From positions 120,001-152,000 of the forward strand of contig JAUYHT010000002.1 in NCBI GenBank assembly GCA_030688545.1: 32,000 nt of DNA, given 5' to 3'. This document shows positions 1-32,000 of the stretch, piece by piece. This DNA is from Candidatus Iainarchaeum sp. (GTDB lineage Archaea > Iainarchaeota > Iainarchaeia > Iainarchaeales > VGJJ01). The notes beneath the pieces are model-generated. The model saw only the letters and a list, made by a program, of their open reading frames with translations. It ran no database searches and was not told the DNA's origin. Position numbers and translations under genes: made by a program. The first letter of the stretch is position 1. Each line of letters opens with the position of its first letter.

Positions 1-433
1 GATTGAACAAGATATACGCTTTTTTCCTCCGTGGGATCCTGCTAGAACTTTTTACGAAGAACTATACCAACGCCAACAAGAACGGCTAGAAGAACTTCGC
101 AGCAAAGCTGGAAGAAAAGCCGGACGAATAGAAGAGAAAGCGAAAACCAAAGATGAGAGAGCACGTAGATATTCTATCGGAGCCGAAAAATTATGGCAAG
201 ATAAAGAAAGGGCGAAGTTGGCTTGGCTTCAAGCCCCCAGAAGTACCGCTAGAGAAAGTTATGAAAGAAATAAACTACACGCGATTTACAAATTTCTTTT
301 AGCTGAATCAAGAAAAACTAATCTTTGGATTCGAGAGTCGGAAATAGCTACTGATAAAGCAGAAAATCTCAGAAGAAAAGCCCGCCGATTCCGAACGTTA
401 GCCGCTGGAAAACCCCCTCGGGAAAGAAAATAG
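1..433 (+). CDS. 3' end of a hypothetical protein CDS entering from upstream of the window
   Basis: Frame 2 is open from nt 2 to TAG 431-433 (IEQDIRFFPPWDPARTFYEELYQRQQERLEEL...AAGKPPRERK). The ORF track shows only the part after an internal TTG at 218. The protein is K/R/E-rich and no family was recognised. The DNA looks more A/T-rich than the downstream genes. Confidence 0.5.
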   Translation, partial: IEQDIRFFPPWDPARTFYEELYQRQQERLEELRSKAGRKAGRIEEKAKTKDERARRYSIGAEKLWQDKERAKLAWLQAPRSTARESYERNKLHAIYKFLLAESRKTNLWIRESEIATDKAENLRRKARRFRTLAAGKPPRERK

Positions 434-626
434 CCCAAATTTTTTCCATTTCGCATGAAACACATGGGCCGCTATTATAAGCGGAAAGTCATTTTATTTA
501 TAAAGAAAACTATCTCTTTTATATAGTTCAAGCGCAGCAATGGATTATCGGGTTCTCTTTAGCACAGGCTCTTTTTATGTAGGAGTCTTTGGCGTCAGGG
601 TCCTGGAGAGGAAAGGTGGTACGATC

Positions 627-1535
627 ATGGCCGGCTTGGTTTGTCCAGAATGCGGGAGCGATAAGCTCCGCAAAGATACGGAAAAAGGGGAAATAGTCTG
701 CCAGAAATGCGGACTCATCGTTTCCGAAGACGAGATGGACTTTGGAAAAGAATGGCGGAGCTTCGACGGCGACTCTTTCGAGGATAGCGCCCGGACCGGG
801 AGCCCCATGAAATATGTGAAGCTCAACAAGGGACTTGTTACGGTTATCGACCGCCGGGGTGCCGACGCCCGGGGAAATAAATTGTCCAGCAAGAGCAAAG
901 CGCAAATGTACCGACTCATCAAATGGCACAAGCGCGCCAGCATCTCCAGCAGCATGCAGCGAAATCTTTCCATTGCACTGACCGAGTTGCGACGCGTGGC
1001 CAGCTACTTGAACATCCCCGAACAACTGGTGGAAGCCGCTGCCCTCCTCTACCGGAAAACTGTCAAGAAAGGACTCATTCGGGGACGGCTCATCGAAGCC
1101 GTCGTGGCGGCCGTACTTTACACGGTGTGCCGCACCTACCAGGTGCCCCGCACCCTCAATGAGATGGCCGAAGCCTCTGGATTAACCAAAAAGGAGATCG
1201 GGCGGACGTATCGTTTTCTCGTGCGCGAGCTGAAACTGGAAGTGCCCCTCACGAACCCTATCCACTATATCCCCCGCTTCGCGTCGGAATTGAATTTGAG
1301 CGGCGAGGTGCAGGAAGAAGGGCGGAAAATTTTGGAAGATGCCATAGGAAAAGGATTAATCTCCGGACGCGGACCCACGGGTGTCGCGGCCGCTGCGGTG
1401 TACATCGCCGGTCTCCTCAAAGGTGAACGGCGCACCCAGAAAGAAGTGGCCAACGTCGCGGGGGTTACGGAAGTCACCATCCGCAACCGCTACCGCGAAC
1501 TCAAGAAACGATTGGATATTGAAGTGTCGGCGTAA
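627..1535 (+). CDS. tfb: Transcription initiation factor B (archaeal TFIIB homologue)
   Basis: N-terminal Zn ribbon (CPECG...CQKCG) followed by two cyclin-fold repeats (NLSIALTELRRVASYLNIP..., YIPRFASELNLSG...VTEVTIRNRYREL). ATG 627 is preferred over track start 540 because it follows an SD-like AGGTGGT (614-620) and TFBs begin at the Zn ribbon. Confidence 0.95.
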   Translation: MAGLVCPECGSDKLRKDTEKGEIVCQKCGLIVSEDEMDFGKEWRSFDGDSFEDSARTGSPMKYVKLNKGLVTVIDRRGADARGNKLSSKSKAQMYRLIKWHKRASISSSMQRNLSIALTELRRVASYLNIPEQLVEAAALLYRKTVKKGLIRGRLIEAVVAAVLYTVCRTYQVPRTLNEMAEASGLTKKEIGRTYRFLVRELKLEVPLTNPIHYIPRFASELNLSGEVQEEGRKILEDAIGKGLISGRGPTGVAAAAVYIAGLLKGERRTQKEVANVAGVTEVTIRNRYRELKKRLDIEVSA

Positions 1536-1640
1536 CGCCGGCATTTCAAACTATTTTTTTTATTAATATTATTTTAAAAAATAAATTATTTTTAATAAAA
1601 TTTTTTCCTTAGAAAATAATTTGTAGTTTTTATTCCTCCA
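1528..1640. terminator. Convergent-gene terminator zone: stop-codon hairpin CGGCG-TAA-CGCCG (1528-1540), T8 run (1554-1561), then about 90 nt of almost pure A/T
   Basis: Read directly from the sequence. It lies between the 3' ends of tfb (+) and the CPA2 antiporter (-). Oligo-T tracts are the established archaeal termination signal, and T-runs are present on both strands here. Confidence 0.5.
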
Positions 1641-1662
1641 ATGGGGAAAAGAACCCATTTTC

Positions 1663-3384
1663 TCACAAGTCATTCCGCACATGATGCAATTCCCGCTCGC
1701 GGTAGATTTGCTCTTTCAGCTTGACCATGTTGGGGATCGTCATGGGGCGGCCTTTACGGAGGAAGAAATTCACATTCTCCATGAATGATTTGCCCCCGAT
1801 GATTTCGGTGAGGACCACGTAATCCGCTCCCAGCTTATAGAGCTTCATGGCCTCCTCGTAATAATTGGCTTTCACGAAAATCTTGAGGCGGGGAAAATAG
1901 TGTTTCACGTAATCCGTGATGTACATGGCTTCCGGGATGTCGGGAATAACTATAATGAGTAATTTGGCCTTATCCGCATGCACATTCTCCAATATCTCGG
2001 TGGAATGGGCATTCCCATAGATCGCGGGCACCTTCTTGGCTCTAAGGTAGGCCACTTCCTGGGGATCGTGGTCGATGACCAACACGTGATTTTTTCGGTG
2101 GAGGCCGAACGCCAGGTATTTCCCTACTCGTCCTCCCCCGAGGATAATAATATGGTCATCCAGCCTTTTCTCATCTACATGCTGCATGGCCTCCACTCGG
2201 CGAGCGAATATAGGGAAATGGGAAAACACCTTCACGGGAAGAACTTTTTTCAGCCAACCCTGGAAACGGGGACCGAAATCCATGTAGTAGGGCGTCACGG
2301 CCATGGAGAAGGCCGCGAGGAAGAGGAGCATCTCAAAGAGATCCCGAGGCACGGCCCCTGAAATAAACCCTTGAGTGAGGAGGATGAGGGAGAACTCTGA
2401 CATCTGACCCATGCCAAAGGCGACCTTCCCGGCTGTTTGAGAACCATATCCCGCGAGCTGGGTGAGGATATAGAGAATCAGGGGTTTGAGGACGAAGACG
2501 AAGAGCACGAGAATGCCAACCAAACCAAGGGTAATCGTGGAAGGGATACCGGTTAATTGAGAACCCAGAGATACAAAGAAAATCATCACGAAGAAATCCC
2601 GTAATCCCCGGATGGAGGAGATAGCCTCCAGGTTGTAGGGGAGCTGGGCAATGGCCAATCCCGCGAGGAACGCCCCGATGGCAAGGGAAATATTCAGCAG
2701 GTAAGCGATGCCAATGAACCCGAAGCACGTGGCGAGGGCTGTGAGATAGAGCAACTCAGAGGAATTGGCCGCGATGCGATAGAGGCGGGGAAAAATAGCA
2801 TGCGAGAGCACCCCCACGAGGGCGATGAGGAAAACTCCTTTTAGGAAAAGGAATTGGATTAAATCGAATGTAATGGCCTGGTTGGCAGCGAGAATGGGCA
2901 ACGCCACGATGACCGCGACATCCTGAACCAGGAGAAAACCTAACATGAGTTGACCATGCAGGGATTGCAACACCTTCCTGTTTTGGAGCACCCGAATCAC
3001 CACCATGGTGGAGGAGAGTGCCAGGGCTAATCCCACGTATAGAGTGCCGGTGATTCCCAGTTGGGGAAAGATGAAAAAAGCAAGAAGGATAGTGAGGGAA
3101 ACCTGGGCGATGCCCCCTAGCAGAATAGTTGAACCATTCCGGAGAAATTTCAAGAAATCCGTTTCCGCTCCAATAGTGAAAAGAAGGAAGATAATTCCCA
3201 ACTCGGAAAGCAAGGCAATCTCTTCCGGGTCCGAGAGCACCCCTAATCCGATGGGACCAATGATGACCCCGGCTAGAAGATAACCCATGAGGGCTGGCTG
3301 CTTGAATATCTTGGCAATATAGAGGGAAAAGGCGGCCGCGATGACCATGAAGCCCATGTTGAGCAGCAGGGAGAAATCGGCCAT
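1663..3384 (-). CDS. Monovalent cation:proton antiporter-2 (CPA2/Kef-type) with C-terminal RCK/TrkA-N domain
   Basis: 573 aa. Multi-helix hydrophobic N-terminal domain typical of the Na+/H+ exchanger fold (GPIGLGVL, LLFTIGAETD), followed by a Rossmann motif IIILGGGRVGKYLA...VIDHD. Confidence 0.9.
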   Translation of the reverse strand: MADFSLLLNMGFMVIAAAFSLYIAKIFKQPALMGYLLAGVIIGPIGLGVLSDPEEIALLSELGIIFLLFTIGAETDFLKFLRNGSTILLGGIAQVSLTILLAFFIFPQLGITGTLYVGLALALSSTMVVIRVLQNRKVLQSLHGQLMLGFLLVQDVAVIVALPILAANQAITFDLIQFLFLKGVFLIALVGVLSHAIFPRLYRIAANSSELLYLTALATCFGFIGIAYLLNISLAIGAFLAGLAIAQLPYNLEAISSIRGLRDFFVMIFFVSLGSQLTGIPSTITLGLVGILVLFVFVLKPLILYILTQLAGYGSQTAGKVAFGMGQMSEFSLILLTQGFISGAVPRDLFEMLLFLAAFSMAVTPYYMDFGPRFQGWLKKVLPVKVFSHFPIFARRVEAMQHVDEKRLDDHIIILGGGRVGKYLAFGLHRKNHVLVIDHDPQEVAYLRAKKVPAIYGNAHSTEILENVHADKAKLLIIVIPDIPEAMYITDYVKHYFPRLKIFVKANYYEEAMKLYKLGADYVVLTEIIGGKSFMENVNFFLRKGRPMTIPNMVKLKEQIYRERELHHVRNDL

Positions 3385-3414
3385 GCCTAACCATCGAGAA
3401 GGAGCTTAAAAAGC

Positions 3415-3681
3415 TCACGAATCGCCCGGAAAAACCATCTGCTCGATATCCGCTTTCCGATGGACATTAAGGGAAACGTGCAACCCGTACCCCGTGGGCT
3501 TGGTCAGGATAAGACCTTCTTTTATCAGCCCGTCGAGGGCCATACGGATATCCTTCCACAAGTCTTTGGGAAATCCCCGCGGGATATTATCATACGCCGT
3601 GTGTTTCCCTCCCCACCAGGCGTGGCGCACCATTTTGATCAGAATCCTTTTCCGAATCTCAAGGGGTGAAAGTTTCATCAT
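3415..3681 (-). CDS. Small hypothetical protein, possibly winged-helix fold
   Basis: Start moved to ATGATG at 3681 (MMKLSPLEIRKRILIKMVRHAWWGGKHT...LIKEGLILTKPTGYGLHVSLN). The upstream part of the 119-aa track ORF would overlap the divergent neighbour. Function not recognised. Confidence 0.55.
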   Translation of the reverse strand: MMKLSPLEIRKRILIKMVRHAWWGGKHTAYDNIPRGFPKDLWKDIRMALDGLIKEGLILTKPTGYGLHVSLNVHRKADIEQMVFPGDS

Positions 3682-3731
3682 TTGAAACGTTAAGAGATTA
3701 TTATTTAAACTTAAGGAGAGTAAAGTTCCGT

Positions 3732-4100
3732 ATGCAAACGGGTAAATCAACACCAGGCGCATCCAACGACCCATCCCTTTTCGTGGAATTCTTTGGCGAC
3801 TACCCCTTCATCCGCGTCCTCGATTTCCTGCTGGAAAACGATGCGTTCGACTACTCCAAGAAGGACATCTGCCGCTATTCGAATGTTTCCTGGAACACCT
3901 TGGATACGTTCTGGAACCAATTGGAAAGGGAGCAGATCGTTGCTCCCACGCGGAAGGTGGGCAAAGCCATGCTGTACAAATTGAATTCCCGCAACCCCAT
4001 TGTGGAACAGCTCCGCGCACTCGATCAGCGGCTCATGCGGGCCAGCTTGCAAAAAGTGGACCCTAAAAAAATAAAGCCTATTGCTGCGGATTCGGATTAA
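3732..4100 (+). CDS. Winged helix-turn-helix transcriptional regulator (small archaeal wHTH family)
   Basis: FFGDYPFIRVLDFLLENDAFDYSKKDICRYSNVSWNTLDTFWNQLEREQIVAPTRKVGKAMLYKLN matches the pattern of archaeal ArsR/TrmB-like wHTH proteins. ATG 3732 (MQTGKS) avoids overlap with the divergent gene. The 3' end overlaps the cysS 3' end by 23 nt. Confidence 0.7.
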   Translation: MQTGKSTPGASNDPSLFVEFFGDYPFIRVLDFLLENDAFDYSKKDICRYSNVSWNTLDTFWNQLEREQIVAPTRKVGKAMLYKLNSRNPIVEQLRALDQRLMRASLQKVDPKKIKPIAADSD

Positions 4101-5541
4101 TCGAAGGAACTAATTCAAATCCATCCTTCGTATCCGAAACGACATACCCTTCCTTTTCAATCTCTTTTCGCAAGGAATCGGCGCGCTTCCAATCCTTCGT
4201 TTCCCGAGCCTCTTGGCGTTTTTTGGCGAGGGCGAGGACATAACCTGGGATAGGAATTTCTTCCTGCTTGAAATCGAATATCCCCAACATCTGATCCGCC
4301 TTCTTTAGGAAATCTAGAATTAGGCGCGCGTCGGATTTGCTTATTTCCATTTTTTCCATCCATGTATTGGCCAATCGCTGGAAATCCGACAGGGAAGCCA
4401 CCGCTTGCGGTGTGTTCAAGTCGTCCGAGAGGAAGGCATCGAAGGTTTCCCAGGTTTCGGAAATGATTTTTTTGATAGGATGAACTGAGATTTTGTTTGC
4501 GTATTTCCGTAACCGACGAATGAACCCATTCCATTTTGAGCGCGCGGTTTTTGCGGCCTCCAGCGAATCCCACGTGAAATTGAGCTCGCTTCGATAATGG
4601 GTGGTGAGGAGGAGGTAACGGTAGTCCAATGCATCAAACCCTTTCTTCTCAAGATCGGAGATAGTAAAGAAATTCTTTTTGGATTTAGCCATCTTGGATT
4701 TGTCAATCTGGATGAAGGCATTATGGAGCCAATAGTGCACGTACTTCTTTCCCGTCGCCGCCTCGCTCTGGGCGATCTCATTGGTATGGTGGATGGGGAT
4801 ATGGTCCATTCCCCCAGTGTGAATATCAAAGGTTTCCCCCAAATACTTCATGCTCATCGCGGAGCATTCAATATGCCAACCCGGATATCCTTTTCCCCAG
4901 GGGGAATCCCATTGCATGGCGTGCGAGGGTTGATTCAGCTGCCACAACCTAAAATCAGCCGGATGCTTCTTGTCCGGATCGCGCGTGACGTCCGCTCTTA
5001 CAGCCTGCAATTCAGATAGGGATTGCCGAGAAAGTTTCCCGTATCCGGGGAATTTCTGGACATTGAAATAGACCGCTTGAGGGGTTGTGTAGGTATAGCC
5101 TTTTTTCTCCAGCCTCGTGATGAGGGTTATCATCTCGGGAATATGATCTGTGGCTTTCGGCAGGAAATGAGGGGGAAGGAGACGCAGTTTTTCCATATCC
5201 GAGAGAAAAATCTGGGTGTAGAATGCCGCTATGGCGGGGGGGGACTTCTTCTCCCCTCGCGCGGCCTTTTCCATCTTATCCTCCCCCATATCATCATCGC
5301 TCACCAAGTGCCCTACATCCGTGATGTTCATCACATGCGTCACCTTGTATTTCTGCCGCTCGAGGACCCGGCGCAATAGGTCCCATGCGATATACGCCCG
5401 GAAATTACCAATGTGCATGAAGTGGTATACGGTGGGCCCGCAGGCATACAGCCCCACTTTTCCCACGTGGAGGGGAACAAATTCCTGCTTGGAGCGGGAG
5501 AGGGTGTTATACAGCGTGAGAGGGAAATGGGGGGGTGGCAT
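4078..5541 (-). CDS. cysS: Cysteinyl-tRNA synthetase
   Basis: Class I motifs CGPTVYHFMHIGNFR (HIGH region) and KMAKSKKN (KMSKS). Length and domain order match CysRS. ATG 5541 (MPPPHF) or ATG 5565 are both possible starts. Confidence 0.95.
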   Translation of the reverse strand: MPPPHFPLTLYNTLSRSKQEFVPLHVGKVGLYACGPTVYHFMHIGNFRAYIAWDLLRRVLERQKYKVTHVMNITDVGHLVSDDDMGEDKMEKAARGEKKSPPAIAAFYTQIFLSDMEKLRLLPPHFLPKATDHIPEMITLITRLEKKGYTYTTPQAVYFNVQKFPGYGKLSRQSLSELQAVRADVTRDPDKKHPADFRLWQLNQPSHAMQWDSPWGKGYPGWHIECSAMSMKYLGETFDIHTGGMDHIPIHHTNEIAQSEAATGKKYVHYWLHNAFIQIDKSKMAKSKKNFFTISDLEKKGFDALDYRYLLLTTHYRSELNFTWDSLEAAKTARSKWNGFIRRLRKYANKISVHPIKKIISETWETFDAFLSDDLNTPQAVASLSDFQRLANTWMEKMEISKSDARLILDFLKKADQMLGIFDFKQEEIPIPGYVLALAKKRQEARETKDWKRADSLRKEIEKEGYVVSDTKDGFELVPSINPNPQQ

Positions 5542-5571
5542 ACCTTCCCCACACCCCATGAGCATTTAAAG

Positions 5572-6105
5572 ATGGATTCGATACGTGGGAATATGGCCGG
5601 CTCCCATGGAAAACCCGGAAATCGGGGGGGAAAACCCAATCGATCCGAAAAATTTTCCCCGCGCGAGCAACTGCCATTGCCTTTCGCGAATAGGAATCTA
5701 TTGCGCAGTCAACTGCACTTCCGGGCCGATCCCAACGTGCTAGGGTTAAAACATCGGGGTATTGTGGTGGAATTGGGGAGAAAACCCGTTGCCCGCATCC
5801 TCTATTCTATTGAAAGGAAAAAGAATGGTGAACGATTCTGGAAAATAAATGTAGATGTGATGGACTATCGTCGCCATGGGATCGCCACCAAACTGGTGCG
5901 ACAATTAGTAAACATGGCCCGTATCCACAATCACCTTCTTCCAGAAAAGAAAGTGGCATTTCTGCAGGCCGCTATCGAGGCCGATAATGCCGCTTCGATC
6001 TCATTTTTCACTCAAATGGGTTTTATCCAAACCGGAAATATTCGATCGGGGGATTATAGCGAACCCCCTATTCTACTTTTCGAATACCGAATTCCAGAGA
6101 AATGA
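5572..6105 (+). CDS. GNAT-family N-acetyltransferase
   Basis: Acetyl-CoA binding motif A-like VMDYRRHGIATKLVRQLVNMA, followed by a GNAT-like C-terminal segment (AAIEADNAASISFFTQMGF). ATG 5572 is chosen because track start 5413 lies inside cysS on the other strand. Confidence 0.7.
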   Translation: MDSIRGNMAGSHGKPGNRGGKPNRSEKFSPREQLPLPFANRNLLRSQLHFRADPNVLGLKHRGIVVELGRKPVARILYSIERKKNGERFWKINVDVMDYRRHGIATKLVRQLVNMARIHNHLLPEKKVAFLQAAIEADNAASISFFTQMGFIQTGNIRSGDYSEPPILLFEYRIPEK

Positions 6106-6111
6106 CTTCCT

Positions 6112-6218
6112 CCCCACCCTAAAGGGTGGGGTATCCGACAAATAGAAAACGTCACTTGCTCGCGTGTTCGCTCGCCAAACAATGGGCGACGAATGTCGCC
6201 CTGAAGGGCGAGGTATCC
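6112..6218. repeat. Two copies of a roughly 20-nt hairpin-containing motif (CCCTAAAGGGTGGGGTATCC 6117-6136; CCCTGAAGGGCGAGGTATCC 6199-6218) plus hairpin GGGCGAC-gaat-GTCGCCC (6184-6201)
   Basis: Read directly. CCCCACCC-taaa-GGGTGGGG (6112-6131) is a perfect 8-bp stem. CGCCC-tgaa-GGGCG spans 6197-6210. Both stems are followed by (G)TATCC. The region lies between two convergent 3' ends. Confidence 0.6.
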
Positions 6219-6263
6219 ACCTTTTTCCCCGAACTTTTTTCTAAAAAGCCCGAATGAATCTGA

Positions 6264-6896
6264 TCACAATCCGCCGTTCAGGATGAAGACAATCACGCTT
6301 TGCACCCCAATGAGCACGATCATGGCGAGCACGGATTTGAACACCGTCGTATTCAAATATTTCTGAACCGAGAGGAAGAGGACATATATCATATACAAGA
6401 ATAGAATCCCGGCCAATAGGAGGAAGGGGATGACTAACCATGGGATTTCAGGGGACGAAAGGGCGTCGAATATGGCCGCATTGAACTCCTGTTCCCCGAT
6501 GAGGCCCTGGCTGAATTGCTGCGTAGCTGATAGAAGACCGGGCACCGCAATGAGGGGAAGGATGATGCCCAGGATGAGAAAGAGGAAGAAGCCATAGTAG
6601 TTGAGCTGGGCGAACATCGTCAAGGCGCGGAGCACCCCATCTTTGGTAACAGGAACCTTCCAGAGCAACCCCAGGAGCACCAAGAGCAGACCGCCGATTA
6701 TCCATTTCAATAAATCTCCAATTAATGACATCAAAATGAGATCGGGGAACAAGGATCCCGTGAAGAGGAGCGAAGCCAGTATTCCAGCGAGGGTGCCCAG
6801 GAGGATGAATCCTATGGAGCGAAGGAGGGAAGGGTGATCATAGGCGAATGAAACGGCCTCCTTGGGACGAAGGAAAAGGTTGGTGTAGTAGGACAT
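6264..6896 (-). CDS. Yip1-domain-like integral membrane protein
   Basis: 210 aa. The N-terminus MSYYTNLFLRPKEAVSFAYDHPSL, followed by about five hydrophobic helices, is the usual Yip1/DUF1282-type layout. Confidence 0.7.
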   Translation of the reverse strand: MSYYTNLFLRPKEAVSFAYDHPSLLRSIGFILLGTLAGILASLLFTGSLFPDLILMSLIGDLLKWIIGGLLLVLLGLLWKVPVTKDGVLRALTMFAQLNYYGFFLFLILGIILPLIAVPGLLSATQQFSQGLIGEQEFNAAIFDALSSPEIPWLVIPFLLLAGILFLYMIYVLFLSVQKYLNTTVFKSVLAMIVLIGVQSVIVFILNGGL

Positions 6897-6939
6897 AAGC
6901 AGGGAAGGAGAATTGGACTATAAAAAGGGCGCCATTGGC

Positions 6940-8067
6940 TCAACGTGTTACCTTGAGCTGGAGGAACTCTTCCTTGAGCTTAAGGGAATGGGAACTCGTG
7001 AGATGGCGACGGGCGGGGGCCAGAATAGCAATAAGGGCCTCGGCCACGCCGTTCTTGAGGTCCATGGGGTGCAGTTTTCCCGAGGCAAAATCCGCTTCCA
7101 GGGACGCATAAGCAGGATAGGTGATGTTGCCCCCGAACTTGGCGGGACGCTCGATGGCTAATGCGTCCGTGAAAGGGAAGACGAGATGTTTGGCCCAATC
7201 CAGAACGGGGTTATAGCTAATTTCCTTCTCCATGCAGAATGCCTGCGCGAGCTTTTTTCTGATTTCTTCTTCGGAATCATCCAGGAAGATGGCGCTTCCC
7301 TGTACGGATTTTGACATCTTAGCTTCGGACTGGACCTCGCGTTTCTTACCTGGAGGAATGGGCCAGACGGGGGGTTTCTGCAATCCCAATACGAGGTGCT
7401 GATGCAGGGCAATGGGGGAAAATGTTTCTCCTTGATGGGAAATAGAATGGTATTGGAGCTTGTGCGCTACCTCGCGGGCAATCACATGGGCTTTGCGCTG
7501 GTCCATTCCCGCGTGCATGAGGGTTAGCTTCTGAAAATAAATATCCGCCACCTGCATGGCGGGATAGATGAGTTTGGCAAAATCCATCTGCTCGCCCTCC
7601 CGGCGGCCCATAATAGTCGTGGAACGCTGCATGCGGGATAGGGTTGTATGTTTGGCCACATCCAGAACCGTCTCCCAATACTCATCCTGGTGATGGTATA
7701 TTTCGCTCCCCAGGACAAATTTTATTTTGGAAACATCCGTCCGCGTGGCTTTCGCAGCGGCCACAAAGCACTGAGTGAAATAGCCTTTCCCCACTTTGGA
7801 AATAGCTTCCTTATCCCCTCCCAATTTGTCATTGATCCAGGCATGCCAATCCGCGAGGAAGATGCGGGTGTTTACCTTGGCCTGGTGGAAATGATTCAGG
7901 TGATGCATCGTCGAGAGCGCGGCCCCGATATGGGGTTGGCCGGAGATCTCGAAGCCAATGTAGTGTTCGAGGGGCATTCCATTTTCGACCGCGTGCACGA
8001 GATCATCGCGGGTCAACACCTCTTCAAAGTCCCGCGCGATGAGATCGACGCGAGTACGGGTATCCAT
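6940..8067 (-). CDS. tyrS: Tyrosyl-tRNA synthetase (archaeal type)
   Basis: GFEISGQPHIG (HIGH-like), KMSKS, and a C-terminal ERPAKFGGNITY...GKLHPMDLKNGVAEALI. As I recall it, this parallels Methanocaldococcus TyrRS (RPEKFGGDLTV...KELHPMDLKNAVAEELI). There is a TATA-like ATTTATAAT on the coding strand about 30 nt upstream of the ATG. Confidence 0.92.
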   Translation of the reverse strand: MDTRTRVDLIARDFEEVLTRDDLVHAVENGMPLEHYIGFEISGQPHIGAALSTMHHLNHFHQAKVNTRIFLADWHAWINDKLGGDKEAISKVGKGYFTQCFVAAAKATRTDVSKIKFVLGSEIYHHQDEYWETVLDVAKHTTLSRMQRSTTIMGRREGEQMDFAKLIYPAMQVADIYFQKLTLMHAGMDQRKAHVIAREVAHKLQYHSISHQGETFSPIALHQHLVLGLQKPPVWPIPPGKKREVQSEAKMSKSVQGSAIFLDDSEEEIRKKLAQAFCMEKEISYNPVLDWAKHLVFPFTDALAIERPAKFGGNITYPAYASLEADFASGKLHPMDLKNGVAEALIAILAPARRHLTSSHSLKLKEEFLQLKVTR

Positions 8068-8192
8068 AGGTGGATGAAGGGGAAAGCGGATTATAAATGA
8101 TTGGGGAAAAGAGCGGGTATAAAAAAAAGTTACTAAGGATGGGGTAATTAAAACAAGTTATATTTCAAAAAAGAAAAGACGGGTGAAAGAGG

Positions 8193-8333
8193 CTATTCCT
8201 CCCCTTCCCCCTCATCCTCAAACTCAGTGTCCTCATCGTCCTCTTCCCACTCTTCTTCATTTTCCGTCTCCTCGCTCTCGACCTCTTCGTCGTCGGCTCG
8301 AACCATTGGGTTTTCGTCGTAAAGCATCTGCAT
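8193..8333 (-). CDS. 46-aa hyper-acidic small protein (MQMLYDENPMVRADDEEVESEETENEEEWEEDDEDTEFEDEGEGEE)
   Basis: Only the last 46 codons of the 134-aa track ORF. ATG 8333 is preceded by GGAGGAGCG (SD-like, about 10 nt upstream) and by TTTATAAATA (8382-8391, minus strand) about 50 nt upstream. Confidence 0.4.
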   Translation of the reverse strand: MQMLYDENPMVRADDEEVESEETENEEEWEEDDEDTEFEDEGEGEE

Positions 8334-8381
8334 GGTGTTCACGCTCCTCCGCGTAAAAGTACACCACACTCCACCCCAAGT

Positions 8382-8391
8382 ATTTATAAAC
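8382..8391 (-). promoter_or_regulatory. TATA-box-like element upstream of the acidic small ORF
   Basis: The minus strand reads TTTATAAATA. Its position fits an archaeal promoter with a short leader carrying an SD. Confidence 0.35.
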
Positions 8392-8524
8392 AAACTGGTG
8401 GGCCAGGCGAATGGCGCCAAATTATGAGATATGAGATGGGAGGGGGACCAAAGAAGAGAAGCACCCCCTTGGAAGGAAAACCATTCACCTATGGGAAAAA
8501 AGATTTGTTCCAAAGACCAAAGGA

Positions 8525-8824
8525 CTATTCCATGACCATGAGATTCCCGAACTTCCCGGTGGACAACTGGAGCTGACCCTTGTATTCGGAGACCCATCCA
8601 TTCTCGATGCGGATTTTGTTGCCCTCATTAACCTGGTCGATTTGTTCATTCCAGAGGGACACCTGCACTTCCCCCGTATCATCCTTGGCGGCCACATTGC
8701 AGACCTTTCCGGATCCTTTGGCGGAAGCGAATTCTCTGGATTCCCCCTTGGAAACCACTTCCAGCTCGATAAATATATTCCCCATGCGCGGGCGCAATTG
8801 GCTCACCTTCATCAACTCAGGCAT
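8525..8824 (-). CDS. Single OB-fold nucleic-acid-binding protein (SSB/RPA-like)
   Basis: MPELMKVSQLRPRMGNIFIELEVVSKGESREF...GEVQVSLWNEQIDQVNEGNKIRIENGWVSEYKGQLQLSTGKFGNL is the classic short archaeal OB-fold pattern. ATG 8824 is preceded by GAGGGAG. The longer track ORF runs into the divergent promoter. Confidence 0.75.
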   Translation of the reverse strand: MPELMKVSQLRPRMGNIFIELEVVSKGESREFASAKGSGKVCNVAAKDDTGEVQVSLWNEQIDQVNEGNKIRIENGWVSEYKGQLQLSTGKFGNLMVME

Positions 8825-8974
8825 CTCAAACTCCCTCTTGGTACGGTTGATAATTCCACAGCACCTAATATCCCATTCCCTTAAAAAAGAATGGAGGGGA
8901 ACGTTCCAAAAAGGGTTTAAATGGAGAAAGGACCCCTCTATGGTATATTCCATTTTTGGATGAGGTGATGCAAC

Positions 8975-9520
8975 ATGAGTATAGTGGGACAAAAAGCCCC
9001 CGAATTCAAGAGCGAGGCCTATGTGGATGGGCATTTCAAGCCCATCAGCCTATCCGACTACAAGGGAAAATGGGTGGTGCTCTTTTTCTATCCCGAGGAC
9101 TTCACATTCGTTTGTCCCACCGAAATACGGGGTTTCGCCAAAAAAGAAGAGGAATTCAAGAAATTGAACGCCGTGGTGATCGGGGCGAGCACCGATTCCA
9201 AGCACTCCCATAAAGCCTGGGTGGAAAGGGACATGCCAGAAGTCAAATTTCCCCTCCTCGCGGACACCCGACACTCCATCTCACGGGATTTTCGAGTATT
9301 GAAAGAGGACCAGGGAATCGCCTACCGGGGATTGTTTCTCATCGACCCGGAGGGGTATGTCCGGTATGAAGTGGTGTCTGATCTGGACGTAGGGAGAAGC
9401 GTGAAAGAAACATTACGCGTGCTCCAAGCCTTCCAAACCGGGGGTTTGTGTGAAATAGATTGGGAACCCGGGAAGGAAACACTGGACAAAAAAGCCAAGG
9501 CAACTGTCCCCGGGAAGTGA
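8975..9520 (+). CDS. Peroxiredoxin (typical 2-Cys Prx/AhpC family)
   Basis: Peroxidatic motif DFTFVCPTE, with a resolving Cys in GGLCEIDW. A strong SD (GAGGTGAT) lies just upstream of ATG 8975. Confidence 0.93.
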   Translation: MSIVGQKAPEFKSEAYVDGHFKPISLSDYKGKWVVLFFYPEDFTFVCPTEIRGFAKKEEEFKKLNAVVIGASTDSKHSHKAWVERDMPEVKFPLLADTRHSISRDFRVLKEDQGIAYRGLFLIDPEGYVRYEVVSDLDVGRSVKETLRVLQAFQTGGLCEIDWEPGKETLDKKAKATVPGK

Positions 9521-9582
9521 GGGGGTTTTTCCCCTTATTCCTTCCTCATTCTTTTTTATTCTCGAAAAAATTGTCTAGCACC

Positions 9583-10434
9583 ATGCGCTGGTACAAGCCC
9601 CTCCTTTTTCCTTTCGCTTCCCGGTTCATCGCGGGGGAAACCCTGCATGAGGCATTGGTATATGGTCAGCGTCGCCGAAAAGAAGGAATTACTCCTTTAT
9701 TCGATGTCCTGGGGGAAGCCGCCACCCGGAAATCGGAGATCGTTCGGGCGACCAACGATTATATGAATGTCATCGAAGGCATGCACGACGCCAAAATTCA
9801 GGGGGGATTGTCTCTCAAACTAACCAGCTTCGGATTGGATGAGGATAAGGAATTATGCTTCCGCGCCGTCCATCGGATTGTGCGCCATGCGCATGCCCAC
9901 CGCATCCTCGTGTGGGTTGATATGGAGTCGTCCGCCCACACGAAGGCCACGCTCTCCATCTACCGCCGCCTCCTCGAGCATCATGACAATGTGGGGATAT
10001 GCATCCAGGCGTATCTCAAGCGTTCCAAGCGGGATATCCTCTCCCTCCTCCCCGACAACCCTAAAATCAGGCTGGTGAAAGGAGCGTATACTGAGTCTGC
10101 CAGCGTGGCCTATACCCGCCACCCGGAGGTGGTGAATCATTTCAAGGCACTCATCACCTTATGCATCGAGAAAAAGGTCTGGTTGGCCGTGGCCACGCAT
10201 GATATGACCATCATCAACCACACCCTCTCCCTCGCGGGGAAGACTAAAAACCATTTGGAATTCCAGATGCTCAAAGGCATCAAGGACCGCGAGAAAAAAG
10301 TCCTTTCCGAGGCCGGATACAGGGTGGCGGAATACATCCCTTTCGGAAAAGAATGGGATCGCTATTTTTTCCGTCGCCTCCGGGAGGGATGGTACAGTTT
10401 ATTGTGGATGCTCGTGAGCAGCCTGACTGGTTGA
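9583..10434 (+). CDS. Proline dehydrogenase family protein
   Basis: SRFIAGETLHEAL, DVLGE, SLKLTSFGL, VWVDMESS, RLVKGAY and LKGI follow the Pro_dh TIM-barrel family pattern. ATG 9583 is chosen because track start 9460 lies inside the peroxiredoxin gene. Confidence 0.8.
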   Translation: MRWYKPLLFPFASRFIAGETLHEALVYGQRRRKEGITPLFDVLGEAATRKSEIVRATNDYMNVIEGMHDAKIQGGLSLKLTSFGLDEDKELCFRAVHRIVRHAHAHRILVWVDMESSAHTKATLSIYRRLLEHHDNVGICIQAYLKRSKRDILSLLPDNPKIRLVKGAYTESASVAYTRHPEVVNHFKALITLCIEKKVWLAVATHDMTIINHTLSLAGKTKNHLEFQMLKGIKDREKKVLSEAGYRVAEYIPFGKEWDRYFFRRLREGWYSLLWMLVSSLTG

Positions 10435-10507
10435 CACAAAAAAAAGAAACCCATCACGGGTTCATTGCTTGGAATTCAGTGAGAGAATCCCTCAAGCAAC
10501 CGGGGGT

Positions 10508-10838
10508 GGTCCAGGAGAATAATACAATTATTCTCGTGTCCTTGGAGTGCACACCCGAAAGCGTGCGGCCGATCGAACACCCGAAAACATACACACGTCA
10601 ATGAGCCGTTTCGGCCGCCAAGAGGGTGTAACCCTCCCTCGTCCATCGGGACGCACGATCGAAAGCGCTTCGGAACAAATTCAATCGTTTTTGGCCGCCG
10701 GGGGATTGAAGAATCCCCCTCGTCCCTCGGAGCGCACGTTCGGTTTTTTCGCTGTTTCTTCAGGGGTATCAGAGATACCCCGGGTTCGGGGCGGCCGATC
10801 GAAAGCGGCCATCGAAATCGTGCCGAGGAAGCGTGCGG
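10508..10838. repeat. Array of four imperfect tandem units (starts near 10508, 10613, 10693 and 10762), each a perfect variable hairpin plus a conserved block; candidate structured ncRNA(s)
   Basis: Hairpins at 10515-10535, 10622-10636, 10700-10719 and 10763-10781. Conserved blocks are GGCCGCC, CCTCGTCCNTCGGNNCGCACGNTCG and GATCGAAAG. T5 and T6 runs occur at 10688-10692 and 10744-10749. See finding. Confidence 0.6.
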
Positions 10839-11930
10839 TTAGAGATAATCTATCCCCATTCCATCCCGCGCGGGCCCGGCGTAGCGGGGAGTGACGCCGC
10901 GGACATGGGTGGGCTGCTTGCTCGCCGAAATGAAAGGGCTCCTCACCCCCGTGAACACCGTGATAACCTCAATCTTGTTCTCGAAGGAAGGATTGATCCG
11001 CGCGCCCCAGATAACCGTGGCGTTGTTGTCCAACTGCTCGGTGAGCATCTCCCCTATTTTGTTAGCTTCTCCCAGGGTGAGCTCATACCCCCCCGTAATA
11101 TGGATGAGTGCGCCTTTGGCACCGGCGATGTCCACATCCAGGAGTGTGTTATTCAGGGTGTCGGCGACCGCCTCTTCCACACGGTTGACGGATTTGCTCT
11201 CCCCCACCGCGATCATGGACAACCCGTGTCCCGTCATGATGCTCCGCACATCCGCAAAATCCAGATTGATCAAGGATGGTTGAGTAATGGTTTCGGTGAT
11301 CCCGGACACGACCCGGGCGATAAGCTCATCCGCCACCCGGAAGGCGTCCTGGATGGGCAGATTGGGCACCAACTCGGCGAGGCGATTGTTATCGATAACG
11401 ATTACGGTATCGCAAATTCCTGCGAGACGCTGAATCCCTTCTTCCGCCTTAATGGTGCGCGCCCGCTCGAGGGCAAACGGATATGTAACCATGGCAATAA
11501 CGATGGCCCCCTGCTCCTTGGCAATCTGGGCGATGACAGGGGCGCTCCCCGTTCCCGTGCCCCCACCCATGCCCGCGGAGATAAACAGCATGTCCACCCC
11601 CCGCATGACGGATTCCAGATCGGCTTTGCTTACCTCGGCCGCCTTCTCCCCCACTTCAGGATAGCCGCCGGCCCCTAAACCCCGGGTGACGGATTTTCCT
11701 ATGAGAATCTTGGTTATGTTGTCGTTGATAATGGATAAATGTTGCTTATCCGTATTCACGGCCACCAATTGGGCGCCCGCGATATTCATGCTCGCCAGGC
11801 GGTTGACCGCATTACACCCCGCGCCCCCGGCGCCAATAACCATAATTTTGGGTACGGAAAATTCCTCGATCCGGCCCCCATCCGACTCTTGCTGCTTCTG
11901 CTTGACGGCTTCATCAATCATTGAACGCAT
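10839..11930 (-). CDS. ftsZ: Cell division GTPase FtsZ
   Basis: IMVIGAGGAGCNAVNRL and the tubulin signature GMGGGTGTGSAPVIA, with NTD...L and VIDN motifs. Confidence 0.95.
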   Translation of the reverse strand: MRSMIDEAVKQKQQESDGGRIEEFSVPKIMVIGAGGAGCNAVNRLASMNIAGAQLVAVNTDKQHLSIINDNITKILIGKSVTRGLGAGGYPEVGEKAAEVSKADLESVMRGVDMLFISAGMGGGTGTGSAPVIAQIAKEQGAIVIAMVTYPFALERARTIKAEEGIQRLAGICDTVIVIDNNRLAELVPNLPIQDAFRVADELIARVVSGITETITQPSLINLDFADVRSIMTGHGLSMIAVGESKSVNRVEEAVADTLNNTLLDVDIAGAKGALIHITGGYELTLGEANKIGEMLTEQLDNNATVIWGARINPSFENKIEVITVFTGVRSPFISASKQPTHVRGVTPRYAGPARDGMGIDYL

Positions 11931-12103
11931 GTTTTTTCACCCCTCGTCCCCATACTTCCCCTTGGTAAATGGAAAGATCTGTGCTCACTATACGGGGACC
12001 CGAATTAATAAACATGTGCGGCAATCGTCGCAAGGGGAGCAGACGATCCTCAAAACACATTATGTGGAAATGGGGAAGTGGTGTCAAAAAACGGGCGCTT
12101 CCG

Positions 12104-12916
12104 CTACTCAACCTCCACGCGTGCCATCTTCCCTTTCTGGATGTCGGAAGAGGGCCAATACACGGCAAAAGAAAACGACTCGTCCGCGATGAAGGAAACC
12201 TCCCCCACCTGTCCAGGGGAAAGGTTGCCCGTGGTAAAAATGAACGCATCGATGTCCCTCGCTTTCCCGGCGGGCGCCCGAATAACGGCGCCTCCGAAGG
12301 AGACGTTGGAGGTGGCCACCGAAATGGTGAATGTCACCGCATCCCCTTTCTGGACCACGAATACTTGTTCTCCAAGGACGCCGGAATCATTCACCGTGAA
12401 GAAAAAAGCCTTTACTTCCGGGGAAGGAAGTGGGGGTGGCTCAGCCGCCGCATTGGAGGAATCGCGCTGGATACTCGCCACGAATTCCCCTGTGCAGGTT
12501 TCGGTGGTCAAGTCATAGGCATCGAATAACCCTTCGTCGTCCCGCACCAGCACGCACGTGGCGGTTTGCCCGGCATACCGGGAGGTGGAATTATTATCGA
12601 TGTACAGGCGAACCCGGCAGGTATCCTCCTCCGTTAAATTTAGCACTTCAAAGTTTAGGGGTTCGCCATCCGAAGTATACCAAAATGTGGCCGTGGCTTT
12701 CCCGCACGAAGCAAGAACGTTCTCAAAGCATTCTTCATTGGCTTCCAAGTCCTCGGAGATGCAAAACGTAATGGAGGGACCCGGGCCGGGAGAAAACCCT
12801 TCATTCAATGGAGGAGGAGGAATAGCTTGAGTCGAATCGGTGGCCGGTGGTGGGGAAGTACACCCCACCAAAAGAATCACGAGACCCAAACCTATTGCCC
12901 AGTGAGAGAAATCCAT
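12104..12916 (-). CDS. Secreted/lipobox-bearing hypothetical protein with Pro-rich linkers and a possible C-terminal cupredoxin-like beta-sandwich
   Basis: Signal peptide with a lipobox-like LLVGC, then a PPPATDSTQAIPPPP linker, a Cys-containing middle domain, and a C-terminal FFFTVNDSG...VVQKGDAVTFTI pattern. The fold call is weak. Confidence 0.65.
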   Translation of the reverse strand: MDFSHWAIGLGLVILLVGCTSPPPATDSTQAIPPPPLNEGFSPGPGPSITFCISEDLEANEECFENVLASCGKATATFWYTSDGEPLNFEVLNLTEEDTCRVRLYIDNNSTSRYAGQTATCVLVRDDEGLFDAYDLTTETCTGEFVASIQRDSSNAAAEPPPLPSPEVKAFFFTVNDSGVLGEQVFVVQKGDAVTFTISVATSNVSFGGAVIRAPAGKARDIDAFIFTTGNLSPGQVGEVSFIADESFSFAVYWPSSDIQKGKMARVEVE

Positions 12917-12997
12917 AGGCCAAAGCGGGTATCCAAAGATATAAACCTAATGCCTATTTCCCCATGGTATTAAATTCCCCCCGACCGTGCCATCCAT

Positions 12998-13708
12998 ATG
13001 GTACTCAGCTGGATCAGAAAATGGATCACTAAAAAGGATTCTAATAAACCTGTTGGGGAAAATGACCTTCCACCCAGTGGTTTGGAAACACCTGAAAAAG
13101 AATTTCTGGATGACGAAATAAAAGAAGGGTCATCCGAAATCATGGACTCGCCTGAAATCCCCCCGCTCTCTTTACCCCGGAAGAGTAATGCCTCAAAACT
13201 CATCGAGGCCGCGCTGTTCATGTCCGCGAAGGGATTGAATGTGGAGGAGTTAAGCAAGGTCACCGGCCGACCCATCCTCGAGACGCGGGGGCTCATCCCT
13301 GGAATCATTGAGGGATTCAATGCGCAGGATACAGCATTGGAGATTGTGGAAGATACCGGGGGTTATCGAATGAAGGTCCGCGCACCCTTTGATGAGAAAG
13401 TCACGCATTTAGCGGGGGGAAGTGAATTGAATCCGGGAGAAATGAAAACGCTGGCCTTCATCGCCTACAAACAACCCTTGCTCCAGAGTAAATTAGTTCA
13501 GGTTCGGAGCAACACCGCGTATGAACATCTGCAAGTACTGGTTGAAAAAGGATTCGTGTCGCGCGAACCTAAGGGAAGATCCTATGTCTTGCGCACCACC
13601 AAAAAATTCTCCGAATACTTCGGCACGCACGCCCTGAAAGTCACGCCCATGAAATCCTTACAGACAGAAGGAAAAATAGACCACTCCCAAGCCGAAGAAT
13701 TATCGTGA
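12998..13708 (+). CDS. scpB: Segregation and condensation protein B (ScpB) with an N-terminal acidic extension
   Basis: LIEAALFMSAKGLNVEELSKVTG...EIVEDTGGYRMKV...GEMKTLAFIAYKQPLLQSKLVQVRSNTAYEHLQVLVEKGFV is the tandem winged-helix ScpB pattern. Confidence 0.85.
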   Translation: MVLSWIRKWITKKDSNKPVGENDLPPSGLETPEKEFLDDEIKEGSSEIMDSPEIPPLSLPRKSNASKLIEAALFMSAKGLNVEELSKVTGRPILETRGLIPGIIEGFNAQDTALEIVEDTGGYRMKVRAPFDEKVTHLAGGSELNPGEMKTLAFIAYKQPLLQSKLVQVRSNTAYEHLQVLVEKGFVSREPKGRSYVLRTTKKFSEYFGTHALKVTPMKSLQTEGKIDHSQAEELS

Positions 13709-13762
13709 TCCCCCCTGAAATTTTTCCCTACCTTTTTCAACTGATCGCATTCCTACCAGCGC

Positions 13763-14092
13763 ATGGTGTCCTACCGAATATTCGAGTTTTCGTGGTTTCA
13801 ACGCCAATTTTCTTTTCTTCCATTATGGGAGAAGATGCGGGTCGAACGGTTTATTCTCCAAATTGCTAAAAATGGGCCATTCATTGGAAAATCTATCCGG
13901 TATCCTTTTTTCCGTGAAAAAAAATTCAATGGAAAACGATTATATTTTTTGGTCTATGAGGAATGGCACGCCATCCTATTAGCAGATATCAGTGACAAGA
14001 AAGGACAGCCCGAGACTATCCATCGAATTGTTTTCCAACTTGAAGCGCTGAAGAATTTCGTCGGTAAAAAAATTAACGAGTATCAGGAATAG
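13763..14092 (+). CDS. RelE/ParE-superfamily (Gp49/HigB-like) toxin-like protein
   Basis: FREKKFNGKRLYFLVYEEWHAILLADISDKKGQPETIHRI resembles the Gp49-like core (..yRifYf....vvLLhgf.KKtqktp..ei). The assignment is from pattern memory only. Confidence 0.45.
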   Translation: MVSYRIFEFSWFQRQFSFLPLWEKMRVERFILQIAKNGPFIGKSIRYPFFREKKFNGKRLYFLVYEEWHAILLADISDKKGQPETIHRIVFQLEALKNFVGKKINEYQE

Positions 14093-14222
14093 TGCGGGGT
14101 TTCCAAGGATAAATACGCCCTTTTCGGATATCCTCAAATACATGTTGAAAATCGTCTAATAAGGAATCGTCCTTTTCAACGGATTTGGATTTTTCCAACT
14201 CGCCTGTTTTCGTATGGGCCAT
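14073..14222 (-). CDS. Unannotated 49-aa ORF (MAHTKTGELEKSKSVEKDDSLLDDFQHVFEDIRKGRIYPWKPRTIPDTR)
   Basis: Hand-translated, since it is below the track's 60-aa cutoff. ATG 14222 lies 27 nt downstream of the centre of GTTTATAAT (14245-14253, minus strand), which is leaderless-promoter geometry. The 3' end overlaps the toxin-like gene by 20 nt. Confidence 0.35.
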   Translation of the reverse strand: MAHTKTGELEKSKSVEKDDSLLDDFQHVFEDIRKGRIYPWKPRTIPDTR

Positions 14223-14272
14223 ACTTCAAATAGGCCCCTGGAAGATTATAAACCTATCAATAATTTTGAGTA

Positions 14273-14932
14273 TCAAAATAGCTTCTTCTGGAACAACGCA
14301 TCCACCAGCCGGACATTGGTTCCCCACTTCTGCCGGGCACACGCGGGAAGGGATTGGTGGCGAGCGAGATATTCTTGAAGAAATTTAATCGTGCGGGCAT
14401 CGTGGGGGTAGCCTGAGCCAATGTCCCCGAAGGAATGGAATTCTTCCTGCAATACTTTGATGGCCGCATCTCGTTCTACCTTCGCTAAAATGGAAGCGGC
14501 CGAGACGATGGGATAATTCACATCCGCCTTGTGCTCGGCAATGATTTTAGTGGGATAAGAAAGATAGCTGCGGATGCGCCGAGCAAAATGGGACGCTAAA
14601 GGATCGGGTGAATCCACATACACCAAATCGGGTTTGTCAGGGAGGTTATTGAGCAGGTGCCCGGCCTTCATGGCCTCAATCTCATTCAATGAGAGACGAT
14701 CCATGAGGATATCCATCTCACCCGGGAAAAGGGAAATAGTGGCATGGTGGTGCAATTGTTTTTGGAGCAAGGGGTACAGGCGCTCCCGTTCACTTACGGG
14801 AACTTCCTTGGAGTCCTTCGCCCCCATCTCGCGCAATGACTCCTCGTAATCCGCATCGATAAGAGCAATGGCCAAAACCATGGGGCCAATGGCCGGTCCC
14901 CGGCCCGCTTCGTCAATGCCGGCAATGAGCAT
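14273..14932 (-). CDS. rnhB: Ribonuclease HII
   Basis: MLIAGIDEAGRGPAIGPMV, GAKDSK and SAASILAKVERD motifs. ATG 14932 is chosen; the track N-terminal extension overlaps the divergent promoter. Confidence 0.93.
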   Translation of the reverse strand: MLIAGIDEAGRGPAIGPMVLAIALIDADYEESLREMGAKDSKEVPVSERERLYPLLQKQLHHHATISLFPGEMDILMDRLSLNEIEAMKAGHLLNNLPDKPDLVYVDSPDPLASHFARRIRSYLSYPTKIIAEHKADVNYPIVSAASILAKVERDAAIKVLQEEFHSFGDIGSGYPHDARTIKFLQEYLARHQSLPACARQKWGTNVRLVDALFQKKLF

Positions 14933-14954
14933 AAAGAGGTGAAGGGCGGATGGG

Positions 14955-14976
14955 CCTATAAAGATTGCTTTAAAAG
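14955..14976. promoter_or_regulatory. Back-to-back TATA-like boxes for rnhB (-) and rpl35ae (+)
   Basis: CCTATAAAG (14955-14963) is centred about 27 nt from the rnhB ATG (14932). CTTTAAAAG (14968-14976) is centred about 27 nt from the rpl35ae ATG (14999). Both fit leaderless archaeal promoters. Confidence 0.5.
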
Positions 14977-14998
14977 ACTGTTTCCGAGGTTTTTGGGT

Positions 14999-15259
14999 AT
15001 GGATGGCATCATCAAGAACTACCGGCGCGGCCGGGACACCCAACACCCCACCCAATATATCATTGTGGTAGAAGGCCTGGATAAACGGGCGGAAGCGGCC
15101 AAGCTGGCGGGAAAGAAAGTGACCTGGAAGAGCGTGGGGAATACCATCATTTCAGGAAAGGTCATGGCCCCCCATGGCACCATCGGAGCGGTGCGGGTGA
15201 AGTTTGAGAGAGGACTCCCCGGACAAGCGATTGGGGGAAAGGTCAGTATTGCCCAGTAA
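14999..15259 (+). CDS. rpl35ae: Ribosomal protein L35Ae (eL33)
   Basis: 86 aa. MDGIIKNYRRGRDTQHPTQYIIVVEG...GKVMAPHGTIGAVRVKFERGLPGQAIG matches the L35Ae family pattern. This family is found only in archaea and eukaryotes. Confidence 0.9.
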   Translation: MDGIIKNYRRGRDTQHPTQYIIVVEGLDKRAEAAKLAGKKVTWKSVGNTIISGKVMAPHGTIGAVRVKFERGLPGQAIGGKVSIAQ

Positions 15260-15339
15260 AGGGACGCCAACCTATTTCCCTAAACACATTTTATTTTCTC
15301 GTCCGATCCATGTATCAGCCCATAATCCTGATCAGATGC

Positions 15340-15353
15340 CCCACGCGTGGGGG
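15340..15353. terminator. 14-nt perfect GC-rich palindrome CCCCACGCGTGGGG between convergent genes
   Basis: Read directly. It lies in the 190-bp gap between the rpl35ae and pheT 3' ends. The terminator or processing role is inference. Confidence 0.3.
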
Positions 15354-15449
15354 TTCTCATTATACATCGACACGAGCGTCCTGTGCCAACACTTATTCAG
15401 TGATGCGTTCAAGCAAGCAAGATATTAATTGATTTAATTTATTGTTATT

Positions 15450-17099
15450 TCAATCTACATTCATCTCGAACAGCACAATAGGAAAAGGAATACTGAGGCG
15501 TTCGAGGATGCGCGGGTGGAGTTCGCCCATGAAACCGGAACGATGGCCCATTGTTACAGTGGCGCTCCGGCCAGGGATGAATGTCGGGTTACCCATGGGA
15601 GCGAAAACAGGCTTCTCGCCCAAAACTTGTGCAAGGGCTTCGACCATGCCCTTCATCTCCTCGAATGACGCCGAGGCATGCCCCGAGAGGGTACAGAGCT
15701 TGTACACCGTCCGCGTCCCCGTTTCAGTATGGGAATCCGGAACCACCACCTGATCCAATTCGAACAACCGGAATGGTAATCGTTTGGAACGGTTGGCCAA
15801 TAATGCTCTCATGGTTTCGGGGTAAAGCATATTGCGTACCATCGAGAGACCTTTCTCTTTCACCACGCCCAACGTGATGTGTGGGGACTCCTCCCTATCA
15901 AAGGAGGTGAAATGATGCGCATGCGCGGTGAGGATTCCCGTCATAACTTCCTGGAAACCCATTCCAACGAGGGCCAACCGGATATCGGCATTCAATTGGG
16001 TTTGGGGAAGAATGCCCCCGCGGGTGGACAATGCCACTTCCATGGGGGAAAGGTTATCGAAACCATAGGCGCGGGCCACATCATCTACTAAATCCAAGGG
16101 GTGCAACACATCCACGCGGAAGGAAGGAACTTCCACTACCACCTGCTTAGGATTCATTTTAGGCACGCCATACAACATGCGCCCCAACAATTGGGACACT
16201 TGCTCAGAAGTGAAAGACGTTCCTAATGTCCTATTGACCACATCGATTTCCAATGGAACGAGGCGCGTGGCCAGCTCCGGGGTCACGCGAGGCTGTTGTT
16301 CATTGAAAAAATGAATCTGAACCTCATGGATGTCGCCTTTCATGTCCGTGAATAGGTGCGCCAAAATATCGAGTATAACGCTTACGGTGGGCCAATAGTG
16401 GCCAGACACTTCCACGAACAAATCGCGATCTTCCGGAGTAACCTGCCCCGCGTGCTGGGAATTGATAATGGGGGGCATGGAAAGGATTTTTCCCTTGGCA
16501 TCCCTGAACACTGGATATACGGGAAAATCCTTCAAGAGGTGCGCATATTTTTTCCCGGTAGGATGATTGACAAGGATGTCAGATCCGCGTTGCGATTTCT
16601 CTTCCCCCAAGGGAGCGAAAAGAATATCGTGAGGGGGCAATCCCACGAAAGAAATGGGCCAGGCTATCTTTCTTAATGGATAAATTCCAATAGCCGCCTT
16701 CTTGCGCTCGCGGGCAAAGGTGGCATGAATCTTCTCCTGCACCCAAATCAATTCTTCCAACCGTTCGGGGGTCAAAGGGAGGTTCCGCACGACCATGGCA
16801 GCGGTAAATGGACGCACGGGGTGCACCGATTTTTCTACTAATACGCGGTAATCAGATGGTTTCTTTTCGATTGGTGGAAGCCCTTTTGTGTACCCCAAAT
16901 AAGCATTCAGCACGCGCGCGATGCCAGCCGTGGATATCATGTCGGGGCGGTCCGCCGTGATGTCCATCTTCATCCATTTTGGATTGTTTTCAGTGAGTTC
17001 GAATCCCAAACGGGACAAGGCTTCCTCTAATTGGTCAAGGGTAATGGGCTTCCGCATGTACGCGTTGATTTGATCCAGGGAAGAATCAACATTAACCAT
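15450..17099 (-). CDS. pheT: Phenylalanyl-tRNA synthetase beta subunit (archaeal type)
   Basis: About 549 aa, immediately downstream of pheS with an ATGGTTAA start/stop overlap (17092-17099). Size and B3/4-B5-like layout are typical of archaeal PheRS beta. The track start at 17255 lies inside pheS. Confidence 0.9.
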   Translation of the reverse strand: MVNVDSSLDQINAYMRKPITLDQLEEALSRLGFELTENNPKWMKMDITADRPDMISTAGIARVLNAYLGYTKGLPPIEKKPSDYRVLVEKSVHPVRPFTAAMVVRNLPLTPERLEELIWVQEKIHATFARERKKAAIGIYPLRKIAWPISFVGLPPHDILFAPLGEEKSQRGSDILVNHPTGKKYAHLLKDFPVYPVFRDAKGKILSMPPIINSQHAGQVTPEDRDLFVEVSGHYWPTVSVILDILAHLFTDMKGDIHEVQIHFFNEQQPRVTPELATRLVPLEIDVVNRTLGTSFTSEQVSQLLGRMLYGVPKMNPKQVVVEVPSFRVDVLHPLDLVDDVARAYGFDNLSPMEVALSTRGGILPQTQLNADIRLALVGMGFQEVMTGILTAHAHHFTSFDREESPHITLGVVKEKGLSMVRNMLYPETMRALLANRSKRLPFRLFELDQVVVPDSHTETGTRTVYKLCTLSGHASASFEEMKGMVEALAQVLGEKPVFAPMGNPTFIPGRSATVTMGHRSGFMGELHPRILERLSIPFPIVLFEMNVD

Positions 17100-18621
17100 C
17101 CATTTTACCTCCCGGGATGGTGTGACGAGTGATAGGATAGTGGCGGATGTAATCCAGATCCACCTCCGGGCCCAATATTTCCTTGAGAGTAGCCTTTTCA
17201 TGGATGAATAACGCGGCGCGTTCCAGACCAAACCCCCACGAGATAACAGGAACATGGATCCCCAAAGGCGCCAATGTCTCGGGACGGAATATTCCCGAAT
17301 TGATTAACTCCACCCATATCTTGAGACGGGGGTGAAAGGCTAAGGCCTCCATGCTGGGTTCAGTATAGGGATTGTAGGTGGGGCGAAATTTTATTCGGGT
17401 GAGGCCCAACTTGGCATAGAATTCCTTGATAACCCCCATGAGATGACGCAAGGTCAAATTCTCCCCCATGACGAGACCATCAACCTGATAGAATTCCGCC
17501 AAATGAGTGGGGTCAATGGCCTCGTTCCTGAAAACGCGTCCGATGGAAAACGTTTTGGAAGGAATGGGAAGGTTTGTTGCCAGCGTACGAAAGGTGGTCG
17601 CGCTCCCATGCGTGCGCAGGAGCAGCTGCATGGCGATGCGGGGGTCCCATTCATAGCCGAAGCCGGTGGAACCCGTTTTCCCTCCGTGTTCATGCATAGC
17701 CTTCACCCGCTTCACGAGTTGAGCGTCGGGCAACACCGCTCTCCCGGAGGGAAGGTAGAATGTATCCTGTATCTCCCGCGCGGGATGATCCTGGGGGATG
17801 AACATGACATCCATATTCCAGAAAGCGCTCTCCACAAGCGGGCTTTCTTGTTCCTGGAAACCCAATTCCACCATGATTTTTTGCACGTCATAAATGACTG
17901 AGCGGAGGGGGTGAATGCGGCCTACTTGTTTTTCATCCACCCCGGCCTTGACATCATATGGTTTGAATGACCCTTTTTTCCAATCGCCACTCATTAGGAT
18001 GGAGGGGGTGAGGGGACCTATTTGTTTGGATGACGAAATTCTTTTTTGGGCCAGCGCCTTTTTCCCATCGGGGGTAAGCCGCGCCAACTCATTGGTGGTG
18101 GTTTTAGGGAGGATGAGACCGCGGGCCTGAAGCTCTGCAACAATGGGAGAATCACGCGGAGGAAATTCGTCCCGCGCGAGGGCTTGGAGCATCATCCACA
18201 CGGGTGAATTGGCGATGGATTTCTTTCCCAAATGGGTTAATGCCACCATGGTCTGTTCCCCATCCCCTTTCACCTCAATCCACTGAGAACGTTTGGCCAG
18301 GCCGAAGGCCGCGGTAAACTCTTGAGTGGTCCCATCGAATGTATTTCGCAGGTCATCCAAGGAAAGGGGTTTGGGATCAAGAATAGTGCCTAATCGCTGT
18401 TCCGGAAGGCTATTTTTTTCCAAAGCCGCTAAACCAGTGGGAGAAAGTATCCAATGGATGACCTTTTCCCTCGTCACACGCGCTAATCCTTGGGATTCGA
18501 GCTCTCCGAGCACACGGCGAATGGCATCCGCGGACATCCCCGTACTCTCAACGAGATGATGGATGTGTACATCCCGATCCAACTCCAACGCGCTGAGCAC
18601 CCGGTGCAGGGAAAGGTCCAT
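17092..18621 (-). CDS. pheS: Phenylalanyl-tRNA synthetase alpha subunit (archaeal type, N-terminal wHTH repeats)
   Basis: Class II motifs FRNEAIDPTHLAEFYQ and SWGFGLERAAL. ATG 18621 (MDLSLHRV) is preferred over the GTG at 18666. Confidence 0.93.
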   Translation of the reverse strand: MDLSLHRVLSALELDRDVHIHHLVESTGMSADAIRRVLGELESQGLARVTREKVIHWILSPTGLAALEKNSLPEQRLGTILDPKPLSLDDLRNTFDGTTQEFTAAFGLAKRSQWIEVKGDGEQTMVALTHLGKKSIANSPVWMMLQALARDEFPPRDSPIVAELQARGLILPKTTTNELARLTPDGKKALAQKRISSSKQIGPLTPSILMSGDWKKGSFKPYDVKAGVDEKQVGRIHPLRSVIYDVQKIMVELGFQEQESPLVESAFWNMDVMFIPQDHPAREIQDTFYLPSGRAVLPDAQLVKRVKAMHEHGGKTGSTGFGYEWDPRIAMQLLLRTHGSATTFRTLATNLPIPSKTFSIGRVFRNEAIDPTHLAEFYQVDGLVMGENLTLRHLMGVIKEFYAKLGLTRIKFRPTYNPYTEPSMEALAFHPRLKIWVELINSGIFRPETLAPLGIHVPVISWGFGLERAALFIHEKATLKEILGPEVDLDYIRHYPITRHTIPGGKMDG

Positions 18622-18803
18622 AGGAATGGAAATAGCCCCAAGGCGTTTAAAACTCCCCTCCTCCACCCCGTTTGAGGGAGACTCGTGCGCCCCAAAGTTA
18701 ACTATAATCAGGACCTTTATTCATGCGGGGAACGATTATTTTTAGCCGCATAAAATCTCCTCCAATGGTACTATTTGGGAAGGGGACCAGATGAATAATC
18801 CTA

Positions 18804-19547
18804 TCACCCCAACGCGAGCAACACTACCATGATCCCCACTCCCAGAAGGAAAAATCCCAATTGGACCAGGGAAACATTCCATTTCACTTCTTTATGCAAT
18901 TCAGGAATCAAATCGCTCCCCGCGATATAGAGAAAGTTTCCTGCGGCAAAGGGCACCAGCCAAACGGATAATCCTTCCGCGATTGCTCCTAATCCAAAAA
19001 CCAGAAAGACCCCAAACAAGGACGTGAGAGCGGTGAAGAGATTTATCTTCAATGCCTCATTAACCTTGAATCCCCCGTGGAGAAGAATGCCGAAATCCCC
19101 GATCTCCTGGGGAATCTCATGCAGGGCCACCGCGATGGTCGTGGCGATGCCAGCGGGAATACTAATCAAATACGCCGCGGCAATGATTATGCCATCAAGG
19201 AAATTGTGGAAAGCATCCCCCACTAAATTGACCCACACAAACGGATGCTTATGATCTTCATGGGGGTAGTGGCAATGGCGCCAATGAATCACTTTTTCGA
19301 TGATGAACATGACCACGATCCCCGCAAGGACGGTCAATGACACCTCAATCCCAAACCCTAATTCTTCCACACTCTCCGGGAGCAGGTGAATAAATACATC
19401 CCCAAATAAGGCGCCGGCCGCAAATGCCACGAGAAAAACCAGATGGCTCCGCAGCCGCTTTTGATTCAGGGACAACGTAAAAATTCCAATGAGGGAAATC
19501 AAACTCACCGCAATAACAGAAAGAAAAGCATATTCCAATGCCGCCAT
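18804..19547 (-). CDS. ZIP-family divalent metal transporter (ZupT-like)
   Basis: HNFLDG and HEIPQEIGDF signatures, a His-rich loop HCHYPHEDHKH and about 8 TM helices. TATA-like ATTATAAAGG and a GGAGG lie upstream. Confidence 0.9.
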   Translation of the reverse strand: MAALEYAFLSVIAVSLISLIGIFTLSLNQKRLRSHLVFLVAFAAGALFGDVFIHLLPESVEELGFGIEVSLTVLAGIVVMFIIEKVIHWRHCHYPHEDHKHPFVWVNLVGDAFHNFLDGIIIAAAYLISIPAGIATTIAVALHEIPQEIGDFGILLHGGFKVNEALKINLFTALTSLFGVFLVFGLGAIAEGLSVWLVPFAAGNFLYIAGSDLIPELHKEVKWNVSLVQLGFFLLGVGIMVVLLALG

Positions 19548-19688
19548 AAATGCGCCTCCAACCCAGCGATAATCCGTAATACACCTTTATAATAGGAATG
19601 AGCCCCCGATGATATAGCAGGCTGCATTGGCGTTTTCTTCCAGGACACCCCTAAGCGGCTTGCTAGGGAAGAATGGTGTTGGCCAGAT

Positions 19689-19761
19689 TTTTTGATCAAC
19701 CTTTTTTCCCAAAAAAAAGGACGGAAGAGGTTTTTGATCAACCTTTTTCCCAAAAAGGTTG
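19689..19761. repeat. Tandem 41-nt duplication TTTTTGATCAACCTTTTT(T)CCCAAAAA..GG; the second copy forms the perfect palindrome CAACCTTTTT-ccc-AAAAAGGTTG (19739-19761)
   Basis: Read directly. The first copy (about 19689-19720) is imperfect. The second abuts the duplicated tRNA 5' fragment. Confidence 0.6.
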
Positions 19762-19780
19762 CGGGGTTGGCAGAGTGGTC
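19761..19780 (+). repeat. Exact 20-nt copy of the tRNA-Ser 5' end (GCGGGGTTGGCAGAGTGGTC), with no matching 3' half
   Basis: Identical to 19863-19882. It is followed by hairpins GGCCAGT-ttcg-ACTGGCC (19781-19798) and GGGCACCC-(12 nt)-GGGTGCCC (19810-19837). Confidence 0.7.
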
Positions 19781-19862
19781 GGCCAGTTTCGACTGGCCAC
19801 TGCGAAAAAGGGCACCCATTTTAACAAACGGGTGCCCAGTCCATCCAAAGAAAATAAAGGAA

Positions 19863-19946
19863 GCGGGGTTGGCAGAGTGGTCTATAGCGGCAGCCTGCTA
19901 AGCTGTTCCGGGAAACCGGGCGAGGGTTCGAATCCCTCACCCCGCG
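19863..19946 (+). tRNA. tRNA-Ser (anticodon GCU), class II with long variable arm
   Basis: Acceptor GCGGGGT/ACCCCGC. Anticodon stem GCAGC/GCTGT with loop CTGCTAA. Variable arm CCGG-gaaa-CCGG. T-arm GAGGG-TTCGAAT-CCCTC. Discriminator G. No encoded CCA. One A-A mismatch in the D stem. Confidence 0.9.
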
Positions 19947-20044
19947 TCACTATTTTATTTGAGTCGAGTTCTTTAGTGAATGAGTTTTCCTCACTCCTCC
20001 ACCATCGAGTTTCTTCGTTACCCTTTTTTTGAAAGAATAATTGG

Positions 20045-20635
20045 CTAATCGACAACCAGAGGAAAGAGCTCCCTTTCTTTTTGAGAAATTCGTTGAGCAA
20101 GATCCTCAAACAATTCTTCCACCAAGGGATGCTGATTAATCTTTCCTCTTTTGGATTCTTTAACCATTTCAAATGTTATCCCGCGCTTCTTCCAGGTGCG
20201 GCCATCATCAAGGAAATTGTTAATCGTTGGGAGAATTTTATCCAAAGCATGGACGAAACGGGATTCCTTATCCAGTTTGGATTCATAGGCCGCGATCGTC
20301 GCATGCAAATCCCCAAACTCGGGGAATTCCGATTGTAATCGAATCGCGGCCAGGCGCTCATTCTCTTTCTTCATTGATTTATCTTTGGCGAACGTGTCGA
20401 TGTCACCCGCATACACTTCGACGAGATCATGGACTAAGGCATACCGAATAACCTTATCGAGATCTAAATCCAAATGGTGGGATTGAACTAAGTACCATGC
20501 CACGAGAGTCAATTGGTACTGGTGCTCACAATCGTTCTCCAATTGGTCCTCACCTTTAACATATATGGCCCGCTTCACTTGCCGGAGCTGATGGGTCATG
20601 CTCACAAAGCGCAGGAGGGGATCCAAATGGGGCAT
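20045..20635 (-). CDS. HD-domain phosphohydrolase (YfbR-like 5'-deoxynucleotidase family)
   Basis: ENDCEHQYQL...YALVHDLVEVYAGDI carries the H..HD..D metal-binding pattern. Confidence 0.85.
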   Translation of the reverse strand: MPHLDPLLRFVSMTHQLRQVKRAIYVKGEDQLENDCEHQYQLTLVAWYLVQSHHLDLDLDKVIRYALVHDLVEVYAGDIDTFAKDKSMKKENERLAAIRLQSEFPEFGDLHATIAAYESKLDKESRFVHALDKILPTINNFLDDGRTWKKRGITFEMVKESKRGKINQHPLVEELFEDLAQRISQKERELFPLVVD

Positions 20636-20678
20636 CACCCGGATAGGATAACGGGAATAATAACCATTTGCCCACTTC

Positions 20679-21302
20679 TTACACTACTATGAGGGCTTCT
20701 CCATCCCGGAGGGCTTTGAACAGGATCTTTTTCTCAATCAGGTAGGAGATGGCCTTGTCCGCCAATTCCGTCTCTGGATGGGGAGATTTGTAATGAGGGA
20801 CGATAGTATAGTCCAGTAGTCCCAATCCCTTCCAGATTATTTTGGATGGCTTGCCATACGGCTTTTGGGATAGGTCGTCCATGATATGAATGCCTTTCAA
20901 TGAAGGGCCTAAAACACAGATGCCAGCGCTGAATCCGCTGTAAACCACATCCGCTTTTTCCCGGTGCATTTTTTTTACTAATACATCAAACCCGCTTTTG
21001 TGCATGGCTTGGCGAAGCACGAAAGCGTTGCCTCCTCGCACCCAAAAAACGCCAAATTCCGAACATTTTTTTTCGAGTTTTTTGGGTTTAGAAAAATAAT
21101 CACGCAAATCCAGAATTTCCACTTTTAACCCTAATTCAGTGAGTGGAAGGATATCTGATTGAATGCTTTTCTTCCGGCGCGCGAGGTCGGATGAAAAATC
21201 CAAGGCGTTTGGAATATAGGCCGTTTTCCTGTTTTTGGGAAATAATCGTTTGAATGCGGCGGTTTCCTTCCCAATCTTGTAGGAGGATAGGTAGAAGCGC
21301 AT
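20679..21302 (-). CDS. Peptidase E-like (S51 family) dipeptidase
   Basis: VRGGNAFVLRQAMHKSGF and YSGFSAGICVLG (nucleophile Ser region) match the S51 pattern. Confidence 0.8.
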   Translation of the reverse strand: MRFYLSSYKIGKETAAFKRLFPKNRKTAYIPNALDFSSDLARRKKSIQSDILPLTELGLKVEILDLRDYFSKPKKLEKKCSEFGVFWVRGGNAFVLRQAMHKSGFDVLVKKMHREKADVVYSGFSAGICVLGPSLKGIHIMDDLSQKPYGKPSKIIWKGLGLLDYTIVPHYKSPHPETELADKAISYLIEKKILFKALRDGEALIVV

Positions 21303-21362
21303 GCATTTAGGGTTGGGTGGGAGAATTTATAGGTTCCTCCCGGATTCAGGAAGGGATGGCAA

Positions 21363-21800
21363 TCAGGGTAACACGAAGGATTGGAAGGCTTCCCCCAATC
21401 GCTGAGCAATTTCTTCGGGGGATTTCCCTTCGATTTCGGACCGGGGCATGGTGAACACGCATTTTTTTCTATCCATGAGGAAGATGCTGGGAGAAGACGG
21501 AGGGGATGGTGTCACATACTCCCGGAAGCGTTGGGTCGCCTCATTGTCCACCCCGGCGAAAACGGTGGCTCGAACGGAGGGAAATTTTTGGTTTTGAGTG
21601 GCTAAAACGATTCCCGGGCGCGCGCTCCCCGCGGCACACCCGCATACCGAATTAACGACAACTAACTTGGTGCCGGGAGTTGCGAGGAAGGAATCCACTT
21701 CCTCCTTGGAATGCAACAGGGTGAAACCCGCATCGGCGAGCTCCTGCTGCATGGGCGCGGTCATCTCGGCGGGGTAACGGCTCTGGGCGAGGGGGATCAT
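21363..21800 (-). CDS. Bacilliredoxin-like thiol-disulfide oxidoreductase (BrxA/BrxB, DUF1094/YphP family)
   Basis: The diagnostic VVNSVCGCAAGSARPG (CGC active site) is preceded by MQQELADAGFTLLHSKEEVDSFL, colinear with my recollection of B. subtilis YphP. ATG 21800 is preferred over the TTG at 21818. Confidence 0.85.
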   Translation of the reverse strand: MIPLAQSRYPAEMTAPMQQELADAGFTLLHSKEEVDSFLATPGTKLVVVNSVCGCAAGSARPGIVLATQNQKFPSVRATVFAGVDNEATQRFREYVTPSPPSSPSIFLMDRKKCVFTMPRSEIEGKSPEEIAQRLGEAFQSFVLP

Positions 21801-21849
21801 AAGAAGAATGGGTGACAAAACCTATATTAAATGCCCTGGAAAAAAAAAG

Positions 21850-22341
21850 TCACCGAGAAAGGGAACTTTTGAGGGCAGAAATGGATTCGCGCACCTCCTT
21901 TAGGTTGGAGGCCTTTTTCATGTATTTCTTGGCATATCGCATGATTGGCATGATAGATTCTATTTTCCGTCCAAACTTCTTTTCCATCCACACATACCGG
22001 GGAAACAACCACACGTGAAAATGGCTGCTACTCGTATCTTCCTCAAGGATCATGTGGACGAATTCCACCCCCAATGTTTTTCGCATTGCCTTGCGTGTAC
22101 GGGAAACGAACTCGATAAAATCCATACGCTCGTTTTTCGTCATGTCATCAATCCCATAAAAGTGACGTTTGGATACAATGATCACAAATCCAGGAATGGG
22201 ATATTCGAAATCCTGCTCCGCCCGGAAATGAACAGAGGAGACTATGGTTCCCCCGATAGGAGTTGCGGAACCTTTTTGGATGGCACATGCGATGCAAGAG
22301 ATGGAGTGGGTTTTCCCTTGTAAATCTACAATTCTTGCCAC
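21850..22341 (-). CDS. HIT-family (histidine triad) nucleotide hydrolase/transferase-like protein
   Basis: CIACAI near the N-terminus, PGFVIIVSKRHF, and a triad-like SSHFHVWLFPR. The start appears to be GTG. Confidence 0.75.
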   Translation of the reverse strand: MARIVDLQGKTHSISCIACAIQKGSATPIGGTIVSSVHFRAEQDFEYPIPGFVIIVSKRHFYGIDDMTKNERMDFIEFVSRTRKAMRKTLGVEFVHMILEEDTSSSHFHVWLFPRYVWMEKKFGRKIESIMPIMRYAKKYMKKASNLKEVRESISALKSSLSR

Positions 22342-22347
22342 CCCAAA

Positions 22348-22518
22348 TCACTCCCGCAAAAGACTTGGGCAGCACCGGCTCAACACTTTCTTCTTTTCCT
22401 CGGAGTTGAAATGGGGCCAATTCAATATTTCCTCGAGCGTGCGGCCGCACCCCGTGCAATTGGATTCCTCATCCAGGGTACACACATTGGTGCATGGGGA
22501 AGGTATGTCCTGTTCCAT
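22348..22518 (-). CDS. DUF1289-like small Cys-rich (putative Fe-S) protein
   Basis: SPCTNVCTLDEESNCTGCGRTLEEILNWPHFNSEEKKKV matches the SPC.gvC.ld....C.GC.Rt..Ei..W pattern. ATG 22518 leaves an 11-nt gap to the upstream gene. Confidence 0.75.
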   Translation of the reverse strand: MEQDIPSPCTNVCTLDEESNCTGCGRTLEEILNWPHFNSEEKKKVLSRCCPSLLRE

Positions 22519-22529
22519 AAAATTCGCCC

Positions 22530-23069
22530 CTACAGACTCCACTTTATTTCAGTGTCATGGTGCAGGAGGAGGTAGACGAAGAATATCCACGTGAGGAGTA
22601 ATGGAACTAATAGAATAGAGAAAGTCGGCCCAACCAAGGTTAGTTGATTGTCTAACATGATATCTCCGGGAACGAAAAGAGTGGTGGCAGTAGCCGCGTG
22701 CGCGGGGGTGGGAATGTTGGCCCAATTCAGGAATTGGACAATGGGAAAAACGGGAGAAAACGTGGTCACGATGACGATTAATGATAACACGAGAATAGAC
22801 CATGAAAAAGGACTCCGCTTCACATACACGTTTCCCAAGCCCGGGATGACAATGTTGGAGAAGAGAGCGACGAGGAAAGAGATGCGGGGTTTCTTGTTTA
22901 TGTCTTTTTCTTTTGAAATTGGACGGGGATGAACTACTTTTTCTCCCCGCTGGAGGGGCATGATCTTGGAGCGAATCCCTTTATCCATGGCGTGGATATC
23001 GAAACTTTCCGGATCAAATGTTTGGATGGGGGTCTTGCGCCTGGAGACGGAGTTCTTGGGAGGGGGCAT
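22530..23069 (-). CDS. Hypothetical membrane protein (basic cytoplasmic N-terminus, 3-4 TM helices)
   Basis: ATG 23069 lies about 26 nt downstream of TTTTAAATAG (23091-23100, minus strand). Hydrophobic segments include FLVALFSNIVIPGLGNVYV and FSILLVPLLLTWIFFVYLLL. Confidence 0.6.
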   Translation of the reverse strand: MPPPKNSVSRRKTPIQTFDPESFDIHAMDKGIRSKIMPLQRGEKVVHPRPISKEKDINKKPRISFLVALFSNIVIPGLGNVYVKRSPFSWSILVLSLIVIVTTFSPVFPIVQFLNWANIPTPAHAATATTLFVPGDIMLDNQLTLVGPTFSILLVPLLLTWIFFVYLLLHHDTEIKWSL

Positions 23070-23240
23070 GGTACAGAAGGGAATTCCGGGCTATTTAAAA
23101 CTGGGCATGAAGGGAAAATAAAGCTAGAAAAAAATAGAGTATTGTGACGGTTCGAAAAATGTGAAACGCATAACGCGTCGGGAAAACAACTCCTCGTCCC
23201 GCAAAGCGTCGCTCAAACTCCTAAAATTAGGTTACGAGTT

Positions 23241-23405
23241 CTACTGCATGTTTGCTTTCTGCTCCATATAGCAATCGCGGCAGAACACCGGTCTTCCCTG
23301 CCGAGGCTGGAAAGGCACTTGCGTCTCTTTTCCGCATTTGCTACAGGTGGCATCAAACATCTGGCGGGGACCTCGATCGAAGCCACCGCGTTCTTGGAAC
23401 GCCAT
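23241..23405 (-). CDS. Unannotated 54-aa CxxC...CxxC zinc-ribbon protein (MAFQERGGFDRGPRQMFDATCSKCGKETQVPFQPRQGRPVFCRDCYMEQKANMQ)
   Basis: Hand-translated, below the track cutoff. AAGGAG lies about 10 nt upstream of ATG 23405. C-x2-C-G-x5-VPF-x-P-x4-PV-x-C-x2-C is a widespread small Zn-ribbon module. Confidence 0.7.
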   Translation of the reverse strand: MAFQERGGFDRGPRQMFDATCSKCGKETQVPFQPRQGRPVFCRDCYMEQKANMQ

Positions 23406-23575
23406 CCGTTGTTTTCTCCTTTTTCTCTATATACCGGAATCCCTCATTAATGGGAACCCGATACATCAAATGCCCTCCAAGGCATTATAAACCCGAGTAT
23501 GGGAGGCCGCCATAAAGCCCAAGCCCATTTTAATGGCCCTGCAGCCTTAAATAGAGCCCTTGATGTATATTTGCC

Positions 23576-23791
23576 ATGAAACCCGCCCTTTTCCTATTGG
23601 GAGTCCTGGCCCTCATTCTGCTACTTCCATCAACGTCGGCGAGTGACATCCAATACCCCATTGTTGGGGAATGTGCCGAAGACCAATATCCCATTGTGGG
23701 AGAATGCCCGGATGAAACACCACCCAAATTGGGACCCTCGTATTACCTCCAGCCCGAGTTTTATCTCCCATCAAAATTGAGAGAAACATGA
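23576..23791 (+). CDS. Small secreted protein with a tandem QYPIVGEC repeat
   Basis: Sec-type signal peptide MKPALFLLGVLALILLLPSTSA|SD, then DIQYPIVGECAE / DQYPIVGECPD (nt about 23645-23710). TATA-like CTTAAATAG lies about 25-30 nt upstream. Confidence 0.5.
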   Translation: MKPALFLLGVLALILLLPSTSASDIQYPIVGECAEDQYPIVGECPDETPPKLGPSYYLQPEFYLPSKLRET

Positions 23792-23865
23792 CATTCTATG
23801 TTTTAGGGAATTGAACCCCATTTTGCAGGGTGGACAAAAATCAAGAAAGCCTGGGGGATTCAGAA

Positions 23866-23956
23866 CCAACCTTTTAGGAAAAGGTTGGCGAAAAGGCGTC
23901 TGGGGTACTGCAGTGGCAGTACCCCTAAGAGCGGGATCGAGGAACAAGACCTCGAT
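23866..23956. repeat. Three perfect hairpins in the tRNA-Leu 3' trailer: CCAACCTTTT-agg-AAAAGGTTGG (23866-23888), GGGGTACTGC-agtg-GCAGTACCCC (23902-23925), ATCGAGG-aacaaga-CCTCGAT (23936-23956)
   Basis: Read directly. The first is near-identical to the palindrome at 19739-19761. Confidence 0.6.
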
Positions 23957-24039
23957 GCACGGGAGAGGATTCGAACCTCTGAAGGCACTAAGCCACCAGA
24001 TCTTGAGTCTGGCCCCTTTGACCGCTTGGGTACCCGTGC
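23956..24039 (-). tRNA. tRNA-Leu (anticodon CAA), class II
   Basis: The minus strand reads GCACGGG-TA-CCCAAGCGGTCAAAGGGG-CCAGA-CTCAAGA-TCTGG-(variable arm)-AGAGG-TTCGAAT-CCTCT-CCCGTGC-A. No encoded CCA. Confidence 0.9.
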
Positions 24040-24126
24040 AACTGTATTTTCATGATGGGTCCATGGGGGTTACATACCCTTGGTACCCTTCACCATTCAA
24101 GATCGGGGAAGGGTTAAAAAGAATGG

Positions 24127-24291
24127 TCAGGGGAGGCCCAGGGCATTCCGAGCCAGGAGGAGGGCAAGGGCAAATACGAGGATGGTTCCTAGGGCGAGGT
24201 GGATGGTTTGTTGGGGGGTTATCCAGGGACGCATCCAGGGCATGCGAATGGGAAACGAAAGGGGATTATAATCCTCACGGGGAATGGGCAT
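24127..24291 (-). CDS. Possible small C-terminally anchored membrane peptide
   Basis: MPIPREDYNPLSFPIRMPWMRPWITPQQTIHLALGTILVFALALLLARNALGLP. It has a hydrophobic C-terminus and a T-run after the stop, but it overlaps the hydrolase 3' end and no family was recognised. Confidence 0.25.
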   Translation of the reverse strand: MPIPREDYNPLSFPIRMPWMRPWITPQQTIHLALGTILVFALALLLARNALGLP

Positions 24292-25021
24292 CCAACCAAT
24301 CCAGGAGATCATCCGCTAACGAGGGGTGGCGGATCAGCATATCCGTGCCATGACCAGATTCCTGGAGCAGGAGGAGTTGTTTGTCGTCGAGGGGGAGAGA
24401 TGGGAAAATAGTCTGCGCGGATTGGGAGGAATAGGGGTCGTCCTTGCTGGCGACAATTAAAACGGGGACTTGTATTCGGGATATGTTTTCCTGAACATCA
24501 ATGCCCTTGTAGCTCATTCCGGGAGAGAGGAGGATGATTCCCTGGAACGAGGCATCCCTGGAGGCCGCATTCAACGCGGCGTTGGCCCCAATGCTGGCGC
24601 CTATGAGAAAAGCGTTTTCAGTTGGAATTAATTGTTTGGATTCCAAAATGTCCTTTTCAATTTTCTGGAACTCCGAATCAGGAAATTGGATATAGGAAAG
24701 AGCTTCCTTGTTTCCGTCCTGGATGCGCGAATCGCCGTGGCCGCGCACGTCGAGTGAAATAATGGAATAACCCCGCGCAAAGGCTTTCTCAGCAAACCCA
24801 TCAAAGGAGTGGTGGTCTTTCCCGAATTGATGGATGAGTATGAGGGTGGGCTTTTCGAGTGCGGGATGACGCCAGCGCGTCCCCACGATCTCGACCCCAT
24901 CCTGGGTTTTGTATGAAATACGTTCGCCTGACATTAAAATTCCTCCCGGCACGGGAGAAGGGGCCGTGCACCCACTTAGAATGAATAGTATAATCATCAA
25001 TCCAATGAAATGGAAACGCAT
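24275..25021 (-). CDS. Alpha/beta-hydrolase-fold lipoprotein
   Basis: Lipobox-like ILSGC after a signal peptide. Nucleophile elbow GASIGAN, HQFGKDH, and acid/His region ESGHGTD. Confidence 0.85.
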   Translation of the reverse strand: MRFHFIGLMIILFILSGCTAPSPVPGGILMSGERISYKTQDGVEIVGTRWRHPALEKPTLILIHQFGKDHHSFDGFAEKAFARGYSIISLDVRGHGDSRIQDGNKEALSYIQFPDSEFQKIEKDILESKQLIPTENAFLIGASIGANAALNAASRDASFQGIILLSPGMSYKGIDVQENISRIQVPVLIVASKDDPYSSQSAQTIFPSLPLDDKQLLLLQESGHGTDMLIRHPSLADDLLDWLDAHSP

Positions 25022-25029
25022 AACAAGCC

Positions 25030-25380
25030 TTAGTGCAGTAGGGGGATGGGTTGAGGCATGCGGGCATTATATGCCAGCAACCCCCCGCGGAAATTGTAAA
25101 CCTGTTGATAGCCCCGCTCGCGCAGGAATAGGGTGGCCCGCAGGCTTCGTGCCCCCGAGCGACAGATGAGAATCATCTTCTGAGACTTTGGAAACGCGTC
25201 GAACGTGGAGGGAGTAATAGTGGACATGGATATGAGTTGGGCCTGGGGAAGGTGGCCAGAGTCCCATTCCTCTTTTTCGCGCACGTCAATCCAAACCCAT
25301 TCCTTGTCAGGGACGTAGGAGAGGGCTTCGGCCGCGTCCATCTCAAAGGGGAGTGCCATAGGAAGTATTCCGTATAACAT
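25030..25380 (-). CDS. Rhodanese-domain sulfurtransferase
   Basis: Active-site loop ICRSGARS and IDVREKEEWDSGHLPQA. There is an 8-nt gap to the downstream hydrolase gene. Confidence 0.85.
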   Translation of the reverse strand: MLYGILPMALPFEMDAAEALSYVPDKEWVWIDVREKEEWDSGHLPQAQLISMSTITPSTFDAFPKSQKMILICRSGARSLRATLFLRERGYQQVYNFRGGLLAYNARMPQPIPLLH

Positions 25381-25412
25381 GGTTTTAATGGTTGACCTGG
25401 GTGGAGAAGTAT

Positions 25413-26099
25413 ATGGCTCCTCTTACGACCGATGCCGTGCTGGGAATGAATGTCCAAAGGAAGGCGCAATGGAAAACAATTTTTCGTATCCTGAGGAAAA
25501 ATTATCCTAATCTCAAAATAGGATTGACCCAATGGAAGAATCCATTCGAGCTTACCATATCCACCATCCTCTCCGCGCAATGCACGGATGCTCGAGTCAA
25601 TTTGGTTACTAAATCGCTGTTTAAAAAATACAGGAAGCCCACTGATTATCTCAAGGTGGCCCCCGAAGAATTAGAGTTGGATATCCGATCCACGGGATTC
25701 TACAAAAACAAGACTAAAAACATCCGGGGGTTATGCACGCGTCTCATTTCCCATTATGGAGGGAATATACCCGAGCGCATGGAGGAATTGATCACCCTTC
25801 CCGGAGTGGGAAGGAAAACGGCCAACATCGTGCTATTTGCGGGGTTCAATAAGAAAGAGGGGATTGCCGTGGACACGCATGTGTTCAGGGTATCCAAACG
25901 ATTGGGTCTCGCGGAAGGAAAAACCCCGGAGAAAGTGGAGCGTCAGCTCATGGAGATTGTTGATAAAAAGGATTGGGGAAATCTCACCAACTATCTAATT
26001 GGACATGGGAGAAAAATCTGCGTGGCGCAGAAACCGCGGTGTAGTATTTGCCCATTGACAAAAATATGCCCCCGGGTGGGAGTAACCAAATGGGCCTAG
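25413..26099 (+). CDS. nth: Endonuclease III (DNA glycosylase/AP lyase)
   Basis: HhH-GPD motif LPGVGRKTANIVL...AVDTHV and the C-x6-C-x2-C-x5-C cluster CVAQKPRCSICPLTKIC. ATG 25413 is preferred over the TTG at 25392. Confidence 0.93.
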   Translation: MAPLTTDAVLGMNVQRKAQWKTIFRILRKNYPNLKIGLTQWKNPFELTISTILSAQCTDARVNLVTKSLFKKYRKPTDYLKVAPEELELDIRSTGFYKNKTKNIRGLCTRLISHYGGNIPERMEELITLPGVGRKTANIVLFAGFNKKEGIAVDTHVFRVSKRLGLAEGKTPEKVERQLMEIVDKKDWGNLTNYLIGHGRKICVAQKPRCSICPLTKICPRVGVTKWA

Positions 26100-26131
26100 C
26101 ATAAAAGAGGTTTGGGACGCAAGAATAATGT

Positions 26132-26638
26132 ATGGAAGGATGGACCCTCATCCCGGATGCGGGGGCAATGGAAGAGAGGCTCGAGGGGTTGGGAGCCACC
26201 ATTGTCCAAGAATATGCGCGGGAGGACCGGTATCATTTTCTTCCGGGGCACACGAGCCTCGAAAAGGGATATATTCGAATCCGGGGACCTGAAAATGAAG
26301 GAGGTTTATTCCTCATCCAGAAAATGGTTCGCATGAAAGGAAAATGGGTGGAAGCCTACCGGAGCCACCACCCCCATTTTGGGGCCGCCAAACGAAAAAC
26401 CATGGGTCACTGGCAAGCATGCCTATTGGTACGGAGGGGAAAGGCGTTTCTCCTGGGAGAAGCGCATATTCGGGTGGAACACATTGAGGGGTATGGGGAT
26501 GTGGTCGCCATTAAAGCAGATAATGACCCCGCCTTCCAGGACATCATTTCCCGCCTCGCCCTCCTTGAAATGGCCGATACACGAGACAAGGACATCGCCC
26601 TGGATTTCCTGATCCAAAAAAACGCCAAGCCTCTTTAA
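26132..26638 (+). CDS. CYTH-like (class IV adenylyl cyclase / triphosphatase fold) protein, apparently degenerate
   Basis: LEGLGATIVQEYAREDRYH, GYIRIRG and RRGKAFLLGEAHIRVEHIEGYGDVVAIKA parallel the CYTH strand order. The N-terminal ExExK motif is absent, and an in-frame TAA at 26126-26128 prevents N-terminal extension. Confidence 0.45.
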   Translation: MEGWTLIPDAGAMEERLEGLGATIVQEYAREDRYHFLPGHTSLEKGYIRIRGPENEGGLFLIQKMVRMKGKWVEAYRSHHPHFGAAKRKTMGHWQACLLVRRGKAFLLGEAHIRVEHIEGYGDVVAIKADNDPAFQDIISRLALLEMADTRDKDIALDFLIQKNAKPL

Positions 26639-26660
26639 CTCCTAAATCAGACCATCCTCC

Positions 26661-28376
26661 ATGAGTAACAAGGAGATCGCCAACCTTCTCAATGAGATGG
26701 CCGACCTCATGGAAATTTTGGGGATTGAATGGAAACCCCAAGCCTACCGAAAGGCCGCGCGCGTTATCGAGGCGGATCCTGAGCCGGTTGAATTCTTGTT
26801 CAAGGAAAAGGGGGAGAAAGCCCTCCTTGAATTAGAAGGCGTGGGGAAAGGGATCGCCCACAAGATTGGCCAATTTCTCTCTAAAGGAAAAGTGGACGAA
26901 TACGAGGACCTCAAGCATCGCATCCCACGGGGGCTGGTGGAACTATTGAATGTCCCCGGGTTGGGTCCCAAGAAAGCGGCGCGATTGTATCACGAACTGA
27001 AAATTACCTCTCTCGCCCAACTGGAACAGGCCGCGCGCTCTGGGAAGATACGGAAACTCCCCGGGTTCAAGGAGAAGAGTGAGGAAGATATCCTCATGGG
27101 ATTGGAATTGATAAAAAAGGGGACTGAACGAAAATTGCTGGGGATTATTCTTCCCCACGCACGCGCCCTTGAGGAAACCATTTCCAAAATGGATGGAGTT
27201 GTGGCGGTCGTTATCGCGGGAAGCCTGCGGCGACGCCGGGAAACCGTGAAGGACATCGACTTACTTGTTTTCACCAAAAAGGAGCAAGAGGTAGCCAAAG
27301 CATTGGAAGGATTAGAGGCGTTGGACACCATTGAACGCCAAGGAACCAGCTTGGTGAGCGGACGGCTCAAGATAGGATTGAACGTGGACATGCGGATCCT
27401 CCCCCCGCACCTGATGGGATCGGGAATGGTGCACTTCACGGGAAGCAAGGCGCATGGGATCGCCCTCCGAAATCGTGCCATCAAGATGGGAATGAAGTTT
27501 TCAGAATACGGATTGATGAAGGGGAAAAAAATAGTAGCAAGCCAAAAAGAAGAAGAGGTGTATCGCGCGCTCCAATTGGAGTATATCCCCCCCGAGATGA
27601 GAGAGAACGAGGGAGAAATAGACATGGCGGCGCAAGGAAAATTGCCCACTCTCATAGGATATGGGGATCTCAAGGGGGATTTGCATACGCACACAAACTG
27701 GAGTGATGGGGTCCATTCCACGGAACAGATGGTGCAACGGGCGATCGCCATAGGCCACGAATACTATGCCATCACCGACCACTCCTACTCGGATACGGTG
27801 GCCAATGGGCTGGACGAAAAAAGATTGAAACACCACATCAAAGAAATCCATGCTCTGCAAACAAAATACCCCCAAATCCACCTCCTCACGGGAAGCGAAG
27901 TGCATATCGATAATGCCGGAAAACTGGACTACTCCCAAAAAATGCTCAAGGAATTGGACATCGTTATAGCTTCCGTGCACTCGAGCTTCAAGATGGACCC
28001 CAAACAGATGACGAAACGATTAATGAATGCCCTAACGAATGAATATGTCACCTTCATCGCCCATCCCACAGGAAGGCTGATCAACCAGCGCAACCCCTAT
28101 TCCTTCGACCTTGATAGAGTGCTGGAGGCGGCCAAGGAAAATGGAAAGGCGATGGAGATTAATTCCTTCCCCTCGCGATTGGATTTCGACTACACCCATA
28201 TCAGGGAATGCGTTAAGCGCGGGGTGAAATTGGTGATCAATTCGGACGCGCACTCCGTCCTCCACCTGGATAATCTTGAATATGGAATCGCTCAAGCCCG
28301 AAGAGGCTGGGCGGAGAAGAAAGACGTGCTGAATGCGCTGACTTGTAAGAAGTTTGAGAAGGCGATTGGGAGATGA
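26661..28376 (+). CDS. polX: DNA polymerase X family protein with C-terminal PHP domain
   Basis: HhH motifs (GVGKGIAHKI, VPGLGPKKAARL), Pol-beta nucleotidyltransferase core AGSLRRRRETVKDIDLLV, and PHP motifs DLHTHTNWSDG, ITDHS and NSDAH. Confidence 0.93.
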   Translation: MSNKEIANLLNEMADLMEILGIEWKPQAYRKAARVIEADPEPVEFLFKEKGEKALLELEGVGKGIAHKIGQFLSKGKVDEYEDLKHRIPRGLVELLNVPGLGPKKAARLYHELKITSLAQLEQAARSGKIRKLPGFKEKSEEDILMGLELIKKGTERKLLGIILPHARALEETISKMDGVVAVVIAGSLRRRRETVKDIDLLVFTKKEQEVAKALEGLEALDTIERQGTSLVSGRLKIGLNVDMRILPPHLMGSGMVHFTGSKAHGIALRNRAIKMGMKFSEYGLMKGKKIVASQKEEEVYRALQLEYIPPEMRENEGEIDMAAQGKLPTLIGYGDLKGDLHTHTNWSDGVHSTEQMVQRAIAIGHEYYAITDHSYSDTVANGLDEKRLKHHIKEIHALQTKYPQIHLLTGSEVHIDNAGKLDYSQKMLKELDIVIASVHSSFKMDPKQMTKRLMNALTNEYVTFIAHPTGRLINQRNPYSFDLDRVLEAAKENGKAMEINSFPSRLDFDYTHIRECVKRGVKLVINSDAHSVLHLDNLEYGIAQARRGWAEKKDVLNALTCKKFEKAIGR

Positions 28377-28398
28377 ATTTTCTGGAAAAAAAATATTT

Positions 28399-29130
28399 TT
28401 AGCTCGTAAGACAAATTCGCTCGCAAACACCTGAGGTTGAGTAGTTAATAGGACATTGCTCAGAGGAGGTATAAGGAAAGGCCACAGGTGAACAGCCGTT
28501 AACCCCAACGTAGAAATCGTTGACACCATCATCTCCAAATTGTCCACCATGATTTGTCGGAATGACCATAAGTGCGTTTATTCCTGTGATGTAGCACTGT
28601 ACCCCCAAACCAACTGCAGGCCCTGTTGGACAGGGAGGAGGGACATCATTCGGAGGCAATTTATCTCGCCCTTGTTCATCTTGGCATTTTGTATTGTACC
28701 AATCTGGTGTTGGGGCTGGATTTTGAGTCCAAGCTGTCTGATATCCAGTCACCCAAGTACACTTTGTCGAATACGTACCCGCTCCACCCCCGCCTTGTCC
28801 CGAAAAATCCGTCGAGTCCAAGCCGTCCAACGTGTCGGCATTGATCCCCGAATATTGGTTCGGAAGCGATTCGCTCGCGGCATTCATGGCTTCGACGAAA
28901 TGCGTGCCGTCCCCTTTGGGATCGAAAGATAAGGCGAACTGTTCCCACATGATCTGTAGAACTTCGTGGGATACGAGGGGGGTTCCGGTATGACTGGCAT
29001 AAGTAACTCCTACTCCCAGTCCAATGGCAAAAATAAGCGCTACCATGAGAAACGGCTTCTTGGACATGAAACCCTTTACACCCGAATCGGGTTTTCTGTT
29101 GGATTTCAATCCCCATTTACCCATCATCAT
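28399..29130 (-). CDS. Secreted Cys-rich hypothetical protein with a tail-fibre-like ADTLDGLDSTDF motif and a Gly run
   Basis: Signal/anchor segment KKPFLMVALIFAIGLGVGVTYA|SH. NADTLDGLDSTDFSGQGGGGAG. Cys-rich C-terminal half. The start is either ATG 29130 (MMM) or 29067 (MSKKPF). Confidence 0.65.
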   Translation of the reverse strand: MMMGKWGLKSNRKPDSGVKGFMSKKPFLMVALIFAIGLGVGVTYASHTGTPLVSHEVLQIMWEQFALSFDPKGDGTHFVEAMNAASESLPNQYSGINADTLDGLDSTDFSGQGGGGAGTYSTKCTWVTGYQTAWTQNPAPTPDWYNTKCQDEQGRDKLPPNDVPPPCPTGPAVGLGVQCYITGINALMVIPTNHGGQFGDDGVNDFYVGVNGCSPVAFPYTSSEQCPINYSTSGVCERICLTS

Positions 29131-29153
29131 CGCCCAGGGAATTCATTCCACCC

Positions 29154-29792
29154 TTAAATATCTTTCTCCTTTCCCGCCTGCGCCTTGGGAAACACCCTTC
29201 CTTTTGCCCAAGAGAGGGGGATAATCCCGTATTCCTTTGAATCTCTGCTCTCGTTGGGATTGTCCCCTCGGACTAAAATATACCCAGGAGGAATGTTATA
29301 TCCTTGGTATTTGAGCTGGACCTGCAATGCATGAAATTGGTTCCTTTCCTTTCGATAGATCCGATCGCCTATTCGGAGAGTGTCATCCGAGAATTCCACC
29401 ATCTCTCCAGGGACCCCCATTACCCTTTTTACCAACTGGATGCGATTCCCAAAAGCGTTCACATACACTAATCCAACCACCTGATCAGGGAGGATGAGAT
29501 GATTCTCATAGTATCCATCCCAGAGCCATGCTTTATCCCCATCTTGAAAAGCGGGAAACATGGAATCTCCGACAATATTGATTTCGATACAATCCGGATT
29601 CGTCTCTTGACATGCGTTTTCCGCGCTGGCGACATAGGAGAATAGGGTGATTAGCACCAGGATAAGGATGAGGATTGAGATGAGGAATGCGGCGTAGAAG
29701 ATGGGCTTGGCCCAGCGGCGGAGATGATGCATTTTCTTCCCGTGAACATCCACGTCGAAGAACTCCCGCTCGTGCTTAGGACGGATGGGCAT
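29154..29792 (-). CDS. lepB: Signal peptidase I, bacterial (P-type, Ser/Lys) S26 family
   Basis: One N-terminal TM helix. Box B GDSMFPAF (Ser), box D LVKRVMGVPGE (Lys), box E RGDNPNESRDSKEYGIIP. Confidence 0.85.
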   Translation of the reverse strand: MPIRPKHEREFFDVDVHGKKMHHLRRWAKPIFYAAFLISILILILVLITLFSYVASAENACQETNPDCIEINIVGDSMFPAFQDGDKAWLWDGYYENHLILPDQVVGLVYVNAFGNRIQLVKRVMGVPGEMVEFSDDTLRIGDRIYRKERNQFHALQVQLKYQGYNIPPGYILVRGDNPNESRDSKEYGIIPLSWAKGRVFPKAQAGKEKDI

Positions 29793-29907
29793 GCTGGGTA
29801 AAAGACGGGAGAAAATATATGCTTTGCGAGAGGTATTTGGGAGGGCGTCTGGTATAAAAACTGGATTTCTCCCAATAGGTTATTACATCAGATGGGAGGA
29901 AGGGACG

Positions 29908-30237
29908 ATGGTGAAAGAGTTGGACACAAATCATTTCGAGACGGAGGTCGTTCAGAGCCCGATCCCGGTATTAGTGGATTTTTGGGCCGCGTGGTGCGGT
30001 CCCTGCAAGATGCTTTCCCCTATGCTCGAGGAAATGGAAAAGGATTTCAAGGGACGATTGATTTTTGCCAAACTTAACGTGGACGAAAACCAAGCCCTGG
30101 CGCAGGAATATGGAATCATGTCCATCCCCTGCCTCGTGATGATCCAAAAGGGAAAAGAAGTGGGACGCATTGTTGGATTAATGCCCAAGGCCGAAATGAA
30201 ACGGTTAATCGAAGACGAATTGAAGAAAGCTAAGTGA
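29908..30237 (+). CDS. trxA: Thioredoxin
   Basis: VLVDFWAAWCGPCKML active site, 109 aa. ATG 29908 is preceded by GGGAGGAAGGG. The track start at 29785 overlaps the lepB start region. Confidence 0.93.
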   Translation: MVKELDTNHFETEVVQSPIPVLVDFWAAWCGPCKMLSPMLEEMEKDFKGRLIFAKLNVDENQALAQEYGIMSIPCLVMIQKGKEVGRIVGLMPKAEMKRLIEDELKKAK

Positions 30238-30238
30238 T

Positions 30239-30910
30239 TTACGCCTCGAGATAGAAACCCTTTTTGGTCCGGCGGAGCTTCACAACCAATTTTTTCTTGG
30301 AAATAACCCTGGGGGATATGACCCACACCTTATGGGGGCCTTGCCGCGCTTCGTAGGCACGCCATGCTCCTACCACATACCGTTCGTTCAATGCGTCGGG
30401 GGAGAAAAAAAAAGTTTGGTCGGCCGAGAATAGATGTACCGCTTCCCGCAAGTCAAATTTTTTCTTTCCTCGAGCGATTTTCACCCTGGATTCTTGAGCG
30501 TGTTTGGCAGCCCACGCACGAATACGGGAGGAAATTCCTTTTTTGGATCGGGAGAATGTGGCATGAATACGCGCGGCCACACGGCGTTTCTTTTTCTTGA
30601 GCGAGTGGCGGGCTCGCGATGGGGCGTGGCGGAGGCGGTGGGCGAATAGGGAGGGGAAAGAGAGGATGCCCTCGCACATGGCCTTTAATACGCGTCCCAC
30701 GGAAGGGATGCGGCGCTCCTGCTGGTAGATGGAGAACAAGGTGGACCCGAAATAAAGAGCAAGGAGCGCGAGAAAAAACCGCACGAGAAAACCTACATCC
30801 CCGAAAGGGGACCAGACACCCAGAAAACCGAATGGCATGGGAAAGGAAACGAGGGGGAGAATTAAAGGCTGCCCTCGAAATGCGTCTAGTATGCTATTTC
30901 TATGGTTCAA
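30239..30910 (-). CDS. Hypothetical membrane protein with a highly basic central region
   Basis: Two N-terminal hydrophobic helices, an Arg/Lys-rich linker (LKKKKRRVAARIH) and an unrecognised C-terminal domain. The start is uncertain (TTG 30910 or ATG 30838). Confidence 0.5.
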   Translation of the reverse strand: MNHRNSILDAFRGQPLILPLVSFPMPFGFLGVWSPFGDVGFLVRFFLALLALYFGSTLFSIYQQERRIPSVGRVLKAMCEGILSFPSLFAHRLRHAPSRARHSLKKKKRRVAARIHATFSRSKKGISSRIRAWAAKHAQESRVKIARGKKKFDLREAVHLFSADQTFFFSPDALNERYVVGAWRAYEARQGPHKVWVISPRVISKKKLVVKLRRTKKGFYLEA

Positions 30911-30912
30911 GG

Positions 30913-30922
30913 AAATTTATAT
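30913..30922. promoter_or_regulatory. TATA-like AAATTTATAT in the divergent gap
   Basis: It lies about 50 nt upstream of ATG 30971, which has an AAGGTGGA SD. It could also serve the minus-strand gene. Confidence 0.35.
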
Positions 30923-30970
30923 GGTTCTACTTACAGAGGTTTAAGATTGGTTAAGCGGAAGGTGGAATAT

Positions 30971-31111
30971 ATGAGCCCAAAAAAGACTACCATCCAAAAA
31001 ACTGAAAATATCCAATTGAAACGGTTGGAGAAACTCGATTTCGATCTAATCCACCAATTCAAGGATTCACTCAATGATTTGAAGGAAGGGCGATTTAGGC
31101 GCCTCGCATGA
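30971..31111 (+). CDS. Unannotated-size 46-aa ORF (MSPKKTTIQKTENIQLKRLEKLDFDLIHQFKDSLNDLKEGRFRRLA)
   Basis: A strong SD (AAGGTGGA) lies 5-6 nt before the ATG, with a TATA-like box upstream. The C-terminal D-L-K-E-G-R-F motif parallels the 14073-14222 ORF. Confidence 0.45.
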   Translation: MSPKKTTIQKTENIQLKRLEKLDFDLIHQFKDSLNDLKEGRFRRLA

Positions 31112-31149
31112 GGATTATTTTGAGCCAAGCGGTTCAATAGAAATGATAA

Positions 31150-31896
31150 TTACCCATGTGCGCCGAACCAGGCGCCGATGAGATATCCCACGAGGGCGGC
31201 GAGGCCGCCGATGAGGGCCAATTCTAATCCCGACCGCCACCAGGGGACTTTGGTGAATTTTCCTTTCCACGCCCCCGCGAGGAATAGAACTAGCAGGGAG
31301 AAAAGCAATGATATTGGAACCGCCATTGACACCGGGAAAAAGAAAAAAGGGAATAGGGGGAAGATGGCCCCCACGTGCGCGGCGATCCCCACCAGGATGC
31401 CCGAACGCAAGGGGGATTGGCGCTCAGGAAAAATCTTCAATTCCTCCTGCATCATCGTATCGAGCCAGCGGGCGCGGTTGGCGGTGATTTTTGTCACGAT
31501 GTATTCCAGGTGTTTTCCAGTGAATCCTTTGGCGCGGTAGATGCTGCGGACTTCTGCTTTCTCCTCATCGGGAAAATGGTCTATTTCTTGCATCTCGCGA
31601 CGGCGTTCCTTGTCATAGTATTCCTGCGCGGCCTTGGAGGAGGTGTAGGCCACGGCCCCCATGGAGATGCCTTCAGCGAACATGGCGGCCAGCCCCGCAA
31701 TGATGACGAGGCGCGCATCCTGCGTGGCGGTGGCGACACCGAGGATTAAACCTAATGTATTCACTAACCCATCCTGACCCCCCAGGATGGCATCGCGCAA
31801 CCATTCCCCTTTCACGGAATCGTTATTCTCGATGGGGTGATGCGGTCGGCGACGAGGGAAACGTGAATGGCTCTTTTTCTTCCGGGAAACCCGCAT
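31150..31896 (-). CDS. VIT1/CCC1-family iron/manganese transporter
   Basis: RDAILGGQDGLVNTLGLILGVA, a central cytoplasmic helical/acidic domain, and C-terminal TM helices ending LIGGLAALVGYLIG. Confidence 0.88.
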   Translation of the reverse strand: MRVSRKKKSHSRFPRRRPHHPIENNDSVKGEWLRDAILGGQDGLVNTLGLILGVATATQDARLVIIAGLAAMFAEGISMGAVAYTSSKAAQEYYDKERRREMQEIDHFPDEEKAEVRSIYRAKGFTGKHLEYIVTKITANRARWLDTMMQEELKIFPERQSPLRSGILVGIAAHVGAIFPLFPFFFFPVSMAVPISLLFSLLVLFLAGAWKGKFTKVPWWRSGLELALIGGLAALVGYLIGAWFGAHG

Positions 31897-31927
31897 AGAT
31901 TTTCCAATGCGCGCGACTATTTAATGA

Positions 31928-31996
31928 ATGCCTCCCCGACCTAAAGGAGGGGCATCCTTCATCGAAAAACGCCAAATGCCCTAAGGGCGTTGTATC
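31928..31996. repeat. Two more copies of the CCCTRAAGG..(G/C)ATCC-type hairpin motif (ACCTAAAGGAGGGGCATCC 31939-31957; CCCTAAGGGCGTTGTATC 31979-31996)
   Basis: Read directly. Stems are CCTCC/GGAGG (31931-35/31946-50) and GCCC-taa-GGGC (31978-31988), or ACGCC/GGCGT as an alternative. The region lies upstream of the VIT1 gene and runs to the window edge. Confidence 0.5.
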
Positions 31997-32000
31997 GGCT

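Follow-up and report, generated by a model that had tools for sequence, protein, structure and literature searches.

With genomes of about 1 Mb, DPANN archaea carry very little non-coding DNA, and a long gap between two of their genes raises the question of what it holds. The case considered here is a 404-base interval (positions 10435-10838) between the convergent genes for proline dehydrogenase (Pro_dh, plus strand) and ftsZ (minus strand), in a 32,000-nt stretch of a Candidatus Iainarchaeum sp. contig that is called the window. An earlier note on this DNA had described the interval as an array of four units, A to D, each starting with a variable hairpin that is followed by a conserved block, and had proposed that short plus-strand RNAs are made from it. 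The reading favoured here, with middling confidence, is that the gap holds tandem copies of a structured RNA module that is lineage-specific and prone to copying. They would be transcribed on the minus strand, as the 3' flank of ftsZ, and the module would act in the formation or protection of 3' ends.

The gap downstream of ftsZ and its hairpin array

The flanking genes end where the earlier note had placed their stops, and its other coordinates and strings (four hairpins at 10515-10535, 10622-10636, 10700-10719 and 10763-10781, the blocks at 10637-10667 and 10720-10743, GGCCGCC at 10613 and 10693, the complement at 10790, the T5 and T6 runs) proved exact. That the gap is the largest non-coding stretch of the window, as had been claimed, is plausible; the remaining apparent gaps are occupied by PheRS-alpha, a tRNA and small ORFs. 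GC content in the gap is 54%, equal to that of coding DNA. Its longest frame (10523-10891, plus strand, 123 codons) has no homologue at E <= 1 among 5.8 billion proteins. A pseudogene or hidden gene was rejected after tblastn of the genes inserted here in relatives (L001, L007/L010) returned nothing from the gap, which appears, as far as can be told, to be non-coding.

The array is situated in the 3' flank of ftsZ in sense orientation, and all its units point one way. Read on the minus strand, each unit is composed of a first hairpin (hp1) of 5-7 bp with the loop (N)UUUCGA(U), a tail NNNCCGAGAAC and a GC-rich second hairpin (hp2). Along the plus-strand coordinates, the gap and its neighbours read as follows.

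9583-10434, plus strand: proline dehydrogenase gene (Pfam Pro_dh), stop codon 10432-10434, convergent with ftsZ
10437-10463, minus strand: terminator-type hairpin GAACCC-guga-UGGGUUUC, then U8, from a terminator scan
10515-10535, minus strand: hp2 of unit A, a perfect 9-bp hairpin, AT-rich
10538-10569, minus strand: core of unit A, hp1 GCACGCU-UUCG-GGUGUGC (7 pairs including three G-U) and tail ACUCCAAGGAC
10570-10608, minus strand: fragments of further copies, GUUUUCGGGUGU and UCGAUCGGCC, between units B and A
10620-10638, minus strand: hp2 of unit B, GAGGGU-uac-ACCCUC, 6 perfect pairs in a stem that wobble pairs can extend
10642-10673, minus strand: core of unit B, weak hp1 GCG-CUUUCGAU-CGU (3 pairs) and tail GUCCCGAUGGA, partly degenerate
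10688-10692, plus strand: T5 run, which might stop Pro_dh read-through; outside the family consensus
10700-10749, minus strand: unit C, degenerate, with a perfect hp2 (10700-10719); tail UCCGA and 3' arm GUGCGC retained
10744-10749, plus strand: T6 run, likewise a conceivable stop for Pro_dh read-through, at the site of the lost hp1 loop of unit C
10763-10781, minus strand: hp2 of unit D, a perfect 8-bp hairpin GGGGUAUC-ucu-GAUACCCC, followed by no U-tract
10782-10813, minus strand: core of unit D, hp1 GGCCG-CUUUCGAU-CGGCC and tail GCCCCGAACCC; the best preserved and the nearest to the ftsZ stop
10814-10838, minus strand: a further, incomplete copy of the hp1 loop region, GCACGAUUUCGAU, flanked by unit D and the ftsZ stop
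10839-11930, minus strand: ftsZ (Pfam Tubulin and FtsZ_C domains), stop codon 10839-10841

Three perfect stems of at least 8 bp are found in the gap against a mean of 0.044 expected, a number reached in none of 2000 dinucleotide shuffles, and four of at least 6 bp against 0.6 expected (P = 0.002, dinucleotide shuffles); the whole 32-kb window contains only about ten perfect stems of at least 8 bp. The relatedness of the blocks, as previously claimed, is borne out for the pairs B-C, B-D and A-D, whose local alignments each score above all 300 shuffles (for B-C, 34 vs a shuffle maximum of 23), but it is marginal for A-C (p = 0.05), and A-B and C-D alone are not significant. Identity between blocks is only 68-86% and the units are spaced 104, 81 and 59 nt from start to start. 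Short motifs also cluster here, with three of the five window copies of GATCGAA and 3 of 14 copies of CGGCCG lying inside the gap. Folding energy alone is uninformative, because single units fold no better than shuffles (z from +0.2 to -1.7) and the scores of the whole gap are weak (z = -2.7 on the plus strand, -3.2 on the minus strand).

Preservation declines across the array. Unit D alone is intact; A, B and C are in decay. The intact unit begins 26 nt past the ftsZ stop codon, behind the partial copy, which is part of a 13-nt tandem duplication (Tandem Repeats Finder: 10791-10826, period 13, 2.6 copies). In unit C the hp1 loop and 5' arm have been replaced by an A6 run, seen as T6 on the plus strand. 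All four units possess hp2, but the four internal hairpins have no adjacent run of at least five U on either strand; on the minus strand only the hairpin at 10447-10463 does, with its T8. The array thus has a U-tract only beyond its last unit, at +69 nt. The hairpin at 10437-10463 is the probable end of the ftsZ transcript, since its U-tract is the sole one of at least five on the ftsZ strand in the gap. On the plus strand, the first T-run after Pro_dh is met only at 10688.

Loci centred on ftsZ were compared from 80 GTDB genomes and 80 metagenome contigs. Several related contigs originate from groundwater of the Hainich wells. Among these, the sole near-identical sequence is L081, from the same population, which encodes an ftsZ protein identical to that of the window, has a 283-aa Pro_dh gene call that maps to 9583-10434 and carries an identical gap. 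In relatives, a hairpin and a T-run lie directly 3' of ftsZ, and the ftsZ-Pro_dh site contains differing small inserted genes (L001, and L007/L010). The element is absent at the ftsZ site of the closest orthologues (L001, L015, L016). Covariation between orthologous gaps is impossible to obtain, because the homologous gap in relatives is 50-160 bp long and unalignable.

Copies at gene ends in related genomes

The array had been taken as specific to its locus, and the earlier note had listed decayed fragments of a known, many-copied mobile element among the findings that would speak against its proposal. The gap is a cluster of a dispersed multi-copy family, and to this extent the objection applies; the family is not, however, a known mobile element. 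In related Iainarchaeota genomes 21 further copies were detected, and 25 copies from at least eight genomes could be aligned, all of them extragenic and hairpin-forming. The hairpin-plus-block architecture was recovered by a 22-nt block scan also in L046 and L015, by descriptor and covariance-model searches in L002, L006, L008 (three copies), L013, L017, L035, L053, L080 and L093, and in loci sampled independently of ftsZ (five copies in L282, two in L283). The distribution is patchy, with no copies in L285, L286 and L288, and 363 kb of more distant loci gave no match.

The copies follow a rule of position. They are located directly 3' of the stops of both ftsZ paralogues, a peroxiredoxin gene and a 186-aa gene, and directly 3' of SRP RNA (Rfam RF01857), tRNA-Asn, tRNA-Ser, tRNA-Leu and one other tRNA. 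Most begin no more than about 2 nt from the mature RNA 3' end or the stop codon (at least 12 independent sites), and all those with an identifiable neighbour read in the sense of the upstream gene; five or six are orphans or lie upstream of genes (L008 8696, L013, L080, L282 6114, L282 2556, L283 2858). For most copies in relatives, hp2 has the form of a hairpin and U-tract terminator, with a T5+ run no more than 11 nt from hp2 in 8 of the 14 tabulated copies from other genomes and about 50-70 nt away in four more. In the complete Iainarchaeum genome CP064981.1, the 40 kb sampled contain about eight copies, or roughly one per 5 kb. Each of the three stable RNA genes in the sample (tRNA-Ser, tRNA-Leu, SRP RNA) has a copy at its 3' end, and both ftsZ paralogues are followed by the element as well. 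A near-identical 30-mer, GTCCA(A/G)TTTCGATTGGACCAACCGAG(A/C)AC, follows SRP RNA (L046, L053), tRNA-Ser (L282) and the peroxiredoxin gene (L008), and its first 27 nt are present after tRNA-Asn in L035. Copying between loci has thus occurred, because this 30-mer is common to non-orthologous genes while the stems of other copies differ. A second module, UUGAU-GAACCUUUU..AAAAGGUUC, also recurs.

Two members of the family, or near it, lie elsewhere in the window.

19778-19837, plus strand: fifth copy, intact (core 19778-19809), hp1 GGCCAGU-UUCG-ACUGGCC, tail ACUGCGAAAAA, hp2 GGGCACCC...GGGUGCCC
23866-23953, minus strand: variant three-hairpin trailer directly after tRNA-Leu, AUCGAGG..CCUCGAU, then CCCGCUCUUA

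The fifth copy directly follows a 20-nt duplicate (19761-19780) of the 5' end of tRNA-Ser, the gene for which is at 19863. The trailer, which continues with GGGGUACUGC..GCAGUACCCC and then CCAACCUUUU..AAAAGGUUGG, has the architecture of the family with a different hp1 loop, and its hp2 arms GGUACUGC/GCAGUACC exactly match the ones in the ftsZ-paralogue copy of L046, the same copy that shares the 5' arm GCACGC with unit A. The element is not a general terminator, as most genes of the window end in a plain T-run without the motif.

These placements reverse the orientation in which the array had been read. Copies follow the sense of the upstream gene, which here is the minus (ftsZ) strand and not the plus strand. 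The block that seemed conserved is the reverse complement of a small hairpin with its tail, the supposed CGAAAG tetraloop is the loop UUUCGA read backwards, and the variable hairpin from which each unit was thought to start is the downstream, terminator-type hp2. The family lends no support to brief plus-strand RNAs that stop at the T5 and T6 runs; in relatives that strand leads directly into a reverse-complemented stop codon or RNA gene. It is position alone that points to transcription and to the strand on which it would proceed.

The part specific to the family is only about 30 nt long and consists of hp1 and the tail, which obeys the rule NNNC(C/G)GAGAA(C); the linker between the two hairpins is conserved as well. 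In the 25-sequence alignment, compensatory changes are seen at five of the five hp1 pairs and 98% of cells are paired. RNAalifold recovers hp1 unaided, and the alignment, read by eye on the sense strand, shows about eight G-U pairs and one A-C mismatch in this stem. The searches favoured stems that pair, and this partly inflates the hp1 signal. The check that had been suggested, for conservation and covariation in relatives, comes out positive, and the idea that folds are kept while sequence changes in the repeated units is supported. Tail bases CGAGA are predicted to pair with the loop bases UUUCG in a compact H-type pseudoknot, a helix that is 91% paired, compared with at most 56% when the same structure is slid by 1-3 columns. 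Covariation points to this pseudoknot at one pair only, 12-28 (UA 21, CG 2, GC 1, UG 1, none unpaired), with three compensatory cases.

Because MAFFT did not bring the variable hp2 into register, covariance models were limited to the 32-nt core, and a script tabulated hp2 separately. Model R3 was built from other genomes only, with no window sequence, and its top four hits in the 32-kb window are unit D (31.0 bits, E = 1.9e-5), the copy at 19778 (28.9 bits, E = 6e-5), unit A (18.8 bits, E = 0.016) and, marginally, unit B (13.1 bits, E = 0.36). Scores with model R1 are 37.4 bits for unit D, 31.1 for unit A and 27.9 for unit B. Units D and A and the copy at 19778 thus carry the core as defined, with E <= 0.016 in R3, although in unit A the second pseudoknot pair is broken; unit C does not, and is matched by neither R1 nor R3.

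Comparison with known elements

As far as sequence comparison can tell, the family is new: it is undescribed and without a match in Rfam. Rfam 15 identifies only two tRNAs in the whole window, a search of the gap on both strands, which the earlier note had called for, gives no match even at E <= 10, and the canonical copies of L053 and L046 return sub-threshold noise (best DUF3800-I, 20.7 bits vs a threshold of 44.2). Blastn against plasmids and phages found nothing, a pattern scan of IMG/VR produced 120 chance matches, none with the full stem or hp2, and a literature search did not link Iainarchaeota to terminators or to such a motif. Several known kinds of element were considered and rejected. 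A CRISPR array, which has near-identical direct repeats of 23-47 nt, is at odds with block identities of 68-86%, irregular spacing, 'spacers' that are perfect hairpins and the lack of cas genes among 24 ORFs (Pfam). A MITE should have terminal inverted repeats and a target-site duplication, and neither such repeats nor flanking duplications were seen around the units; the sole flanking repeat is the 20-nt tRNA-Ser duplicate (19761/19863). ARAGORN and RF00005 find only tRNA-Ser at 19863 and tRNA-Leu at 23954, leaving no tRNA or tRNA-like gene in the gap. An archaeal replication origin, which has inverted ORB repeats about an AT-rich unwinding element beside orc1/cdc6, was discarded given 54% GC, co-oriented units and no Orc1/Cdc6 among the window ORFs scanned. 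C/D-box sRNAs, H/ACA sRNAs and type III toxin-antitoxin repeats were rejected on anatomy.

Close parallels are found among bacterial-type interspersed repeats and terminators. REP/BIME, BOX, ERIC and Correia-type repeats are short, non-coding, hairpin-forming, multi-copy, lineage-specific and patchy; they are extragenic, often at gene 3' ends or between convergent genes, occur in tandem clusters, are assembled from modules and are transcribed together with their neighbours. The element shares these traits, co-transcription probably included, and, like REP/BIME, is a dispersed, multi-copy, extragenic imperfect palindrome. However, its host is a DPANN archaeon, and it has no sequence relation to any of these repeats. 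It also differs from REP/BIME in orientation, which follows the upstream gene and is uniformly sense, and in abutting the RNA 3' end or stop codon to about 2 nt. In place of an imperfect palindrome headed by GTAG, the conserved core is about 30 nt that putatively form a pseudoknot. The window ORFs scanned include no transposase, and no RAYT-like enzyme was identified. With its T5-T10 run, hp2 looks like an intrinsic terminator, and a hairpin with a U-tract is the standard gene end in the clade even where the core is absent, a pattern that 10437-10463 fits. Unlike such terminators, the element has hp1 and the tail upstream of the terminator hairpin, with a conserved loop and tail that terminators do not need, and internal array units have no U-tract beside the hairpin on either strand.

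The predicted core also resembles the preQ1-I riboswitch aptamer, the pseudoknotted acceptor arm of tRNA-like structures in plant viruses and exoribonuclease-resistant 'coremin'-type pseudoknots (PMC10520033), in all of which about 30 nt fold so that a hairpin loop pairs with a 3' tail. The viral tRNA-like and coremin pseudoknots are located at RNA 3' ends, as the element is, but the likeness is architectural only, with no similarity in sequence or to Rfam covariance models. Some RNAs have tRNA-like processing signals beside them, such as mascRNA after MALAT1 and the tRNA-like element next to Haloferax 5S rRNA. The element is likewise found at the exact boundary of a mature RNA, a placement which by analogy suggests that an endonuclease could set that end. 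In contrast to these signals, it is not seen by ARAGORN or the Rfam tRNA model, and its hp1 loop UUUCGAU is not a canonical T-loop.

Possible origin and function

In its canonical form, the core starts at most about 2 nt from a stop codon or from the 3' end of a mature tRNA or SRP RNA and is followed by the GC-rich, terminator-type hp2 and a U-tract. Such an order points to a role of the module in the formation or protection of RNA 3' ends. Archaeal termination is described, in PMC8716108, as using U-tracts together with aCPSF1. The knot and stem would lie just upstream of the U-tract termination signal, where they would probably be bound by a factor or block an exonuclease. Local duplication in this genome may have given rise to the four units, and the stretch of about 400 nt is most likely the 3' UTR of ftsZ, ending at the hairpin and U8 at 10437-10463. 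A bolder version, which we consider doubtful, is that the knot of about 30 nt is a dedicated DPANN signal for the 3' ends of tRNAs, SRP RNA and selected mRNAs, including those of both ftsZ paralogues. It might then be recognised by a processing or termination factor, mimic a tRNA acceptor arm or block an exonuclease, and thereby define or protect 3' ends; in that case the extra copies behind ftsZ would serve to tune a cell-division gene's expression.

Among the other explanations, a selfish repeat of the REP, BOX or MITE kind deserves the most serious attention, although we consider it unlikely. It would be copied by a trans-acting enzyme that recognises hairpins in ssDNA or RNA and be tolerated in 3' flanks with no benefit to the host, the array being a pile-up of insertions or duplications. 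The near-identical 30-mer after non-orthologous genes, the patchy presence among close relatives and the high density in CP064981.1 are what it leads one to expect, as are tandem and partial copies and copies that adjoin tRNA gene fragments (window 19761-19780, L283 2841-2861), and the module UUGAU-GAACCUUUU..AAAAGGUUC points to a modular, BOX-like build. A repeat of this kind is harder to reconcile with a family-specific part of only about 30 nt, the absence of visible terminal inverted repeats or target duplications, and a uniform sense orientation that abuts gene ends within about 2 nt at 12 or more independent sites; moreover, the 24 window ORFs scanned include no transposase or integrase, and phage, plasmid and IMG/VR searches gave no match beyond chance. 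Selfish copying is compatible with the favoured reading, that of a copy-prone 3'-end module. An improbable alternative is a family of trans-acting sRNAs of about 60-70 nt, released from 3' UTRs and trailers or transcribed independently, each comprising hp1, hp2 with its U-tail and, between the two, a single-stranded seed CCGAGAAC, the array units being siblings. The architecture does recall bacterial sRNAs derived from 3' UTRs, the inter-hairpin linker is conserved, and the sequence before orphan copies is A-rich or TATA-like (in L080, TTTAAA at about -30 nt; similar at L008 8696 and L013). However, in 91% of cells the 'seed' pairs with the loop of the element itself, no complementary target was identified, internal array units have no U-tails and three of the four units are degenerate.

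A cis-regulatory switch, in which a pseudoknot aptamer and the terminator formed by hp2 and its U-tract control read-through into what lies downstream, as in a riboswitch or attenuator, is very improbable. The pseudoknot is of aptamer size with a terminator hairpin directly after it, and three copies (L015, L282 6114, L282 2556) are upstream of co-directional genes; yet many copies face a convergent gene and have nothing downstream to regulate (window, L046 ftsZ-paralogue, L282 tRNA-Ser), no alternative, mutually exclusive pairing was found and no Rfam riboswitch matches at E <= 10. We give hardly any credence to the model of the earlier note, short plus-strand RNAs with a variable hairpin and conserved block that end at T5 or T6. 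The two runs do follow units B and C, and the region as a whole also folds slightly better than shuffles on that strand (z = -2.7), but in relatives the plus orientation meets a reverse-complemented stop or RNA gene, and the long T/A tract precedes the units instead of following them. On that strand the G-U pairs of hp1 and the pseudoknot turn into A-C mismatches, covariance models find no plus-strand copy in the gap, and the only TATA-like promoter is inside hairpin A. Least credible of all is neutral debris, be it chance palindromes, a decayed gene or duplicated remains of the ftsZ terminator region. In its favour are the degenerate state of units A, B and C and the instability of the site in relatives, which have differing inserted genes there. 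Against it, none of 2000 shuffles equalled the hairpin excess, six or more other genomes conserve the core, with covariation and also at loci that are unrelated, a six-frame translation does not resemble the inserted genes of relatives, and the long ORF is without a homologue. The family evidence largely excludes this reading.

To our knowledge, almost nothing is known about the RNA biology of DPANN archaea, and how archaeal transcripts are ended, processed or stabilised is poorly understood. The element is supported by covariation and absent from Rfam. If it is functional, it would offer a testable handle on how these archaea end, process or stabilise their transcripts, and a dedicated signal of this sort would be a novel type of element for 3'-end formation in archaea. 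A selfish element would be an unusual repeat family that thrives in a streamlined genome and aims precisely at gene ends. Either way, modelling the family avoids mistaking such stretches for genes, CRISPR remnants or assembly noise.

The ftsZ-Pro_dh gap and the same site in relatives

The window comes from the chromosome of an uncultivated DPANN archaeon of the Iainarchaeota, whose FtsZ finds its best matches in Candidatus Iainarchaeum MAGs, and the gap is the same in L081, a 3.9-kb contig (GCA_034375545.1) with 99.95% identity to the window. The GC content of the gap (54%) is similar to that of coding DNA, and a search for homologues of its sole long frame found none. All strings and coordinates that the earlier note gave for the gap were exact on re-check, and its perfect hairpins stood out clearly (three stems of at least 8 bp vs 0.044 in dinucleotide shuffles, with 0 of 2000 reaching three). 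The relatedness it had claimed among the four tandem units A to D exceeded all shuffles for B-C, B-D and A-D and was marginal for A-C. Rfam gave zero matches on the gap at E <= 10, in line with its statement that it recognised no known RNA family here. On the ftsZ strand, the gap has just one hairpin with T-run, at 10437-10463 (GAACCCGUGAUGGGUUUC, then U8) and thus about 390 nt past the ftsZ stop, and the first T-run for Pro_dh on the plus strand comes only at 10688.

Gap and ftsZ-strand signal
10435-10838: gap between convergent genes, Pro_dh (plus strand) and ftsZ (minus strand)
10438-10445, minus (ftsZ) strand: U8 at the end of the 10437-10463 signal

The 324-aa Pro_dh ORF (TTG start; 9460-9582 stretch) overlaps the end of the AhpC gene (8975-9520), and this form is probably an over-extension, because the identical contig is publicly annotated with a 283-aa product starting at 9583.

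For comparison, 160 ftsZ loci were fetched. Among relatives whose FtsZ is 81-92% identical, the ftsZ-Pro_dh space takes one of two forms: 50-160 bp with a GC-rich hairpin and long T-run directly past the ftsZ stop, or an unrelated small gene, such as the 159-aa ORF of L001 (5093-5572) or the 186-aa ORF of L007 and L010 (5119-5679). Since these small genes differ between close relatives, the site is a recurrent insertion or turnover spot. The first form shows that a hairpin with a T-run is the normal gene end in the clade. The orthologous alignment envisaged in the earlier note came to nothing, the spaces of relatives being without nucleotide similarity to the window gap.

A family of 3'-flank elements in other genomes

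All loci were scanned with a weight matrix of the 22-nt block in the earlier note, and a perfect hairpin was found beside the block in two other genomes: directly past the stop of a second ftsZ paralogue in L046 (taa-GCACGCUUUCGAGCGUGC-GGACCGAGAAC-AGGUACUGCguuGCAGUACCU-GAUAUUUUUUU) and directly past a short acidic ORF in L015. Read in gene sense, the parts described in the earlier note have to be recast: its "conserved block" is a small hairpin (hp1) with loop (N)UUUCGA(U) plus a tail ending CCGAGAAC, and its "variable hairpin" is a terminator-type hairpin (hp2), then a U-tract. Further copies were obtained by a descriptor search and two covariance models of the hp1-plus-tail core (R1 and R2), directly past SRP RNA (L046, L053; Rfam RF01857) and past tRNA-Asn (L035), another tRNA (L093), peroxiredoxin (L008), an ftsZ paralogue (L017) and the ftsZ orthologue (L002, L006, L008). 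The hairpin and T-run are common to these last, filled ftsZ 3' flanks and to empty ones (L013 to L016, L001); what the filled flanks add is a core of about 30 nt, between stop codon and resident terminator hairpin. This hp1-plus-tail core is the family-specific part of the element.

Because these loci were all ftsZ-centred, loci around PolX homologues were fetched as an independent sample. L282 (21.7 kb of the complete genome CP064981.1) holds five good copies: starting at the discriminator base of tRNA-Ser, directly past tRNA-Leu, overlapping the TAG stop of a 186-aa gene, past NikR and its terminator, and as an orphan diverging from the tRNA-Leu 5' end. L283 holds two, one after a 14-nt fragment of a tRNA-Leu 3' end, and zero were found in L285, L286, L288 or more distant loci (363 kb). 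Within the roughly 1.1 Mb of related sequence searched, much of it ftsZ-centred, the family is thus restricted to the clade and patchily distributed, with high local density; a density of about 8 copies in 40 kb of CP064981.1 is an extrapolation from three loci. At no fewer than 12 independent sites, pairing in hp1 begins at -1 to +2 nt relative to the stop codon or mature RNA end. Tandem or partial multimers also occur past SRP RNA in L053, and in L008.

A sister variant (hp1 CGCCA-UUAUCCAUC/UUGACAUC-UGGCG, tail GGUCG) occupies the same positions past ftsZ in L009, L011 and L012 and past tRNA-Asn in L031 and L034, so that the loop of the 3'-flank hairpin differs from one sublineage to another. 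In L283, a gene for a Bro-N domain protein (3200-4033), a type typical of viruses and mobile elements, adjoins a tRNA-Leu flanked by family copies and a tRNA-Leu 3' fragment, which hints at past integration events there.

Fold of the core and copies in the window

Structure was assessed on an ungapped alignment of 25 sequences. Covariation in relatives, which the earlier note had proposed examining, was found in hp1, with compensatory changes at 5/5 pairs and 98% of cells paired, statistics biased upward by searches that rewarded stems; RNAalifold recovered hp1 unaided. The tail CGAGA can pair with the loop UUUCG in a putative H-type pseudoknot, whose helix is 91% paired, though part of no search model, and sliding the structure by 1-3 columns leaves at most 56% of cells paired. 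Pseudoknot pair 12-28 is UA in 21 sequences, CG in 2 (L002, L283), GC in 1 (L093), UG in 1 and unpaired in 0; because covariation is seen at one pseudoknot pair only, the support is suggestive, short of proof. Read by eye on the gene-sense strand, the alignment shows some eight G-U pairs and a single A-C mismatch in hp1, and the putative pseudoknot uses U-G pairs, which favours folding of that strand.

A third covariance model (R3), built from other-genome copies only, was run on both strands of the whole window with filters off. Its four best matches were units D, A and B and a fifth copy outside the gap.

Family copies in the window (E-values rough, calibration having been shortened)
10782-10813, minus strand: unit D (R3, 31.0 bits, E = 1.9e-5)
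19778-19809, plus strand: fifth copy (R3, 28.9 bits)
10538-10569, minus strand: unit A (R3, 18.8 bits, E = 0.016)
10642-10671, minus strand: unit B (R3, 13.1 bits, E = 0.36)
10791-10826: partial copy, 13-nt tandem duplication
10570-10608: partial copies, fragments

Unit C gave no R3 match in this search; hp2, the UCCGA tail and the 3' arm survive in it, with an A6 run, the T6 of the earlier note on the plus strand, in place of the hp1 loop. The gap array is one intact unit beside ftsZ and three decaying units. No U-tract directly follows its internal hp2 stems, and on the ftsZ strand the first run of T5 or more is 69 nt past unit A.

The opening 20 nt of tRNA-Ser(GCT) occur twice in identical form (19761-19780 and 19863-19882), the extra copy preceding the intact gene by 102 nt, in what looks like a local rearrangement or att-like remnant. 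An intact element (19778-19837) directly follows this truncated copy, unlike in CP064981.1, where the element follows a complete tRNA-Ser. A second module, UUGAU(C/G)AACCUUUU-loop-AAAAGGUU(G/C), recurs in the window as two tandem copies upstream of the tRNA-Ser fragment and one in the tRNA-Leu trailer; in relatives it is positioned after hp2. This recurrence suggests a modular, BOX-like repeat system.

Sites of the second module
19692-19761, plus strand: window
23866-23888, minus strand: window
L035; L282, 6170-6208; L285, about 6585-6610: related loci

Past tRNA-Leu(CAA), three consecutive hairpins (23866-23953, minus strand) have 7, 10 and 10 perfect pairs, and the middle one has exactly the same arms (GGUACUGC/GCAGUACC) as hp2 of the L046 ftsZ-paralogue copy. 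The long gap near this tRNA holds two small, unannotated-looking ORFs (23241-23405, minus; 23576-23791, plus); one encodes a zinc-ribbon protein of 54 aa (CxxC...CxxC), and the 71-aa product of the other combines a signal peptide with a YPIVGEC motif that is repeated. Past the ORF ending at 6105 lie two perfect hairpins (6109-6201, plus strand), CCCCACCC-uaaa-GGGUGGGG and GGGCGAC-gaau-GUCGCCC; the first, with UAUCCGA next and a weak family-model score (10-13 bits), is possibly a diverged relative.

Alternative readings and proposed working

Rfam family membership (no match found), tRNA identity and an origin of the gap as a gene remnant were ruled out, as were a CRISPR array (irregular spacing, repeats 68-86% identical, cas genes absent from the 24 window ORFs scanned) and a replication origin (AT-rich element absent, and orc1/cdc6 absent from the same ORFs). 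A literature search did not find a description of the element. Its copy dynamics are like those of bacterial REP/BOX-type intergenic repeats and its architecture like small 3'-terminal pseudoknots; it differs from both in exact gene-end abutment, uniform sense orientation and host lineage.

That a selfish REP/BOX-like repeat is the whole story seems unlikely, if worth serious thought. In four genomes, a nearly identical 30-mer (27-30 nt identical) stands past genes that are not orthologous, while the stems of other copies differ, so copies have spread between loci, and patchy distribution, tandem pile-ups and adjacency to tRNA fragments are typical of such repeats; the same spread may alternatively reflect the population dynamics of a functional module. 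A trans-acting sRNA is improbable, its supposed seed pairing with the element's own loop, and a riboswitch or attenuator, which fails at copies facing a convergent downstream gene, is very improbable. Still less credit is given to the plus-strand array of the earlier note, contradicted by the orientation in every informative relative, and the least to neutral debris, given conservation and covariation elsewhere.

The fold is conserved and covaries on the gene-sense strand, and it follows a strict placement rule at 3' ends, in most cases with a hairpin and U-tract downstream of it. Archaeal termination uses a U-tract signal (PMC8716108). The element would form the end of the upstream transcript and might act in 3'-end formation, processing or protection, with the knot as a possible protein-binding site or nuclease block working with the U-tract signal. 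This 3'-end reading as a whole, from gene-sense fold to long ftsZ 3' UTR, is held to be evenly balanced between right and wrong, and most of the doubt concerns function. In the window, the simplest arrangement would be an ftsZ mRNA with a 3' UTR of about 400 nt that carries four duplicated units and ends at U8; the convergent ftsZ and Pro_dh transcripts probably overlap, and the T5/T6 runs on the plus strand may stop Pro_dh read-through.
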